Shown in pieces: positions 1-64,000 of a stretch of DNA of 64,000 nucleotides; within the stretch, counting starts at the first letter, position 1; every line of letters starts with the position of its first letter. This DNA comes from an uncultured Acidobacteriia bacterium (GTDB lineage Bacteria > Acidobacteriota > Terriglobia > Bryobacterales > Bryobacteraceae): the NCBI GenBank assembly GCA_903900705.1, contig CAIUOG010000175.1, positions 913 through 64,912 on the forward strand, read 5' to 3'. Both the position numbers and the translations under genes were made by a program. The notes under the pieces are model-generated. The model saw only the letters and a list, made by a program, of their open reading frames with translations. It was not told the DNA's origin and did not search any database.

Positions 1-157
1 CGGAGTAGGGCGCACCGGTCACAAAAGACTCCGGGCCGCCAAACATGCCGACGCCGCGGCCACCCATGGGCCCGAAGCCACCGCCCATGCCGGGACGTGG
101 CCCCTGGGCGAACAGGGCAGGTATGGCGAGGCAAAAAATCAGAAACGACTTATTCAT
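1..157 (-). CDS. secreted Gly/Met-rich protein, N-terminal fragment running off the window edge (possibly Spy/CpxP/ZraP-like periplasmic protein)
   Basis: Reverse-strand ATG at 155-157, 20 nt downstream of the anti-sigma stop on the same strand. Translation is MNKSFLIFCLAIPALFAQGPRPGMGGGFGPMGGRGVGMFGGPESFVTGAPYS, a Sec-type signal peptide followed by a Gly/Met-rich tract. Not in the ORF track because it is truncated. Confidence 0.4.
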   Translation of the reverse strand, partial: MNKSFLIFCLAIPALFAQGPRPGMGGGFGPMGGRGVGMFGGPESFVTGAPYS

Positions 158-177
158 TTTCAGAACTCCTCAGAACT

Positions 178-807
178 TCAAAACTCTTCCGAACCACCAT
201 CCGCTGCTTCCGACGAACCTTCGTTGGAGACCCGGACCGCGCGGGGGAACCCGTCTTCACCCACCAGAACGTCGGCGGGGAGTTCGGCGGTCCAGGTGGG
301 ATCGACGTTGACGCCCATGCTGGCCAGCGCGGCGGGCTGCAGGGCGGTGTGCACGACTCGCACCATCTCGCCTGGCGCAAGGGGCGGGGCGAACGGAACG
401 TCGATAAAGCCTTCTTCGCGGGCCTCGGATTCGGCATCCACAGCGACTTCCACAGGCACGGGAGGCGTCCGTACCTCATGAATGGCGAAGGCCGCAATGA
501 GAGCGGCGGCAGCGGCAGCCAGACTCCAGGCCCACTTCCGGCCGCGCGCGGGCTGCGGCCGGCGCGCGGCGAACTCGTTCAGCAGGCGGGATCGGGCGGC
601 GTCGCCTGACTTCGCTTCCCCGGACTGAAGCCGCAGAATCCGAAGCCTGGCGGAAAGGTCCCGTTGTTCCTGCCAGTGCGCCGCGCAGGCCGCGCAGGTA
701 TCCACATGCCGTTGCAGATCGGCATCGAGCAGCCCGCCGCGCTTTCGCGCCGCTTCCGTCAGCCCTGGATTTGCCGTTTCACAGTTCATCAGCCTAATCA
801 CCCCCAT
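178..807 (-). CDS. anti-sigma factor with zf-HC2-type N-terminus, single TM segment and periplasmic C-terminal domain
   Basis: The HVDTCAACAAHW motif (H-x3-C-x2-C) is typical of ECF anti-sigma factors. A hydrophobic segment WAWSLAAAAAALIAAFAI follows. It overlaps the sigma gene stop by 10 nt. An alternative start MNCETA lies at 789. Confidence 0.7.
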   Translation of the reverse strand: MGVIRLMNCETANPGLTEAARKRGGLLDADLQRHVDTCAACAAHWQEQRDLSARLRILRLQSGEAKSGDAARSRLLNEFAARRPQPARGRKWAWSLAAAAAALIAAFAIHEVRTPPVPVEVAVDAESEAREEGFIDVPFAPPLAPGEMVRVVHTALQPAALASMGVNVDPTWTAELPADVLVGEDGFPRAVRVSNEGSSEAADGGSEEF

Positions 808-1361
808 CTAGACACCATTTCGAGGGGCTTCAACCGCCTCAGCTTACCCGCCAACAGGCCGCGCGCACGGTGCAAACGGGACCGCACGGTGCCCACCGGA
901 CAGTTCATGAGGCGCGCCGCCTCGTCATAATTCCGTTCTTCCAGGTCGCAAAGAATAACAGCATCGCGATAGGCCTCCGGCAGTTCCCGGATTGCCGCGT
1001 GCAGCGCCGCCACATTTTCCCCGTCAATCAGTTCGCCCAGAATGTCGTGGTGGACAGCCTGATCGACCGGCTCTTCCACCGGCCCTTTGCGCCGCAGCGC
1101 GCGTACCAGATTCCGGGCCACGCCATACATCCAGCCTTCGAGCGAGCCTCTCTCTTCTTCATACCGGCAGGTGAGCGACATCAAATGCAGAAACACGTCG
1201 TGCGCGATTTCCTGCGCGGCGGCGGCGCTGCCCGTCATGTGGAGCGCATACCGAAACAGGCCGGGCTCCCGCCTGTCGTAGAGTTCCGCGAACGCAGCGC
1301 TGTCTCCGTTTTTCATGAGCCGGTAGAGTTGCTCATCGGGCCTTTGCATGCTCTCGTTCAT
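798..1361 (-). CDS. ECF (sigma-70 family, group IV) RNA polymerase sigma factor
   Basis: 187 aa. Region 2 reads FAELYDRREPGLFRYALHMTGSAAAAQEIAHDVF. Region 4 HTH reads YRDAVILCDLEERNYDEAARLMNCPVGTVRSRLHRAR. It is followed directly by the anti-sigma gene. Confidence 0.9.
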   Translation of the reverse strand: MNESMQRPDEQLYRLMKNGDSAAFAELYDRREPGLFRYALHMTGSAAAAQEIAHDVFLHLMSLTCRYEEERGSLEGWMYGVARNLVRALRRKGPVEEPVDQAVHHDILGELIDGENVAALHAAIRELPEAYRDAVILCDLEERNYDEAARLMNCPVGTVRSRLHRARGLLAGKLRRLKPLEMVSRWG

Positions 1362-1475
1362 GTTATATTGCGCGACGCCCGCCGAAAGTTCCCGCGCATT
1401 CCAGGCGGAACGCGCTTCAGCGAATCTTCAGCCGGATGCGGTAACCTATGAGGCGTCTTTCCTGAAAGGATCAAT

Positions 1476-2477
1476 ATGAAATATTCTCTCGTTCTGGCTT
1501 CCGGACTGCTGGCCCTCTGTTCCGCCGCGTTTGCCGCCGCGCCCGCTTACAAGGTGCTGACCAAGATCAAGATCGGTGGCGCCGGCCGCTGGGACTACGT
1601 TTATGTGGACAGCGCGAACCACAAGCTTTACGTTTCCCACGGCACCCAGACGGAAGTGATCGATACGACGACCGACAAGCTGATTGCCACCATTCCGGAT
1701 ACCAAGGGCGTTCACGGCATCGCCGTCGCCAACGATCTGGGCAAGGGCTTCACGAGCAACGGCACCACGAACAACGTGACGGTGTTCGACCTGAAGACCA
1801 GCAAGGCGACCGGCACTTTCAACACCGGCCAGAACCCGGACGCGATCATCTATGAGCCCAGTACGCATCGTGTGCTGACGCTGAACGGCAAGAGCAATGA
1901 CGCCACCATTTATGACGTGAAGACCGGCCAGGTTGTGGCGGCATCCGTTCCGGTGGGCGGCAAGCCGGAATTCGCGCAGGTGGATGGCAAGGGCAACGTG
2001 TACGTGAACATTGAAAACACGAACGAAGTGATTGTGATCAATGCCGCCAATGCGACGGTTGCGAAGCGCTACTCGATCGCTCCGTGCGACGGGCCGAGCG
2101 GTCTGGCGATCGACACGAAGAAGGGCCTGCTCTTCTCCGTCTGCAACAAGGTCATGGCTGTGAGCAATCCGGCGACCGGCAAGGTGGTGGCGTCTGTCAC
2201 GATCGGCCAGAACCCGGACGGCGTGGCGTTTGACGATGGTTACGCGTTCAGCGCCAACGGCAAAGACGGCAACATCTCGATGGTGAGCGAAACCGCGCCT
2301 GGCAAGTGGGATGTGGTGGCGACGATTCCGACGCAGGCGGGCGCGCGCACCATCGGCGCGGACCAGAAGGCGCATAAACTGTACCTTCCGGCGGCGGAAA
2401 TGGGACCGGCCCCGGCGGGCGGCGGACGCGCGCAGGCGGTGCCGGACAGCTTCTCGATTATTGTTGTCGGCCGGTAG
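1476..2477 (+). CDS. secreted YVTN/YncE-like beta-propeller repeat protein
   Basis: Signal peptide MKYSLVLASGLLALCSAAFA. Repeated blades of about 40 aa carry V-x-V-ID, G-x-x-P-x-G-I/V-A and N-x-V-T/S-V-x-D patterns. Confidence 0.75.
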   Translation: MKYSLVLASGLLALCSAAFAAAPAYKVLTKIKIGGAGRWDYVYVDSANHKLYVSHGTQTEVIDTTTDKLIATIPDTKGVHGIAVANDLGKGFTSNGTTNNVTVFDLKTSKATGTFNTGQNPDAIIYEPSTHRVLTLNGKSNDATIYDVKTGQVVAASVPVGGKPEFAQVDGKGNVYVNIENTNEVIVINAANATVAKRYSIAPCDGPSGLAIDTKKGLLFSVCNKVMAVSNPATGKVVASVTIGQNPDGVAFDDGYAFSANGKDGNISMVSETAPGKWDVVATIPTQAGARTIGADQKAHKLYLPAAEMGPAPAGGGRAQAVPDSFSIIVVGR

Positions 2478-2494
2478 AAACGGCAGTGTCACAG

Positions 2495-2530
2495 AAAAGG
2501 CCCCGGTGTCCGCACCAGGGCCTTTTCTTT
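2495..2530. terminator. bidirectional intrinsic terminator between convergent genes
   Basis: Stem GGCCCCGGTG (2499-2508), loop TCCG, stem CACCAGGGCC (2513-2522), with 9 of 10 positions paired. It is flanked by an A-run upstream and TTTTCTTTTCC downstream. Confidence 0.7.
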
Positions 2531-2537
2531 TCCTCAA

Positions 2538-3923
2538 TCAGCTCCATAAACGATCATTGGAGCGATCCACGTTCCACTCCTCGGTGGGACCGAAGTAGGT
2601 TGTATTCGGCATCAGGTGCCGCTTCATGACATCGTCATTCAGCACCACGCCCAGACCGGGTTTATCCGGCACCGTGATGAAGCCTTTGTTGACAATGGGC
2701 TTTTCCACGCCCTCCACCAGATCACTCCACCAGGGAATGTCCACCGAGTGATTTTCCAGCACGAGGAAGTTTTCCGTGGCGGCGGCGCAATGGACGTTGG
2801 CCATGCAACTGACGGGAGAACCCGCAAAATGCATCACCATGCCGACGCCGTGCTCCTGAATGGCATCGCCGATTTTGTGGGTTTCGAGAATGCCGCCGGA
2901 AGTGGCGAGATCCGGGTGCAGAAGGTCCACCGCGTGCATGGAAGCCAGTTTGATGAAGTTCTCTTTGAGATAGATATCCTCACCGGTCGCGAGCGGAATG
3001 CCGATCTGTGATTTGATCTCCCGGAGAAGTTCCGGATACTGCCAGGGAACCATGTCTTCGAGCCAGGCGAGGTTGTATTTTTCGAGCGCGCGACCGAGGC
3101 GAACGCAGGATTTCACTCCGATGTGGCCGAAGTGGTCGGCTGCGAGCGGAATGTCGTAGCCCACCATTTCGCGGACGGTGGAGACGAACTCGGCCATCTT
3201 GTCGATGCCGCGCGGCGTGAGTTCAATGCCTGTGAACATGTGCTGGGTGTTGCCGCCCTGGCCGAGGTCGGCATTGCCGCCGTCGCCGGGCGTGGGCGCC
3301 GGTCTGGAGAGCGTGCCGGGCTGACCGTTGAGAAGGTCAATGCCCAGGTCCATTTTGAGCCAGGTGAAGCCCTGGTCTTTGCGGAGCTTCAACCTCTGGC
3401 CGTAGATCTTCGGGTCGTCGGATTCAGTGGTATCGGCATAGCAGCGGATACGGTCGCGGAATTTTCCGCCCAGCATCTGCCAGACGGGAACACCGTAGGC
3501 CTTGCCGGCGAGGTCCCAGAGAGCCATTTCGACGGCGCACACGCCGCCCGCCTGGCGGGAGTTACCGCCAAACTGTTTGATCTTGCGGAAGATCCTGTCG
3601 ATATTGCAGGGATTCTCGCCCAGGATACGGCTTTTGAGGAACAGGGCGTAGCGGGCGGTGGCGCCGTCGCGCACCTCGCCCAGGCCATAGATGCCCTGGT
3701 TGGTGTCTATACGGATGATGGGATCCGTCATGGGTGCGCCACGCAGGGTGGCGACGCGAAGATCGGTGATCTTCAGCTGAGAGGGAACCGAGTTCTTACT
3801 GACGTTTTGGGGGGCGCCTTCGAGGGTCTCGTCGGACCAGAAGGAAGTTGCGACCGCGGCTCCCGCGAGCTGGATCAGAGAGCGGCGTCCCAGTTTGCCG
3901 GACGGCATGGATGGTACCTCCAC
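2538..3923 (-). CDS. enolase-superfamily enzyme (mandelate racemase/muconate lactonizing family, sugar-acid dehydratase-like) with Tat signal peptide
   Basis: 461 aa. The N-terminus GKLGRRSLIQLAGAAVATSFW is a twin-arginine motif. Family motifs present are LKMDLG, AADHFGH, WLEDMVPW, ATGEDIY and HPDLATSGG. Confidence 0.8.
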   Translation of the reverse strand: MEVPSMPSGKLGRRSLIQLAGAAVATSFWSDETLEGAPQNVSKNSVPSQLKITDLRVATLRGAPMTDPIIRIDTNQGIYGLGEVRDGATARYALFLKSRILGENPCNIDRIFRKIKQFGGNSRQAGGVCAVEMALWDLAGKAYGVPVWQMLGGKFRDRIRCYADTTESDDPKIYGQRLKLRKDQGFTWLKMDLGIDLLNGQPGTLSRPAPTPGDGGNADLGQGGNTQHMFTGIELTPRGIDKMAEFVSTVREMVGYDIPLAADHFGHIGVKSCVRLGRALEKYNLAWLEDMVPWQYPELLREIKSQIGIPLATGEDIYLKENFIKLASMHAVDLLHPDLATSGGILETHKIGDAIQEHGVGMVMHFAGSPVSCMANVHCAAATENFLVLENHSVDIPWWSDLVEGVEKPIVNKGFITVPDKPGLGVVLNDDVMKRHLMPNTTYFGPTEEWNVDRSNDRLWS

Positions 3924-4006
3924 TTGCGCGCCGCGGCCATCCTAAGCACACGTTAGCCGCGGGCGATGACTTGCAGCCGAATTCTATCAGGGAGGTTTTA
4001 CTGAAC

Positions 4007-4032
4007 GGGGTGGCAGGTGAGCCGGCCACCCC
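4007..4032 (-). terminator. possible terminator hairpin downstream of the oxidoreductase gene (no clear U-tract)
   Basis: Perfect 8-bp stem GGGGTGGC (4007-4014) / GCCACCCC (4025-4032) with a 10-nt loop, 16 nt past the stop at 4048. Confidence 0.3.
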
Positions 4033-4047
4033 TGTGAGGTGTTGCGA

Positions 4048-5454
4048 TCAGCCCCGGCGCGCCGGTTTCGGAGCCGGGGCACCCTTCTGGAGAGCATCGA
4101 TTTCCGACCACATCACTTTGCGTTCTTCGTCCATGGCCAGATTGGTGAGGATGACGGTGGCGGAATCGGCGAGGCCGATTTCGAGATTGGCCTTCGGTTT
4201 CCCGTTGGTCTTACAGTCGCGGAAAAAGCTTTCGAGTTCGGTATCGACCGGGTTGCGGGGCTCTTCGGGCATCATGACACCCTTCGAGTACAGCCACTGG
4301 CGGGCGAACTTCATTTCCTTGTCGACAAAGGCTTCGTTGGGGGCCACTTTGTCGCGGTCGAGCAGAATGGGCACGCCCTTGGACGCGCCGGCGGCAACCA
4401 TGGTGGCGCCGGCCACATAGGCCTTCTTTTCACCAGCTTTGGTGACGGAGGGCGGCGGGGTGGGTTCACGATACCAGACGGCCATGACTGGATGGGAGTC
4501 ATCACCGACGGTGATTTCGACCGCGCCCTCGGTACCCATGATGACTTCGCCGAACTCGGTGCGCGTGCCGCCGAACAGCGACAGGTGCGAGTTGGTGGAG
4601 ATGTACATCGAGATCAGCTTCTGCTTCTTCGGGTACTTGTAGATGACCTGAATGTTGTCGAGAATGTCGCGGCCATCGAACTGATAGTCATGGCCGCCAA
4701 CACCCACGATGGACTCGGGCGGAGCGCCGAACATCCACTCGGCGACGTCCACCTGGTGCGATGCCAGTTCGGCCGCCAGACCGCCTGAGTATTCGCGATA
4801 GAGACGCCAGTTGGCCATCTTCTGATCGTTGATATTCGGCATCGGCTTCATCTTCCAGCCGGGGTTGCGGTTCCACTGGGAATACATGTGGGTGACGTTG
4901 CCGAGGACGCCTTTATCGACCATGGCCTTCACGGCCTGGTAGAACTCGCTGTAGCGGCGCTGCAGACCCACCTGCATGACCTGTTTCGGGCGCTGTTCCA
5001 CCAGCGTCCGCAGTTCGGCCATTTCCGGCGCTTTGAACACCAGGCTCTTTTCGCAGAAGACGTGCTTGCCCGCGAGCAGCGCATCCTTGGTGATGGGGAA
5101 GTGCATGAACAGCGGCACCGCGATAATCACGGCGTCGATGTCATTTTTGCTGAGCAGTTCCCGGTAGTCTTTGAACTTCGCCGGGTTGGTGCCGATGGTG
5201 CCGGCGGAACGGTCGAGATGTTCCTGGTTGATGTCGCAGATGGCGACGCAGCGACCGTTATCGATGCCGTGCAGGTGCTTGAGGAGATAGTCTCCGCGGC
5301 TGCCCGTGCCGATGACGCCGTAGCGAATCTGGTCGCCGGCGGCTTTGACGATGGCGGGCGCACCCGTAATCTGAGTGGCGGCGGCAATGGCTGCGCCAGC
5401 CGCGCCGGCAAATTTCACCGCGTCACGGCGGGACAAATCGTTCAATTTCTCCAT
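4048..5454 (-). CDS. Gfo/Idh/MocA family oxidoreductase with Tat signal peptide
   Basis: 468 aa. The N-terminus LSRRDAVKFAGAAGAAIAAA is a twin-arginine motif. A Rossmann motif IRYGVIGTGSRG follows, and VFCEKSL matches the EKP-like motif of this family. Confidence 0.85.
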   Translation of the reverse strand: MEKLNDLSRRDAVKFAGAAGAAIAAATQITGAPAIVKAAGDQIRYGVIGTGSRGDYLLKHLHGIDNGRCVAICDINQEHLDRSAGTIGTNPAKFKDYRELLSKNDIDAVIIAVPLFMHFPITKDALLAGKHVFCEKSLVFKAPEMAELRTLVEQRPKQVMQVGLQRRYSEFYQAVKAMVDKGVLGNVTHMYSQWNRNPGWKMKPMPNINDQKMANWRLYREYSGGLAAELASHQVDVAEWMFGAPPESIVGVGGHDYQFDGRDILDNIQVIYKYPKKQKLISMYISTNSHLSLFGGTRTEFGEVIMGTEGAVEITVGDDSHPVMAVWYREPTPPPSVTKAGEKKAYVAGATMVAAGASKGVPILLDRDKVAPNEAFVDKEMKFARQWLYSKGVMMPEEPRNPVDTELESFFRDCKTNGKPKANLEIGLADSATVILTNLAMDEERKVMWSEIDALQKGAPAPKPARRG

Positions 5455-5499
5455 GCTATGTCAGTCTATAACAGGAGGATACGGAGAGGGGAAAACCGG

Positions 5500-6423
5500 C
5501 TAGACCGTCAGCGTGCGTCCGGCCCGTTTTTCGAGGATCGACGCCGGGGCAAGCGAGGGGTTGGCAAGGCTCTTCCGGGAGACAATGACGGTCTGTTCCA
5601 GAGCCAGACGTCCGCCCAGCACGGCGTGCGGGACCACGTCTGTGAAGACGAGCCAGGTGGAACCGGGGGGCAGATCGAAGCGGTATTTAGGGCAGTCGCG
5701 CTGGTAGGCTTCATTGGCCTTCATCCAGTCGTGCAGGTGCAGCATGAAGGCGTCATAGGGGGAACGGTCCACCAGAGGGAGCCCAAGACCGCGCAGAGCC
5801 CGGGATGCGGAGCGGCGCAGGTTATGGAGCCCGGAACCGGAAAGAGCCGCGTAACGGTCGAGCCCGGCGTGGTCGGCTTCACGTTCCGCCAGTTGGGGGA
5901 AGGGGTCGGACGTCATCCATTCCCTGGGCTGTTCGGGATTCACGTTGGTGAAGCAGCGCAGAATCATGTCGCCAAAAACCGGGCGGGTGGGAAAGGCGTC
6001 CACGTGCAGAAGGTCATTGCGCTTGGTGAGCGGCAGGTCACGCCCTCGTTCCTCAATGGAACGGAAGCTGGCGTAATCGACCTTCCAGCCGCGGGAATAC
6101 TCGGGCAGAATGCGCGACAGGAATTCGAGCGCGGACCGGGAGTACTCGCGCATCCCCGCCCGGACGGTCTCGGATTCGGACTTGTCGATAAGACCCGAAA
6201 CCCGATCAACATTGGGTTTATAGGCAATATTCTTGTGAATGCTGCGGGCATCCTGGGTTGCGCCCATCAGCGCGGGAAGCACGGCAGGGGGCAAAGAAAA
6301 GCCGCCGTCCGGAAAAAATAGAATGTTGCCTTTCTCCAGAACAGAGCGAAAATCAGTGGTCGAGGCTGCGGGTACCAGGATCAATTTACCCAGTGTATCG
6401 CTGCGCACCCCAAAAAATGACAA
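5500..6423 (-). CDS. Kdo hydroxylase (KdoO)-like Fe(II)/2-oxoglutarate dioxygenase family protein
   Basis: 307 aa. LHVDAFPTRP..ILRCFTNVNP, WLVFTDVVPHAVLGGRLALEQT and KGNILFFP resemble the Kdo_hydroxy (PF11004) family as I remember it. Confidence 0.6.
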   Translation of the reverse strand: MSFFGVRSDTLGKLILVPAASTTDFRSVLEKGNILFFPDGGFSLPPAVLPALMGATQDARSIHKNIAYKPNVDRVSGLIDKSESETVRAGMREYSRSALEFLSRILPEYSRGWKVDYASFRSIEERGRDLPLTKRNDLLHVDAFPTRPVFGDMILRCFTNVNPEQPREWMTSDPFPQLAEREADHAGLDRYAALSGSGLHNLRRSASRALRGLGLPLVDRSPYDAFMLHLHDWMKANEAYQRDCPKYRFDLPPGSTWLVFTDVVPHAVLGGRLALEQTVIVSRKSLANPSLAPASILEKRAGRTLTV

Positions 6424-6426
6424 CCG

Positions 6427-7170
6427 TTGTTCTATAGTGGAACATTGTTCCCGATGCTAGAGGCATACGCTCTTACAGACCCGGGCCGGGTTCGCACATC
6501 CAATCAGGACTCCTTCCGGATCATTCCGGAGGCGGGTCTCTTCCTGCTTGCCGACGGTATGGGCGGCGCAAGGGGAGGTGAGCGTGCCTCGCAGCTCGCC
6601 GTGGAGTGCGTGGCCGATGTCCTTTCGCGCTCCGCGCACCGCGATGCGGCGGCGCTGCTGGGCGCGGTGGAAGAAGCGAATCTGGTGGTGCTGCGGGAGG
6701 CCACGCGGGACCCTCGGCTCGAAGGCATGGGCACGACGCTGGTGGCCGCGCTCGAAACGAGCGAGAACGATCTGGCCATTGCCAGCGTGGGCGACAGTCG
6801 CGCTTACATTCTGCAGAAAGGCGCCATCCGGGCCATCACAGAAGACCAGACGTGGGTCCAGGAGGTCGGGCGACCTCTCGGGCTGGACGAGGAAAGCCTG
6901 CGGAACCACCCCATGCGGCACGTGCTGACAATGGCGGTCGGCGTGGGATCAGCCGTCCGCATCCGGTATTACGCGATGGAACTTGCGCCGGGTGACGTGA
7001 TGATGCTGTGCAGCGACGGGTTGCACGGGGTGGTGGCGATCGACATCATCGAAGGCATTCTGAACAACGGCGCGACGCTGGCGGAAAAGTGCCACAGTCT
7101 GATCTCGGCGGCGCATGACGCCGGGAGTCCCGACAACGTGACCGTGGTCCTGATCCGCATCGCCCAATAG
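6427..7170 (+). CDS. PP2C-family Ser/Thr protein phosphatase (Stp-like)
   Basis: Motifs present are LTDPGRVRTSNQDSF, LADGMGG, GTTLVAA, VGDSRAY, LCSDGL and DNVTVVL. The likely true start is MLEAYAL at 6454. Confidence 0.9.
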   Translation: MFYSGTLFPMLEAYALTDPGRVRTSNQDSFRIIPEAGLFLLADGMGGARGGERASQLAVECVADVLSRSAHRDAAALLGAVEEANLVVLREATRDPRLEGMGTTLVAALETSENDLAIASVGDSRAYILQKGAIRAITEDQTWVQEVGRPLGLDEESLRNHPMRHVLTMAVGVGSAVRIRYYAMELAPGDVMMLCSDGLHGVVAIDIIEGILNNGATLAEKCHSLISAAHDAGSPDNVTVVLIRIAQ

Positions 7171-7189
7171 AATCCAACGCTCTGAAACC

Positions 7190-8317
7190 TCAGGGCTTCG
7201 GCGCGGCGGCGGGACCTCTGCCCTGCCCCGGCGGCGTGGGCAGCGGCTGGGTCATATAAACCGCAATGTCTTTGGCCGCTTTGGTCTCCACACCGGGTTT
7301 CTGCAGGAAGCCGAGGTCGCGGAACCAGTCGATGAAGCGATACTGCCAGGTTCCGTAGGGGATGTTGCCGCGGTCGGTGAGACCACCGCTCATCCGGGAA
7401 CCATCGGGCAAAGGATCGCCGGGGTGGCGTCCATTGCCGTACATGTGCATTTCCACGTTGGGCACGCCGACGCTGAGCATGGCGCTGTAGTAATCGAGGG
7501 CCCAGATGGCGTGCACACGATCACCGGCGCTGCCACAGACGATGAAGGCGGGCGGCACGTTCTTGGGGATGGGCGGAGCGGTGCGGCCGCGGGCAAAGGG
7601 CGTGGGACCGGGGTAGATCACGCCAACGAAGTCCGGGCGGGAAGAGACTCCGGTGAAGGGGTCGGCGGGGTCCGCGTTCTTCTTATCCCAGTCTTCAAAG
7701 AGCACGGCGGCAGGGGTGGCGAGTTCCGCACCGGCGGAGAAGCCCATGATGCCGATTTTGTTGGGGTCGATGCCCCATTCCTTTGCATAAGCGCGGACCA
7801 TGCGGACGGCCTGCTGGGCGTCATAAACGGCGTCCGTCTGGGCGTTGTAGCCATCCTTGCGGAGGCGGTTGCGGAGGATGACGGTGTTGATGCCGTAGTT
7901 GTAAAAGAACGGGACGAAGTCCGCGCTTTCGCCGCCCACGTTGAGGGTGTTGTGGCCTCCGCCGGCCACCAGGATAATCGCCGCGCCGGTGTTGATGGCC
8001 TTTTCCACCATGTGTACTTCGATGGACGGGTTGTGGATGTTGACAATGCTGCTGATGCGGCCGGGGACCGCGCCGCTCATGTTGTAGACCTCGGGCTCCC
8101 GCACTTTATCGGCCTTGAGGTAGGGCGAATTGGGCGGGTAGAGAGGGACGACGATGCCGCCGGCGACGATGGGCTGCGGTGCGTAAGGAGCGTCGGTCCG
8201 GGGGCCTGGTTTGGGGACCGATTGGGGCGCCGGAAGAGGCGGGAGCGGTTTCTGCGCGTTGGCGATTGAGGGCGCTATGGCGGTGGCGATAAGAAGCAGG
8301 GCTGCGGTCGTCTTCAT
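7190..8317 (-). CDS. secreted alpha/beta hydrolase (esterase/lipase-like)
   Basis: Signal peptide MKTTAALLLIATAIAPSIANA. It has an oxyanion-type VAGGGH motif and a GFSAGA nucleophile elbow (G-x-S-x-G). Confidence 0.8.
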   Translation of the reverse strand: MKTTAALLLIATAIAPSIANAQKPLPPLPAPQSVPKPGPRTDAPYAPQPIVAGGIVVPLYPPNSPYLKADKVREPEVYNMSGAVPGRISSIVNIHNPSIEVHMVEKAINTGAAIILVAGGGHNTLNVGGESADFVPFFYNYGINTVILRNRLRKDGYNAQTDAVYDAQQAVRMVRAYAKEWGIDPNKIGIMGFSAGAELATPAAVLFEDWDKKNADPADPFTGVSSRPDFVGVIYPGPTPFARGRTAPPIPKNVPPAFIVCGSAGDRVHAIWALDYYSAMLSVGVPNVEMHMYGNGRHPGDPLPDGSRMSGGLTDRGNIPYGTWQYRFIDWFRDLGFLQKPGVETKAAKDIAVYMTQPLPTPPGQGRGPAAAPKP

Positions 8318-8345
8318 GTTCGAAGGTGACTATATCACCCGAAAA

Positions 8346-8378
8346 GGAGAGCAGGTCGCGGGCCTGCCCTCCTGTTTT
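8346..8378 (-). terminator. intrinsic terminator after the SnoaL-like lipoprotein gene
   Basis: Stem GGAGAGCAGG (8346-8355) / CCTGCCCTCC (8363-8372), 9 of 10 paired, with a 7-nt loop. On the minus strand the hairpin is followed by TTTTC. Confidence 0.6.
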
Positions 8379-8386
8379 CAGAACCG

Positions 8387-8926
8387 CTAGCGGCGGCGGG
8401 CTTTTTTCGCGGCCTTTACCGCCTTTTTGATCGGTTCCGGGACGGGCGGAGGAGGAGGCACTTCGGAGGAAGCGATGTCGGAGACCGCCTTCCAGCCGCC
8501 TTCCTTTTCCTTGTGGTAGACGGTGACGTAACTGCCGTGATCATTGACGACTTTCCTGTTCGGACCGGTAAAAGCCATGGTGTAGCTGCCCTGCGTGTAC
8601 GCAATATCACCGGATTTCGCGACTTCCACTTTGGAGGCCTTGAATTTCAGCTCCAGAGCCGGGTCGGAAAGCATGCCTTTGATCGTTTTGGTGATGGCTT
8701 CTTTGCCGGTGCTTACGGGCATGCCGGAGCCCATGAGAACGGCGTCGGTGGCGTAGTGCGCGATCGTTTTATCGGCGTCTTTTTGGGCGTAATCGTGATT
8801 CCATTGCGTTTCTATTTCTTTAATTGCTTTGGCGTCGGCCTCACGGGTATCGGCGGGCGCATCATCGCAGCCTGTCAGCAGCAGAGAGACAACGGTTACA
8901 CAGAACAGAGCGGCGAACTTCTTCAT
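8387..8926 (-). CDS. SnoaL-like/DUF4440 lipoprotein with Pro- and Lys-rich tail
   Basis: I refined the start to the ATG at 8926 (MKKFAALFCVTVVSLLLTGC, a lipobox). The body matches an NTF2-like fold pattern (IKEIETQWNHDYAQKDADK..HYATDAV). The upstream part of the 241-aa ORF looks non-protein. Confidence 0.7.
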   Translation of the reverse strand: MKKFAALFCVTVVSLLLTGCDDAPADTREADAKAIKEIETQWNHDYAQKDADKTIAHYATDAVLMGSGMPVSTGKEAITKTIKGMLSDPALELKFKASKVEVAKSGDIAYTQGSYTMAFTGPNRKVVNDHGSYVTVYHKEKEGGWKAVSDIASSEVPPPPPVPEPIKKAVKAAKKARRR

Positions 8927-8981
8927 GGTTTCTGCCTCCTGTCGTTTCGACTTCTCACGACGGATTGAGTATATGACAGTT

Positions 8982-10211
8982 TCAGGACGGGAGTTTGTCG
9001 AGCTGGCGGACAGGCGAGAACACAAGGAAAGCGGTGGAGAGAAGGAAGCCAGCGACCCCGGCGAACATGGTTTGGCGGACGCCCAGGGGACCGGCCAGAA
9101 AGCCGCCGGCAATCGCGCCGGCGGGGATGAGCCCGCGGAAAAGCAGGTTCATCGCGCTGCTGACGCGGCCAAGGTACTGGTTCGGCGTCAGGGCCTGCAC
9201 CACGCAGTGTTCCGTGATGCTGTAGACCGGCCAGGCGGCGTCGAAAAGCTGTGAGGCAAGGAGGAACCCCGAAGCGACCGCGACCGAACCATGCGCCAGC
9301 GGAAAAAGCAGGCCGCCCAGACCCGTGGTGAGCGCCGCGCCGATCAGCGTGCGGCCCGCGCCGAAGCGGGCGAGAAGGCGCGGCGCGAGGGATGCGCCGA
9401 ACAGATTGCTGACGCCTCCAACCGAGATGATCGCCCCGAGCAGCGCGGCGCTCAAGCGCAGTTCACGGACCGCCAAGATCAGGTAGAGGCTGCTGATCAA
9501 GCCGAGCGAAAAAGCAGCGGCGGCGGTGCGCAGAGCCAGCGCCCGGAGCACGGGCGATTCCGCGCAGGTGCGGAGACCGTCGGCGATCTCGCGCAGAATA
9601 TGGGGGTTGGGCTCATGTTCCGCCGGCGGTTCCGGCTGGCGGATCAGCGCGAGCGAGAGGGCGGAGGCCAGAAAAGAAAGGGCGTCGGCCAGGATCGCGA
9701 GCGGCGCGGTGATCCGTTCGACGAGAAAGCCGGTCAGGCCAGGGCCGGCGACTTCCGCGGCGGACGCACTGAGGGCGAGCTTGCTGTTGCCTTCCACAAG
9801 CTGGCCGGGCGGCAGCAGAGTGGGTAGCCAGGCCTGATAACCGGCGTCGAAGACCACGCTCAGGATGCCGGTGGCAACCGCCACGGCGTAGAGTTGCGGC
9901 ATGACGAGGCGGTGCAGGGATGCCGCGAGGGGGATGGTGAAGAGCAGAGCGGCGCGACCGAGGTCGGCGGCAATCAGCAGGGGACGGCGGCGGACACGGT
10001 CGGCCCAGGCGCCGGCAAAGAGACCGACAAGCAGCACGGACGCGCCGCCCGCCCCGCTGAGAAAGCCCATTTGCCGGGGTGTGGCGTGGAGCAGGGTGAG
10101 AGCGGCGAAGGGAATGCCGAGCGTGCTGACCGCGGAACCGATCTGTGAGATGGTCTGGCCGGTCCAGAGCTTCAGAAAGTCGCGCTGCCGCCAGAGACCC
10201 GGTTCAGACAT
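8982..10211 (-). CDS. MFS transporter (EntS/MFS_3-like)
   Basis: 409 aa with about 12 hydrophobic segments. Contains the AGAWADRVRRRPLL loop motif typical of MFS. Confidence 0.85.
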   Translation of the reverse strand: MSEPGLWRQRDFLKLWTGQTISQIGSAVSTLGIPFAALTLLHATPRQMGFLSGAGGASVLLVGLFAGAWADRVRRRPLLIAADLGRAALLFTIPLAASLHRLVMPQLYAVAVATGILSVVFDAGYQAWLPTLLPPGQLVEGNSKLALSASAAEVAGPGLTGFLVERITAPLAILADALSFLASALSLALIRQPEPPAEHEPNPHILREIADGLRTCAESPVLRALALRTAAAAFSLGLISSLYLILAVRELRLSAALLGAIISVGGVSNLFGASLAPRLLARFGAGRTLIGAALTTGLGGLLFPLAHGSVAVASGFLLASQLFDAAWPVYSITEHCVVQALTPNQYLGRVSSAMNLLFRGLIPAGAIAGGFLAGPLGVRQTMFAGVAGFLLSTAFLVFSPVRQLDKLPS

Positions 10212-10223
10212 GCGTTGATGATG

Positions 10224-10688
10224 TCAGGCGAGCAGCAGTTCCATATGCACGTTCGAACGCGCATAGGGCGAAGGCTGCACGCGTTCGGGCGGCAGATGGC
10301 GGAAGCCCACTGCTTCATAGAGGTGCAGCGCGTTGGCGAGTTTCGTGTTGGACTCCAGATACAGCCGCGTGGCGCCGATCTCCTTCGCGCGGGCGATGAC
10401 GGCGAGCAGCAGCCGGCGCCCAATGCCCCGCCCCTGCCAGGCGTCATGTACCGTCATTTTGCCGAGTTCAAAGCTACCGTCTCCGCGGGCCAGAAGCGCG
10501 CAACATCCGACCGCCGTTCCGTCCTCAACGGCCATGATGATCTCCCCGCCGTTGTCGAGAATATAGCCCTTCGGGTCCCCGAGCACCTTGCGGTCCGGTT
10601 CTTCGAGCGAGAAGTGTTTGACAATCCAGACCTCATTGAGTTCACGGAAGGCGGTTTCGTCGCCGGGCTGGAAGGTGCGGAAGAGCAT
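10224..10688 (-). CDS. GNAT family N-acetyltransferase
   Basis: 154 aa. The acetyl-CoA motif is present as VHDAWQGRGIGRRLL (Q/R-x-x-G-x-G/A). Confidence 0.9.
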   Translation of the reverse strand: MLFRTFQPGDETAFRELNEVWIVKHFSLEEPDRKVLGDPKGYILDNGGEIIMAVEDGTAVGCCALLARGDGSFELGKMTVHDAWQGRGIGRRLLLAVIARAKEIGATRLYLESNTKLANALHLYEAVGFRHLPPERVQPSPYARSNVHMELLLA

Positions 10689-10758
10689 ACAAACACTGTA
10701 GACAAAACGGGATTGTAACGTCCAATATATCGTTTAGAGAAATCAGGACGATCTGAAT

Positions 10759-11655
10759 ATGAATCAGCACATTGAGCTCCGCCACCTGCGGTATTTCGTG
10801 GCGGTGGCGGAGGAACTGCACTTCGGGCATGCGGCGGCGCGGCTGCACATCGCGCAGCCGCCGCTTTCGCAGCAGATCCGGAAGCTGGAGGAGGAACTGG
10901 GCTGTGCGTTGTTTGCGCGGTCGTCAAGATCGGTAAAGCTGACGGCGGCGGGGGAAGCGCTGCTGGAGAGGGCACGGCGGACGCTGCAGCGTGTGAACGG
11001 CGATCTGGAGGCGGTGCGGAGCGTGGGGAGGGGCGAGGTGGGCACGCTGACGATCGGGTTCGTGGGGTCAGCCATGCTGACCGAACTGCCGACCGTGCTG
11101 GGCAAATACCGGAAGGCATTCCCGCGGGTGGTACTGCGGCTGCGGGAGAATCATACTGCCAGCCTGATTGAGCAGTTGCGCGAGGGTTCTGTGGATGTCG
11201 GGTTTCTGCGGGATACAGACCCGGCGGCGGACCTGCTGGCGGAACCGGTGGTTTCAGAGCCCTTTGTGGCGGTGGCGCCGGGGAAGCACCGGCTGGCGCG
11301 ACGCGGCGCGATTGCAGTGAAGAGTCTGCAGGAGGAACCTTTTGTTTTCTTCGCGCGGCAGGCGGGAAACCACGCGTGGCAGAAAACGATGGCCCTGTGC
11401 CAGGCGCAGGGCTTTCTGCCGAATGTGGTGCAGGAAGCGCCGCAGTGGCTGACGGTGCTCCGACTGGTGGGCGCGGGGCTGGGCGTAACCATTGCGCCGG
11501 CATCGGTGGTGCGGATTCAGGATGCGGGTGTGGTGTGCCGGAAGCTGACGCCGGACGGCGGGCTGACGAGTATCGATATGGTGCGACGAACGGAGGGCGC
11601 GAGCCCGCTGGTGGAGGAGTTCTGCTCGCTGGCGCGGCAGATTTTCAAGGGCTAA
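10759..11655 (+). CDS. LysR family transcriptional regulator
   Basis: N-terminal HTH reads LRHLRYFVAVAEELHFGHAAARLHIAQPPLSQQIRKLEEELG. It is divergent from the GNAT-MFS pair. Confidence 0.95.
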   Translation: MNQHIELRHLRYFVAVAEELHFGHAAARLHIAQPPLSQQIRKLEEELGCALFARSSRSVKLTAAGEALLERARRTLQRVNGDLEAVRSVGRGEVGTLTIGFVGSAMLTELPTVLGKYRKAFPRVVLRLRENHTASLIEQLREGSVDVGFLRDTDPAADLLAEPVVSEPFVAVAPGKHRLARRGAIAVKSLQEEPFVFFARQAGNHAWQKTMALCQAQGFLPNVVQEAPQWLTVLRLVGAGLGVTIAPASVVRIQDAGVVCRKLTPDGGLTSIDMVRRTEGASPLVEEFCSLARQIFKG

Positions 11656-12092
11656 CCTTTGCCCTTACCGAGCGCGATCACGAAGTATTCGGCGGGTTCC
11701 GGGCCGGGGTTCTTCCAGCCATGCAGCTCGCCTGAACCGACGTAGATGACCGAACCGGCGTTGAGGCGGGTGGTTTTGCCGCCAAATGTGGCGTCCAGCA
11801 CGCCGCGCCGCAGCATGAGGACTTCTTCGTGAGGATGCTGGTGCGGCGGGTGGGGAATCTGGCCGGGGCCGAGTTCGGTCATGTGCAGTTCCACGGGGAA
11901 ACCGAGGTGATTTTCGCCGTCGAACACGGCGCGGCCTTTGTTCTGGCCGTTGACCTTTACGGGGAGGTCTTCATAAGGGAAGGCCCTGGTGGTCATCATC
12001 CGTTTGTCCTGACTCCTGAGCTCGGTCACGGCGAGTTCGGTCACGGCGAGGGCCGGCAGCAGGCGGGACAGATCCCGGCGGGAAACTTTCAT
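11652..12092 (-). CDS. cupin domain protein with Tat-like signal peptide
   Basis: The N-terminus is MKVSRRDLSRLLPALAV. The cupin motif is present as PHPPHQHPHEEVLMLRRG...GSGELHGWKN. Confidence 0.8.
   Translation of the reverse strand: MKVSRRDLSRLLPALAVTELAVTELRSQDKRMMTTRAFPYEDLPVKVNGQNKGRAVFDGENHLGFPVELHMTELGPGQIPHPPHQHPHEEVLMLRRGVLDATFGGKTTRLNAGSVIYVGSGELHGWKNPGPEPAEYFVIALGKGKG
12021..12050 (-). repeat. 15-bp tandem duplication inside the cupin signal-peptide region
   Basis: CTCGGTCACGGCGAG / TTCGGTCACGGCGAG encode the duplicated peptide AVTELAVTEL. Confidence 0.9.
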
Positions 12093-12135
12093 GGGCCCAG
12101 TCTATCTAACGAACCGGAATGCGCGGCGTCTTATA

Positions 12136-12720
12136 ATGCAAGACAAGTCCCCCTCCATGGAAGAACAGCAAGCCCAGCCTGTTGAGCCCGTTGCGCCCGC
12201 GCGCGGCTTTGATCCGCTCTCTCTGCTGCGTGACATTGCCGTCTCGGTGTTGCTGGCGGCCTTTCTGATTGTGTTTATTTACCAGCCGGTGAAGGTGGAA
12301 GGCACCAGCATGATGCCCGGTCTGAGCGATCAGGAACGCATCTTCATCAACAAGTACGAATACAAGTTCGGCGTCGGGGCGATTGAGCGAAGTGATCTGG
12401 TGGTGTTTCACTTCCCGCTCGACCGCAGCCAGAGCTATATCAAGCGCATCATCGGCGTGCCGGGCGACACAGTGGAGATTGTGCGCGGCAAGGTTTTCGT
12501 GAATGGCAAGGCGATTGACGAGCCGTACGTGCCGGAAGAATACCGCGACCACATGACGATGCCCAAACGGCATGTGGATGATGGGCAGTATTTCGTGCTG
12601 GGGGACCACCGCAGTTCGTCCAACGACAGCCGGGTGTGGGGCCTGGTGGACCGGTCCGACATTTACGGCAAAGCGGTGTTCGTGTACTGGCCGCCGGATA
12701 AGATCGGCCGGGTTCATTAA
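12136..12720 (+). CDS. lepB: signal peptidase I
   Basis: S26 boxes are present: GTSMMPGL (catalytic Ser), SDLVVFHFP, YIKRIIGVPGDTVEI (catalytic Lys) and VLGDHRSSSNDSRVWG. The ORF opens at 12091, but I prefer the ATG at 12136 because it avoids abutting the divergent gene. The start remains uncertain. Confidence 0.9.
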   Translation: MQDKSPSMEEQQAQPVEPVAPARGFDPLSLLRDIAVSVLLAAFLIVFIYQPVKVEGTSMMPGLSDQERIFINKYEYKFGVGAIERSDLVVFHFPLDRSQSYIKRIIGVPGDTVEIVRGKVFVNGKAIDEPYVPEEYRDHMTMPKRHVDDGQYFVLGDHRSSSNDSRVWGLVDRSDIYGKAVFVYWPPDKIGRVH

Positions 12721-12722
12721 GC

Positions 12723-12746
12723 CCCGGCCGACCTGCGCCGGGTTTT
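12723..12746 (+). terminator. intrinsic terminator after lepB
   Basis: Stem CCCGGC (12723-12728) / GCCGGG (12737-12742) with an 8-nt loop, followed by TTTT (12743-12746). Confidence 0.55.
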
Positions 12747-13449
12747 ACTGGTTCCCGAGGATGGTGTCCTGGTGCGACTGGTAATGCGCCCCCATGGTGC
12801 AGTTGGCGGCGAGGATGTCCGTCGCGGCGGCGACCACCGCAGCCCACTTTGCGCCGGGAATCGCGAGGTACAGTTCCTGCTCCGGAAGCCCGGTAAACGT
12901 GCGATTTCCTTTGCAGCCGAAGGAGAGTGCGGAGAGGCCGGTACCGGTCGAAAGAGGCAGCACCGCGCAACCGGGACGTCCCAGCGTCTGGGTGAGCGCG
13001 TTGCCAGCGCCGGCGCGCACGGCGGCTTCGTAGATCAGCATGGCGGAACCGGGCGTGGCCGCAATCAGGACCACGTCCGGCGTGAAGGTGGCTTCCTCCG
13101 CCGGAGCATAGGCGACGAACGCCGGAGTCTTCGGCAGGACCGGAATTCCGGGCACTTCCTCCATCTGCAGATAGCCGCTGCCCACCATGAAGCCGATGGT
13201 TTCCATCAGCACATTGCCCCGATCCGCGGGAATCGGCATGGCGTGGGTATACGCCCCCACGGCGCAGTTGAAATGGTCGGAAGGCACGGTATAAAAACTC
13301 CGACCCTCCCACGCGGCGCGCCAGAAGACGCACCCGGCAGGCACGGCGCCGCTGTTCCAAGGGGCAATGCCCACAGGCGGTTCGTCCAGAAATCCGATGG
13401 CTACGGGCGCTTTCGTCAGCCCGAGTTGAGTTTGCAAGGCGAGGTTCAT
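12745..13449 (-). CDS. DUF169 domain-containing protein
   Basis: I refined the start to the ATG at 13449 (MNLALQTQLGLTKAPVAIGF). This makes an ATGA overlap with the upstream gene stop. The CVFW..FYT..DHFNCAVGAYTH pattern matches DUF169 as I recall it. Confidence 0.7.
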   Translation of the reverse strand: MNLALQTQLGLTKAPVAIGFLDEPPVGIAPWNSGAVPAGCVFWRAAWEGRSFYTVPSDHFNCAVGAYTHAMPIPADRGNVLMETIGFMVGSGYLQMEEVPGIPVLPKTPAFVAYAPAEEATFTPDVVLIAATPGSAMLIYEAAVRAGAGNALTQTLGRPGCAVLPLSTGTGLSALSFGCKGNRTFTGLPEQELYLAIPGAKWAAVVAAATDILAANCTMGAHYQSHQDTILGNQ

Positions 13450-13979
13450 GAGATTTTGGGTTTGAATTTGACGATTTCCTTGTACTTCTCCAGCGTGTTG
13501 TAGACGATGGGGCAGTAGGTGGCGCGGTCGATCATCTGCCACATGCGGCTCTGGATGGAGCCGCGACCGCGGATGAGATGCGGAAAGTCCTGACAGGTGT
13601 CCGGACGGGCCTCGTAGACGGTGCAGTCGTTGCCGTCAAGGAAGATGCACCCGGCTTCGGTGCGGCGTAGAATGAGTTCCTCCTCCTCGTCCTCTTCCTG
13701 GACGGACATGGTGGTGTACTCCATGATGAACTGCTTTGCGGTCATGCCGAAGAACTTCGCGAGCCGTTCCACATCGCGCTGCTCAATGTTGGTTTCGGCG
13801 ACTTTGCAGCAGTTGGCGCAGGCGCGGCAGTCGATCTGGTCGCCAATCTCCTCCGCGACGTGGCGGAACTGGCGTTCCGGAAAGTAGTGCGCCTTCATGT
13901 GGCGGCGGAAAAGCTCGTTTTCCTTCAGTTTCTTTTCGCCCAGGCGCTGGATCTGGACCAGATCGGTAATCACTACCAT
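13446..13979 (-). CDS. YkgJ-family cysteine-cluster protein (UPF0153, putative Zn/Fe-binding)
   Basis: Contains the DCRACANCCK motif (C-x2-C-x2-CC) plus the downstream cysteines GCIFLDGNDCTVYEARPDTCQ. Confidence 0.7.
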   Translation of the reverse strand: MVVITDLVQIQRLGEKKLKENELFRRHMKAHYFPERQFRHVAEEIGDQIDCRACANCCKVAETNIEQRDVERLAKFFGMTAKQFIMEYTTMSVQEEDEEEELILRRTEAGCIFLDGNDCTVYEARPDTCQDFPHLIRGRGSIQSRMWQMIDRATYCPIVYNTLEKYKEIVKFKPKIS

Positions 13980-14013
13980 CAGGTTACCGAATGACAGCGA
14001 GGGAACTGAGAGA

Positions 14014-15519
14014 ATGTTTCAAATGCCTGAGATCTCGCCCGCCAATCACCCGGATCCCTCCATCCTCCGATGGGACAAGACGTTCTTTGGCCACCCGCTG
14101 GGCCTTTCCACCTGCTTCTTCACGGAGATGTGGGAGCGCTTCAGTTACTACGGCATGCGGGCGCTGCTGATTCTGTTTATGACGGCGAGCGTGTCGAAGG
14201 GCGGGCTGGGCTTCCCGACCTCAAAGGCGGGTGCGATTTACGGCATGTTCACGGCTGTGGCATACCTGATGAGCCTGCCGGGCGGCTGGATTGCCGACCG
14301 CATTCTGGGCCAGCGGCGGACGGTGCTGTACGGCGGGCTGCTGATTGCGGCCGGAAACTTCCTGATGGTGGCGCCGCGGCTTTCCACGTTCTACACCGGG
14401 CTGGTGCTGATCACGTTCGGCACCGGGCTGCTGAAACCCAATATCAGCACGATGGTGGGGAATCTGTATTCGGCGGACGATGTGCGGCGTGACGGCGGTT
14501 TTTCCATCTTCTACATGGGGATCAACGTGGGCGCGTTCGCCTCTCCCCTGATCTGCGGCTACCTGGGCGAGAACATCAACTGGCACTACGGCTTCCTGGC
14601 GGCGGCGCTGGGGATGCTGCTGGGCCTGACCCAGTACGTGCTGGGCGGCAAATATCTGGGCAAGGCCGGCCTCACCAGCTGCGGGACGGAGGCGGACCGC
14701 GCGCTGTTCTTCAAAGTGATGGCGGGCTCCGTGGCGCTGGTGGCGGTGGGCGCAGGGCTATCGCTCGCGGGCGTGATCGACGTGACGGCGGAGGGGCTTT
14801 CGAACGTTTTCGGCACCGGACTGCTGGTTGTTGTGGTGGTGTTCTTCGGGTGGCTGCTGACGTCAAAGGAGTACACCAGCATTGAGCGGCGGCGGTTCTG
14901 GGTGATTCTGGTGCTCTTTATTGCGGCGGCGCTGTTCTGGTCCGCTTTCGAACAGGCAGGCTCCACGCTGAACCTGTTTGCGGAGCGGAACACGAACCTG
15001 CATGCGTGGGACTTCCCGCTGTGGGGGCAGTTCCGCGCCAGCTACTACCAGAGCTTCAATTCGCTGTTCATGATCGGCGGCATGGCGGTCTTCTTCTCCT
15101 GGCTCTGGATCCGGCTGGGGAAACATGAGCCGAGCAGCACGGCGAAGTTCTCGGTAGGTCTGCTGTTTGTGGGTCTGGGCTTTGCGATTCTGATTCCGGT
15201 GGCGAATTCGACGAACGTGAGTCCGCTGTGGCTGACGCTGACGTATCTGCTGCACACCATCGGGGAGCTTTGCCTGAGCCCGGTGGGGTTGAGCGCGATG
15301 ACGAAGCTTGCGCCGGCGCGGGCGGTGGGGCTGATTATGGGCGTCTGGTTTCTGGCGACTTCGGTGGGGAACTTTATTGGCGGGCGACTGGCCTCGATGT
15401 ATGAATCGTTCCCGCTGCCGATGCTGTTCGGGCTGGTGGCGGGCTTCTGCTTCCTGCTGGCGCTGGTGCTGGTTTTGATGATTCGTCCCATGAGGGGACT
15501 TTCGGAAGGTGTGAACTGA
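14014..15519 (+). CDS. POT/PTR2 family proton-dependent oligopeptide transporter
   Basis: The PTR2 signature is present as FFTEMWERFSYYGMRALLILFM and GGWIADRILGQRRTV. I refined the start to the ATG at 14014 (MFQMPEISP). Confidence 0.9.
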   Translation: MFQMPEISPANHPDPSILRWDKTFFGHPLGLSTCFFTEMWERFSYYGMRALLILFMTASVSKGGLGFPTSKAGAIYGMFTAVAYLMSLPGGWIADRILGQRRTVLYGGLLIAAGNFLMVAPRLSTFYTGLVLITFGTGLLKPNISTMVGNLYSADDVRRDGGFSIFYMGINVGAFASPLICGYLGENINWHYGFLAAALGMLLGLTQYVLGGKYLGKAGLTSCGTEADRALFFKVMAGSVALVAVGAGLSLAGVIDVTAEGLSNVFGTGLLVVVVVFFGWLLTSKEYTSIERRRFWVILVLFIAAALFWSAFEQAGSTLNLFAERNTNLHAWDFPLWGQFRASYYQSFNSLFMIGGMAVFFSWLWIRLGKHEPSSTAKFSVGLLFVGLGFAILIPVANSTNVSPLWLTLTYLLHTIGELCLSPVGLSAMTKLAPARAVGLIMGVWFLATSVGNFIGGRLASMYESFPLPMLFGLVAGFCFLLALVLVLMIRPMRGLSEGVN

Positions 15520-15537
15520 TGGAAGGTGTGAACTGAT
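15504..15537 (+). repeat. perfect 17-bp tandem duplication at a gene junction
   Basis: GGAAGGTGTGAACTGAT occurs twice (15504-15520 and 15521-15537). Copy 1 carries the transporter stop. Copy 2 carries the first two bases of the aminotransferase ATG. Confidence 0.95.
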
Positions 15538-16657
15538 GTCGGGATTGTGGTCGCGCTACCGGGAAGAGTTTCCCGTTACGCAGAATCTGGTGTATCTGAA
15601 TCATGCGGCGGTATCGCCGCTGAGCCGGCGGGCGGCGTCGGCAATGCAGCATCTGGCGCAGGATGCGCTGGAGTTCGGGAGTTTCCACTACGGGCAGTGG
15701 ATGGAAACGTACGAGGGCCTGCGGCGGTCCACGGCGCGGCTGATCAACGCGCAGCCAGGTGAGATCGCCATCACGAAGAACACCAGCGAGGGAATCGCCA
15801 CGGTGGCCACGGGCATGCGCTGGCAGGCGGGTGACGTGATGGTCGCGTTCGAGGAGGAGTTCCCGGCGAATTTCTTCCCCTGGAAGAAGCTGGAGCAGGC
15901 GGGCGTGGAGGTGCGGTGGCTCTCGATCTTCGACCCATTGGAGAAGATCGATCAGGCGGCCAGGGGCGCGCGGATGCTGGCGATCAGCTTCGTGAACTAC
16001 CTGAATGGATACCGCGTAAACCTATGTGAAATCGGGGAGATCTGCGCGCGGCACAACTGCTTCTTCTTCGTGGATGCGATCCAGGGCATGGGTGTGTTTC
16101 CGATTGACGTGGAGGCGTTAAAAATCGACGCGCTGGCGGCGGATGCGCACAAGTGGATGATCGGGCCGGAGGGCTGCGCGGTGCTGTATGTGCGGCAGGC
16201 GAAGCAGGACCTGATTGAGCCGATTCAGCTGGGCTGGACGAACTTCGCGCATTACAACGATTACGCCTCGCGGGACATGACGCTGCGGCCGGACGCGGGG
16301 CGGTACGAATCGGGAACGCTCAACACCATCGGTTGCTACGGGGTGCGCGCCGCGCTGGACCTGCTGCTGGAGGTGGGCGTGGAGAACATCCGCCCGGCGG
16401 TGCAGGGGCTGGCGGACCAACTTTGGGAGGGTGCGCAGGAACTGGGTTTTGAGTGTCTGGGGGTGCGGACGCCGGAGACCGGAGCGGGCATCGTGTCGGT
16501 CCGGAAGCCGGGTGTGGACAGCGTTTATGTGGTACGGAAACTGAAGGACGCCGGCATTATCGCCGCGCCACGCCAGGGGTGGGTACGGTTTTCGCCGCAC
16601 TTCTACATTTCGCCCGAAGATGTGGAGCGGTGTCTGGCGGAACTGAAGGGGTTTTAG
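15536..16657 (+). CDS. class V-fold PLP-dependent aminotransferase (cysteine desulfurase/selenocysteine lyase-like)
   Basis: 373 aa. Contains YLNHAAVSP, FFVDAIQGMG and the ADAHKW PLP-lysine motif. Confidence 0.85.
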   Translation: MSGLWSRYREEFPVTQNLVYLNHAAVSPLSRRAASAMQHLAQDALEFGSFHYGQWMETYEGLRRSTARLINAQPGEIAITKNTSEGIATVATGMRWQAGDVMVAFEEEFPANFFPWKKLEQAGVEVRWLSIFDPLEKIDQAARGARMLAISFVNYLNGYRVNLCEIGEICARHNCFFFVDAIQGMGVFPIDVEALKIDALAADAHKWMIGPEGCAVLYVRQAKQDLIEPIQLGWTNFAHYNDYASRDMTLRPDAGRYESGTLNTIGCYGVRAALDLLLEVGVENIRPAVQGLADQLWEGAQELGFECLGVRTPETGAGIVSVRKPGVDSVYVVRKLKDAGIIAAPRQGWVRFSPHFYISPEDVERCLAELKGF

Positions 16658-16669
16658 GGTGATCCGCCG

Positions 16670-19600
16670 TTAGTGAAAATCGTGAGAACCAGCTACCGGC
16701 GAGAGGGGCTCCACGCGTTCGATGCTCCGGGCCAGAACATGAATCACACCATCCACGTTCTGGATTTTGCCGTCGATTAACAGGTACGCTTCGGTCAGAA
16801 TGGTGAGCCGGAACAGATCGAAAACATCCGGCATCACTACCGCATTGAAGATGCCGGTTTCGTCTTCGAGACTGATGAACACGATGCCCTTTGCCGTGCC
16901 GGGCCGCTGGCGCACCACCACGGCTCCGGCGACTTTGACCAGGCGTCCGTTACGGAGGTGGGCGAGGTCGGCGGCTTTGGTGACGCCGATGGCATCCATG
17001 GCTTCGCGCAGAAAGTGCATAGGGTGGCGACCGATGGTGAGGCCGGTGCCGTAGTAATCCGCGCCCAGACGTTCGGCGACCGTCATCTGATCGAGCGGGG
17101 CGTCGATGACGGTTTCGGGCAACTCTTCGAGCAGTGGCCCGGTGGGGCGTCCGGCGCGACCGGCCTTCCAAAGAGCGTCCCGCCGATGCGCGGTGCCCAG
17201 ATTCGCGAGCGCGCCCACGCCCGCCAGCATCTCCAGTTCGTTTTTCCGGAGTGACGGCACGCGGCGGGCGAGGTCATCCACGTCGCGGAAGGGACTTTCC
17301 TGAACGATGGCCAGGCCGGATTCGGCGCGCAGACCGCGAACGTAACGGAGGCCGAGGCGCAGGTTGCGCCTGTCGCCTTCAATAGTGCAATCCCAGCCGG
17401 AAACATTGACGTCCACCGGCAGCACGCGCAGGCCGTGGCGCTGGGCGTCCTTCACCAGAACGGCCGGGGAGTAGAAGCCCATCGGCTGATTATTGAGCAG
17501 CGCGCAGGTGAAAGCGGCGAGGTAGTGCACCTTGAACCAGGCGCTGGCATAGGCCAGCAGAGCAAAGCTGGCGGCGTGCGATTCCGGGAAGCCATAGAGC
17601 GCGAACGAGGTAATGGAGAGCACGATCTTATCCGCCGTCTCCCCGACGATGCCGTGCCGCGCCATGCCGGCGCGCAGCTTCACCTCAATCTCTTTCATGC
17701 GCGCTTCGGAACGTTTGAAGCCCATGGCGCGACGCAGTTCCTCGGCTTCGCCACCCGAGAAATCGGCGGCCAGCATCGCCATGCGCAGCAGCTGTTCCTG
17801 AAAAAGCGGGACGCCGAGCGTTCGTTCCAGCACGGGCGCCAGGATGGGATGCAGGGGGTCCACCGGTTCCCTGCCCGCGCGGCGGTTCAGATATGGGTGC
17901 ACCATCTGGCCGACGATGGGGCCGGGCCGGATGAGCGCGACCTCCACCACCAGATCGTAAAACTTCCGGGGGCGCAGGCGCGGCAGAGTGGCCTGCTGGG
18001 CGCGGCTTTCCACCTGAAACATGCCGATGGTGTCGCCTTTGCACAGAACGTCGTAGACCTTCGGATCATCGGCCGGAATCCTGCCGAGATCGATCTTCTC
18101 CCGCCAGTGCTTTTCGATCAGCACGAGGCAGTCTTCAAGCGCCGCCATCATGCCCAGGCCGAGCAGGTCCACTTTGATGAGGCCCAGATCAGCGCAGTCC
18201 TCTTTATCCCACTGGACCACGACGCGGTTGGGCATGGACGCCGGTTCGAGCGGCACCACGCGATCAAGACTCCCCTGGCAGATGACCATGCCGCCGGAGT
18301 GCTGGCCGAGGTGCCGGGGCAGATCCTGCAGACCCGTCACGATGTTGATGAAATTGCGCACGCGGTGGTCGCGCGGGTCGAGACCGGCTTCGCGGAACTT
18401 GCGCTCGGAGTCTTCGGCGCTGTCGGAATGGCCCCAGCGTGAAGAGAGGCTGGAGACTTTATCGAGCGTGGAGACGTCGAAGCCCAGTACTTTGCCGGCC
18501 TCGCGGGCGGCTAGTTTGCCGCGATACGTGATGACGTTGGCGGTCATGGCCGCGCCGCGTTCGCCGTAGCGCTCATAGACGTACTGGATGGCGCGTTCGC
18601 GCTTCTCGCCGCTGGGCAGATCGATATCGATGTCGGGCCATTCGCCGCGTTCTTCAGAGAGGAAGCGTTCGAAGAGGAGGTCCATGCCGACCGGGTCCAC
18701 GGCGGTGATGCCGAGCGAGTAACAGACGGCGCTGTTGGCTGCGGAACCGCGGCCCTGGCAGAGAATTCCCTGTTCTTTGCAGAAGCGCACAATGTCCCAG
18801 ACGATGAGAAAGTAGCCGCCGAGGTTGAGCTTCTCAATGAGCTTCAGTTCTTTTTCAATCTGCTGACGGGCGCGATCATGATAGGGCTGGTAGCGCCAGC
18901 GCGCACCGGCGTCAGTGAGTTTCCAGAGGTAGGAAGAGACGGTTTCGCCGGGTGGCAACGGATAGTCCGGGAACTGGTAGCCGAGGTCTTTGAGCGTGAA
19001 TTCGAGGCGGGAGGAGATCTCGCGGGTGTTGGCGATGGCTTCGGGGAGGTCGGCGAAGAGGCGGACCATCCGCGGCCCGGATTTGAGATAGCGCTCCGAA
19101 TTGAGGGAGAGCAGCCGGCCCGCCTGGGCGAGCGTGACCTTGTTGTGGAGGCAGGTGAAGACGTCCATGATGGGGCGCTGCGACGGGGTGGCATGGCAGA
19201 CGCCATTGGTGGCGACGAGGGGGAGCCGGAAGGCGCGGGCGAGTTCGATGGCGGCCTGATTACGGACTTCCTCCGGGCGATGGAGGTGGCGCTGGAGTTC
19301 CACACAGACGTTCTCGCGGCCGAAGGTATTGATGAGGTTTTCGAGGGTTTTCTGCTGCATGCCGCCGCGCGCGAGCGGGCCCTCGTCGCCGCCGGTGAGG
19401 CAGATCAGGCCGTCGGCAAATTCCGCGAAGTCTTCCGGGGTGGCGGCGGGTTCCAGCCCAGACTTCGGATTCTTCGTGCCGGCGCGGAGTTTCATGCGCG
19501 TCACCAGCCGGCAGAGGTTCTGGTAGCCGGTGCGGTTCCTGACGAGCAGGGTGTAGCGGGATCGATCGGGAACCGTGATTTCAGCGCCCAGATGGGCTTT

Positions 19601-19780
19601 GATGCCGCGCGTTCCGGCGGCTTTGTGAAAGCGCGGCGAGCCGTAGAAGCCATCCACGTCGGTGAGCGCCATGGAGTCAAAGCCGTGGGCCGCGGCGGCG
19701 TCGATATAGTCTTCCGGCACGCAGGCGCCGCGCAGGAAACTGAAGGCGGAGCGGACGTGCAGTTCGACGTAGGGGGACAT
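16670..19780 (-). CDS. dnaE2: error-prone DNA polymerase (DNA polymerase III alpha subunit paralogue, ImuC)
   Basis: 1036 aa. N-terminal PHP domain reads YVELHVRSAFSFLRGA. The size and the lack of the C-terminal tau/beta-binding extension fit DnaE2 rather than DnaE1. Confidence 0.85.
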   Translation of the reverse strand: MSPYVELHVRSAFSFLRGACVPEDYIDAAAAHGFDSMALTDVDGFYGSPRFHKAAGTRGIKAHLGAEITVPDRSRYTLLVRNRTGYQNLCRLVTRMKLRAGTKNPKSGLEPAATPEDFAEFADGLICLTGGDEGPLARGGMQQKTLENLINTFGRENVCVELQRHLHRPEEVRNQAAIELARAFRLPLVATNGVCHATPSQRPIMDVFTCLHNKVTLAQAGRLLSLNSERYLKSGPRMVRLFADLPEAIANTREISSRLEFTLKDLGYQFPDYPLPPGETVSSYLWKLTDAGARWRYQPYHDRARQQIEKELKLIEKLNLGGYFLIVWDIVRFCKEQGILCQGRGSAANSAVCYSLGITAVDPVGMDLLFERFLSEERGEWPDIDIDLPSGEKRERAIQYVYERYGERGAAMTANVITYRGKLAAREAGKVLGFDVSTLDKVSSLSSRWGHSDSAEDSERKFREAGLDPRDHRVRNFINIVTGLQDLPRHLGQHSGGMVICQGSLDRVVPLEPASMPNRVVVQWDKEDCADLGLIKVDLLGLGMMAALEDCLVLIEKHWREKIDLGRIPADDPKVYDVLCKGDTIGMFQVESRAQQATLPRLRPRKFYDLVVEVALIRPGPIVGQMVHPYLNRRAGREPVDPLHPILAPVLERTLGVPLFQEQLLRMAMLAADFSGGEAEELRRAMGFKRSEARMKEIEVKLRAGMARHGIVGETADKIVLSITSFALYGFPESHAASFALLAYASAWFKVHYLAAFTCALLNNQPMGFYSPAVLVKDAQRHGLRVLPVDVNVSGWDCTIEGDRRNLRLGLRYVRGLRAESGLAIVQESPFRDVDDLARRVPSLRKNELEMLAGVGALANLGTAHRRDALWKAGRAGRPTGPLLEELPETVIDAPLDQMTVAERLGADYYGTGLTIGRHPMHFLREAMDAIGVTKAADLAHLRNGRLVKVAGAVVVRQRPGTAKGIVFISLEDETGIFNAVVMPDVFDLFRLTILTEAYLLIDGKIQNVDGVIHVLARSIERVEPLSPVAGSHDFH

Positions 19781-20634
19781 CAGTTGCGCGGGTGCGCGGC
19801 GGCGTCAAAGGCCGCTCGGGCCACCTTCGCGATCACGCTTTCGAGGACGGGGACTTCCGCTGTGGCATCGGAAACGAAGACGGCCAGGGCGAGCGTGCGA
19901 CCGTCAGGAAGCGTGATGAGGCCCACATCGTTCAGCGCGGCGGTGAAGTTGTTCGCAGTGCCGGAAGACCCGGTTTTATGAGCCACCACGGTTCCGGCGG
20001 GCAGCAGGGCTTTGATTCGGTTAGGGCCGGTGGGCGTGTCGGTCATGAATTTCAGAATCAGCGCGCGACTGACGGGAGACAGGCCCTTGCCCTGCTGCAG
20101 CGCGTCAAGCAGTTGCACCATACCGCGCGGCGTGGCCCAGTTGCGGTATTGCGCGGTGTTGTCCTGCGACATGGTCATTTCGGTGGTGGCGATAGCGATT
20201 TCCGTGACGCCCAGGGAGTGGATGAAAGCCTCGACTTTGGCGGGACCTCCGGCGAGGCGCAGAAGGACATCGCAGGCGGTGCCGTCGCTTTCGGATACGG
20301 CGTAGCGGATCACGTCACGCAGGGGCAGAGTGAAATCGCCGGCGGGGTGCTCGTCGCGGATGGGACTGTGCAGAGCGAGGGGAACGAGTTCGGCTTTGCG
20401 AACCAGCACCGGCTGATCCAGCTTGAGAATGCCGCGATCCACATCCCGCAGAATGGCCATGCCGATGGGGAACTTGTAAACACTCTGCATGGGGTAGTGA
20501 CCGGCGGAGTCCAGCGCCGCCACCGGACTTTGGGAACCTGACACCTGCGCCAGGACGCCGACACGGCCGTGGGCGGGCGCGGCGAGGTTCTGAAAGTTTC
20601 CGGAGAACAGAAGGAGGAAAAAAAGCGGAGCCAT
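19780..20634 (-). CDS. class A beta-lactamase-like serine hydrolase
   Basis: SVYK (S-x-x-K) and HKTGSS (KTG) are present, with SDG in place of SDN. The hydrophobic N-terminus is MAPLFFLLLFSG. The stop overlaps the dnaE2 start (TGATG on the minus strand). Confidence 0.75.
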   Translation of the reverse strand: MAPLFFLLLFSGNFQNLAAPAHGRVGVLAQVSGSQSPVAALDSAGHYPMQSVYKFPIGMAILRDVDRGILKLDQPVLVRKAELVPLALHSPIRDEHPAGDFTLPLRDVIRYAVSESDGTACDVLLRLAGGPAKVEAFIHSLGVTEIAIATTEMTMSQDNTAQYRNWATPRGMVQLLDALQQGKGLSPVSRALILKFMTDTPTGPNRIKALLPAGTVVAHKTGSSGTANNFTAALNDVGLITLPDGRTLALAVFVSDATAEVPVLESVIAKVARAAFDAAAHPRN

Positions 20635-20679
20635 ACGCCAGTTTACCAGGGGAAAGGCTGGACTTTGGCTCGCGCCTAC

Positions 20680-20691
20680 GTTAACGTTAAC
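20680..20691. promoter_or_regulatory. perfect 12-bp palindrome GTTAACGTTAAC in a divergent promoter region (candidate operator)
   Basis: Read directly from the sequence. It lies 21 nt upstream of the TonB-receptor GTG and 46 nt upstream of the beta-lactamase-like ATG. It is the only AT-rich element in a 77-bp intergenic region. Confidence 0.35.
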
Positions 20692-20711
20692 CCTATCTCC
20701 AGTGAGGTCCA

Positions 20712-23700
20712 GTGAAATCCCTGTCTACGATTTTCTTCACCCTTGCGGCATTCATGTCCGCCCCTGTGTTTGCGCAACAGTTGACCGGCAATATCAGCGG
20801 CACGGTAACGGATAAGAGCGGCAGCGTCATCAGCGGCGCGAAGGTCCGCATCACGTCGGAATCGACCGGCGTCACGAAAGATGGCAAGACCAACAGCAGC
20901 GGTGAATTTGAGTTCACCACGGTGCAGGCCGGCAACTACCGGCTGGACGCGCAGCATGCGGGCTTTAAGAAGTTCGAACAGCAGGGCATTGAGCTGACGG
21001 CGAACCAGAGCCTGGCGCTGGGCGAGATTAGACTGACGGTCGGCGACGCCAGCACCACGGTCACCGTTCAGGCAGAGCCCGGCGGCCAGGTGCAGACCTC
21101 CAGCGGGGAACGTTCGGGCGTGGTGACTTCCGGCGAGATTCAGAATCTTTCGGTGATTAACCGCGATTTCTCCACGCTGGTGGCGCTGCTGCCCGGTGTG
21201 GTGGACAACCCCGGGACAGCGGAAGTACAGGGCTTTTCGGGTGGCGCATCTTTCAACGTGAACGGCGGGCGCAACAACGGGAACAGCATTACCATCGACG
21301 GCGGCTCCACCGAGAACACGAATGGCGGCAATGGCAATAACTTCGTGAGTCTCGATTCGATTCAGGCCGTGCGTATTGTGACTTCGAACTATCAGGCGGA
21401 GTTCGGGCGCAAGCCCGCGGCCAGCATCATGGCGATTACCAAGGGCGGCGGCCAGAAGTACCATGGCGCGACCTACTGGTATTACCGCCATGAATGGATG
21501 AACGCGAACCAGTTCTTCAACAACCGGCAGGGGCTGCCGCAAACGCCGCGCCGCGTGCAGACGCCGGGCTTCAACATCGGCGGACCCGCATGGATTCCGG
21601 GTATCTTCAACACCGGCAAGAGCAAGTTGTTTTTCTTCAGTTCGCTCGAATTTATCGAGGAGCGTCGTCCACAGGGAATTGTGAACGTGACCGCGCCCAC
21701 GCAGATGGAACGCAACGGGGACTTCTCCCAATCGAAGAACGGACTGACCACGAAGTTCTATATCAAAGATCCGACACTGACCGGGACCTGCGGCTCGGCC
21801 AGCGCCGCCGCCTGTTTTGCCGGGAACATCATTCCACCCAGCCGGATCAACCCGAGCGGACAGGCGCTGCTCAATCTGCTGCCCATGCCGAATGCGCTGA
21901 ATACCGCGGTGACGGCGGGCGCTTATAACTATTCCGCGCAGGAAAGCCTGAATATTCCGAAAATCTCGACCAGCCACCGGATCGACTACATCATCAACGA
22001 CCGCATGAGCCTCTGGTTCAAATACAACTTCTGGCGGGAGGATCAGCAGGGGTGGGCGGTTTCGGCGGGGAATTCCAACTGGGGCTGGCTGCCGAGTCAC
22101 TATCTGAATCAGACCAATGCGCCGGTAGTGTCGTTCACGCGGGTCATCAGTTCCTCCATGGTGCTGGAAGCCTCCGCCCGTGTGACGCGGTGGACGGAGA
22201 ACGGCGCGCCGCTGAGCGATGCGAGAGTGAAGCAACTGAACCGGAGCACGGCGGGCTTCAACGTGCCGCAGTTGTACCCCGGAGGCAATCCGCTGAATCT
22301 GGTGCCCAATGCCACGTTCGGCGGCGTGACGGGGACCATCAGCACGAGTCTGAACGCCCGCTTCCCGTTGCGCGGAGCGGAAACGCCGGGCTTCAGCGAC
22401 CTGACGCTGACGAAGACGAACGGGCAGCACACGATGAAACTCGGGCTTTATTACGAGCGCTGGCGGGCGGTGAAGGGTGAGAGCGGCAAATGGAACGGCA
22501 GCTTCGATTTCACGGTGGACAGCCTGAATCCGAACGACACACAGAATCCGTTTTCGAATGCGCTGCTGGGGGTTTTCAAGAGCTATTCGGAATCGAACAA
22601 CCGCCCCCCGCTCTATGAGAACAGTACTTCCTACGAATGGTATGTGCAGGATAGCTGGAGGGTGAACCGGAAGCTGACGCTCGATATGGGGGCGCGCATG
22701 GGCTGGTCCACGCCGTTCTATAGTCCGCGTCGCCAGGAAGCTGGTTTTGTGCCGTCGACGTGGGATGCTTCGCAGGCTGTGCGGTTTATCTCGCCGGTGA
22801 AAGTGGGGAGCGTGCGGATGGGCAAGGACCCGCTGACGGGACAGTTGTACCCGGCCATCCTGATCGGGGCGATTGCGCCGAACAGCGGCAATCCCTTCGA
22901 TGGCACCGTGAATCTGCTGACGAATTCCAGCTACCCGCATGGCCTGCGGGAAAACAGCGGACTCAAAATCGCTCCCCGGATCGGCTTCGCGTATGATCCA
23001 TTTGGCGATGGCAAAACCGCGATTCGCGGCGGCTTTGGCATTTTCTATGAAATTCACGAAAAAGACCTTTGGGGCTATGCGCTGCATCTGGATCCGCCGA
23101 ACCAGCTGAGCCCCACCATCGACTACGGAACCTTCTCGTCGCTGGGTGCGAGCCAGGGCTATCTGTTTCCCTCCGCCACCTCCGGACTGAGCGCGGACCG
23201 TAAACTCGCGAGGACCATGAGCTACAGCTTCGGCATCCAGCGGCAGTTGCCCGCGGGCGTGCTGCTCGATGTGGCGTATGTAGCCACGCTGGGCCGCCAT
23301 CTGCTGGAAAGGAAAGACCTGAACTCCATTGCGGCGGGAACGACCCTGAACCCGGCAAATCTGGACGCGACGAACAACAACGCGGCGCTGCCGACGCAGT
23401 TCCTGTATCCCTACGCGGGCTATACGAACATTTATTACTACAATTACGACGCCAATTCGAGCTACCACTCCCTGCAGACCACGGCGAACCGGCGAATTAC
23501 CCGCGGGCTTTCCGGAGGCATCTCCTGGACATGGTCGAAGGCCATGGATTACGACGATATCGACACGACCAGCCTGAGCAACCTGGTGAGCCCGAAAATC
23601 CGCGATTATGGCAAGGCCGGGTTCGACCGGACGCATATCCTGAAGGGCACCTGGATTTATTCAATCCCGACTGGCAGCCGTTTCGTGCCGGGGAAGAACT

Positions 23701-24230
23701 GGCTGGTGCGGTCGGCCGCGGTGGGAGCGCTGGATGGCTGGCAGATGTCGGGAATCATGACGCTGATGAGCGGCGCGCCGTTGGGAGTTACGCTGGGGAC
23801 GCAGACGGGGAGCAACACGAACTGGTCCGGCTCGCCGACCGATGCCGCTCGTCCGAACGTAATTTCGGACCCGGTGCTGCCCAAAGATCAGCGGACTTTC
23901 TATCTGAACGTGAACCCGGCGGCCTTCGCATTGCCGGCGCAGGGTTCGCTCGGGAATGCGCCGAAGGACGTCTTTCGCGGACCCGGACGGAATAACTTCG
24001 ATATTTCGCTGTTTAAGAACTTCAGGCTGAACGAGCGGTTCCGGGCGCAATTCCGGGCCGAAGCCTACAACGTGTTCAACCATACGCAGTTCACCTCGGT
24101 CGATACGACGATCCGGTTCGATAACCGGGCCGGAGCCACCTACGGGCAAGTCGTGCCCACCACTTTTGGGCAGTTTACGGCGGCGGGACTGGCAAGGCGG
24201 ATGCAACTGGGGCTGCGGGTGGATTTCTGA
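20712..24230 (+). CDS. TonB-dependent receptor with N-terminal carboxypeptidase-regulatory-like domain
   Basis: 1172 aa. Signal peptide, then GNISGTVTDKSGSVISGAKV (CarboxypepD_reg), a plug region, and a C-terminal beta-barrel ending in RMQLGLRVDF (terminal aromatic). GTG start with GAGG 4 nt upstream. Confidence 0.9.
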   Translation: MKSLSTIFFTLAAFMSAPVFAQQLTGNISGTVTDKSGSVISGAKVRITSESTGVTKDGKTNSSGEFEFTTVQAGNYRLDAQHAGFKKFEQQGIELTANQSLALGEIRLTVGDASTTVTVQAEPGGQVQTSSGERSGVVTSGEIQNLSVINRDFSTLVALLPGVVDNPGTAEVQGFSGGASFNVNGGRNNGNSITIDGGSTENTNGGNGNNFVSLDSIQAVRIVTSNYQAEFGRKPAASIMAITKGGGQKYHGATYWYYRHEWMNANQFFNNRQGLPQTPRRVQTPGFNIGGPAWIPGIFNTGKSKLFFFSSLEFIEERRPQGIVNVTAPTQMERNGDFSQSKNGLTTKFYIKDPTLTGTCGSASAAACFAGNIIPPSRINPSGQALLNLLPMPNALNTAVTAGAYNYSAQESLNIPKISTSHRIDYIINDRMSLWFKYNFWREDQQGWAVSAGNSNWGWLPSHYLNQTNAPVVSFTRVISSSMVLEASARVTRWTENGAPLSDARVKQLNRSTAGFNVPQLYPGGNPLNLVPNATFGGVTGTISTSLNARFPLRGAETPGFSDLTLTKTNGQHTMKLGLYYERWRAVKGESGKWNGSFDFTVDSLNPNDTQNPFSNALLGVFKSYSESNNRPPLYENSTSYEWYVQDSWRVNRKLTLDMGARMGWSTPFYSPRRQEAGFVPSTWDASQAVRFISPVKVGSVRMGKDPLTGQLYPAILIGAIAPNSGNPFDGTVNLLTNSSYPHGLRENSGLKIAPRIGFAYDPFGDGKTAIRGGFGIFYEIHEKDLWGYALHLDPPNQLSPTIDYGTFSSLGASQGYLFPSATSGLSADRKLARTMSYSFGIQRQLPAGVLLDVAYVATLGRHLLERKDLNSIAAGTTLNPANLDATNNNAALPTQFLYPYAGYTNIYYYNYDANSSYHSLQTTANRRITRGLSGGISWTWSKAMDYDDIDTTSLSNLVSPKIRDYGKAGFDRTHILKGTWIYSIPTGSRFVPGKNWLVRSAAVGALDGWQMSGIMTLMSGAPLGVTLGTQTGSNTNWSGSPTDAARPNVISDPVLPKDQRTFYLNVNPAAFALPAQGSLGNAPKDVFRGPGRNNFDISLFKNFRLNERFRAQFRAEAYNVFNHTQFTSVDTTIRFDNRAGATYGQVVPTTFGQFTAAGLARRMQLGLRVDF

Positions 24231-24233
24231 GAT

Positions 24234-24275
24234 AAAAACAAAAAGCCAAAAACAAAAAGCCAAAAACAAAAAGCA
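24234..24275. repeat. A-rich 14-bp tandem repeat (about 3 copies of AAAAACAAAAAGCC)
   Basis: Copies at 24234-24247, 24248-24261 and 24262-24275. The last copy merges into the terminator stem. Confidence 0.9.
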
Positions 24276-24313
24276 ACGAGCTGCCCGTGACCTTCGGCAG
24301 CTCGTTGCTTTTT
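24273..24313. terminator. bidirectional intrinsic terminator between convergent genes
   Basis: Perfect 13-bp stem GCAACGAGCTGCC (24273-24285) / GGCAGCTCGTTGC (24296-24308) with a 10-nt loop. An A-run lies upstream and TTTTT downstream. Confidence 0.85.
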
Positions 24314-24337
24314 CAGATCTTTCCTTTGGAGGCCGGG

Positions 24338-25426
24338 TTAGCGCCGGAATCCACGAAAGCCGCCGTAGTAACCGTATGAAAAGCGCGGACCAACGTAAAC
24401 GGAAAGACCCGGGCCCCAATAATACGGAGAATAAGCGGGGCCGTAATAGTAGGGATCGTACGCCGGGCGATAGACCGGAACCGGAGCGCCGGCGGGCGGC
24501 CCCTGACGGGCGCTGTACCCGCCATGGCCGTAATCACTCTGTTCGGCGTAACGGAAAGCCTGGGGCGCGCGGTAGGTGGCAACGGTGACCGGCGACTGCA
24601 CCTGGAATGTGATCAGAGATTCCGGATAAATCACGCTCGGGCGGCCCCGGGTGAGCAGGACGCCGATAATACCGGCAGCCGCGCCCGCTCCGGCTCCGAT
24701 GGCGGCGCCCCGTCCGTCACCCGCGCCCGCTCCGATGATGGCGCCGAGAGCAGTGGTGGTTCCCACCGCGCCTGCGTCCCGTCCGACCGAAGTCTGACCA
24801 TTGCGCGTCACCATCTGCGATTGCATACCGACCTGCTGACCATCGACGAGCGTCAACCCGATCAGTTCCACGCCGAGCTTTGACGTGCCTTCCACGCGGC
24901 CGGCCTTCTGCGCATCGGTCACGCGGCCACGAACGGTCTGACCACGCTGCGCCACCACAACGCCATCCACCACGATCGGTTCCGCAAGGCTGGCGAAGAA
25001 GGTGTCGCCCTGCTGGTTGCGGTCGGACGAAAGAAGTTGGTTGATTCGAACCGAGACGTAAGTACCCGGACGGATGGTCAGGGTCGCGGGTACGGCGGGT
25101 TGATTTGGATAGGGTTGATTTGGATAGGGTTGATTTGGATACGGTTGATTCGGATAGGGTTGCGTCTGGTAAGCGGGCTGCGCCGGGCTCTGGCCATTAT
25201 TCTGGTTGGCATTGAAGTTGGGCGGCGGGGGCGGCGCCTGATTCTGCGACTGGTCCGGGTAGGTTGGGGCAGCGGTGCTGACGTCGTCCGCGCGACGCCA
25301 CTGGTGCGGCTGATTCTGAGAAGTAGTGTCCTGCGCTGCCGCAAAGCCCGTTACGACAAGCAGGCCGGCAAGAAGATAACGGGAAGTGCGGTTTTTAGAA
25401 GCGAGCATAGAGTATTGAACCGTCAT
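24338..25426 (-). CDS. secreted Pro/Gln/Asn-rich repeat protein with glycine-zipper segment and Tyr/Gly-rich C-terminus (hypothetical)
   Basis: Signal peptide LLAGLLVVTGFAAAQD. (PYPNQ)x4 repeats. A central beta-rich region reads TIRPGTYVSVRINQLLSSDRNQQGDTFFA. Glycine zipper GAIIGAGAGDGRGAAIGAGAGAAAGIIG. An alternative start is at 25408. Confidence 0.65.
   Translation of the reverse strand: MTVQYSMLASKNRTSRYLLAGLLVVTGFAAAQDTTSQNQPHQWRRADDVSTAAPTYPDQSQNQAPPPPPNFNANQNNGQSPAQPAYQTQPYPNQPYPNQPYPNQPYPNQPAVPATLTIRPGTYVSVRINQLLSSDRNQQGDTFFASLAEPIVVDGVVVAQRGQTVRGRVTDAQKAGRVEGTSKLGVELIGLTLVDGQQVGMQSQMVTRNGQTSVGRDAGAVGTTTALGAIIGAGAGDGRGAAIGAGAGAAAGIIGVLLTRGRPSVIYPESLITFQVQSPVTVATYRAPQAFRYAEQSDYGHGGYSARQGPPAGAPVPVYRPAYDPYYYGPAYSPYYWGPGLSVYVGPRFSYGYYGGFRGFRR
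25097..25171 (-). repeat. 15-bp in-frame tandem repeat (4 good copies plus 1 degenerate) encoding PYPNQ units
   Basis: GGGTTGATTTGGATA occurs three times, then CGGTTGATTCGGATA, then GGGTTGCGTCTGGTA. Confidence 0.9.
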
Positions 25427-25440
25427 GCTGCTCTACGTCG

Positions 25441-25456
25441 AGCAACTGACATGCCA
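25441..25456 (-). promoter_or_regulatory. sigma-54 (-24/-12) promoter
   Basis: The minus strand reads TGGCATGTCAGTTGCT. The consensus is TGGCAC-N5-TTGCW. GG and GC are spaced correctly, and the element sits 15 nt upstream of the first ATG of the downstream gene. Confidence 0.55.
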
Positions 25457-25692
25457 AACTTCAAACTGTTGATTCTAATAAGAAAGACACTGACGCACCC
25501 ATGGTCACCCGCCACCAGGGCGGTGGTTTTCAACCAGCGGGGCGGTAATGTGCACCACTTCCGCCACCGGCCGAAACAGAATCACCGGGCGCTGGTTTAT
25601 GCACACGGAATCCACCGCTTGCAGCGGCTAAGTAACTGAAAAAATGAGACTAAAAATCCTGTGGAAAGCCCCGAAAAAGGCTCTGTTTCCGT

Positions 25693-25722
25693 TTGACATC
25701 CCGCTCCCGTGACGGGCATGAT
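25693..25722 (+). promoter_or_regulatory. candidate sigma-70 promoter for the plus-strand non-coding unit
   Basis: Perfect TTGACA at 25693-25698, an 18-nt spacer, then CATGAT at 25717-25722 (3 of 6 matches to TATAAT). Confidence 0.3.
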
Positions 25723-25728
25723 CGTCTC

Positions 25729-26067
25729 AGTTCCAGGGTTTACGGAACGATCTGTCCGGCGGGAAACAGCGGGGTCTTCGGGTCGCGCGGGATTCCGCCA
25801 GTCATTTTCGGAAGGTGCGGGGTTGGGCGCTTGGATCCGGAGGGCTGCTTGCGGCCCGATGGGGAGTGTGGAACCCCGGGCCTTCGGGAGCGCCCCCGTT
25901 TGAGTCCGAAAGGGCCTGACGGGGATGTGGAACGGATGGGGCAGGCCGGGAACGTTGACCCCGCGATGGCATGAGAATGTCGGCGCGGGCGAGCGAAAGG
26001 CCGTTTCAGAAGTTCCGGTGAACGGGGAGCGATCCCCCGGAACGTACCGTAATCCCTGGGCTTTTTT
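25729..26067 (+). ncRNA. candidate structured non-coding RNA of about 340 nt, class unknown
   Basis: There is no credible ORF. The 5' segment 25732-25745 pairs with the 3' segment 26047-26060 (12 Watson-Crick pairs plus 1 GU over 14 positions), followed by C then T6. Internal hairpins are capped by CUUG, GAAA, UUCG and GCGA tetraloops on this strand only. Confidence 0.35.
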
Positions 26068-26070
26068 GTT

Positions 26071-26766
26071 TCAGGAAGTGGATTCCGGATTGGTTTCCGC
26101 GGGCGGCGCCGCCGGTTCCCGGCCTACGACGACAGCGGATTTGAGGCCAGGCAAAACCCGGAGTGCCTTTTCCGGAGCGGATGGCTGAGCGGAAGCAGCC
26201 GGTCCGTCGGGCTTTTTGGTGTTCGCGAGGCCGGACGCCACTCGCTCCGCGTTCTCGCGCATCCGTAATTGGGCCGCTTCCCGCGCCAGTTCCTCGGCCT
26301 CCGCGCGGGCTTCCGCCAGAGCGGCCGCTTCCTCCAGTTCACGGACCTCCTGAGCCTTGGCCTCCATCTCCGCCATTCGGGCGCGCCCCTGCGCGACGGC
26401 GTCCCCCGAATTCAGGTTCTTCCAGCGCTTAAACGTGAAGACTTCCTTGCGTTTGCGGAAACTGGCAAAGTTAATGCGGCAGTACTCGCAGCGCCAGCGG
26501 TTGGCGCCGAATGATGCCATCAGGCCCACCCAGAACGGAGGCTCGTAGTTCTTCCCGGTCCACTGGTTCAGATCCATGCGGTCGCACTTGGGACAATGCG
26601 CCCACCGGATATCCCCCAGGCTCAGAGTACTGGCTACAAAACGGGTCTTGCAGTCCAGACAACGCAGCGGAGAAACAAAGCGCCACTGCGCGAGTTTCTC
26701 GGCGGCATCACGGGGCTTTGACTCCCGGAGGAAGCGGCTACCGCAATTGGGGCATTGTACTGGCAT
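26071..26766 (-). CDS. double zinc-ribbon protein (4 CxxC pairs) with Ala/Glu-rich coiled-coil tail (hypothetical)
   Basis: The four pairs are CPNC, CLDC, CPKC and CEYC. These are followed by MAEMEAKAQEVRELEEAAALAEARAEAEELAREAAQLR. It lies 13 nt downstream of the aminotransferase gene. Confidence 0.6.
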   Translation of the reverse strand: MPVQCPNCGSRFLRESKPRDAAEKLAQWRFVSPLRCLDCKTRFVASTLSLGDIRWAHCPKCDRMDLNQWTGKNYEPPFWVGLMASFGANRWRCEYCRINFASFRKRKEVFTFKRWKNLNSGDAVAQGRARMAEMEAKAQEVRELEEAAALAEARAEAEELAREAAQLRMRENAERVASGLANTKKPDGPAASAQPSAPEKALRVLPGLKSAVVVGREPAAPPAETNPESTS

Positions 26767-26779
26767 CGTTTCCGTATTT

Positions 26780-27667
26780 TCAGTGCGTTCCCGAAGGAGC
26801 CGGCGCCAGGGTCCGGCGATGGGCGATATCGGCCGCCAGAAACGCCTGGAACGCCGCGTTCAGGCGCTCCCGGACGGCACTCCGGGTTCCCAGCAGTCTA
26901 TCGTCAAATTCGCGCACAGGCAACAGGTCTCTGGTGGTGGAAGTGATGAAGACCTCGTCGGCGCCGAAAAGATCTTCCACTTTGAGACTGCGCTCCGATA
27001 CCGTGATGCCCGCCAGGCGGATCTCCTGGAGCAGAACCTCTCGGGTAATCCCGGGCAGACAACCGTCGGAGATCGGCGGGGTAAAGACCTCATCACCGAC
27101 GACAGCAAAAATGTTGGCCGACGTACATTCCGCCACACGTTCATGCTGATTCAAAAGAACCACCTCGTCAAGACCTTTTGCGGCGGCCCGCTCCGCCCAG
27201 GTCAGATTCTGCGCCCAGGAAAGCAGTTTTGCCCCGGCGAACTCATTCCCGGCAAACCGTGCGTGGGGCTGCAGGCCAAGGCGAACGGCGGGCGACCAGG
27301 CTTTGGAATCGGCCGTGAGAGCGATCACGCTGACCGGCTTCCGGGCCGCTTCCGGGCTTTGCCACATACTGCCGGTGTTCCGAACAATGGCGAGGCGAAG
27401 AGTGCATTCCGGGTGGCCGTTGGCTTCCACCAGACGCAACAGATCCTCATAGACAACGTCCGGCTCCGGCATCGCGAGATTGATCAGTTTCGCATCGCGG
27501 ACGAGGCGCGCCCAGTGGCGTTCCCACGCGAAGGGAAAGCCGCTGGAAATCCGAAGTGTCGTAAAGACGCCCCAGCCGGAGAGAACCCCGACCTGCCCCG
27601 CGCTGAGTTCGGGACTTGCCGTCCGGCGGATCTGTCCATCGTGAAGGATAAAAGAGTGGAGTCCCAT
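26780..27667 (-). CDS. class IV aminotransferase (BCAT / D-amino-acid aminotransferase / aminodeoxychorismate lyase family)
   Basis: 295 aa. The pattern GVFTTLRI..WERHWARL..., EVVLLN..ECTSANIF... and GITR fits fold-type IV PLP enzymes. Confidence 0.8.
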   Translation of the reverse strand: MGLHSFILHDGQIRRTASPELSAGQVGVLSGWGVFTTLRISSGFPFAWERHWARLVRDAKLINLAMPEPDVVYEDLLRLVEANGHPECTLRLAIVRNTGSMWQSPEAARKPVSVIALTADSKAWSPAVRLGLQPHARFAGNEFAGAKLLSWAQNLTWAERAAAKGLDEVVLLNQHERVAECTSANIFAVVGDEVFTPPISDGCLPGITREVLLQEIRLAGITVSERSLKVEDLFGADEVFITSTTRDLLPVREFDDRLLGTRSAVRERLNAAFQAFLAADIAHRRTLAPAPSGTH

Positions 27668-27751
27668 AGTCGTCCCGATCCGATACTACAACTGCGGTAG
27701 CAACGCTGAATCTCTAGTTATGATAACGGATTCTCCCGGGTCCGGCCCTGC

Positions 27752-30700
27752 TTAGTTCCCCGTGATGGTCAGGTTCACCGGAGTTCCGGGCACGCCGCCC
27801 ACCGACACCACCACCGGTTGGACGCCCGGCTTCAGGTCGGCGGGAACAGTGAAATTCACCTGCGTGACTCCAATCAGGCCGTTGACGATGCCGTTGAAGA
27901 CGACCGTTGCCGGTTCGCCGCCCACCATCACCGTCAGCGGCAGACGCGAAACGGGCAACCGGGCGAGAGAAGTCCCGGCGGCAGGCGTGGCGCCGGTGGC
28001 GAGCGTGGGCGTTACGTCGCCATCCCCGGTGATGAAGCCGAAGATGGTTTGCCCGGGCGCCGCGCTGGAAAACGGCACCAGATTCCCATCGAGAGCGAAG
28101 AAGCCCGGCGCGGTGGGCGAGATCTGGAGATTGAAGGCGGAAACCTGACCATTGTTGTTGATTCCCAGCACGGCGGGCCCGGCGGAAGTCTCGTAGGGAA
28201 TCTGCAGGTTGATCTGGCCGGGAGAGATGAACCAGAGAGGCGCGGAAACTCCGTTCACCGTCGCCGAGACGCCGGAGAGCGTCAGAGGGAGCGGCTGGAT
28301 GGACGCGACAACCGTACCCGGTGCGAGGCCCGTCCCGTAAACGGCGGCTAACTGACCCGGCGCGAACTGCCGGTCGCCGGAGGCCGCGTTGCCAACGCCG
28401 GAGATGATGGTGGTCGCGGACGCGCCGACAACAAACACGACCGGCACCTGGATCGCCTGCGGCGCCGCGTCCATGGAAGAGATAGAAAGAATCGCGTTGT
28501 AAACGCCGTTCGAAAGTCCGGCGGCACTGGCGGTGAGCGTGAGCGAGGCCGAGCCTTTTCCGGAGGAAGCGGAGAGGGTGAGCCACTTCTGGAAGGCGGG
28601 GAGGATGGTCGCGGTCCAGGACGGTGTGCCGGTATCGAAGGCGACATCGAGCTTCCCGGAAGTGTTCCCGGAGTCCAACGAAATGGAAGTGCTGGAAACC
28701 GACAGGTTCGCGGGTGAGGCAGCGGGCGCCGCCAGGGACGACGGGGCCGTCGCGGTCAGCAGCGAGCCGTTCTCAGAGACGCCAATCACGGAATAGTTCT
28801 TCGTTTGCGGCGCAGTGCCCGCGCCGAAACAGACGGCGCCGGTCAACAGGCCGAGCGGCGAAAGGCGAGTGGTACCGAAGATCCGCGAGAGCGTGCCGGT
28901 GAAGCTGGTGGACCCGGCGAGCAGCGACGAGAGATTCACCTCATAGCCCGAGTTTTCCTGCACGGTGACCTGTTGTGACCACTGGCAGGAGGGGTCGGCA
29001 TTGGTGTTTTGCTGGGCGACCGAAGGAGTGACGAAAAGGGAGATGGAGGGGTTCACATGCGTGCCCTCGGGCCCCAGAAAGGGCACGGTCAGATCGCGCT
29101 TCCATGTCGTGCCGTCAGCATCCATGCCTTCGAAGTGGAAGACGCGATTGAGCGGCACGGAGAGGTTGGAACCGGCGAGGCTGGTGGTGAAAGAGCCGTT
29201 GGCAATGATGTTCGGATTGCTGATGGCGCTGAGGTTATTCACGTTGTTGACGGTGAACGCGGTCACGCGGGTTGCCACGCCGGCCTTTTCGGTCAGCTGA
29301 ATCGTGTAGGGCCAGGAGGAACCGACCTGATGCACCGGGTTGGGCGTCACGCTGGGAATCAGGAAGGAGCCGGTGGACGGCGCTTTGAGGCTGAGAGTGG
29401 CAGAACCCGTCGACGCGGTGAAGGCGGCATCCCCGCTGTAGAGCGCGCCCGCGACGCCGTTGCCGCCTGCGAGAACGGTTCCGTCCACGGTCAAGGAGGC
29501 GGAGGCGGCATCCTTGCCGGGCGAGAGCGCCACGGTTCCGAGGGAGATGTCGTTCGAGACAAAGGTGACAGTGCCGGTGGGCACCGCGCCGGAGCCCGAT
29601 ACGGCGGCGGTCAGGGTGACTTTATCGGTGATGGCATAGGATGCCGGACTGGCGGCCAGACTGGTGGTGCTGGCTGTACCGAGATTCCACTCTTTAATGA
29701 AGTTGGCGACGTCCAGAGAGCCGAGACCCGTGGCGGCATCGTAACCGGGTGTCGCGGAAAAACCGACCAGGCCATTCACGCAGCCGGGGCTCGATTGCAG
29801 GCAGGGGACTTTGTTATCGCCGACGGTGGTGTCATGAAAGACATCCGTGGTGCTTTGGGCCAGCCGGTACAGGGCGGGGTTGATGTTGCCCACCCCGACC
29901 GCGCTGGCTGGGTTCACTCTTGCGAGCGAGTGATTCAGCAAGGCGACGATTCCGGCGAAGACCGGGCTGGAGGCCGAGGTGCCGCCCACCAGACGAACCG
30001 CGCCGGCACTATAGATCTCATAAGGATCATGCGTGGCGGCGGTGAAGGAGATATCCGGAATGTCGCGTTGCCCGTCGGCAGGCACGCCGGGTCCGGTCTG
30101 CCAGGCGGGTTTCGGGAAAAGCGAACTCACGCCGCCGCCCCCGCCTTCGAGACGATTATTGTCGAGGGACTGGTTCCAGACCTTTTCGGGGATATAGGAA
30201 AGCGCGGAGGCGAAGTTGGCGCGGTTGGAGGCCGCCCACCAAGGCCCGGTGGAGTCATCGAACTGGGTTCCGCCGACAGCCGTGACTTCCGGAATGCTGG
30301 CCGGGTAGGAGACAGTGGGGCCTTTCGACGCCTGCGGGATGGGGGAGTGGACATCACAGGTGGCCGCGCCGGAATCGCCGGAGGACACCATCCACGTGAT
30401 GCCCTGCGCACTGGCCTGCCGGGCCACCGACTGCAGCGTGTCATTCGCGGTCAGTTCACAGGACCCGTAACTGAGTGTCATGACCGGCGCAAGGTTCTGA
30501 TCGACCGCATACTGAGCGGAAAGAAAAACATTGCGGGAGTTGACGTAGATGATGAAGGCGTTGCGGGCCACCGCTCCGGTCCATTCCAGATCCAGATCGG
30601 CTTCTCCCAGGTCAATGGCGCTGGTGCCGGGATCGGGGCCATAGAGAAGGATTTGCGGCTCATTGACCGCCAGACCGAAGCGCGTCCGGAAGGCGCGGAT

Positions 30701-31456
30701 ATCGGCCAGGTCAACATCTGTCTGGCCGATCACGGCAACCTTCTGGCCGACGCCGTCGATGCCCGTCGCGTAGAGGGGAGCGATGTCGTAAATGGTGGCA
30801 ATGTCGTCGGGCGCCAGGTAGTGAGAATTGCCGCTGGTAAGGCGGGGACCGGCAGACTCCGGGAGCATGCGATAAAACGGTTCTGGCGTAAAATCGTGCA
30901 GCCCGTCCACAGCGGCAATTACGGATTCAAAAGCCGCTGGGACCGAGAGCGCGGACGCATTGGCGAAATGATTGACGCCATTCACGCGATAACGGCGGAT
31001 TTCCGTATGAAATGCCCGTGACATCTGTACGGCGCTGCCGCTGAACGTAATCCAGAGCCGGCCGCGGGCGATATCTTTCACGGTGAGACCTTCGGCTTCG
31101 AGCCACGCGGTGAGTTGCGCGAGATCGTTCGCGCTCACGCCGAAGCGCTCTCCGAACTGTTCGGGCGTGAGCCAGCGATGGTAGTCGGGCGACGACGGAT
31201 TTTGTTGTTCGGCGAGAAACAATTCGAGTCCCGGAGCGGGCCGCAGGAACACGGTGGCGTATTCCACCGGCATGGCCGCGTCGGCGGGCCCGGCGTCATT
31301 CACCGGAATGGCCTCAGGGCGCGGCAGGGTTTTCAGCGGCACGGAACGAACGAACGAACTCTTTGCCGGAATGCGATCCGCGACGGCGGCATAATTCGGT
31401 CGGCCAAGGACAATAATGGCGAAAAGCAACACGACTGCGCGGTAAGAAGTCAGCAT
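27752..31456 (-). CDS. secreted S53 sedolisin-family peptidase with pro-kumamolisin activation domain, Ig-like repeats and Solibacter-type C-terminal domain
   Basis: 1234 aa. The prodomain reads YHRWLTPEQFGERFG. The catalytic Ser motif is GGTSASSPVFAGIVALL. The C-terminus GVGNAASGDRQFAPGQLAAVYGTGL...VNGVSAPLWFISPGQINLQIP is TIGR03437-like. Confidence 0.85.
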   Translation of the reverse strand: MLTSYRAVVLLFAIIVLGRPNYAAVADRIPAKSSFVRSVPLKTLPRPEAIPVNDAGPADAAMPVEYATVFLRPAPGLELFLAEQQNPSSPDYHRWLTPEQFGERFGVSANDLAQLTAWLEAEGLTVKDIARGRLWITFSGSAVQMSRAFHTEIRRYRVNGVNHFANASALSVPAAFESVIAAVDGLHDFTPEPFYRMLPESAGPRLTSGNSHYLAPDDIATIYDIAPLYATGIDGVGQKVAVIGQTDVDLADIRAFRTRFGLAVNEPQILLYGPDPGTSAIDLGEADLDLEWTGAVARNAFIIYVNSRNVFLSAQYAVDQNLAPVMTLSYGSCELTANDTLQSVARQASAQGITWMVSSGDSGAATCDVHSPIPQASKGPTVSYPASIPEVTAVGGTQFDDSTGPWWAASNRANFASALSYIPEKVWNQSLDNNRLEGGGGGVSSLFPKPAWQTGPGVPADGQRDIPDISFTAATHDPYEIYSAGAVRLVGGTSASSPVFAGIVALLNHSLARVNPASAVGVGNINPALYRLAQSTTDVFHDTTVGDNKVPCLQSSPGCVNGLVGFSATPGYDAATGLGSLDVANFIKEWNLGTASTTSLAASPASYAITDKVTLTAAVSGSGAVPTGTVTFVSNDISLGTVALSPGKDAASASLTVDGTVLAGGNGVAGALYSGDAAFTASTGSATLSLKAPSTGSFLIPSVTPNPVHQVGSSWPYTIQLTEKAGVATRVTAFTVNNVNNLSAISNPNIIANGSFTTSLAGSNLSVPLNRVFHFEGMDADGTTWKRDLTVPFLGPEGTHVNPSISLFVTPSVAQQNTNADPSCQWSQQVTVQENSGYEVNLSSLLAGSTSFTGTLSRIFGTTRLSPLGLLTGAVCFGAGTAPQTKNYSVIGVSENGSLLTATAPSSLAAPAASPANLSVSSTSISLDSGNTSGKLDVAFDTGTPSWTATILPAFQKWLTLSASSGKGSASLTLTASAAGLSNGVYNAILSISSMDAAPQAIQVPVVFVVGASATTIISGVGNAASGDRQFAPGQLAAVYGTGLAPGTVVASIQPLPLTLSGVSATVNGVSAPLWFISPGQINLQIPYETSAGPAVLGINNNGQVSAFNLQISPTAPGFFALDGNLVPFSSAAPGQTIFGFITGDGDVTPTLATGATPAAGTSLARLPVSRLPLTVMVGGEPATVVFNGIVNGLIGVTQVNFTVPADLKPGVQPVVVSVGGVPGTPVNLTITGN

Positions 31457-31513
31457 CCGGATTCCAGTTTCCTATATTCGCAGGAACCGGCGCGCCGTGC
31501 CATAATCCTGGCA

Positions 31514-32203
31514 ATGGACATCACCTGGCTTGGACATGGCACCTTTCAGTTTGTTCTTCCCGGCGGCGAGACGCTGCTGCTCGATCCCTGGACAGACGGG
31601 AATCCGGCATACCCGAAGGGCTTTGAGATTGACCGCTGCGACACGATTCTGATCTCGCACGGGCACTTCGACCACATCCATGACGCGATCCCGGTGGCAA
31701 AGCGGTTCGATGCGAAAGTGGTGGCGATTTATGAGACGTGCCACTGGCTGGGAACGAAGGGCGTGGAGAACTGTCTGGGAATGAACAAAGGCGGTTCACA
31801 GAAAGTGGGTTCCGTCACGGTCACCATGACCCATGCGGTGCACAGCTGCGGGATTTCCGAAGACGACGGCTCGATTGTCTATGGTGGTGAGGCGGCCGGC
31901 TATGTGTTGACGTTCGAAGACGGGCGCGTGGTCTACTTCGCGGGCGACACGAATGTGTTCAGTGACATGGCGCTGATCGCCGAGCTCTACAAGCCGGACC
32001 TGGTGATGCTGCCGATCGGAGATCTGTACACAATGGGTCCGAGGGAGGCGGCGCTGGCGTGCCGTCTGCTGCGGGCAAAGACGGTGATCCCGATGCACTT
32101 CGGCACCTTCCCGCCGCTCACCGGCCGGCCGAATCAACTGCAGTCGCTGGCGCCGGAAACGAAGGTGTGGGGCCTGACGCCGGGCGAAACCGTCACCTGG
32201 TAA
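31514..32203 (+). CDS. metal-dependent hydrolase, metallo-beta-lactamase fold (UPF0173-like)
   Basis: I refined the start to the ATG at 31514 (MDITWLGHGTFQF). The ISHGHFDH metal-binding motif is present. Confidence 0.85.
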   Translation: MDITWLGHGTFQFVLPGGETLLLDPWTDGNPAYPKGFEIDRCDTILISHGHFDHIHDAIPVAKRFDAKVVAIYETCHWLGTKGVENCLGMNKGGSQKVGSVTVTMTHAVHSCGISEDDGSIVYGGEAAGYVLTFEDGRVVYFAGDTNVFSDMALIAELYKPDLVMLPIGDLYTMGPREAALACRLLRAKTVIPMHFGTFPPLTGRPNQLQSLAPETKVWGLTPGETVTW

Positions 32204-32795
32204 GAGTGTTTTTGGGAGCAAAAACCGCGAGCAGGAAGCCGAGCAGCAGGCCGGCGGCAGCGCCCAGGCCACTCAGCATCAGGGGCGTGACACCGGCGAG
32301 ACGGGTTTGCGGTATCCGAAGGATGGTGACGACGTCGGCCGCCTTCTTCGCGCCGGCCACGCGGGCGGCATTTTCGCCAAGTTGGCTGAGAATGCCTTTG
32401 GTGAAGTCGAGCGCGGTATCGGCATCGTCATCCTCGAACGCGATTCTGGCGCCGATCCGGCCACCGGAAAAGGTCTGGCTGGTGATGGAGAGGTTCCGGC
32501 GGACGTCTTCCTGCACGTCTGTGAGCTTGTCGACGTAAAGCCGTTCCCGGAAGTACGAACTCCGGCGGATGGCCAGTTCGAGCGACGCGGGAATGAGGGT
32601 GAGTTCCGTGGCGCTGTCGCAGAGCCTGCGGGCATCCGACAGGTAGGATTCATGCGTCACGCCCGGCGTGGGACTGATGGCCAGATCGGCCTCCGCCACA
32701 TAGCGCCGGGGAATGAACATCGAGGCGCTGAAACCCAGCAGCGCACCGCTGACGGCGAGCATGGCGATGACGCGACTGACGTGACCGGTCATCAT
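32193..32795 (-). CDS. bitopic membrane protein, Wzz/polysaccharide-copolymerase-like (hypothetical)
   Basis: It has N- and C-terminal TM segments around a soluble domain of about 130 aa. PRRYVAEADLAI resembles the PCP family start. It directly follows nth. Confidence 0.4.
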   Translation of the reverse strand: MMTGHVSRVIAMLAVSGALLGFSASMFIPRRYVAEADLAISPTPGVTHESYLSDARRLCDSATELTLIPASLELAIRRSSYFRERLYVDKLTDVQEDVRRNLSITSQTFSGGRIGARIAFEDDDADTALDFTKGILSQLGENAARVAGAKKAADVVTILRIPQTRLAGVTPLMLSGLGAAAGLLLGFLLAVFAPKNTLTR

Positions 32796-33497
32796 TTAAG
32801 CTGTCGTTTTCGGGGCAGTCGTTTTCAAGGCAGTCTTATCGGGCGCATAGCAGAGCGGCGAGAGTTTGCACTCCGCGCACTTCGGTTTGCGGGCCACGCA
32901 GAGGCCGCGGCCGTGGTGGATCATCTGATGGGAGAAGAGGATCCAGCGGCTCTGCGGAATGATCTTCATCAGATCCCGCTCAATCTTCACCGGGTCCTGA
33001 TTGGTGGTCAGATCCAGGCGGTTCGAGAGGCGTTGCACATGGGTATCCACCACCACGCCGGAGGCGATGCCGAAGACCGTGCCGAGAACGACATTGGCCG
33101 TCTTGCGGCCTGCGCCGGGAACGGACGAAAGCTCTTCAATGGTGCGCGGAATTTCGCCGCCGAACTCGTTGAGGATTTTATTGGCCGCGCCGATGATCGA
33201 CTTCGCCTTGTTGTTGAAAAAGCCGGTCGAGTGGATATCGGCGGCGAGCACTTCCTGGCGGGCCGCGGCGAAATCCCGCGGCGTGGGGTATTTGGCGAAC
33301 AGGCCGGGGGTGACTTCATTCACCCGCTTATCGGTGCACTGGGCGGAGAGGATGGTGGCTACCAGAAGCTCCCACGGGCTGGTGTGGTGCAGCGCGCAGG
33401 TCACGTCCGGGTAGAGTTCATCGAGCCCCCGCAGGATGGCGTCGACGCGCTCCTGGCGGGCGGCTTTCGTTTTCGGACGCGGGCTTTTGGTCGTCAT
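32796..33497 (-). CDS. nth: endonuclease III
   Basis: WELLVATILSAQCTD, the HhH-GPD motif GAGRKTANVVLG, and the 4Fe-4S cluster C-x6-C-x2-C-x5-C (CVARKPKCAECKLSPLC). Confidence 0.95.
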   Translation of the reverse strand: MTTKSPRPKTKAARQERVDAILRGLDELYPDVTCALHHTSPWELLVATILSAQCTDKRVNEVTPGLFAKYPTPRDFAAARQEVLAADIHSTGFFNNKAKSIIGAANKILNEFGGEIPRTIEELSSVPGAGRKTANVVLGTVFGIASGVVVDTHVQRLSNRLDLTTNQDPVKIERDLMKIIPQSRWILFSHQMIHHGRGLCVARKPKCAECKLSPLCYAPDKTALKTTAPKTTA

Positions 33498-34729
33498 TCG
33501 TATCGCAAAACCTCAACGGGAGTGATGCGCGTGGCGTTCCGCGCGGGGTAAATGGTGGCCAGCAGGCTCACGGTCATGGCGGCGAGAGCGATCCAGACGC
33601 CATCGAGCGGGCGCGGCTCAAACGGGACAAACGCGAGCGCGTAGACGGCTTCATCGAGCGGGATCAGGTGGTACTTGTCCGCGACGTAACAGAACAGGTA
33701 GCCCAGCGTCAGACCAATCGCCGTACCAACCAGTCCGATCATTGCGCCCTGCATGACGAAGATGCGGCGAATCTGGCCGCGGCGCGCGCCCATGGAGATC
33801 AGCACCGCGATGTCTTTGTACTTGGTGAGCACGATCATCGTGAGGGTGATCAGGATATTCAGCGCGCCCACCAGTTCAATCAGACCGATGGTGATGGCGG
33901 TGACGACCCGCTCCATCTTGAGCGCGTGCAGCAGTTCGCGGTTCTGATCCTGCCAGTTGGTCGATGTGTAGCGATTGCCCGCCAGACGCTCGGCTTCGGC
34001 CGCGATTTGCGGGGCGAGATTCAGGTCGTCGAGACGAATCTCAATGGAGTTGACCACGTCGCCCAGGCTCAGCAGCTTCTGCACGGAGAGCACAGGCGCA
34101 TAGGCCCAGACCTGATCAATCTCGCCAAAGCCGGATTCGAAGATTCCCACCACGCGAAAGCGCTGCGATTTCGGTTCGGGGCCAAACGGGGTGAGCTTGC
34201 CCTCCGGGCTGAAGACCTTCACCACGCTGTTGACGGAGAAGCCGCCATCCTCGGCCAGTTTCGCGCCGAGGATGATCGCGGGGAGGCCCGCATCGTCGTC
34301 CGTCAGCCGGTCGAGCGAGCCAGCCTTCAGCTTCTTGAGCATGTCGCTGGTGGCGATCTCGCTGCGGACGTCGATACCCTTCAGGATCACGCCCTTGTAG
34401 CCCTGCGCGCCGTTGATAAACACCTGGTCATAGAGCACGGGCGCGGTGGCGGTGACGTGCGGGATGGTGCGAAACCGGGCCATCAGGTCGCGCCAGTTGG
34501 CGATTCCCTGCCCCGGATCGCGGCTGATGATGTTGACGTGCGCGGTCGCGCCCAGCAGATTGCGCTGCAGCGTGTCGCGGAAACCATTGTTGACCGCGAG
34601 CGAAATAATGAGCGCCATCACGCCCGCGGCGACGCCCGCAATCGAGATGACGGTGATGACGGAGATCACCTTCTCTTTGCGGCGTGCGCGCAGGTAGCGA
34701 CCGGCGACAAACAGTTCGAAGGCGCTCAT
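33494..34729 (-). CDS. lipoprotein-releasing system permease, LolC/LolE family (FtsX-like)
   Basis: 411 aa. MacB-like topology with FELFVAGRYLRARRKEK at the N-terminus and an FtsX C-terminal bundle. Confidence 0.85.
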   Translation of the reverse strand: MSAFELFVAGRYLRARRKEKVISVITVISIAGVAAGVMALIISLAVNNGFRDTLQRNLLGATAHVNIISRDPGQGIANWRDLMARFRTIPHVTATAPVLYDQVFINGAQGYKGVILKGIDVRSEIATSDMLKKLKAGSLDRLTDDDAGLPAIILGAKLAEDGGFSVNSVVKVFSPEGKLTPFGPEPKSQRFRVVGIFESGFGEIDQVWAYAPVLSVQKLLSLGDVVNSIEIRLDDLNLAPQIAAEAERLAGNRYTSTNWQDQNRELLHALKMERVVTAITIGLIELVGALNILITLTMIVLTKYKDIAVLISMGARRGQIRRIFVMQGAMIGLVGTAIGLTLGYLFCYVADKYHLIPLDEAVYALAFVPFEPRPLDGVWIALAAMTVSLLATIYPARNATRITPVEVLRYE

Positions 34730-34747
34730 GGGAGGAGAGACGCCTGA

Positions 34748-36268
34748 CTACGCGTCGAGGCGGCGGAGGCGGTCCGCCATGCCGATCTCGCCTTCCGGGC
34801 GCAGCAGCGGGAACAGGATCACGTCGCGAATCGACTGGCGGTTGCTCATCAGCATCACCAGACGGTCGATGCCGAGGCCTTCACCGCCGGTGGGCGGCAT
34901 GCCGAACGACATGGCGCGCAGATAGTCTTCGTCCATCTGGTGCGCTTCGTCGTCGCCGCGATCACGCATCTGCAGTTGGGAATCGAAACGGCGGCGCTGT
35001 TCCATGGGGTTGTTGAGCTCGGTATAGGCGTTGCCGATTTCCATGCCGGCGACGAAGATCTCGAAGCGATCCACCATAGCGGGGTCGTCCGGGCTGTTGT
35101 TGGCCAGCGGCGAGACTTCGATGGGGAATTCGTAGATGATGGTCGGCTGCTGGAGCTTCTTCTCGGCGTGGACCTCGAAAAGGTGGCCGAGAGCCTCACC
35201 CGGCGTGGCCTTGTGGGTGTTGGCGAGGAGCCATTCGGGATTGCGAACGTCGTCCAGGGTGGGGCGTCCATCGCCTTCCCAGAATTCCACCACGGCTTCG
35301 CGCATGGTGAGGCGGCGGACGTTGCCGAAATCGAGCTGCAGATCGCCGTAGGGGACGACGGCGCCGCCGGTGGAATCGAGGGCGATCTGGCGGAGCATTT
35401 CTTCTGTGAAGTCCATCAGGCCCTTGTAATCCGTGTAGGCCTGGTAGAACTCGACCATGGTGAATTCCGGGTTGTGACGGGTGCTGACGCCTTCGTTGCG
35501 GAAGTTACGGTTGATTTCGTAGACCCGTTCGAGACCGCCAACAATCAGGCGCTTGAGGTAGAGTTCGGGGGCGATGCGGAGGTAGAGATCCACATCGAGC
35601 GTGTTGTGATGCGTGACGAACGGGCGCGCCGCCGCTCCGCCGTAGACCGTCTGCATCATGGGCGTTTCCACCTCAATGAAGCCGCGCTCTTCGAGTTGCC
35701 GGCGGATGGAGGAAATCACCTTCGCGCGGGTGACGAAGACGTCGCGCGATTCCGGGTTCGAGATCAGGTCGAGGTAACGCTGGCGATATCGGGTCTCCAC
35801 GTCTTCGAGGCCGTGGAACTTCTCCGGCATGGGCAGCAGGATCTTCGAGAGGAATTCGAGCTTCTCCACATGCAGGCTGAGTTCGCCGGTGCGGGTGCGG
35901 AAGAGGTAGCCATCGGCGCCAATGATGTCGCCGATGTCGAGCAGGTTGAAGAGCGCGTAGTCCTGTTCGGAGATGGCGTCTTTTTTGATGTAGAACTGGA
36001 GCTTCGCGCCGTTCTGCTGCACGTGCATGAAGGCGGCCTTGCCCATGCGGCGCACCGTCTGAATACGCGCGGCGATGCGGACGCGGACCGCTTCGGGAGC
36101 AGGGGGCGGCGGGACCAGTTCTTCCGCCGTCTTATCGCCGTACGCGGCCAGGATCTCCGGGATGGTGTGCGTGTAATCGAAACGCTTCCCGTAGGGTTTG
36201 AAGCCCAGGGCCTCGATTTCCTTTACGCGCGCGGCGCGCTGCTCAAATATTCCGTCTTCCAGCGACAA
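34748..36268 (-). CDS. lysS: lysine--tRNA ligase (class II)
   Basis: 506 aa. Class II motifs are present: FIEVETPMM (motif 1 region), RNEG and GGEGLGIDRLVML (motif 3). Confidence 0.95.
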   Translation of the reverse strand: MSLEDGIFEQRAARVKEIEALGFKPYGKRFDYTHTIPEILAAYGDKTAEELVPPPPAPEAVRVRIAARIQTVRRMGKAAFMHVQQNGAKLQFYIKKDAISEQDYALFNLLDIGDIIGADGYLFRTRTGELSLHVEKLEFLSKILLPMPEKFHGLEDVETRYRQRYLDLISNPESRDVFVTRAKVISSIRRQLEERGFIEVETPMMQTVYGGAAARPFVTHHNTLDVDLYLRIAPELYLKRLIVGGLERVYEINRNFRNEGVSTRHNPEFTMVEFYQAYTDYKGLMDFTEEMLRQIALDSTGGAVVPYGDLQLDFGNVRRLTMREAVVEFWEGDGRPTLDDVRNPEWLLANTHKATPGEALGHLFEVHAEKKLQQPTIIYEFPIEVSPLANNSPDDPAMVDRFEIFVAGMEIGNAYTELNNPMEQRRRFDSQLQMRDRGDDEAHQMDEDYLRAMSFGMPPTGGEGLGIDRLVMLMSNRQSIRDVILFPLLRPEGEIGMADRLRRLDA

Positions 36269-36303
36269 TACGAATCTCCTGTGGGGGTAATCCGTTATTA
36301 TAA

Positions 36304-37053
36304 GTGTTCATTCGAAAAGGCTGGCTCTTGAACCGTTCCCTCTCCATCATTGTGCCCGCCTACAACGAAGAGGCGAGGCTTCCCGAAACACTCCGGCGCA
36401 TTGCAGAATACGTGTCCTCGCGTGAGTTTGCGTTCCATGAAGTGCTGGTGGTGGATGACGGCTCGAAGGATGGCACGGCGGAGGCCGCGCGGCGGTTCGC
36501 GCTGGGGAATCCACATTTCCGCCTGCTGCAAAACCCGGGGAACCGGGGCAAGGGATACTCCGTGCGGCACGGCATGCTGGAGGCAAAAGGCGACTGGTGC
36601 CTGTTTACCGATGCCGATCTTTCCGCGCCGATTGAAGAGCTGGAGCGGTTATGGCCGGCGGTAGGCGACGGTACGGAGATTGCGATCGGCTCCCGCGCGC
36701 TGGACCGGAGCCTGATCGGGACGCATCAGCCCGGCCTGCGGGAATCGGCGGGCCGCGTGTTCAATCTCGTGATGCAGCTTGCGACGAGCTTGCCGTTTGC
36801 CGATACGCAGTGCGGCTTCAAGCTCTTCCGGCGGGATGTGGCGAAAGAGGTCTTTTCACGGCAGTTGCTGGAACGTTTCGGGTTCGATGTGGAGATTCTC
36901 TTCATCGCCCGGAAACGTGGCTTCCGGATTGCGGAAGTGCCTGTGCGGTGGAACCATGCGGAAGGCAGTAAGGTGAGCATGTTCACCGGCCTGCATGCGT
37001 TTGGGGAACTGGCGCAGGTCCGGTGGAACGATCTGACCGGCAGGTACCGTTAA
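36304..37053 (+). CDS. family 2 glycosyltransferase (dolichyl-/polyprenyl-phosphate glucosyltransferase-like)
   Basis: SIIVPAYNEE, VVDDGSKDGT and TDADLS (DxD) motifs. Confidence 0.85.
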   Translation: MFIRKGWLLNRSLSIIVPAYNEEARLPETLRRIAEYVSSREFAFHEVLVVDDGSKDGTAEAARRFALGNPHFRLLQNPGNRGKGYSVRHGMLEAKGDWCLFTDADLSAPIEELERLWPAVGDGTEIAIGSRALDRSLIGTHQPGLRESAGRVFNLVMQLATSLPFADTQCGFKLFRRDVAKEVFSRQLLERFGFDVEILFIARKRGFRIAEVPVRWNHAEGSKVSMFTGLHAFGELAQVRWNDLTGRYR

Positions 37054-37068
37054 CGGCTGGCCGGCTTT

Positions 37069-38328
37069 TCAGCTCCGCAGGGCGAGCAGTTGCCGTGCGT
37101 CCTCCCGGAACCGGGGCAGGCGGAGCCCGAAAACGATGGCGGTGACCAGGCAGCAGGCAGCGCCGAACGCGAGGGTGGCGGGTGCGCCAAAATGGTCGGC
37201 TTCGAAGCCGGCGGCCATCGCGCCGATGGGGTTCATCCCGATCAGCATCATCGAATACACGCTCATCACGCGACCGCGAAAGTGGTCGGGACACATTGAC
37301 TGGATCAGGGTGTTGGTGGCGCCGATGTGGATCATCATGGCGAACCCGCCCGCGAACATCAGGAAGCAGGAGAGCGGCAGGCTCCTCGAAAAAGCGAACC
37401 CAAACAGGGCGGCCGGGAAGACGGAACTGGCGCCCACCAGCCAGCGGCTCAGGCCGTTGACGCCGGTGCGGGAGGCGAGCAGCAGCGCGCCGCCGGTCGC
37501 GCCCAGACCCACGGAGCTCATGAGCCAGCCAAAGGCGGGCGAGCCTCCGTGCAGGATGGCGTCCGCAAAGATCGGCATCAGAACCGTGAAGGGCAGACCG
37601 GCGAAGCTCAGGATGGCGAGCACGGTGAGCAGGCTGCGGATGGGACTGGTTCGCGCCACATAGCCAAAACCCTCTCGAATGTTCTCCCACGCGGAGGCCG
37701 TTTGTGGCTGCGGCGTGAATGGCGCGAGGCGCATCATCAGAAGCCCGGCAATGACGGCCACGTAGCTGATGCCGTTGGCGAAGAAACACCAGCCTTCCCC
37801 GATTTTTGCCACGAGAACCCCCGCCACGGCGGGGCCAACCAGCCGGGCCGCGTTAAACATGGTGGAGTTCAGCGCGATCGCGTTGATCATGTCTTCCCTG
37901 CCGACCATCTCGACGAGGAACGACTGACGCGCCGGGATGTCAAAGGCGCTCACCGTCCCCAGCAGGGTGGAGAGAACGAACAGTTCCCAGATCTGAATGC
38001 GGTTCGCGAGCGTCAGCCAGGCGAGCAGCAGGGCCAGAATCATGGAGGCAGTCTGAGTGGCGATGACGATCCGGTGCCGGTTCCAGCGGTCGGCCAGGTG
38101 CCCGCCGATGGGGGAGATGATAAAGACGGGAATCTGGCTGGCAAAACTGACCAGGCCCAGCAGGACCGAGGAGCCGGTGAGGCGGTAGACCAGCCAGGCC
38201 TGGGCGACCGATTGCATCCAGGTACCGGTGAGGGAAATGACCTGGCCGGTGAAAAACAGCTGGAAATTCCGGTGCCGCAGGGCACGCAGAGTGGTCGCGG
38301 TGGTGGTGACGATTCCCCTGGGTCCCAT
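37069..38328 (-). CDS. MFS transporter (MFS_3/EntS-like, paralogue of 8982-10211)
   Basis: 419 aa with about 12 TM segments. Contains the GGHLADRWNRHRIV loop motif. Confidence 0.85.
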   Translation of the reverse strand: MGPRGIVTTTATTLRALRHRNFQLFFTGQVISLTGTWMQSVAQAWLVYRLTGSSVLLGLVSFASQIPVFIISPIGGHLADRWNRHRIVIATQTASMILALLLAWLTLANRIQIWELFVLSTLLGTVSAFDIPARQSFLVEMVGREDMINAIALNSTMFNAARLVGPAVAGVLVAKIGEGWCFFANGISYVAVIAGLLMMRLAPFTPQPQTASAWENIREGFGYVARTSPIRSLLTVLAILSFAGLPFTVLMPIFADAILHGGSPAFGWLMSSVGLGATGGALLLASRTGVNGLSRWLVGASSVFPAALFGFAFSRSLPLSCFLMFAGGFAMMIHIGATNTLIQSMCPDHFRGRVMSVYSMMLIGMNPIGAMAAGFEADHFGAPATLAFGAACCLVTAIVFGLRLPRFREDARQLLALRS

Positions 38329-38462
38329 GGACGGCTGCCTGTTTCCATGGTAGCTCCAGGGTTTGATTTATAAGGGTTTTGAAACTTTTCGCGGCTGACA
38401 GTTGCAATTCCCCGCGTATTCAGGCACGATGGAAAGTTTTCACCCCTCTTCCCAAATACTGA

Positions 38463-39416
38463 ATGCGGCTACGAGTCCTCTATCACGACCACTGTTTCGA
38501 CGGCGCGGCCTCCGCGGCCTGGTTCAGCCGCTTTATGCGGGGCGCTTTTTACCCCGAAGCGGAGTTCCGGTACACGGGAATGGCGCACCGCGCCAGCCAG
38601 ATTTTTGATGACAGCCTGTTTGACGGCGACGAGAACGCCATCGTCGACTTCAAGTATTCGAACAACGAAAAGCTCACCTGGTGGTTCGATCATCACCAGA
38701 GCGCCTTTCTGACGCCGGAAGACGCGAAGCATTTTCACGATCATCCGTCGAAACAGAAAATGTTCGATCCGTCGTTCAAGAGCTGCACAAACTACATCCG
38801 TACGAAAGCCGAGGAGATCTGGGGCTTCCGCGCGCCGGAGCTCGATGACCTGGTGCACTGGGCGAATATCATCGACGGGGCGCAGTACTCAGACCCGAAG
38901 ACGGCCGTGGAACTGGGCGCGCCGGCGATGAAACTGACGCTGGTGATCGAGGGTTCCAAGGGTTCGGATACGGTTCAGAAGATCATCGGCTACATGCAGC
39001 ACATGCCGCTGGCGGAAATCATTGAGCTGCCGGAGATTCAGGCGATTTACCAGCCGCTCTATGAACGGCATCTGAAGTCCCTGCACATCATCCGGGAACA
39101 GGCCGAAGAAACGGGCGGGGTGATCACGTTCGATCTGACCGGCTATGACCTCGAAGGCTACAACAAGTTCATTCCGTACTACATTTTCCCGACCGGAATT
39201 TACACGGTGGCGGTGAGTCCGTCGAGTTTCCGGACCAAGATCTCGGTGGGTTCGAATCCGTGGGCGCCGGTGGAACCGACGCACAACCTGGCCTCCATCT
39301 GCGAACGCTACGGCGGCGGCGGGCATGCGCGGGTAGGCGCCATCAGTCTGGAGCCCGGGCAGGTGACCGAGGCCCGGCGGATTGCGGCGGAAGTGGCCGC
39401 GGAACTGCGCAGCTAG
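38463..39416 (+). CDS. DHH/DHHA1 family phosphoesterase (NrnB-like)
   Basis: YHDHCFDGAASAA is a DHH motif I variant, as in NrnB-type H-x-D-x-DG. DHHQS is present, and the C-terminal ERYGGGGH is the DHHA1 GGGH motif. Confidence 0.65.
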   Translation: MRLRVLYHDHCFDGAASAAWFSRFMRGAFYPEAEFRYTGMAHRASQIFDDSLFDGDENAIVDFKYSNNEKLTWWFDHHQSAFLTPEDAKHFHDHPSKQKMFDPSFKSCTNYIRTKAEEIWGFRAPELDDLVHWANIIDGAQYSDPKTAVELGAPAMKLTLVIEGSKGSDTVQKIIGYMQHMPLAEIIELPEIQAIYQPLYERHLKSLHIIREQAEETGGVITFDLTGYDLEGYNKFIPYYIFPTGIYTVAVSPSSFRTKISVGSNPWAPVEPTHNLASICERYGGGGHARVGAISLEPGQVTEARRIAAEVAAELRS

Positions 39417-40490
39417 GTGCCCACAGTCAGCGCAGCCGGTTTTCGCGCCTGGGCCATCCGGGTGCTTTGTGCGGCCGGGGTGAGCGAAGAGCATGCGGAC
39501 CTGGTGGCGACATCCCTGACGGCGGCGAGCCTGCGCGGTGTGGATTCGCACGGTTTCCACCTGCTGCCGAGTTACCTCGAACAGATTGCCGCCGGCGATG
39601 TGGACCCTTCGCAGACCGGGCGGGTGGTGACGGAATCAGGCGCGCTGCTGCTCTATGACGGCTGCAACGGGCTGGGCCAGGTGGTGGCGGATACCTGCTG
39701 CGACCATGCGATCCGCCTCGCGAAAACACACGGGCTGGGCATGGTGACGGCGCGCGAGTCCAACCACTTCGGTACGGCGGCCTGGTGGGCGATGAAGATG
39801 GCGGCGCAGGGGCAGATCGGGCTGGCGTTTTGCAATGCCTCGCCGATTGTTGCGCCATGGCAGGGGAAGGAAGGGCGCTTCGGCACCAATCCGATCTGCA
39901 TGGCGGTGCCGGTGGGCAAGCGCGATCCGTGGCTGCTCGACATGGCGACGACCACGGTGGCGGCGAACCGGATCTTCAAGGCTTACAACAATCACGAGCC
40001 CTCCATCCCGGCAGGTTGGGCAATGGACCGGGACGGCGTTGCCACCACCGACACAGGGGCGGCTTACGCGGGCCTGCTGATGCCGCTGGGGGGCTACAAG
40101 GGCTCCGGGCTGGCAATGATGGTGGAGATCCTCTGCGGCGTGATCAGCGGCGGGGCGATGAGTACACAACTGGGCGGGCTGCGGGTGCGAGGCAAGCGGT
40201 TCCGGGCGAGCCAGACGTTTATCGCGATTGACGTGACGCGGGTGCAGCCGGAGTTCGAAGACCGGATCGACTGGCTGATTGAACATGTGAAATCCGCCGC
40301 GCCGGCGCAGGGGTTCGACGAGGTGCTGGTGGCCAACGAGCCGGAACTGCGGATGGAACGCGAACGGCTGCGCACCGGGATTCCGATTCCGGACGGGACG
40401 TGGGAAGCGCTGGTGAAGGGCGCGGCTCGGGTGGGCATCGGCGAACCGGAGCGCTTTTTCGCGGCTGGCCAGGGAGACAATCAGGTTTGA
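39417..40490 (+). CDS. Ldh_2 family (malate/L-lactate/sulfolactate dehydrogenase-like) oxidoreductase
   Basis: 357 aa with a GTG start abutting the upstream stop. The pattern GVDSHG..., NHFG.. and GGYKGSGLAMMVEIL is typical of Ldh_2. Confidence 0.8.
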   Translation: MPTVSAAGFRAWAIRVLCAAGVSEEHADLVATSLTAASLRGVDSHGFHLLPSYLEQIAAGDVDPSQTGRVVTESGALLLYDGCNGLGQVVADTCCDHAIRLAKTHGLGMVTARESNHFGTAAWWAMKMAAQGQIGLAFCNASPIVAPWQGKEGRFGTNPICMAVPVGKRDPWLLDMATTTVAANRIFKAYNNHEPSIPAGWAMDRDGVATTDTGAAYAGLLMPLGGYKGSGLAMMVEILCGVISGGAMSTQLGGLRVRGKRFRASQTFIAIDVTRVQPEFEDRIDWLIEHVKSAAPAQGFDEVLVANEPELRMERERLRTGIPIPDGTWEALVKGAARVGIGEPERFFAAGQGDNQV

Positions 40491-40678
40491 AACTTCCATC
40501 GGGAATTGCGATTTTGCTGCTGGCCTCGCTGGCCGGATGCGGACAGAAACACGAGGCCGTTCGGCACTGCGTGGACGAGGGCGGCGCGTCGGTGGCGGAC
40601 GCCAAGTGCGAAGGCACGCCGGAGCCCGGCGACCATCACAAGTACGCGTGGGTCTATTCGCCGGTCCCGGCGAAATAG
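40487..40678 (+). CDS. small lipoprotein (63 aa, TTG start)
   Basis: The frame continues LKLPSGIAILLLASLAGCGQKHE with the lipobox LAGC. The TTG at 40487 overlaps the upstream TGA, and AGGGAGA lies 10 nt upstream. Confidence 0.4.
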   Translation: MKLPSGIAILLLASLAGCGQKHEAVRHCVDEGGASVADAKCEGTPEPGDHHKYAWVYSPVPAK

Positions 40679-40708
40679 CCGACAGGGCCGTTATATAGTC
40701 GTCTCTGC

Positions 40709-41995
40709 ATGAGACGCCTGGCCGTATTCCTTCTTTCTGCAAGCGCCCTTTGCGGGCAGCTTCATCCGTTACAACAGCTGATTGACGCGGCGCGCATAGG
40801 CGATACCGCCACGTTGCGGGCATCCTTTGCCGGCGGTCTGCCGGGCATGAATGGCCGGGATGGCGCGGCGGTCTGGGGTCAGGACTTCCTCTTCGCGGTG
40901 GAATCGGAGACGACCGCCACGGTGGCGATTGACCATCAGCCGCCGGTTCCGATGACGAATATCCCGGGCACGAAGTATTGGTACCGGCTGATGACGCTGC
41001 GACTCGGTACCACGCACAACTACAACTATTTCGCCGACGGCAAGTCGCTGGGGACGTATGACGTGGGCGGGTATAACCCGGATTCGTATCCCCTGCCCGG
41101 CGTGGCGCCCGGCGTGGCGCCCGGCGTGGCGAAGGGTACGCTTTCGGCGATGAAGACGCTGCGGAGCAGGATCTATCCGGGCATGTCTTCCAACTACTGG
41201 GTTTACGTGAACGCCGGGGCGGATCTCACAAGCGGCGCGCCGCTGATGGTCTGGCAGGACGGCGAGACCATCGTGGGGAACCAGGATCTGCTGCGACTCC
41301 GGCTGCAGATCGTGTCCGACAACCTGGTGGCGAAGAAGCGAATTCCGCCCATGGTGCATGTGCTGATTCAGCCAGGCTCCGGCGGCGAGGCCACCGGGAC
41401 CCGCATGCGGAGCATTCTCTACGACACGGTTTCCGACCGCTACAGCCGCTATCTGCTGGAGGAAGTGCTGCCGGAGGTGGAGAAGACTTACAAGATCCGG
41501 CAGGATGGGTATTCGCGGGCCATTGCGGGGGCGTCTTCGGGCGCCATCTGCGCGTTCAACGTGGCCTGGTATCAGCCGGAACAGTTCAGCCGGGTGCTGA
41601 GCCATATCGGCAGCTATGTGGCGCTGCAGTGGCACGCGGAGCAGGGTCTGGATGGCGGGTACATCGTGTCGCAGAAGGTGCGTTGGGATGCGAAGAAGAA
41701 CCTGCGGGTTTGGCTTTCCGATGGCATGGACGATCAGGAAGCGGGGGCCGGCAGCTGGCCGCTGAACAACATCCTGCTGGCGAACTCGCTCAAAGTGAAG
41801 GGTTACGACTTCCACTTCCGCTTTGGCGAAGGGATGCATGCGATCGCGCAGGGGGCGATGGATCTGCCGGAGTCGCTCGCGTGGCTGTGGCGGGATTATG
41901 ACCCGGCGAAGACACGGCAGGAGTACCAGATGGACGAGGCGGAGAAGGCACGTCCGGTATTCCGGGTGAAAATTTCGAACCGGGAAGCCTGGTAG
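40709..41995 (+). CDS. enterochelin-esterase-like alpha/beta hydrolase (putative esterase family) with N-terminal Ig-like domain
   Basis: Signal peptide. SRYLLEEVLPEVEKTY, plus AIAGASSGA as the nucleophile elbow (G-x-S-x-G). Confidence 0.75.
   Translation: MRRLAVFLLSASALCGQLHPLQQLIDAARIGDTATLRASFAGGLPGMNGRDGAAVWGQDFLFAVESETTATVAIDHQPPVPMTNIPGTKYWYRLMTLRLGTTHNYNYFADGKSLGTYDVGGYNPDSYPLPGVAPGVAPGVAKGTLSAMKTLRSRIYPGMSSNYWVYVNAGADLTSGAPLMVWQDGETIVGNQDLLRLRLQIVSDNLVAKKRIPPMVHVLIQPGSGGEATGTRMRSILYDTVSDRYSRYLLEEVLPEVEKTYKIRQDGYSRAIAGASSGAICAFNVAWYQPEQFSRVLSHIGSYVALQWHAEQGLDGGYIVSQKVRWDAKKNLRVWLSDGMDDQEAGAGSWPLNNILLANSLKVKGYDFHFRFGEGMHAIAQGAMDLPESLAWLWRDYDPAKTRQEYQMDEAEKARPVFRVKISNREAW
41096..41131 (+). 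repeat. 12-bp in-frame tandem repeat, 3 copies (encodes GVAPGVAPGVA)
   Basis: CCCGGCGTGGCG occurs three times. Confidence 0.9.
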
Positions 41996-42056
41996 CCACG
42001 TCTGCAATAACAGCGCTGGGTTTGGGTGCTATCCTCACAAAAAGGTTTCGAACGCG

Positions 42057-42932
42057 ATGAGGCTCCGCAAGGCGCTGTGGCTTACCGGGGGTGGTCTGGC
42101 GCTTCTCACGGCGCTGTACGCCGGCGCCTCGTTCCAGGGAAGTAACGGATCGGGGCCGCGACCGTTCCGCGTGTATTCGAGCCTGGAACCCTTCGACGAC
42201 ATTGGCCTGCCGGACGACTACCTGGAGAAGACCGAGTGGGTGCAGGCGCGGCTGATGTATCCGCCCCATCCCTACGGTCGCTTTTCCCGGCCTCTGCGCT
42301 TTGGCGGCAACCGCGACTGGCGCGAGGGCGGGACCAGCTGGTCGCAGGACTATCCCCGCGCCGACCGCAATTTTGCCATGGCGATGCGCCGCCTGACGCG
42401 CGTGCATGTGCGGTCCGTGGAGCAGCCGGTCAATCCCGACGATGGCGACGATATCTTTAACTGGCCCTGGATGGTGGTGGGCGAAATGGGCGACTGGAAG
42501 CTCACTGAAGCCCAGGCGCTGAAGGTTCGCGAATACCTGCTGCGCGGCGGCTTCCTCATGATGGACGACTGGTGGGGTTCACGCGAATGGGCGCGCTTCA
42601 TGGACAGCATGGCGATCATCTTCCCCGACCGCGACATTGTGGAGATTGACGACAAAGACCCGATTTTCCACATTGTCTACGACCTGGACGAGCGGTACCA
42701 GATTCCCGGACAGTGGGCGCTGCGGCAGGGCACGACGTACCGCGACGACGGCGCAACGCCACACTGGCGAGGCATTTACGATGACCACGGGCGGCTGATG
42801 GTGGCGATGTCGTTCAACTCCGACATTGGCGATTCGTGGGAGTGGGCCGATAGTCCGCGCTATCCGGAGAAGTATTCGGCACTGGGAATCCGGATCGGCG
42901 TGAATGACGCGGTTTATTCCATGACCCACTAA
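42057..42932 (+). CDS. DUF4159 domain-containing protein
   Basis: N-terminal TM segment. WSQDYPRADRNFAMAMRRLT, NWPWMVVGEMGDWKLTEAQALKVREYLLRGGFLMMDDWW matches my memory of DUF4159. Confidence 0.7.
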   Translation: MRLRKALWLTGGGLALLTALYAGASFQGSNGSGPRPFRVYSSLEPFDDIGLPDDYLEKTEWVQARLMYPPHPYGRFSRPLRFGGNRDWREGGTSWSQDYPRADRNFAMAMRRLTRVHVRSVEQPVNPDDGDDIFNWPWMVVGEMGDWKLTEAQALKVREYLLRGGFLMMDDWWGSREWARFMDSMAIIFPDRDIVEIDDKDPIFHIVYDLDERYQIPGQWALRQGTTYRDDGATPHWRGIYDDHGRLMVAMSFNSDIGDSWEWADSPRYPEKYSALGIRIGVNDAVYSMTH

Positions 42933-42942
42933 AGACGATGCA

Positions 42943-43419
42943 CTAAACCGGAATCAGAATATCGAATTCCGAATCCGGCGAATCCGGTCGAAAACGCTCA
43001 TCGTAGACTTCGAGGTGCGGCACGTTGCGGGCTTTGGAACCGGAACGCGGCAGCCAGTAACCATAGGCGAAGCGAACGGTTTGGGGCAGATCCATCACGG
43101 AACCCTTGTGGGTGAAAACGGCGTAGCGCCCGGGGGGTACCGTGATCTTCTCCATGCCGTCGGGAACCGGGGCCGATTCGTCTGCCTCGAAGCCCGCGAT
43201 ATAGCGCAGTTCATCCTGATGAGTCATGGAATTCTTGTCCGCGATCAGCGTGATCACGCCGTAGGTGGTGGCGGGAAGCGGCTTGTGCCGGAGGATCAGC
43301 CGGCCCCACAGCGCGCCAATCACCTCCTGCGCATTGGCCTGGGGAGACATGACGCCGATGAAGTTCCCCGCGACGCCCACGATGGTTTTGCCCGCTAGTT
43401 CGATAAAGGTTGGCTGCAT
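42943..43419 (-). CDS. GyrI-like / AraC-effector-binding (SOUL-like) small-molecule-binding domain protein
   Basis: 158 aa. The ELAGKTIVGV ... YAVFTHKG ... YGYWLPRSG ... LEVYDERF pattern is present. Confidence 0.7.
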   Translation of the reverse strand: MQPTFIELAGKTIVGVAGNFIGVMSPQANAQEVIGALWGRLILRHKPLPATTYGVITLIADKNSMTHQDELRYIAGFEADESAPVPDGMEKITVPPGRYAVFTHKGSVMDLPQTVRFAYGYWLPRSGSKARNVPHLEVYDERFRPDSPDSEFDILIPV

Positions 43420-44594
43420 GATTTTGAATTATTCAGGATACGCCAAAGCGCATAGCCCGCAATCGGGAACAGAGTGGCGATCCGGAAGGCCAGTTCGTAG
43501 TTGTGCTGATCGAACAAGCGGCCGAAAGACGGGCTGGTTAAGGCTACCACGGCGCTCCAGGAGCCCGCGCCGATGCCGGAGAGCAGCCCGGCATGGTCAG
43601 ACGGGAACATGCGGGTAACGTAGGCCACCGCGAGCACCACAAAGCCGGAAAGCGCGAACATGGCAAGGAACATTTCCGCCAGCACCAGACCGCCCGAGGG
43701 CAGCGAGTGCAGGAACCAGAGCGGCAGGCTCAGCAGCATGCAGGCCAGCAGCAGGCCCCGGAAACGCGGGCCGAACCGGTCGAGAATGGTGCCCCAGATG
43801 AAGTAGCCGACCTCCCAGCCGAGCGGCGGAATCCAGAGCACTTTTCCCAAAGTCGCCTGTTCCCAGCCGAACCGGGCATGCAGGTAGAGCGAGGAATCGT
43901 AGAGGATCATGCCCAGCGGCATCGCGCCCAGCGCGTAGGCGGAGATGTACGCCCAGACCGCGGGGTGCTTCCACGGGAAAGCCGCCGTGGTGTATTCAGT
44001 GCGCCGGTCCACGCCGCGCCCGACGAACTGCCAAAGAATCAACCAGAGCATGCCGAACGAACCCGTTACAAAAAACGCCCCGTGCCAGCCGAACCGGAGC
44101 GCAATCGGGGTGACGATGAACGGGGTGATCATGGCCCCGAGAGAGCCGCCGCTATAGGCGAGGGCGAGGCCGCGGCCGCGTTTCGAGGGCGGCAGGGTCT
44201 GGGTGACGGTGCGGAGTCCGCCGGGGAAGGTAGCGCCCTCCCCCGCCCCCAGCACGGCGCGGGCGATGCCGAAGCTCATAAAACCGGTGGCCCAGGTGTG
44301 GGCGATGGCCGCCACGCTCCAGAGGCCCACGGCGGCGGTCATGCCCCGGCGCACGCCCCAGCGATCAAGCAGGCGGCCCCAGAGCGGGTTGCCGACCATG
44401 TAGGCGATGGAGAAGCAGGAGATGATGAAACCATACTGCTCAGCGTTTAAATGCGTCTCCCGAAGGATCACCGGGGCGAGAATCGCCATGGTGTTGCGGT
44501 CCACATAGCTGATGAAGGAGACCAGCAGCATGGAAACCGAAGGCAGCCAGGTGTATTTGTCGATGTACGGGCGGGCAGGGTTTTGCGGGCTCAA
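43395..44594 (-). CDS. MFS transporter (anion:cation symporter-like)
   Basis: 399 aa with 12 TM segments. Contains the GRLLDRWGVRRG loop motif. Confidence 0.85.
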   Translation of the reverse strand: MSPQNPARPYIDKYTWLPSVSMLLVSFISYVDRNTMAILAPVILRETHLNAEQYGFIISCFSIAYMVGNPLWGRLLDRWGVRRGMTAAVGLWSVAAIAHTWATGFMSFGIARAVLGAGEGATFPGGLRTVTQTLPPSKRGRGLALAYSGGSLGAMITPFIVTPIALRFGWHGAFFVTGSFGMLWLILWQFVGRGVDRRTEYTTAAFPWKHPAVWAYISAYALGAMPLGMILYDSSLYLHARFGWEQATLGKVLWIPPLGWEVGYFIWGTILDRFGPRFRGLLLACMLLSLPLWFLHSLPSGGLVLAEMFLAMFALSGFVVLAVAYVTRMFPSDHAGLLSGIGAGSWSAVVALTSPSFGRLFDQHNYELAFRIATLFPIAGYALWRILNNSKSCSQPLSN

Positions 44595-44632
44595 GTAAGT
44601 TCAGATGATACACTGACGGAGACTTCCATAGG

Positions 44633-45220
44633 ATGCTGCTTCCCCGCGAATTTGTCACTTACCTCTCCCGCCAGATCGTGCGCAGGCTGGTTCCCGCCAC
44701 GTTTGAAACGGCGACCCCGGATCGCGTAGCCGAACTGGTCAATACCCTGATTTCCGATGAACTCGACGCGGAAGACAAGCTGAACGACGAAGTGCGGGAA
44801 AAGCTGGAAGAGTACAGCGAGTACATGCGCCGTGAGGGCATCAGCTATCAGGACATGTTCCGGAAGGCGAAAAACGCGCTGATTCAGCAGAAAAAGATCG
44901 TCCGGGCCTCGGGTCGGGATACCGGCGACTCCATGAAGCTTTCGCGCGACAAGATCACCGACATTTCGCATAAGCTGATCGTGCTGATGAAGAAGTCCCG
45001 CGATGTGCGCTTCAAGCGGGACCAGAACGACGTGCGGCTCGAAGTGGTCAAGGTGTTCACGGAAATCCTGCAGCTGGAAGAAAAGTCCGATCGCGCGTCG
45101 CGCGACAAGGTGCGCTCCATGAAGAAGGACATTCCGGAGGGCAGCGAGGAATGGGACATCCTGCAGAAGCGCTTCTACACGGAAGAGCTGAAGAAGTACG
45201 GCATTCATCCCGAGAAATAA
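44633..45220 (+). CDS. DUF507 family protein (two tandem DUF507-like halves)
   Basis: LPREFVTYLSRQIVRRL...ELDAEDKLNDEVREKLEEYSEYMRREGISYQDMFRKAK resembles DUF507. Confidence 0.6.
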   Translation: MLLPREFVTYLSRQIVRRLVPATFETATPDRVAELVNTLISDELDAEDKLNDEVREKLEEYSEYMRREGISYQDMFRKAKNALIQQKKIVRASGRDTGDSMKLSRDKITDISHKLIVLMKKSRDVRFKRDQNDVRLEVVKVFTEILQLEEKSDRASRDKVRSMKKDIPEGSEEWDILQKRFYTEELKKYGIHPEK

Positions 45221-45229
45221 AGCCAGCGC

Positions 45230-46168
45230 ATGAAACCGGCGGTCGTGGTTGTCGGTAGTCTCAACATGGACTTCGTCGTTCGGACGCAGTCTCTCCCCAC
45301 AGCAGGACAAACCGTTTCAGGCGAGGGTTTCCGGATGATTCCCGGAGGCAAGGGCGCCAACCAGGCCGTGGCCGCGGGCAAGCTTGGCCTCAATTCCGTG
45401 CGCGTGCGCATGGTGGGCCGGGTGGGCATGGATGCGTTCGCGGATCATCTGAAGGCCAGTCTTTCGGGCGCCGGCGTAGACGTGAGCGCGGTGCATTCTT
45501 CGAGGTCGAAGCCCACGGGAGTGGCCTTCATTTCGGTGGATGCGGCGGGCCAGAACCAGATTGTGGTGGCGGCCGGAGCCAATGCGGACCTCGCGGTAAG
45601 TGACGTGGAGGCGATGCGGCGGGTATTCCGCGACGGCAGCGTGGCGCTTTTCCAGTTGGAAACGCCGCTCGATACTGTGCTGGCCGCGCTGCGGTTGGCG
45701 CGGGCCGAGGGTTTGCGAACCATTCTGGATCCGGCTCCGGCGCAGGCTCTGACCGGTGAACTGCTGCGGCACGTCGATGTCCTGACCCCTAATGAGACGG
45801 AAGCTTTGGTGCTGCTGGGACGCGCGCCCGGGCCGGTGGAGCCAGCCGATGCCGCGGAAATTGCCGCGGCTGTGGCGGCTCTCGGAGCGCACATGGTGGT
45901 GCTGAAGCTGGGAAGCAACGGCTGCTGGTTCCACGGCGCCGGCGAGTCTTACCACGTGCCGGGATTCCCGGTCCAGGCGGTGGATACGACGGCTGCCGGC
46001 GATACCTTCAACGGCGCACTGGCCATAGCGCTGGCGGAAGGCTCACCCATCCCGCATGCCCTGCGGTTTGCCAATGCGGCGGCGGCGCTGAGCGTGACCA
46101 GGGAAGGCGCGCAGTCCTCTGCCCCGGCGCGGGTGGAAGTGGACGCGCTCTTAAGCGAATTTCGGTAA
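45230..46168 (+). CDS. rbsK: ribokinase
   Basis: VVVGSLNMDFVV, GGKGANQAVAA and DTTAAGDTFNGALA (PfkB signatures). Confidence 0.9.
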   Translation: MKPAVVVVGSLNMDFVVRTQSLPTAGQTVSGEGFRMIPGGKGANQAVAAGKLGLNSVRVRMVGRVGMDAFADHLKASLSGAGVDVSAVHSSRSKPTGVAFISVDAAGQNQIVVAAGANADLAVSDVEAMRRVFRDGSVALFQLETPLDTVLAALRLARAEGLRTILDPAPAQALTGELLRHVDVLTPNETEALVLLGRAPGPVEPADAAEIAAAVAALGAHMVVLKLGSNGCWFHGAGESYHVPGFPVQAVDTTAAGDTFNGALAIALAEGSPIPHALRFANAAAALSVTREGAQSSAPARVEVDALLSEFR

Positions 46169-47104
46169 CAGGACCATCTCGTGGTCCGGCACCGGCTCCA
46201 TCGGGAGATTCGCCTTTTTCCAGGCCGTGAGGCCACCTTCAATGACAGCGGAGGGAATCCCCTGCTCCGCCAGAATGCGGGCCACGCGAACGGCCGTTGC
46301 TTCGCGGGCGCAGGTGCAGTAGAGAATGATCTCGCGGTCACGCGGCAGCAGGGTGACCTGCTCGGCGAGGGCATTGGGCTCAATCCGCTGTGAACCCTGA
46401 ATCCGCATGGTGCCGGCCTCGTAGTAGCCGTGGCTCCGAACGTCGAAGATCGCAACGTTTTCGCGCCGCATGACTTCTTCCGGGGGGATCAGCGGGACCG
46501 GACTCTCTCCGCGCGCCCGCAGCCACAGGCGGAAACGATTGCCCAGCCATACCGCAAAGAAGCCGCCCACCAGCCAGCTGACGACCGATCCGAAGGTCGA
46601 GTAACCGCGCATGATGATGCCGAGGAAGTCACTGAACAGATAGCCGATGCCGAAGTAAGTCAGGACGTAAAGAGATGCGCCGGCGAAATCGAGCGGGAAG
46701 AACTGGACAAACGGCAGGTTCATGCTGCCGGCGAGCGGAGGCGCCATGGTGTTCAGCCCGGGCAGGAATTTCGCGAAAATCAGGATGACGCGGCCCCGGC
46801 GGTAAAACGTATCGGCGGAGCGCATGATGCAGGCTTCCGGATTCAGGGAAACCCGGCAGAGGAAGCTGAGCAGTTTCCAGCCCGTGTAGCGACCGACAAA
46901 GAACAGGAAGTTATCGCCCAGCAGCATGGCGCCGATGCCGGTGGCGATGAGCAGGCCGGGATGCATCGCGCCCCGGGCACTCGCGCCACCCGCCACCAGA
47001 AGGCCAAGCGCCGCGGGAATCGGAATCCCCAGCGCCTCCGCCAGTACCACCAGGAAAAGGATGGAGTGCCCGTATTTTGCGACCGCGAGAACGAGCGACT
47101 CCAT
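46151..47104 (-). CDS. DedA-family membrane protein fused to a C-terminal rhodanese domain
   Basis: The N-terminal 200 aa form a DedA/SNARE-associated region (YGHSILFLVVLAEALGIPIP). The C-terminal part reads IFDVRSHGYYE...IILYCTCAREAT, a rhodanese active-site Cys loop. Confidence 0.75.
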   Translation of the reverse strand: MESLVLAVAKYGHSILFLVVLAEALGIPIPAALGLLVAGGASARGAMHPGLLIATGIGAMLLGDNFLFFVGRYTGWKLLSFLCRVSLNPEACIMRSADTFYRRGRVILIFAKFLPGLNTMAPPLAGSMNLPFVQFFPLDFAGASLYVLTYFGIGYLFSDFLGIIMRGYSTFGSVVSWLVGGFFAVWLGNRFRLWLRARGESPVPLIPPEEVMRRENVAIFDVRSHGYYEAGTMRIQGSQRIEPNALAEQVTLLPRDREIILYCTCAREATAVRVARILAEQGIPSAVIEGGLTAWKKANLPMEPVPDHEMVLLPKFA

Positions 47105-47121
47105 CGTAATGGGTTGGATGC

Positions 47122-49518
47122 TTAGTGTGCGAGATCGGCTTCAGGCTGCGAGGTCAGCTCGACCGTGGCCGAGGTGAGCGGCAGGGCGACGATCTCCCGT
47201 TCCAGAGCGATGCGCAGAACTTCGTCCATGTGATCCACAAAATGGAGCTTCATCAGGTTGCGGATGTACTCCGGAATATCCGGCAGGTCCTTCTGATTCT
47301 CCTTCGGGATAATCACTTCATTGATGCCGTGGCGATGCGCCGCCAGCAGCTTCTCTTTGAGGCCGCCGATGGGCAGAACCTTGCCGCGCAGCGTGATTTC
47401 GCCGGTCATGGCGACGTCACCCTTCACCGGGATGCGGGTCAGGGCGCTGACAATGGTGGTGGCCAGCGTAATGCCGGCGGAAGGGCCATCCTTCGGAATC
47501 GCGCCCTCCGGAATGTGGATATGGATGTCCAGATTGCGGTAGAAATCGCGCGGCAGACCCAGCTGATGCGCCCGTGAACGCACGTAACTGAAGGCGGCCT
47601 GAGCGGATTCCTGCATCACATCACCCAGTTTCCCGGTGACGGTGAGCTTGCCCTTCCCTTCCATGAGAATGCACTCAGTGGTGAGAATCTGTCCGCCGAC
47701 TTCGGTCCATGCGAGACCAGTGGTGGCGCCGATTTCGTTCTTTCGGTCGGTAGTGGAATCGCGGTAGCGGGCGGGGCCCAGCAGTTCGGAAACCTTCGTG
47801 GCATTGACCACGACCTTTTCCTTCACGTCTTTGGAGACGATCTTGCGCGCGATCTTGCGTGTGACATTGCCGACCTCGCGCTCCAGGTTGCGGACGCCGG
47901 ATTCGCGCGTATAGTACTGGATCAGGTTCGAGAGGCCCTCATCGGTAAACTCAACCTTGTCCGGATCGAGTCCGGCGGCTTCGGTCTGCTTCTTGACCAG
48001 GAACCGCTTGGCAATTTCGAGCTTTTCGAGTTCCGTGTAGCCGGAAAGCCGGATCACTTCCATGCGGTCCTGCAACGCGGCCGGAATGGTGTGCAGCACG
48101 TTGGCGGTGGCCACGAAGAAGACCTGGGAGAGGTCGTATTCCACGTCGAGATAGTGATCGACGAACATGTAGTTCTGTTCGGGGTCGAGCACTTCGAGCA
48201 GCGCCGAGGACGGGTCGCCACGGAAATCGGTGGACATCTTATCGATTTCGTCCAGCATGAAGACAGGGTTGCGCGTTCCCGCCTTCTTCATCATCTGGAG
48301 AATCTGGCCGGGCAGCGCGCCGATGTAAGTGCGGCGGTGACCGCGGATTTCGGCTTCATCGCGCACGCCGCCGAGCGACATGCGGACAAACTTGCGACCG
48401 GTGGCTTTCGCGATCGACATGCCGAGCGAGGTCTTGCCGACGCCCGGAGGCCCGACGAAGAGCAGGATGGAACCCTTGGGATTCTTCACCAAACGGCGCA
48501 CGGCCAGGAATTCAAGAATGCGTTCCTTGATCTTCTCGAGGCCGTAGTGATCCGATTCGAGCACTTCTTCGGCAAACTGCAGCTCGCGGATCTCTTTGGA
48601 TTTCTTCTTCCACGGCACCGCGAGCAGCCAGTCAAGGTAGTTGCGGGAGACGGTGGATTCAGCCGACATGGGCGGCATGTTTTCGAGTCGCTTGAGTTCG
48701 GCGAAGGCCTTCTCCGAGGCATCCTTCGTCATGCCGGACATCTCGATGCGCTTCTTCAGCTCATCGATTTCGCTCTTCTCGCCGCGGCCCAGTTCTTTCT
48801 GGATCGCCTTGATCTTTTCGTTGAGGTAGTACTCTTTCTGCGCCTTCTCCATCTGGCGCTTCACGCGGCCCTGGATGGTGCGGTCGACACTGAGCTTCTC
48901 GATTTCGATATCGAGCATCTCGGCGACGCGCGTAAGGCGGTCAATCGGATCGAAGATTTCGAGCAGTTCCTGCTTCTCTTCGATGGTGAGCTGCAGGTTG
49001 GCGCCGACGGTATCGGCAAGCTTCCCGGGGTCGTCCACACGAATGGCGGCGACCATGGTTTCGTAGTTCAGGTTCTGGCTGAGCTTGACGTACTGTTCAA
49101 ACAACTGGGTGACGCGGCTGGTGAGAGCTTCGAGTTGCGGCCCCTGCTCCACTTTGAAGCGGAAGGTCCGGACAACGGCCCGGAAGAAGCCTTCGTCATC
49201 GGTGACCGAAACAACCTTGGCCCGTTCCACGCCTTCCACCAGCACCTTGATGTTGCCGTCCGGCAGCTTGAGGCTTTGCACGATGTTGACCACGCAACCC
49301 ACGCTGAAGATTTCGTCGGGCTTCGGTTCGTCAGTGGAGGCGTCATGCTGGGTTGCCAGAAAGATCTTCTTGTCGCCGGCCATCGCGTCTTCCAGGGCGC
49401 GTACGCTCGATTCCCGGCCCACAACGAACGGGGTCATCATAAACGGGAAAATGACGACGTCCCGGATGGGCATCATGGGGAGGCGTTTGGTGTCGGACTT
49501 GTCTCGTGAGGTGAGCAT
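47122..49518 (-). CDS. lon: ATP-dependent Lon protease (endopeptidase La)
   Basis: 798 aa. Walker [10 protein letters not shown] and the protease Ser motif [19 protein letters not shown]. Confidence 0.97.
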
Positions 49519-49676
49519 GTTTTTAGAGCCGGGGAGACAGCTACGCTACACGTCACACCCCCCGGGGCATAACGCGTCTGGTGAACCTGACCCTGTTCGA
49601 AGCAGTTCCTTTTCTATTGTATGACTTTAGGATGCCCGGAATGGAAACAGAGATCTGAAACCGGTACCGAATAGAG

Positions 49677-49717
49677 CAGGGGGGATACTGCCTGGGCAGC
49701 ATCCCCCCTGTATTTTT
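49677..49717. terminator. strong hairpin downstream of the aldolase gene (terminator-like; T-run on plus side)
   Basis: Perfect 10-bp stem CAGGGGGGAT (49677-49686) / ATCCCCCCTG (49701-49710), then TATTTTT. The minus-strand side has only TCTATT. Confidence 0.5.
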
Positions 49718-49742
49718 GACTACTTCCGCTGGTTCCGCGAAA

Positions 49743-50795
49743 CTACTTCTTCGGCGCCCACGGCCCGACTTCCGGCTTCGCCTGCGTATCTTTGAGCGGG
49801 CCCAGTTCCGCGGCAACGCCGCGGGCAATGGCGGCGATTTCGCTCGCATTCTGGAAACAGGTGAAGTCCGGCCGGTCGCGCCACGCGAACGGGCCACAGA
49901 GGCGTTTGCCGGCGGCGAGAGCGGCGTCGTGAACGACGTTGATCAGCCGTTCGTAATCGGGCGTGCCCTGCTTGTAGCCGGAGAAGTTGCCCAGGTCGCC
50001 ACTGGCCGCGAAGATGGCGGTCACGCCGGGAATGGCGGCAATTTCGCGGGCATTCTGTGCGCCTTCCAGGGTCTCGATCATCTCGATCAGGACGACGTTG
50101 TCATTGATGGTGTTGCGGTACCCGCCCGGAACGTTGCCCCACATGTCGGGATCGAAAGCCTGACCGCCGCCGAGGCTGCGCTTGCCGAGCGGCGGGAAGT
50201 AGGTCCAGTCGCGACCGGCCTTGCCTTCTTCCACGGTGTCGACGGTGGGAACCACCACGACGAGCGCGCCGGCATCGAGGGCGTGCTGGATTTCGCGCTC
50301 ATCGGCATAGGCGACACGAACGCCGGGAACGGCTTTCGCGTGGGGGCAGGCGCGCCACATCTTAGCGACGGCGCTCCAGTCTTTGGAGTCATGCTGCATT
50401 TCGGTCCAGATAAAGTCATAGCCGGCGTTGGCCATGGCGCAATAGGTAGCGGGGTCGGTGGAGCTGAAGAGGGTTCCGGCGGTGATTTTTTCGCCGCGCA
50501 TCATTTTCAGTTTGACGGGGTTCCAGATTTTCGAACCACCTGGCACATTGTAGTTGGGCCCGTACTTCCAGGTCTTCGGGTCCACCACGCCCTGATTGAC
50601 GCCTCCCGGAAGTGCCTTCGTGATGGCGCCAGTGTCTTTTCCAGCGGGGGCCGCGAGCGGGAACTGCAGCTTACCCGCATCCGCGTTATTCGCATAGGGG
50701 TCGGCGCTGGGGGGTGGAACCTGCTGAGCCTGTGCCTGCGAAACCAATAACCCCAGGGCGGCGGCGGTCACTACGGGGAGAAATCTGCGATTCAT
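49743..50795 (-). CDS. HpcH/HpaI aldolase family protein with Tat-type signal peptide and N-terminal extension of about 85 aa
   Basis: The N-terminus MNRRFLPVVTAAALGLLVSQAQA has the RRFL twin-arginine motif. The aldolase core reads GYDFIWTEMQH...VVPTVDTVEE...IEMIETLEG. AAGGAG lies 7 nt upstream of the ATG. Confidence 0.8.
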   Translation of the reverse strand: MNRRFLPVVTAAALGLLVSQAQAQQVPPPSADPYANNADAGKLQFPLAAPAGKDTGAITKALPGGVNQGVVDPKTWKYGPNYNVPGGSKIWNPVKLKMMRGEKITAGTLFSSTDPATYCAMANAGYDFIWTEMQHDSKDWSAVAKMWRACPHAKAVPGVRVAYADEREIQHALDAGALVVVVPTVDTVEEGKAGRDWTYFPPLGKRSLGGGQAFDPDMWGNVPGGYRNTINDNVVLIEMIETLEGAQNAREIAAIPGVTAIFAASGDLGNFSGYKQGTPDYERLINVVHDAALAAGKRLCGPFAWRDRPDFTCFQNASEIAAIARGVAAELGPLKDTQAKPEVGPWAPKK

Positions 50796-50813
50796 CTCGG
50801 ACTCCTTGATTCT

Positions 50814-50842
50814 TGTGGCAGTGCTTCATGTGGCAGTCTTCA
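50814..50842 (-). repeat. direct repeat (15 nt and 14 nt) just upstream of the aldolase RBS
   Basis: TGTGGCAGTGCTTCA / TGTGGCAGTCTTCA on the plus strand. Confidence 0.8.
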
Positions 50843-50920
50843 TGGGCTGCGCTTATGCGGCAGCCACACGGCGTGGATGGGCCGGTGGCTGATGATGCCG
50901 GGACCGATTCTATCAGAATG

Positions 50921-50948
50921 CGGGGGATTTGTAACAGCAAATCCCCCG
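50921..50948 (-). terminator. hairpin terminating the RND efflux operon
   Basis: 11-bp stem CGGGGGATTTG (50921-50931) / CAAATCCCCCG (50938-50948) with a 6-nt loop, 15 nt past the OMF stop. Confidence 0.6.
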
Positions 50949-50962
50949 GCGGTTGGTGAAGG

Positions 50963-52465
50963 CTAGCGGGTCTCGGGCTTCGGCTGCGCCACGCGGTGCG
51001 TGTTGGCCGGATCGCCCATTTCAACGGTACGAAGCTGGTCGGCATTCGGAAGCGTGGAAGCATCCCAGCCGCCGCCGAGGGCGACGATCAGGTTGACGGC
51101 CGCAGTCATACGGCGCTGCAGCAGGGTCACGGCGGTGCGTTCATCGCCCAGCGCAATCGTCTGGGTGGTGATGACGTTCAGGAAGGAATCGGTACCGGCC
51201 TTGTAGCGCTCGGTTTCGAGAAGCAGAGCCTGTTCGGCGGCGGCGACGGCTTTACTCTGTTCCTCGGATTCCTTGGCGAGAACGCGCAGGGTGGAGAGAT
51301 TGTCTTCCACCTGCTGGAACGCCGTCAGCACAGTCTGGCGGTAGGCGGCAACCGCGGCTTCGTACGAGGCCTTCACCTGCGCGAGGCGCGCGTCGCGCGT
51401 TCCGAAATCGAAGAGAGTCTGCGAGATTCCAGGCCCGGTGGACCAGACGCGGCTACCCCAGGTAAACAGATTCGCGAGGTTACTGCCGGTGAGGCCGGAA
51501 GTGGCGGAGAGCGTGAGCGTGGGATAGAAAGCCACTTCCGCGATGCCGATGTTGGCGTTGGCGGCGGCGATCAGGCGTTCCTGTGCCGCGATATCCGGGC
51601 GGCGTTCCAGCAGTTGCGAGGGCACCGCCACCGGAATCTCCGGCGGAGCCGCCCCGATTTTGCCGCGCGCGATGGAGAGATTCGCGGGCGGTTCGCCGGT
51701 CAGCACGGCCATGGCGTGTTCCAGCTGGTTTCGGGTGACGTCCAGATCGGTCGCCTGCGCCTGGGTGGTGTAGAGCTGGGTCTGGGCCAGAGTCACGTCC
51801 GCTTTGGAGGCCACACCGCCGCTGAAACGGTTCATGGTGAGCGTCAGGTTCTTCTCGTACGCCGCAATGGTGTCTTTGAGAAGAGCGAGTTGCATGTCGG
51901 TGCCAAGCAGCGTGAAGTAATCGACTGCCAGAGTTGCCTGGAGGCTCAGGCGGAGGTTTTCGAGGTCAGCGGCGAAGACCTGCGTGTTGTCGACGGAATT
52001 CTCGACGGCCATGCGCACACGACCCCAGAGGTCCGGTTCCCAGGTTGCGGAGAACGGGATGGTGAAGCTGGACGAAGTGCCACGACCGCCGGCGTTCGGG
52101 CCACGGTCCGCCTGGTTGATGGCGGGCGACGAGCCAATCACCGGATAGTAGGCCGAATGGTTTTGCAGAATCAGAGCCCGGGCCTGCAGGAACTGGGCTT
52201 CAGCCTGCTTGACGTTGAAGTTCCCGGAACTGATCTTCTCTTCGAGCGCGTTGAGCTGCGGGTCGTTAAAAATCTCCCACCACTTGCCCTTCAGCAAGCC
52301 ATCACTGGGAGTCGCGGTCTTCCATTGGTCATTCCCCTTCAGTTCCTTGAACGCCGGGGGCGCGGGAACGACAGGAGCAACGTATTTGGGGCCCACTGCA
52401 CAGCCGGACAGAAAGGCTGCGCCGAGGGTCGCGCTGAGAATCAGAGGTTTCCGACGGAAGGTCAT
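50963..52465 (-). CDS. efflux transporter outer membrane factor lipoprotein (NodT family)
   Basis: I refined the start to the ATG at 52465 (MTFRRKPLILSATLGAAFLSGC, a lipobox). The body shows the two-repeat OEP architecture. Confidence 0.9.
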   Translation of the reverse strand: MTFRRKPLILSATLGAAFLSGCAVGPKYVAPVVPAPPAFKELKGNDQWKTATPSDGLLKGKWWEIFNDPQLNALEEKISSGNFNVKQAEAQFLQARALILQNHSAYYPVIGSSPAINQADRGPNAGGRGTSSSFTIPFSATWEPDLWGRVRMAVENSVDNTQVFAADLENLRLSLQATLAVDYFTLLGTDMQLALLKDTIAAYEKNLTLTMNRFSGGVASKADVTLAQTQLYTTQAQATDLDVTRNQLEHAMAVLTGEPPANLSIARGKIGAAPPEIPVAVPSQLLERRPDIAAQERLIAAANANIGIAEVAFYPTLTLSATSGLTGSNLANLFTWGSRVWSTGPGISQTLFDFGTRDARLAQVKASYEAAVAAYRQTVLTAFQQVEDNLSTLRVLAKESEEQSKAVAAAEQALLLETERYKAGTDSFLNVITTQTIALGDERTAVTLLQRRMTAAVNLIVALGGGWDASTLPNADQLRTVEMGDPANTHRVAQPKPETR

Positions 52466-52469
52466 GGAT

Positions 52470-55400
52470 TTAATCGGCACTTTCGGCAACGCCTCCGGGA
52501 AGCAGGAAACCAGGCCGGTTACTCTGGGGCCGGGAACTGCCATGCTTTCCGGTCATACGAAGCCGGAGACGGTCAAGCTGTAAATAAATAACGGGTGTGG
52601 TGAAAAGGGTCAGCATCTGGCTGACGATCAGGCCACCCACGATGGCGATACCGAGCGGCTTGCGCAGTTCCGAACCGGTGCCGTAGCCAACAGCCAGTGG
52701 AACACCACCGAGCAGTGCGCAGCAGGTGGTCATCATGATAGGCCGGAAGCGCAGCAGACAGGCCTGATAGATGGCGTCCCGGGAGTTCATGCCCTCATTG
52801 CGTTCCGCGGCGAGGGCAAAATCGATCATCATGATCGCGTTCTTCTTCACGATGCCGATGAGCAGGATGATCGCGATGAGCGCGATGATGGTCAGTTCCG
52901 TCCGGAACAGCACCAAGGCAATCAGAGCGCCAACGCCCGCCGATGGCAGCGTCGAAATGATGGTGAGCGGATGCACCAGACTTTCGTAGAGGATGCCGAG
53001 CACGATATAGACCGCCAGCAGCGCCGTGAGAATCAGAATCGGCTGGCTGGCGAGCGAGTCCTGATAAGCCTGCGCGGTGCCGGCGAACTTGCCGGTGATG
53101 GCCGTGGGCAGACCCATTTCGATTTCGGCTTTATGGATGGCGAGGGTCGCATCGCTGAGCGAGACGCCGTCAGTAAGATTGAAGGAAATGGTGCTTGCCG
53201 GGAACTGCCCCTGGTGAGGCAGGGAAAGGGGCGTAATGCCTTCCGACCAGTGCGCGAACGAGGAAATGGGAACCTCAATGCCGCGCGGCGTCTGGACGTA
53301 GACTTTATCCAGGATTTCGGGGCTGGACCACCACTTCTGCTGCAGTGCCAGAATCACGTGGTACTGGTTGATCGACTTATACATCGTCGAAACCTGACGC
53401 TGCCCGAACGAACTGTAAAGCGCGGTGTCGACCGCCTGAGCGGTGAGGCCGAGACGGGACGCGGTATCGCGATCAATGACGACGTTCTCCGAAAGGCCGG
53501 AATTTTGCTGGTCTGAGCTGACGTCCGTTACCTCCGGCAGATTCTGCAGCCGCTGCAGGACCTTCGGGCCCCACTGCGCGAGCAGCGCCAGTTCCTGCGT
53601 CTGCAGGGTGTACTGATACTGAGCGTTCGCCTGCCGGCCGCCCACGCGGAAATCCTGGGCGGACTGCATGAACAGATTCGCGCCCGGCATGCCGGAAGTC
53701 TTGCGACGGATGCGCGCAATGACTTCGTCGGCGGTCGATTTGCGGACACCCAGAGGCTTCAGCTGGCAGAACAGGTTACCGGAATTGCCACCGCCACCAC
53801 CGCCGCGGCCGCCACCGCCGCCGGCAAAGGCGTCAACGGTCTCGACATCGGGATCACTGCGGACCTGCTCTTCAAAGTACCGGATTTTTTCCGACAGAGC
53901 TGCGAACGAGATATGCTGCTGACCCTGAATGCCGCCCATCAATCGGCCGGTATCCTGCTGGGGGAAGAAGCCTTTCGGAACCTTGATATAGAGGTAGACG
54001 TTCACGCCGATGGTAAGGGCCATCACCAGCATGGTGAGAGCGGGATGATTCAGAACCACCTGCAGAGCGGAAGCGTAGGTGGAAATCACCCACTGGAAGA
54101 AGCTCTCGCTCCAGCGGTAGAGCCGCCCGTGATTGTGATTCACCTTGAGCAATCGCGAGCACATCATCGGCGTGAGCGTCAGCGAGACGATCATCGAGAT
54201 GGAGATGGCGGCGGTGAGAACCACGGCGAATTCCCGGAACAGACGGCCGACAATGCCGCCCATCATGAGAATGGGAATGAAGACCGCGATGAGCGATACC
54301 GTCATCGAGAGCACGGTAAAGCCGATTTCCTCCGCGCCTTTCAGCGCGGCTTCCATCGGCTCGACGCCCATTTCGATGTAGCGTGTGATGTTCTCGATCA
54401 CGACAATCGCGTCGTCCACCACAAAGCCGGTGGCGATGGTCAGAGCCATCAGGGACAGGTTGTCCAGCGTGTACCCCAGAAGGTACATGATGCCGAAAGT
54501 ACTGATGAGCGAAACCGGGACGGAAACGCTGGGGATAAAGGTCGCCCAGCCATTGCGCAGGAAGACGAAGACGACCACGATCACGAGGCCGATCGACATG
54601 ATCATGGCGCTTTCGGAGTCGGTGATGGAGGCGCGGATGGTGCCGGTGCGGTCGTTATCGATATTGAGCTTGATGGTGGGTGGCAGAGATGCCTGGAACT
54701 GGGGCAGCACGGCCCGCACGCGGTCCGCCGTTTCAATGATGTTGGCGTTCGGCTGCCGGGTGACCATGATCAGAACCGCCGGTTTGCCGTTGGCAAGACC
54801 GAGGTTGCGCACGTCTTCGACCGAGTCCGTCACGTTGCCGAGGTCGCTCAGACGGATGGGCGCGCCGTTGCGATAGACCACCACCAGGTTGCGATAGTCC
54901 TTGGCCTCGTTCAGCTGATCCGACGTCTGCAGCGGCATCATCGAGTCTGAGGTGGAGATGGAGCCCTTGGGTTTGTTGGCGTTCGCGCTGGCCAGAAAGC
55001 TGGCAATCTGGTCGAGCCCGAAGTTGTAGCGCGACACCGGCTGCGGGTTGAGTTCCACGCGAACGGCGGGCAGAGAGCTGCCGTTGACGCTGACCTGCCC
55101 AACGCCCTTCACCTGCGAGAGCTTCTGCGCGAGAACGGAGGATGCCATGTCGTAGAGAACGGGAATCGGCACCACCTGCGACTGCAGGGAAAGAATCAGA
55201 ATCGGCGCATCCGACGGGTTGTACTTGCGGTAGCGGGGATTGGTGGGCAGGTTGGCCGGCAGATAGCCGGCGGCGGCGTTGATGGCGGCTTGTACGTCAC
55301 GGGCGGCCGCGTTGATGTCCCGGCTGAGGTCGAACTGGAGCACCACGCTGGCGGAGCCAAGAGAGCTGTTCGACGTCATTTCCGTGACGCCGGCAATACG

Positions 55401-55616
55401 GGTGAACTGCTTTTCGAGCGGCGTGGCGACCGACGCAGCCATCACCTCCGGGCTCCCACCGGGCAGCGAGGCGCTGACGAAGAGCGTCGGCAGGTCAACC
55501 TGCGGAATCGGCGAGACGGGCAGCTGGGTATAAGCGATGCCGCCCGCCAGGGTCATGGCGACCATCAGAAGAGTCGTTGCGACGGGCCTTTTGATGAATG
55601 GAGTGGATACGCTCAT
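52470..55616 (-). CDS. RND efflux permease (MdtC-like)
   Basis: 1048 aa. FIKRPVATTLLM at the N-terminus, with 12 TM segments and 2 large periplasmic loops. Confidence 0.9.
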   Translation of the reverse strand: MSVSTPFIKRPVATTLLMVAMTLAGGIAYTQLPVSPIPQVDLPTLFVSASLPGGSPEVMAASVATPLEKQFTRIAGVTEMTSNSSLGSASVVLQFDLSRDINAAARDVQAAINAAAGYLPANLPTNPRYRKYNPSDAPILILSLQSQVVPIPVLYDMASSVLAQKLSQVKGVGQVSVNGSSLPAVRVELNPQPVSRYNFGLDQIASFLASANANKPKGSISTSDSMMPLQTSDQLNEAKDYRNLVVVYRNGAPIRLSDLGNVTDSVEDVRNLGLANGKPAVLIMVTRQPNANIIETADRVRAVLPQFQASLPPTIKLNIDNDRTGTIRASITDSESAMIMSIGLVIVVVFVFLRNGWATFIPSVSVPVSLISTFGIMYLLGYTLDNLSLMALTIATGFVVDDAIVVIENITRYIEMGVEPMEAALKGAEEIGFTVLSMTVSLIAVFIPILMMGGIVGRLFREFAVVLTAAISISMIVSLTLTPMMCSRLLKVNHNHGRLYRWSESFFQWVISTYASALQVVLNHPALTMLVMALTIGVNVYLYIKVPKGFFPQQDTGRLMGGIQGQQHISFAALSEKIRYFEEQVRSDPDVETVDAFAGGGGGRGGGGGGNSGNLFCQLKPLGVRKSTADEVIARIRRKTSGMPGANLFMQSAQDFRVGGRQANAQYQYTLQTQELALLAQWGPKVLQRLQNLPEVTDVSSDQQNSGLSENVVIDRDTASRLGLTAQAVDTALYSSFGQRQVSTMYKSINQYHVILALQQKWWSSPEILDKVYVQTPRGIEVPISSFAHWSEGITPLSLPHQGQFPASTISFNLTDGVSLSDATLAIHKAEIEMGLPTAITGKFAGTAQAYQDSLASQPILILTALLAVYIVLGILYESLVHPLTIISTLPSAGVGALIALVLFRTELTIIALIAIILLIGIVKKNAIMMIDFALAAERNEGMNSRDAIYQACLLRFRPIMMTTCCALLGGVPLAVGYGTGSELRKPLGIAIVGGLIVSQMLTLFTTPVIYLQLDRLRLRMTGKHGSSRPQSNRPGFLLPGGVAESAD

Positions 55617-55628
55617 GAGAACCGTCCG

Positions 55629-58600
55629 TTAATCATTCCCGCTCTCGTCGCCATAGGCAAGGTGCGGCGCGGCAGCGGGCGCGTCGCCACGGAGGCTGGC
55701 CAGCCAGGTTGCAATGCGGCCGAACCACAGATAGATGACCGGCGTGGTGAACAGGGTCAGCACCTGGCTGACCAGCAGGCCACCGATAATCGTGATGCCA
55801 AGCGGCTTACGCAGTTCCGAACCCACACCCGACCCGAAGGCCAGCGGGACAGCGCCCAGCAATGCCGCCATAGTGGTCATCATGATGGGGCGGAAGCGGA
55901 GCAGACAGGCCTGGTAGATGGCCTCCTGCGGCGACTTTCCTTCCACGCGCTCGGCTTCCAGCGCGAAGTCGATCATCATGATCGCGTTCTTCTTCACGAT
56001 ACCGATCAGCAGGATGATGCCAATCAGCGCGATGACGTCGAGCTCCTGCTTGAGCAGAATCAGCGCCAGAATCGCGCCGACGCCGGCGGAGGGCAGGGTC
56101 GAAAGAATCGTGATCGGGTGGATATAGCTTTCGTAGAGAACGCCCAGCACGATGTATACGGTGACGATGGCGGCGAGAATCAGGATCGGTTCGCTCGCGA
56201 GAGACTTTTCGAAGGCCGCGGCCGTACCCTGGAAGGTCGGTTCGATGCTGGCGGGAACGCCGATTTCCTTCACGGCGGAACGAATGTGATCGACCGCCTC
56301 ACCCAGCGAAGAGCCGGGCGCAAGATTGAATGAAATGGTGACCACCGGGAACTGGCCCTGGTGGTTGATGGTGATCGGAATCGGGACGGTGGAAATCCGC
56401 GTGAAGGCGCCCAGGGGAGCCTGTGGCTGTGAGGCCGCACCGGTGAGGGCGCTGTTCGTTCCGGCCAATGCCACGGTGGAAGCGAGGTTCTGGGACGCCG
56501 CGCCGATCTGGACGCGGAGATCTTTCAGGTTTTCCGAACCCTTCCGGAAGTTGGGCGCGGCTTCCAGCACCACGTGATACTGGTTGGCCTGCGTAAAGAT
56601 GGTCGAGACCTGGCGCTGGCCGTAGGCGTCGTACAGGGTATCGTCCACCATCTGCGGCGTGATGCCGAAACGGCCCGCGGTGTCGCGGTCGATATCCACC
56701 TTGATCCCGAGACCGTTGTTCTGCTGGTCACTGGCCACGTCGCGCAGTTCGGGTATCTTCTGCATGCGGGCGAGGACTTTGGGGATCCACTCGTCCAGAA
56801 TTTCTTTCTGTGGCGCATCGAGCGCGTACTGATACTGCGTGCGGCTGATGCGGTCTTCCACAGTCAGATCCTGCACGGGCTGCATGTAGAGGCGGACACC
56901 TTCCACCTGATCAACCTTCGGCTGCAGGCGGCGAATGATTTCGAGCGCGGAGGCATCCCGTTTTTCCAGCGGCTTCAGAGTGATCTGAATGCGGCCGCTG
57001 TTCATGGTGGTGTTGGTGCCGTCCACGCCGATAAACGAGGTGACGTTCTCCACGGCCGGATCGGTGAGAATTTCCTTAACCAACTCCTGCTGGTGCTGGC
57101 CCATGGAGGTAAAGGAAATGGTTTCCGGAGCCTGCGAGATGCCCAGGATGACGCCGGTATCCTGCACCGGGAAGAAGCCTTTCGGCACGATCATGTAGAG
57201 GTAAACCGTGAAGGCCAGAGTTCCGACGGCCACCAGCAGCGTTAAAGGCTGGTGACGCAGAACGACCCGCACCATCGCCCCGTAGATCTCAATGCTCTTG
57301 ACGAACACCCATTCCGAACCGCGATAGAACCAGCCCTGCTCGCTTTCCGGATGGTGCTTCAGAATACGGGCGGCCATCATCGGCGTGAGCGTCAGCGACA
57401 CGAATGCGGACAGGATGATGGTAACGGCCAGCGTGACCGCGAATTCGCGGAACAGACGGCCCACAATGTCCGCCATGAAGAGCAGCGGAATCAGCACGGC
57501 GATCAGCGAAACGGTAAGCGAAACGATGGTAAAGCCGATTTCGGCCGAGCCCTTCAGCGCCGCCTCCATGGGCGAGTCGCCCATTTCGAGGTAGCGGGAA
57601 ATGTTCTCGATCATGACGATCGCGTCATCGACCACGAAGCCGGTGGAGATCGTCAGCGCCATCAGGGACAGGTTGTCGAGACTGTACCCGAGCATGTACA
57701 TCGCGGCGAAGGTGCCGATGAGAGAGAGCGGGACCGCAATGCCGGGGATGATGGTCGCGGTGAAGCTGCGCAGGAACAGGAAGATGACCATCACGACGAG
57801 GGCGATGGTGAGAACCAACTCGAATTCCACGTCCTCCACCGAGGCGCGAATGGTCGTGGTGCGGTCGGTGATGACCTGCAGATGAACGTTTTCGGGCAGC
57901 GATGCCTGGATTTGCGGCAGCAGCTTTTGCACGGTATCCACAACACCGATGATGTTGGTGCCCGGCTGGCGCTGAATGTTCAGAATGATGGCGGGGTTGG
58001 TATTCACCCAGGCGGCCTGCTGCGTGTTTTCCGCGCTGTCGACCACCGTGGCAACGTCTTTCAGACGGACCGGAGCGCCATTGCGGTAAGCGATGATGAT
58101 GGGAGCGTACTGCGCGCCCGCCTGCAGCTGATCGTTATCGTTGATGGTCCAGGACTGTTCCGGACCATCGAAATTGCCTTTGGCGGCGTTGACGTTCGCG
58201 CTTGCCAGAGCGGAGCGGAGTGTTTCGAGGCTGAGGCCGTACGAAGCCAGCGCGGCGGGGTTGGCCTGCACGCGGACCGCCGGGCGCTGGCCGCCGCTGA
58301 TGCTCACCAGACCGACTCCCTGAAGCTGCGAAATACGCTGTGCCATGCGGGTTTCCGCCAGTTCCTCCACCTTCGGAAGCGGCAAGGTGTCGGAGGTCAT
58401 GGCGATGGTCAGAATCGGCGCGTCAGCGGGGTTGGTCTTACTGTAAATTGGAGGCGTGGGAAGGTCGCGGGGCAGGAAGGTACCGGCGGCGTTGATGGCG
58501 GCCTGGACTTCCTGTTCCGCGATATCAATATTGAGTTCCAGCGAAAACTGCAGCGTAATCAGCGAACTGCCGAACGAACTCACCGAGGTCATCTGCTGCA

Positions 58601-58829
58601 GACCCGGAACCTGTCCGAACTGCTTTTCGAGAGGCGCCGTGACAGACGACGTCATCACCTCCGGACTTGCGCCCGGATAGAACGTCTGGATCTGCATGGT
58701 CGGGTAATCGACCTGCGGGAGGGCGGAAACCGGCAGTTGCCGGAACGCCACGATACCCACCAGCACCAGGCCCGCCATCATCAAAGACGTGGCGACGGGC
58801 TTCAGAATAAAGATTCTCGACGGACTCAT
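55629..58829 (-). CDS. RND efflux permease (MdtB-like)
   Basis: 1066 aa. [12 protein letters not shown] at the N-terminus. It is a paralogue of the downstream pump. Confidence 0.9.
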
Positions 58830-60214
58830 TGTGCCGGACCCCGGCCCCGGCCTCCGCCAGCGGCATCGCCACCCTTCGTATCGGCGGCCTTGCCATCCGC
58901 TCCACGTCCACGACCACCACGACCACCGCGTCCGCCACCCATGCCATCCTCACCGGGTTTGCGGACACGCACCGTGCTGCCGTTCTGCAGACGATCCGTA
59001 CCATCCACCACCACGGATTCGCTGCCTTCCAGACCGCTCGCGAGGGAAGTCGTATCGTTATCCAGAACAATGCCCACCTGGACGGGGATCATCTTCACTT
59101 TGGAATCTTCACCCACGACGAAAACGAACGCGCCCTGCTGTCCGTGCTGAATGGCGACCGAGGGAACCACTACGCGATCCGGGAGAGTATCCACCAGAAG
59201 GCGAATGTTGACAAACTGATTGGGGAACAGGGCGTTGTCCTTGTTCTGGAACACGGCCTTGAGCTTGGAGGTGCCGGTAGTGGCATCCATCTGGTTATCC
59301 ACCGTGAGCAACTGGCCCACCGCAATCTTTTGCGAGTTGTCGCGGTTCCACGCTTCCACGGAAAGCTTCGTGCCGGCGTTGAGCTTTTTCATCACCTGCG
59401 GCAGGCTGTCTTCGGGAATCGTGAAGTACACCGAGATGGGCTGGACCTGCGTGATGACGATCATGCCGCCGTTATCGGAGGCGTGCACGATATTGCCGGG
59501 GTCCACCAGGCGGAGACCAATACGTCCGCTGATGGGGGCGACGATGTGGGCGTAAGTCAACTGCAGTTTCGCGTTGTTGATCGCCGCGTTGTCCTGCTTG
59601 ACAGTCCCTTCCAGCTGCGCCACCGTGGCGGTCTGCGTATCGAGCTGCTGTTTCGGAATTGCGTCCTGCTGCAGCAGTGTCTTGTAGCGGGCAAGATCGA
59701 CGCGCGCATTCGCCAGCAAAGCCTGATCGCGAGCCAGCGTGCCTTCGGCCTGTTCCAGCTGCACCTGATAAGGACGGGGATCGATCTCGGCGAGCACCTG
59801 ACCCTCTTTCACAAAGTCCCCTTCTTTAAAGGCGACCGACATGAGCTGGCCATCGACGCGTGATTTGACCGTGACAGTGTAGTAGGCCGACACGTTGCCC
59901 AGTCCGGTGAGAAAAACCGGCACGTTCTTTTTGAGCGCCTTGGTGACGCCGACCGGAGTCGGGCCAAACCCTGCGCCCCGACCTCTGCCGCCGCCTTTGG
60001 GTTGAGCGCCTGGACTCACCGGAATCAGACCCGGCTGGCCGGCGCGCCAAACGGCAAAAACCGTTACGCCCACCACCAGCAGCAGCAGTATGACCCAGAC
60101 CAGGCCACGCTTCTTCGCCTTTGGCGGTTGGTTATCGAGCCCCCCCGGACCGGACGTTGCGCCGTGTGAATCGGGAGTGTGTTTGAGGTCGGTGGTAGAA
60201 GTATTCGTCGTCAT
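58826..60214 (-). CDS. RND efflux periplasmic adaptor (MdtA-like) with Gly/Arg-rich C-terminal tail
   Basis: I refined the start to the ATG at 60214. It has a TM anchor [18 protein letters not shown] and a lipoyl/hairpin/beta-barrel pattern. The tail reads [37 protein letters not shown]. It has an ATGA overlap with the next gene. Confidence 0.85.
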
Positions 60215-60705
60215 TCGAACCGCGTTCGGTCGTCCTAAGTGTAAGTGACTGCTTGCAGCCACAACAGGTAACAGCCTGGCGAGGACAATAAATGCCGCAG
60301 ATACGTTCTGCTCTCTTCGAAATGCCCTCACACCCGCCCGCGCCATGGCGGGATCGAATCCAGTTCCGTTGCCCGGCGGCTACGAAGCCACCATTGTTCT
60401 AACGATTGTACTGCGGACCCGGCGCCGGTAACCTGCGCAGATATGGTTGGGAGCGACAATCGCGCGATGAGCCGCCCCACCAGGGCCAGGGTGGCGGACG
60501 AGCAACCGCGCAAGGCTCGCGGGCGAAGTGGGCGGAAACCAACAAAACAGGCACGTTTCGCCGTGTCGCGAGCGGCGGAAAGTGCGACCTGGCCTTGATT
60601 GTAAATTGAGGTAAACGGCGGCCGGAGACACCGGCCAACAGCTCCGTCCGGGCCTTTTCACAACACTTTTACATTTCCCCATCAACTGATCCGCCCGAAA
60701 TCCAC

Positions 60706-62061
60706 ATGCTGGAGTGGATGATTCGCACAACCGCCCGCAAACTCATTTTCACTGCCGCATTGGTCTTTCCGGTGACGCTGATGGCGTTCAGTACCGGGCC
60801 TCCACAACGCCGTACCGGAGCCGCCGTTGACGGCGGGCTGACCTGTACCGCCTGCCACAGAACCTTCGCTCCGGCGGATTCCGACCCGCGCGGAAGCGTG
60901 ATGATCGCGGCCGCCGCCTATGTCCCCGGCAAGATGCAGACGCTGCAGGTTACCGTCGCGCACCCACTGCAGAAGCGGTGGGGATTCCAGTTGACGGCGC
61001 GCCTCGCGAGTGATCCCTCGAAACCCATCGGGCACTTCAGCCCGAACACTCAGATCCGCGTTCGTTGCGACAGCGGGCCGGATGGTCCCTGCGCCGACGG
61101 AGACCTCGAATTCGCCAGCCATCGTTCCGCGGTAATCACCGATATCGGAGCCGGTTATACCTACAACATTGACTGGACCCCGCCCGCCAACGCTTCGGGA
61201 GATGTGATCTTCTACGCTTCCGGCAACGCGGCGGACGGCAACGGCGCCACCTCGAACGACAGGATTTACACAACCAGCGCGATCATTTCCCCGGCGACCT
61301 GCGCGCTTTCCTCGCTGCCTCTGATCTCCGGCGCCGTCAATGCGGCGTCCTTCAGCGGCCCCATCACCCCGAACGCGCTGATCTCCCTGTTCGGCGCCGG
61401 CTTCCAGCCACCCGGACTCACGCGTGCGCTGACGCAGCTCGACATCCGATCGAATACGGTTCCGTCCCTGCTCTCCTGCGCGGCGGTCGAAATCAACCGG
61501 ATCCGCGCGCCGCTCTTCTACACCTCGCCGGGCCAGTTAAATGTGGTGGTGCCGAGCGGAGTGACACCGGGCGCGGCGGAGGTTCGGGTGGTGCTGAATC
61601 CCAATTCCCATCCGGTTTACAGCGCTCCCATTACGGTGCAGGCCGCGGCTGCCGCCCCGGCGCTGTTCACTTCGGATGGTAAACAGGCCTCGGCCAGCCT
61701 GGCTGGAACCGGGACGCTGATTGGGGATCCCGCAGTTCTGGCCGGAGCCAGACCCGCGAAGGCCGGAGACATGGTGACGCTCTGGGCCACCGGACTCGGA
61801 GATACCAACCCGCACGTGGACGCGGCCTCGATTGTTCCTGGTCCGGCTCCCACCGTGAACGCGGTCACCGTGATGCTCAACGGAACTCCCCTCCCGGCCG
61901 CCAATATCCAGTACGCGGGTATGGCTCCGGGACTGATGGCGGGCGTCTACCAGATCAACATCAGGATTCCTACGGGTGTTGTGGCGGGCGACGCCACGGT
62001 GCAACTGGCCGTGAACGGGGCGAACAGCCAGACCGGCGTTACCTTGCGCCTGGGTCTGTAG
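60706..62061 (+). CDS. secreted protein with an N-terminal CxxCH-containing Reeler/DOMON-like domain fused to a Solibacter-type C-terminal domain
   Basis: RRTGAAVDGGLTCTACH is followed by a beta-rich domain (RWGFQLTAR...DVIFYASGNAADGNG). The C-terminus ISGAVNAASFSG...INRIRAPLFYTSPGQLNVVVP is TIGR03437-like. Confidence 0.7.
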   Translation: MLEWMIRTTARKLIFTAALVFPVTLMAFSTGPPQRRTGAAVDGGLTCTACHRTFAPADSDPRGSVMIAAAAYVPGKMQTLQVTVAHPLQKRWGFQLTARLASDPSKPIGHFSPNTQIRVRCDSGPDGPCADGDLEFASHRSAVITDIGAGYTYNIDWTPPANASGDVIFYASGNAADGNGATSNDRIYTTSAIISPATCALSSLPLISGAVNAASFSGPITPNALISLFGAGFQPPGLTRALTQLDIRSNTVPSLLSCAAVEINRIRAPLFYTSPGQLNVVVPSGVTPGAAEVRVVLNPNSHPVYSAPITVQAAAAAPALFTSDGKQASASLAGTGTLIGDPAVLAGARPAKAGDMVTLWATGLGDTNPHVDAASIVPGPAPTVNAVTVMLNGTPLPAANIQYAGMAPGLMAGVYQINIRIPTGVVAGDATVQLAVNGANSQTGVTLRLGL

Positions 62062-62079
62062 CCATTCACCCGTAAAAAC

Positions 62080-62970
62080 TCACCGGGCGGTGAGCCACCC
62101 GAGGACCCGCGGCTCGAACTCGTTCCTGCTCTGAGCCCGGATATCGGCGTGGCCCGCTCCGGGGACAATCCACAGGGAGGTACCCGCCGGATTCGCACGT
62201 GCGATCCGGCGGGAATTGTCCGGCAGGGTCTTCCCGTCCGCCCCGCCGTGAATCAGATACACAGGCACCTTCGTGGCACGGACGGCCTCCACGGCCGAAG
62301 CCTGCGTCAGATCCACCGAGTACCGCAGCCGCACCCACCAGAAGCCGCTTTGGACCAGCGACCCGGTCAGCCATTTGAGGCCAAAGGGAAGCTGCCGTCG
62401 CCACCGTTCGTGGGCGATCCCTGCAAAATCCGAGAAGGAACTCTCCGCGATCACCCCGCGAAAACGAGATTCCCGCCGCAGTGCTTCGAGCAGGACAGAC
62501 CCTCCGAGCGAGGCCCCGAAGCCGTAAAGCCTGGTCACTCCCTGCTGCCGCAGCAGCCAGTCCGCCCAGCGGGGCACATCCTGCGCTTCGAGCACGCCGA
62601 AAGTGGTGTAGCCGCCACTCGTGCCATGGCCCCGCAGATCCGGCTCCAGCACCGAATAGCCCGCCTTCAGGAAGAAATACCCCAGCGCGACCATATCCGA
62701 CCGGGAAGAACCAAGCCCGTGCAAAAGCAGAATGCCCGCTCCATTGGGATGTTCCGGCCGGTAGAACCAGGCATTCAGCCGGGTTCCGTCCGGCGCGGTG
62801 ACGGAGGCGTCGCCACAACTGGTGTGGGCAATACAGGGGCAGATTTCGGCTACTTTCTGACGTGCGGGATGCAGCGCGCCTTCCGCGGCGACGGCTCCGG
62901 CGGAAAAAACGAGTGCCGCGCCGGAGAGCAGAAAGGCAAGGCCGATGATCGCGGCGGCGCGCAGGGACAT
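62080..62970 (-). CDS. membrane-anchored alpha/beta hydrolase
   Basis: N-terminal TM segment. Contains ILLLHGLGSS and GASLGGS (G-x-S-x-G), with HGGADG near the C-terminus. Confidence 0.8.
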   Translation of the reverse strand: MSLRAAAIIGLAFLLSGAALVFSAGAVAAEGALHPARQKVAEICPCIAHTSCGDASVTAPDGTRLNAWFYRPEHPNGAGILLLHGLGSSRSDMVALGYFFLKAGYSVLEPDLRGHGTSGGYTTFGVLEAQDVPRWADWLLRQQGVTRLYGFGASLGGSVLLEALRRESRFRGVIAESSFSDFAGIAHERWRRQLPFGLKWLTGSLVQSGFWWVRLRYSVDLTQASAVEAVRATKVPVYLIHGGADGKTLPDNSRRIARANPAGTSLWIVPGAGHADIRAQSRNEFEPRVLGWLTAR

Positions 62971-63000
62971 GCCGGGATTGTAACGCGTTCCGGAGCCGTT

Positions 63001-63921
63001 TCAGACCGCGGGAGTCGCGAACGGGCCCCCGGCCGGCAGCAGCAGGGGACGGCTGACAGCGGCGATGGCGCGCAGATCGGCGCGATCTTCGCCCAGCTTT
63101 GTCTCGACAAAATCCACGCCGTCCGCCGTCAGACAGTATTCGGTGCGGTCCGTCAGCCTCGCGAGGCATTTCTCGCACAGGTACCAGAGGGAAAAGCCCA
63201 GCTCTTCCCTCGTGCAGTCCGTCAGCTGTTCGAGATCGAGAAGCGACAGACCCGGACTGTCAAAATTACTGCTGCGCTGCCGGTAAAGCAGGCAGAGAAT
63301 CGCAAGACGCCGGTTCTGCTCCCCCACAATGCCATTGAAGAACTCCCGTGAGCGCAACTGGAAGCGTGGCTTGCCGCGCTGCTGCTCCCGTTCCACGTCA
63401 TAACGGGCGCGGCGCTGCGGATGCGAAAGAACCCGGTAGGCGTCACTGATGCGGAGGAAAGTCTCGGCGTCGCCGGTGTCCTGATTATCCGGATGAAAGC
63501 GCTGGGCGAGCGTTTTATAAACCCGCTCGATCGTCTCCGGATCCGCCATCGGGCTGAGCCGCAGCATTTCGTAATGATCGGGAGCGCAGGGGTCATGCTG
63601 CACGGTGGTGGTCCGGGCCACGAAAAGCAGACCGAGAACATAAATGCTGTCGCGCCAGGTGCAGTGGCGAACCTGCGCGAGAGCGGCCACCTGAAACGCC
63701 GGGGCCCAGAGCACGATGTTGGCGGCAACCGGGATACTTTCGGGGCATTCCACCGCCACTCCGGATTCCGAGAGGTCAAGAGCCCGGCACGACTCGAAGA
63801 GCTTCTCGCCGGACTCCGATTTCCAGGTAATCTCCACCACGCAATCGGTGGGCCGGCGCTCCACCGTCCGCAGATTGGGCGGGGCTTCCTGTTGGGTCTC
63901 CACGGCGGCGTTCGGGGGCAT
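63001..63921 (-). CDS. PilZ domain - J domain (DnaJ-like) fusion protein with an uncharacterised C-terminal domain
   Basis: PilZ motifs are RTVERR (RxxxR) and DLSESG (D-x-S-x-x-G). The J domain reads DHYEMLRLSPMADPETIERVYKTLAQRFHPDN and includes HPD. Confidence 0.75.
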   Translation of the reverse strand: MPPNAAVETQQEAPPNLRTVERRPTDCVVEITWKSESGEKLFESCRALDLSESGVAVECPESIPVAANIVLWAPAFQVAALAQVRHCTWRDSIYVLGLLFVARTTTVQHDPCAPDHYEMLRLSPMADPETIERVYKTLAQRFHPDNQDTGDAETFLRISDAYRVLSHPQRRARYDVEREQQRGKPRFQLRSREFFNGIVGEQNRRLAILCLLYRQRSSNFDSPGLSLLDLEQLTDCTREELGFSLWYLCEKCLARLTDRTEYCLTADGVDFVETKLGEDRADLRAIAAVSRPLLLPAGGPFATPAV

Positions 63922-64000
63922 AAGGCCTGAACAGATGATCGCTTCCGGGGGATTCGCGGGTCAATCCCGGACGGTACCCGGTCTCCGTTGGTTAACATCT

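Follow-up and report, generated by a model that had tools for sequence, protein, structure and literature searches.

A large structured RNA gene of Acidobacteriota with its own predicted promoter and a naturally reduced form

Known large RNAs and how the new locus compares

To our knowledge, large and intricately folded bacterial RNAs are rare, and each of them either performs a fundamental function or stays a prominent puzzle. Such RNAs are rRNA, RNase P, tmRNA, group I and II introns, SRP, OLE, ROOL/GOLLD, and raiA; ROOL and GOLLD are found in a prophage or tRNA context. The Acidobacteriota rank with the most abundant bacteria of soils and are genetically little studied. An intergenic gap in the stretch of DNA analysed here (the window, 64,000 nucleotides in all) was originally predicted to hold an undescribed structured non-coding RNA (ncRNA), about 340 nt long, in a unit of its own that runs from promoter to U-tract and is antisense-oriented between two genes. 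The ncRNA and its unit were supported by the analysis, but the size class was not, the window copy being a reduced variant of a family of 530-620 nt. The antisense orientation is positional only: in the window, the RNA points away from the gene upstream of it and towards the gene downstream, without overlapping either. The locus is read here as a stand-alone, structured ncRNA with its own promoter that belongs to an acidobacterial family and may be a trans-acting RNP scaffold; this reading as a whole is considered likely.

OLE (RF01071; ~600 nt, Bacillota, an RNP with OapA/B/C) and the new RNA are both free-standing, large, and multi-domain, with many invariant unpaired nucleotides. Both occur as one copy per genome, are lineage-restricted and apparently abundant, have a function that is not deducible from context, and adjoin a gene for an uncharacterised small protein as candidate partner. 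Unlike OLE, which it matches neither in sequence nor in structure, the new RNA is found in Acidobacteriota and shows a drastic natural minimisation (330 versus 600 nt), and no counterpart of the OLE partner proteins has been shown for it. In a cryo-EM report (PMC12286853), ROOL, GOLLD, and OLE are reported to form RNA-only homo-oligomers. ROOL and GOLLD share with the new RNA the size class, the ornate multi-helix architecture, and GNRA loops, and a palindromic loop of the new RNA could mediate self-association. The new RNA differs from them in having no covariance model match, in being neither viral, phage, nor plasmid-borne nor near tRNAs, and in being chromosomal with a strong promoter of its own and a palindromic-loop domain that is dispensable in short forms. 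The raiA motif RNA (~200 nt, Bacillota/Actinomycetota) is very abundant (PMC10861870, PMC12968392); like the new RNA, it is a stand-alone ncRNA without known kin, has a high degree of structure and an apparently high expression, and is widespread in certain phyla, but the new RNA has no covariance model match to it, is larger, and occurs in another phylum and another gene context.

The motifs Acido-1 (RF01686), Acido-Lenti-1 (RF01687), and Solibacter-1 were described from Acidobacteriota by Weinberg et al. 2010 (PMC2864571); they come from the same phylum as the new RNA, and all of them were discovered by comparing intergenic regions. Solibacter-1 is a 118-nt three-stem junction with many copies in S. 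usitatus and the consensus AAGUCUUUUCGCCGGUCUCCUCCACGUAGGGGAACC..., and is not in Rfam (PMC2864571). Identity with Solibacter-1 was rejected: no similarity to the published sequences was seen by eye, and the new RNA is single-copy and 330-620 nt long.

Rfam 15 (4227 covariance models) was searched at gathering thresholds and gave no match in the window, as the original prediction had led one to expect, and none in six homologous loci. The models included RNase P, tmRNA, SRP, 6S, OLE, ROOL, GOLLD, raiA, HEARO, group I/II introns, riboswitches, Acido-1, and Acido-Lenti-1. For the loci of a second, diverged subfamily (subfamily 2), the same search returned nothing except a tmRNA fragment beside the RNA in a chimeric contig. 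At E ≤ 10, the short and long forms gave only noise (snoRNA, lncRNA, and HIV elements) at ≤17 bits; at permissive E-values, subfamily 2 likewise yielded nothing but noise, and ARAGORN found no tRNA or tmRNA gene in the window. No description of such an RNA was found in the open-access literature, surveys of the Breaker/Weinberg type included. On the basis of Rfam 15 and the open-access texts, the RNA family has, with fair assurance, not been described before.

A very divergent housekeeping RNA (RNase P, tmRNA, SRP, or 6S) that the covariance models missed would share the closing 5'/3' helix, the apparent abundance, and the single copy per genome. RNase P RNA (RF00010/RF00011) in particular also has a P1 that closes the ends, a constant core with optional peripheral helices, and a single-copy gene in housekeeping style. 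Neither short nor long forms matched RNase P, tmRNA, SRP, or 6S at E ≤ 10, however, the normal tmRNA fragment of the same communities was recognised, and the family appears restricted to one phylum, so that this identity is extremely improbable. None of the universal RNase P and SRP sequence blocks was seen in the new RNA by eye, and RNase P RNA itself gave no covariance model match at any threshold.

Gene, predicted ends, and fold in the window

The interval 25729-26061 is almost certainly a real structured RNA gene; its features are collected in Table 1. The originally predicted -35 and -10 hexamers with their 18-nt spacer were confirmed on the sequence and by a promoter scan, which returned a single site with 10 of 12 matches (0.2 expected). 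TTGAC lies at the identical position in every genome-derived homolog listed, and the series TTGAC, 17-18 nt, CATGAT/TATGAT/CATCAT, ~7 nt, AGUUCC is present in essentially all genome homologs; the promoter was also seen in eight of the nine metagenome contigs with a 5' end among the matches listed. As the -10 hexamer is 7 nt from the conserved 5' end, a transcription start at A25729 fits. A predicted sigma-70-type promoter thus precedes the conserved 5' end at a constant spacing, which is the arrangement of a stand-alone ncRNA gene, and it would drive the RNA from about A25729. The block upstream of it is conserved in an alignment of 31 upstream regions, is detected by nhmmer in nearly all loci, and may be a UP-like element or a regulator site.

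Table 1. Features of the ncRNA gene and its flanks, in window coordinates.
Feature	Position	Strand	Sequence and evidence
Conserved upstream region	25633..25692	+	TGAAA..AAAA.CTG.GGAAAG block, then T-rich tract directly before -35
-35 hexamer TTGACA	25693..25698	+	Promoter scan; family consensus TTGAC
-10 hexamer CATGAT	25717..25722	+	Family variants CATGAT / TATGAT / CATCAT
ncRNA, minimal ("short") form, ~333 nt	25729..26061	+	AGUUCC... to ...CCCUGGGC; z = -5.53, homologs, covariation
P1, 5' strand	25730..25750	+	Nearly invariant GUUCCAGGGUUUACGGAACGA; pairs with 26042-26061
P2 hairpin, 25754-25766 with 25791-25803	25754..25803	+	7 of 11 pairs changed on both sides
P3, 25806-25814 with 25881-25889, encloses P4-P6	25806..25889	+	9 of 9 pairs with compensatory change
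P4-P5-P6 arm	25819..25876	+	Invariant internal loops GAACGCUUuGAUCCGGAGGG ... CCCGAaGGGGAGUGG
P7, 25890-25899 with 25919-25928	25890..25928	+	9 of 10 pairs with compensatory change
P8, 25929-25947 with 25999-26015	25929..26015	+	Encloses purine-rich internal loop and P9
P9, 25952-25969 with 25980-25994	within P8	+	Covariation consensus mapped to window
P10 hairpin GGGGA-GCGA-UCCCC	26024..26037	+	MFE and alignment A3
P1, 3' strand	26042..26061	+	ACGUACCGUAAUCCCUGGGC; covariation consensus mapped to window
U-tract	26062..26067	+	Sequence; with P1, terminator-like 3' end

The 5' and 3' ends were deduced from the promoter spacing and from the junction in contig L093, where ...CCCTGGAC is joined directly to AGTTCC.... 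The end-pairing arms of the original prediction (TCCAGGGTTTACGG, 25732-25745 / 26047-26060) are present, but the closing helix P1 is longer than had been proposed; the 3' arm is followed by C26061 and the T-run exactly as described. A T-run follows the 3' strand of P1 in most of the 33 sequences of alignment A3 and in the subfamily 2 consensus. The G+C-rich helix and U-tract give the 3' end the form of a terminator, and they presumably act as one; because P1 is a long-range helix and not a local hairpin, it is absent from the list of a simple terminator scan. The paired ends (a P1 of ~20 bp) and the U-tract would together make the 3' end, and P1 probably protects both ends.

The minimum free energy of the sense strand was -176.5 kcal/mol (z = -5.53), with none of 100 shuffles as good; for the antisense strand, z was -0.82, and the folding signal is therefore as strand-specific as had been supposed. 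A long homolog gave z = -5.37 for the sense and -2.19 for the antisense strand. The G>C skew on the plus strand was +0.16 to +0.30 over 25700-26099.

Among the internal hairpins of the original prediction, the CUUG hairpin (25842-25857) is real and forms the tip of P6 (loop at 25848-25851), although conservation does not extend to the sequence of its loop. The GAAA hairpin (25904-25915, GUCC-GAAA-GGGC) within 25894-25899/25919-25924 was recovered as P7 and its tip, at which long forms carry peripheral domain 3. The GCGA hairpin was retained as P10, but its proposed outer 7-bp helix (26012-26018/26037-26043) competes with P8, and the P8 pairing of GUUCC (26012-26016) with GGAAC (25929-25933) is preferred by MFE and covariation. 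The supposed cUUCGg loop at 25882-25887 had to be given up, since it is the 3' strand of P3 and pairs with 25806-25814. P3 is also kept in subfamily 2. The tip of P2 is the site of peripheral domain 2 in long forms, and P8 contains a conserved purine-rich internal loop, GGGAAC.UUGA / GAGCGAAA. P10 is replaced in long forms by peripheral domain 4, which bears an invariant GCAUGC loop; in other short forms, its position is taken by a simple hairpin that differs in sequence. P2-P9 would make up the body of the RNA, a core with several branches whose purine-rich internal loops are invariant.

The gap around the ncRNA holds only short ORFs, none with a frame conserved among homologs, which agrees with the predicted lack of a protein-like ORF. 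When the window copy was compared with each of four other short forms, 5-7 of 6-8 pairwise indels were not multiples of 3, and the longest open frame varied from homolog to homolog, contrary to what a protein-coding gene would show.

Homologs, covariation, and size variants

An exact-pattern genome scan found the RNA in 32 Acidobacteriota MAGs, as a single copy in each, together with seven unrelated chance matches. The chance matches, L054 (Ca. Angelobacter) and six non-acidobacterial ones, were rejected as they have no homolog. The motif CAGG.C.GGA.C...GACC...AGYGAAAGRCC was found in at least 120 metagenome contigs, all of them true homologs among the matches listed. A nucleotide-level homolog was present at the syntenic site in every locus fetched via the neighbouring protein, except in one MAG. 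True and false homologs were cleanly separated by nhmmer, which gave one match in the 64-kb window. Viral contigs, plasmids, and phages were all searched and held no copies, and a protein search placed subfamily 2 in "Acidobacteriota bacterium" only. As far as seen, the family is confined to Acidobacteriota, in Bryobacterales and other Terriglobia-type MAGs. In public contigs, gene callers and annotation pipelines put spurious ORFs across the ncRNA.

Homologous regions were rich in compensatory changes, in keeping with the original prediction. For subfamily 1, the 192 pairs of the 33-sequence alignment were 91.5% paired, against 35-41% with partners slid. Double changes were counted in 105 pairs (499 cells), against 68 and 158 in shuffles, and none of 500 shuffles matched the observed values on all five measures. 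P1 has 19 pairs and is 98.2% paired in alignment A3, with compensatory changes at columns 11/695 (GC 28, AU 4) and 15/691 (UG 15, CG 10, UA 7, AU 1). Subfamily 2 gave, in its own alignment, 184 pairs that were 88.3% paired, 122 of them with compensatory change, and the P4-P6 arm in the joint alignment of both subfamilies was 88.6% paired against 41-55% slid. The slid controls are somewhat flattering because the sequences aligned with MAFFT also served to derive the structure. As judged from these alignments, the compensatory changes lie well above the controls and indicate that the secondary structure of the RNA has been conserved in evolution; subfamily 2 shows its structure independently, and the P3-P6 core is common to both subfamilies. 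A strict covariation scan of non-nested columns for pseudoknots left a single weak candidate, in which CGGGG of domain 2 would pair with CCUCG of the domain 3 loop, and no pseudoknot is claimed.

The conservation also bears on whether the locus could be a MITE or other repeat, or a small protein-coding gene. P1 superficially resembles a TIR, and gene callers drew ORFs over the RNA, but compensatory changes are present in the "TIR" and across the RNA, each genome has a single copy with constant promoter and terminator and largely the same neighbours, and the homologs differ by 1-2 nt indels and have a different open frame in each. The check for a MITE that accompanied the original prediction likewise came out against it on single copy, same promoter and terminator, and conserved synteny, and both explanations can practically be discounted.

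Most homologs are 530-620 nt long; the window copy, at 333 nt, is without three peripheral domains, and at least five further short forms are conserved. The peripheral domains come and go as modules, the core is kept, and the diverged subfamily keeps the same architecture. Since the window lineage lost three peripheral domains, its 333-nt copy is taken to be close to the minimal functional core.

The variants also bear on an RNA-only architectural particle, in which homo-oligomers would form with the palindromic GCAUGC loop as kissing contact. GCAUGC is invariant in the 3'-domain hairpin loop of all 28 long forms and also occurs in subfamily 2, and the size and ornateness of the RNA are like those of ROOL and OLE, for which the cryo-EM report describes oligomers (PMC12286853). 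The window copy and at least five other short forms lack the whole GCAUGC domain yet are conserved, so that the palindrome is not essential to the core function; moreover, there is no prophage or tRNA context as in ROOL and GOLLD, and there were no viral matches. A particle of this kind is quite unlikely.

Expression, neighbouring genes, and meaning of the RNA

Eleven short metagenome contigs among the matches listed carry two or more copies of the RNA, head-to-tail or head-to-head, and six of them are at least 85% RNA. The joined copies stem from different variants or different subfamilies, and one contig among the same matches fuses the RNA to a tmRNA fragment. No promoter and no T-tract was found at any joint of these contigs. 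The limits of the RNA-only contigs are no more than about 10-27 nt away from the predicted ends; an exact 3'-to-5' joint is present in one contig, L093. Such RNA-only chimeric contigs indirectly suggest an abundant, stable transcript. A circular-RNA reading of the tandem contigs was not adopted, the joined copies being only 84-89% identical. As a bolder addition, the exact 3'-to-5' joints might represent real end-joining, with circular or concatenated RNA.

These joints are also relevant to a ribozyme, in which the conserved P3-P9 core with its invariant unpaired purines would be the active site of a self-processing or trans reaction and the peripheral domains would only stabilise the fold, as they do for RNase P RNA and group I introns. 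The RNA is large and has many unpaired nucleotides that are invariant, several loops of GNRA type, and an optional periphery round a constant core, and the joints of L093 and L106 would be compatible with ends that are defined and can possibly be ligated. These joints are more probably artefacts, however, because the joined variants are not identical (84-89% identity); no Rfam ribozyme family was matched, and the RNA is without flanking exons, a mobile-element context, or an indicated substrate. Catalysis of this kind is judged unlikely.

The next downstream gene (26071-26766, minus strand) is convergent, with its stop codon at 26071-26073. Of the 29 subfamily 1 loci that could be assessed, about 25 have an Aminotran_4 and zinc-ribbon pair downstream in convergent orientation, and the same pair was found in 7 of 26 subfamily 2 loci at only 40-60% protein identity. 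The zinc-ribbon gene always follows the aminotransferase gene in the same direction, with no more than a few bases between them; the two are apparently one operon, which could explain the linkage to the RNA. Upstream, about 26 of the 29 subfamily 1 loci keep a divergent 362-aa gene, and the intergenic region between it and the RNA is conserved.

With such neighbours, the RNA might be a local cis or antisense element whose transcription or terminator acts on the convergent aminotransferase/zinc-ribbon operon or on the divergent 362-aa gene, be it by transcriptional interference or through a terminator or control region that they share. Only 3 nt separate the RNA end from the convergent stop codon in the window, the convergent operon has no obvious minus-strand terminator of its own in the sequence, and the 362-aa gene and its intergenic region are kept as above. 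A covarying multi-domain fold of 330-620 nt, however, far exceeds the needs of interference or termination. The gap to the convergent gene varies from an overlap or a few nucleotides to >900 nt; L027 has neither neighbour, L032, L040, and L046 have no zinc-ribbon gene, and most subfamily 2 loci have other neighbours. The arrangement of a cis-regulatory leader or riboswitch was not found, as the downstream gene is convergent and the RNA has its own putative terminator. With no same-strand gene downstream and with variable subfamily 2 contexts, the evidence argues against cis-regulation, and local control is very unlikely.

The preferred reading is instead that the RNA acts in trans as a stable, abundant folded molecule, most likely by binding one or more proteins or serving as their scaffold rather than as a cis-regulator of its neighbour. 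As deduced from the sequence comparisons, a trans-acting RNP or protein-binding role is put forward tentatively, as a serious possibility short of a probability. The only candidate partner offered by context is the zinc-ribbon protein, which is small, has four CxxC, and is encoded convergently beside the RNA in both subfamilies. It belongs to no Pfam or NCBIfam family, and a profile search of the PDB returned nothing beyond weak matches to generic zinc fingers (E > 0.1). Its AF2 model (pLDDT 72.9, pTM 0.39) is confident only for an N-terminal ribbon and a long helix. In MAG RYN_16, the RNA (L040) and the zinc-ribbon gene (L009) are on separate contigs, with no RNA beside the gene. That this protein is the partner of the RNA is doubtful, and the link may be inherited synteny.

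On balance, we incline to regard the RNA as the founding example of an unrecognised large "ornate" class. Its invariant core would carry out a biochemical task so far credited to no RNA, either as a ribozyme of a new kind or as the RNA part of a new RNP. It would be a single-copy, strongly promoted RNA of 330-620 nt with at least two deep subfamilies in soil and peat Acidobacteriota, and in putative transcript assemblies from the environment it seems plentiful enough for chimeras with itself and with tmRNA to arise. Two diverged subfamilies for covariation analysis, minimal variants that outline the core, and candidate partner genes are on offer, and the sequences at hand are a direct start for pull-down, cryo-EM, and ribozyme assays. 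If this is true, the naturally minimised 333-nt form of the window would mark out the functional core, and an Acidobacteriota-specific, strongly promoted, and apparently highly expressed RNA of 330-620 nt would join the short list of large RNAs.

Predicted transcription unit and distribution of the RNA

The RNA gene (window 25729-26061, + strand) lies between two minus-strand genes, as the original prediction had it, so its unit is divergent from a 362-aa protein gene and convergent on a zinc-ribbon protein gene. A promoter scan of 25300-26300 returned a sole promoter-like site, the TTGACA-18-CATGAT already proposed (10/12 matches), and the complementary end arms with the following C and T-tract were likewise found where predicted (see the table below). 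The 5' end is placed at A25729, 7 nt past the -10 box, which agrees with a joint in metagenome contig L093 where ...CCGTGAACCCTGGAC runs straight onto AGTTCCAGGG.... By its sequence signals, the gene is an autonomous promoter-to-terminator unit whose closing helix, P1, draws the RNA ends together. It is highly improbable that the RNA is purely a local antisense or terminator element. A local hairpin, GUUCC-N9-11-GGAAC, is present at the extreme 5' end in both subfamilies of the RNA (subfamily 1, the window's, and the diverged subfamily 2), is mutually exclusive with P1 and may act as a switch or as an intermediate of co-transcriptional folding.

Folding of both strands was compared with dinucleotide shuffles, a check put forward with the original prediction; positions 25729-26067 fold at -176.5 kcal/mol with z = -5.53 (0/100 shuffles as good) vs z = -0.82 for the reverse complement. 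G exceeds C on the plus strand across the region.

Related contigs were obtained via homologs of the zinc-ribbon neighbour protein and then searched with the window RNA region using nhmmer. An RNA homolog (E 1e-28 to 1e-60) was present in each of these loci except one MAG; it lies on the strand opposite the zinc-ribbon gene, shortly downstream of that gene. In the alignments the 5' end is invariant (CAGUUCCAGG.UU.ACGGAACGAU), internal blocks and the 3' end are conserved, and the promoter is kept in register. An exact-pattern scan with the 5' motif, using one genome per GTDB species, gave 39 loci, of which 32 were Acidobacteriota MAGs named Bryobacterales, Bryobacteraceae, Solibacteraceae, Terriglobia or Acidobacteriia; the other seven were unrelated chance matches without homology. 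Each of the 32 MAGs had a single match, with the homolog covering the RNA or reaching the edge of the stored stretch, and there is one RNA copy per genome.

Features of the RNA gene, its surroundings and related loci (window coordinates unless a locus is named)
Feature	Position	Strand	Remark
-35 TTGACA	25693-25698	+	sequence
Spacer		+	18 nt, between TTGACA and CATGAT
-10 CATGAT	25717-25722	+	sequence
5' arm TCCAGGGTTTACGG	25732-25745	+	complementary to 26047-26060
C, then T-tract	C26061, T26062-26067	+	directly after 3' arm
P1	25730-25750 / 26042-26061	+	
P2	25754-25766 / 25791-25803	+	
P3	25806-25814 / 25881-25889	+	
P4-P6	25819-25846 / 25853-25876	+	
P7	25890-25899 / 25919-25928	+	
P8	25929-25947 / 25999-26015	+	
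P9	25952-25969 / 25980-25994	+	
P10	26024-26037	+	
5' local hairpin, subfamily 1	25729-25748		GUUCC-AGGGUUUAC-GGAAC
5' local hairpin, subfamily 2	subfamily 2 5' end		GUUCC-AAGAGGUUUGA-GGAAC
GCAUGC example	locus L011, about 3466-3471	-	
362-aa protein gene	24338-25426	-	upstream of RNA, divergent
231-aa zinc-ribbon protein gene	26071-26766	-	convergent with RNA
GCCACCA-loop-TGGTG-TTTTCA	25509-25535		conserved block; terminator-like on + strand
GCTGGTTTATGCACA..AATCCACC	25588-25617		conserved block
TGAAA..AAAA.CTG.GGAAAG	25633-25666		conserved block
Contigs almost wholly of joined RNA copies	L093 1-1155; L106 1-1122; L068; L128; L153; L058; L078 (joined to a tmRNA fragment)		

Covarying core and optional peripheral domains

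Covariation was assessed on A3, a sequence-based (not CM-based) alignment of 33 distinct RNA sequences, for which RNAalifold gave 105 pairs, 62 with compensatory changes. RIBOSUM scoring gave a consensus with 29 helices and 192 pairs, derived from the same 33 sequences on which the pairs were counted, and this consensus was compared with slid and shuffled controls. Standard pairs filled 91.5% of cells, as against 35-41% when the 3' partner was shifted by 1-3 columns; double-sided changes affected 105 pairs (shuffle mean 68) and 499 cells (158), and the covariation score was 0.284 (0.158), with 0/500 shuffles attaining the observed value on any measure. The homolog search and covariation test proposed earlier both came out in favour of the RNA. 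Even the nearly invariant P1 has compensatory changes, from G-C to A-U at A3 columns 11/695 and among U-G, C-G, U-A and A-U at columns 15/691. Two details of the original prediction did not hold in the consensus structure: the cUUCGg at 25882-25887, read as a tetraloop, is the 3' strand of P3, and the helix 26012-26018/26037-26043 is displaced by P8.

Metagenome contigs were also scanned with an internal motif independent of the 5' end, giving at least 120 loci; all 120 listed fit the family profile. Among the matches listed, about a third belong to the window's subfamily and the rest to subfamily 2 (about 530-570 nt), which shares the core blocks and is closed by a terminal helix of its own, GGUUCCAAG.../...CUUGGAACC, plus a U-tract. 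The structure of subfamily 2 by itself has 184 pairs, 88.3% paired, 122 with compensatory change, and over the P3-P6 arm both subfamilies can be aligned on one structure (88.6% paired vs 41-55% slid). Its taxonomy is coarse, the neighbour protein of one locus leading to a relative named "Acidobacteriota bacterium". No matches were found in viral contigs, plasmids or phages.

Homologs are mostly 530-620 nt long; besides the window RNA, at least five more (loci L007, L001, L004, L020 and L035) are short forms of 330-390 nt, as is the window RNA. The short forms are without three peripheral domains that long forms carry at the P2 tip, at the P7 tip and in place of P10; intermediate losses occur at L013, L021, L017, L023, L040, L046, L051 and L053. 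The window RNA is a minimal version of a family with a constant core and optional peripheral domains, and one long form folds in a similarly strand-specific manner (z -5.37 vs -2.19 for the opposite strand). As read from the alignments, UUGAUCC-stem-GGGGAGYG of the core recurs in domain 2 of long forms and UUGACC-stem-GCGAGCG of P9 in their 3' domain; these recurring modules suggest that long forms grew by internal duplication.

In all long forms the 3' peripheral domain has a hairpin loop with an invariant palindromic GCAUGC (A3 columns 660-665). This palindrome is also found in subfamily 2 (consensus CCGUGCAUGCCGG), is absent from the window short form and is possibly a kissing-loop or protein site. 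Self-assembly of the RNA into a particle through this loop is quite unlikely. The whole domain is lost in the window's lineage, which argues against the loop belonging to the essential core.

Gene neighbourhood and RNA-only contigs

In subfamily 1, the 362-aa gene is upstream in about 26/29 assessable loci and a convergent Aminotran_4 and zinc-ribbon pair is downstream in about 25/29. The pair is kept in 7/26 subfamily 2 loci (40-60% identity), the remainder having unrelated neighbours. The 362-aa protein, of secreted type, matched no family in Pfam or NCBIfam; its N-terminus has a hydrophobic segment, and it also contains a (Q)PYPNQ x5 repeat, a stretch resembling a glycine zipper and a tail rich in Tyr, Gly and Pro. 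Conservation extends into the 200 nt of intergenic DNA ahead of the promoter (25495-25692), matched by nhmmer at E 1e-21 to 1e-4 in almost every locus with the RNA; the blocks there may be sites that regulate the divergent gene pair or form an element in the 5' UTR of the 362-aa gene. Public gene calls over the RNA gene (L001 4662-5198 (-), 178 aa; L005 4457-4765 (-), 102 aa; no Pfam) are almost certainly spurious. Elsewhere in the window, a 986-aa ORF (20676-23636, -) antisense to a 1172-aa TonB-dependent-receptor-like gene (20712-24230, +; OMP_b-brl_4/CarboxypepD_reg) is a shadow ORF typical of a G+C-rich genome, not a gene.

Among the matches listed, 11 short JGI contigs join at least two RNA copies, either head-to-tail or head-to-head, and RNA makes up at least 85% of six of these contigs; L068 and L153 fuse the two subfamilies, and L078 has a tmRNA fragment (1133-1426, 72.9 bits) beside the RNA. 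Neither promoter nor T-tract is present at the joints. Where an RNA copy touches a contig end, in most cases it lacks the outermost 7-21 nt at the predicted 5' end or about 10-17 nt at the 3' end. The L093 joint is exactly 3' end to 5' end (...CCCTGGAC followed directly by AGTTCC...) and that of L106 omits outer P1; real end-joining of the RNA is the less likely source of such joints. Since the joined copies are only 84-89% identical, the contigs, judged from their sequences, are read not as circles but most likely as assembly or RT chimeras of very abundant RNAs, which would be an indirect sign of expression.

Identity and possible roles

No Rfam 15 family fits the RNA in the search that had been suggested, and no paper on it was found within finite literature coverage. 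tRNA, tmRNA and the Solibacter-1 repeat were excluded, as were a protein-coding gene (its indels are frame-shifting, and homologs have no reading frame in common) and a leader (no same-strand gene downstream). The MITE alternative named in the original prediction is ruled out by single copy, conserved context and a covarying terminal repeat. In kind, the RNA comes closest to OLE, ROOL, GOLLD and raiA, large orphan RNAs of bacteria, but every membership test placed it outside them. Within finite Rfam and literature coverage, the RNA is, judged by sequence and structure, outside every described family.

Four CxxC motifs and a conserved basic block (invariant W-R-C-E-Y-C-R..N-F...R.R.E.F.F.R-W) mark the zinc-ribbon protein and its homologs (P0001-P0120), and the gene always comes straight after one for a class IV aminotransferase. 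Sources so far are Acidobacteriota only, with the organism named for few matches; no relatives were found in Pfam, NCBIfam or PDB, and the AF2 model is confident only in part. In MAG RYN_16, the RNA (L040) and the zinc-ribbon gene (L009) are on separate contigs, so their pairing is not obligatory. The protein is a weak, rather doubtful candidate partner. A ribozyme is unlikely. The RNA would be a trans-acting folded molecule, stable and abundant, for which a protein-binding or RNP-scaffold role is tentatively favoured among the possible roles.
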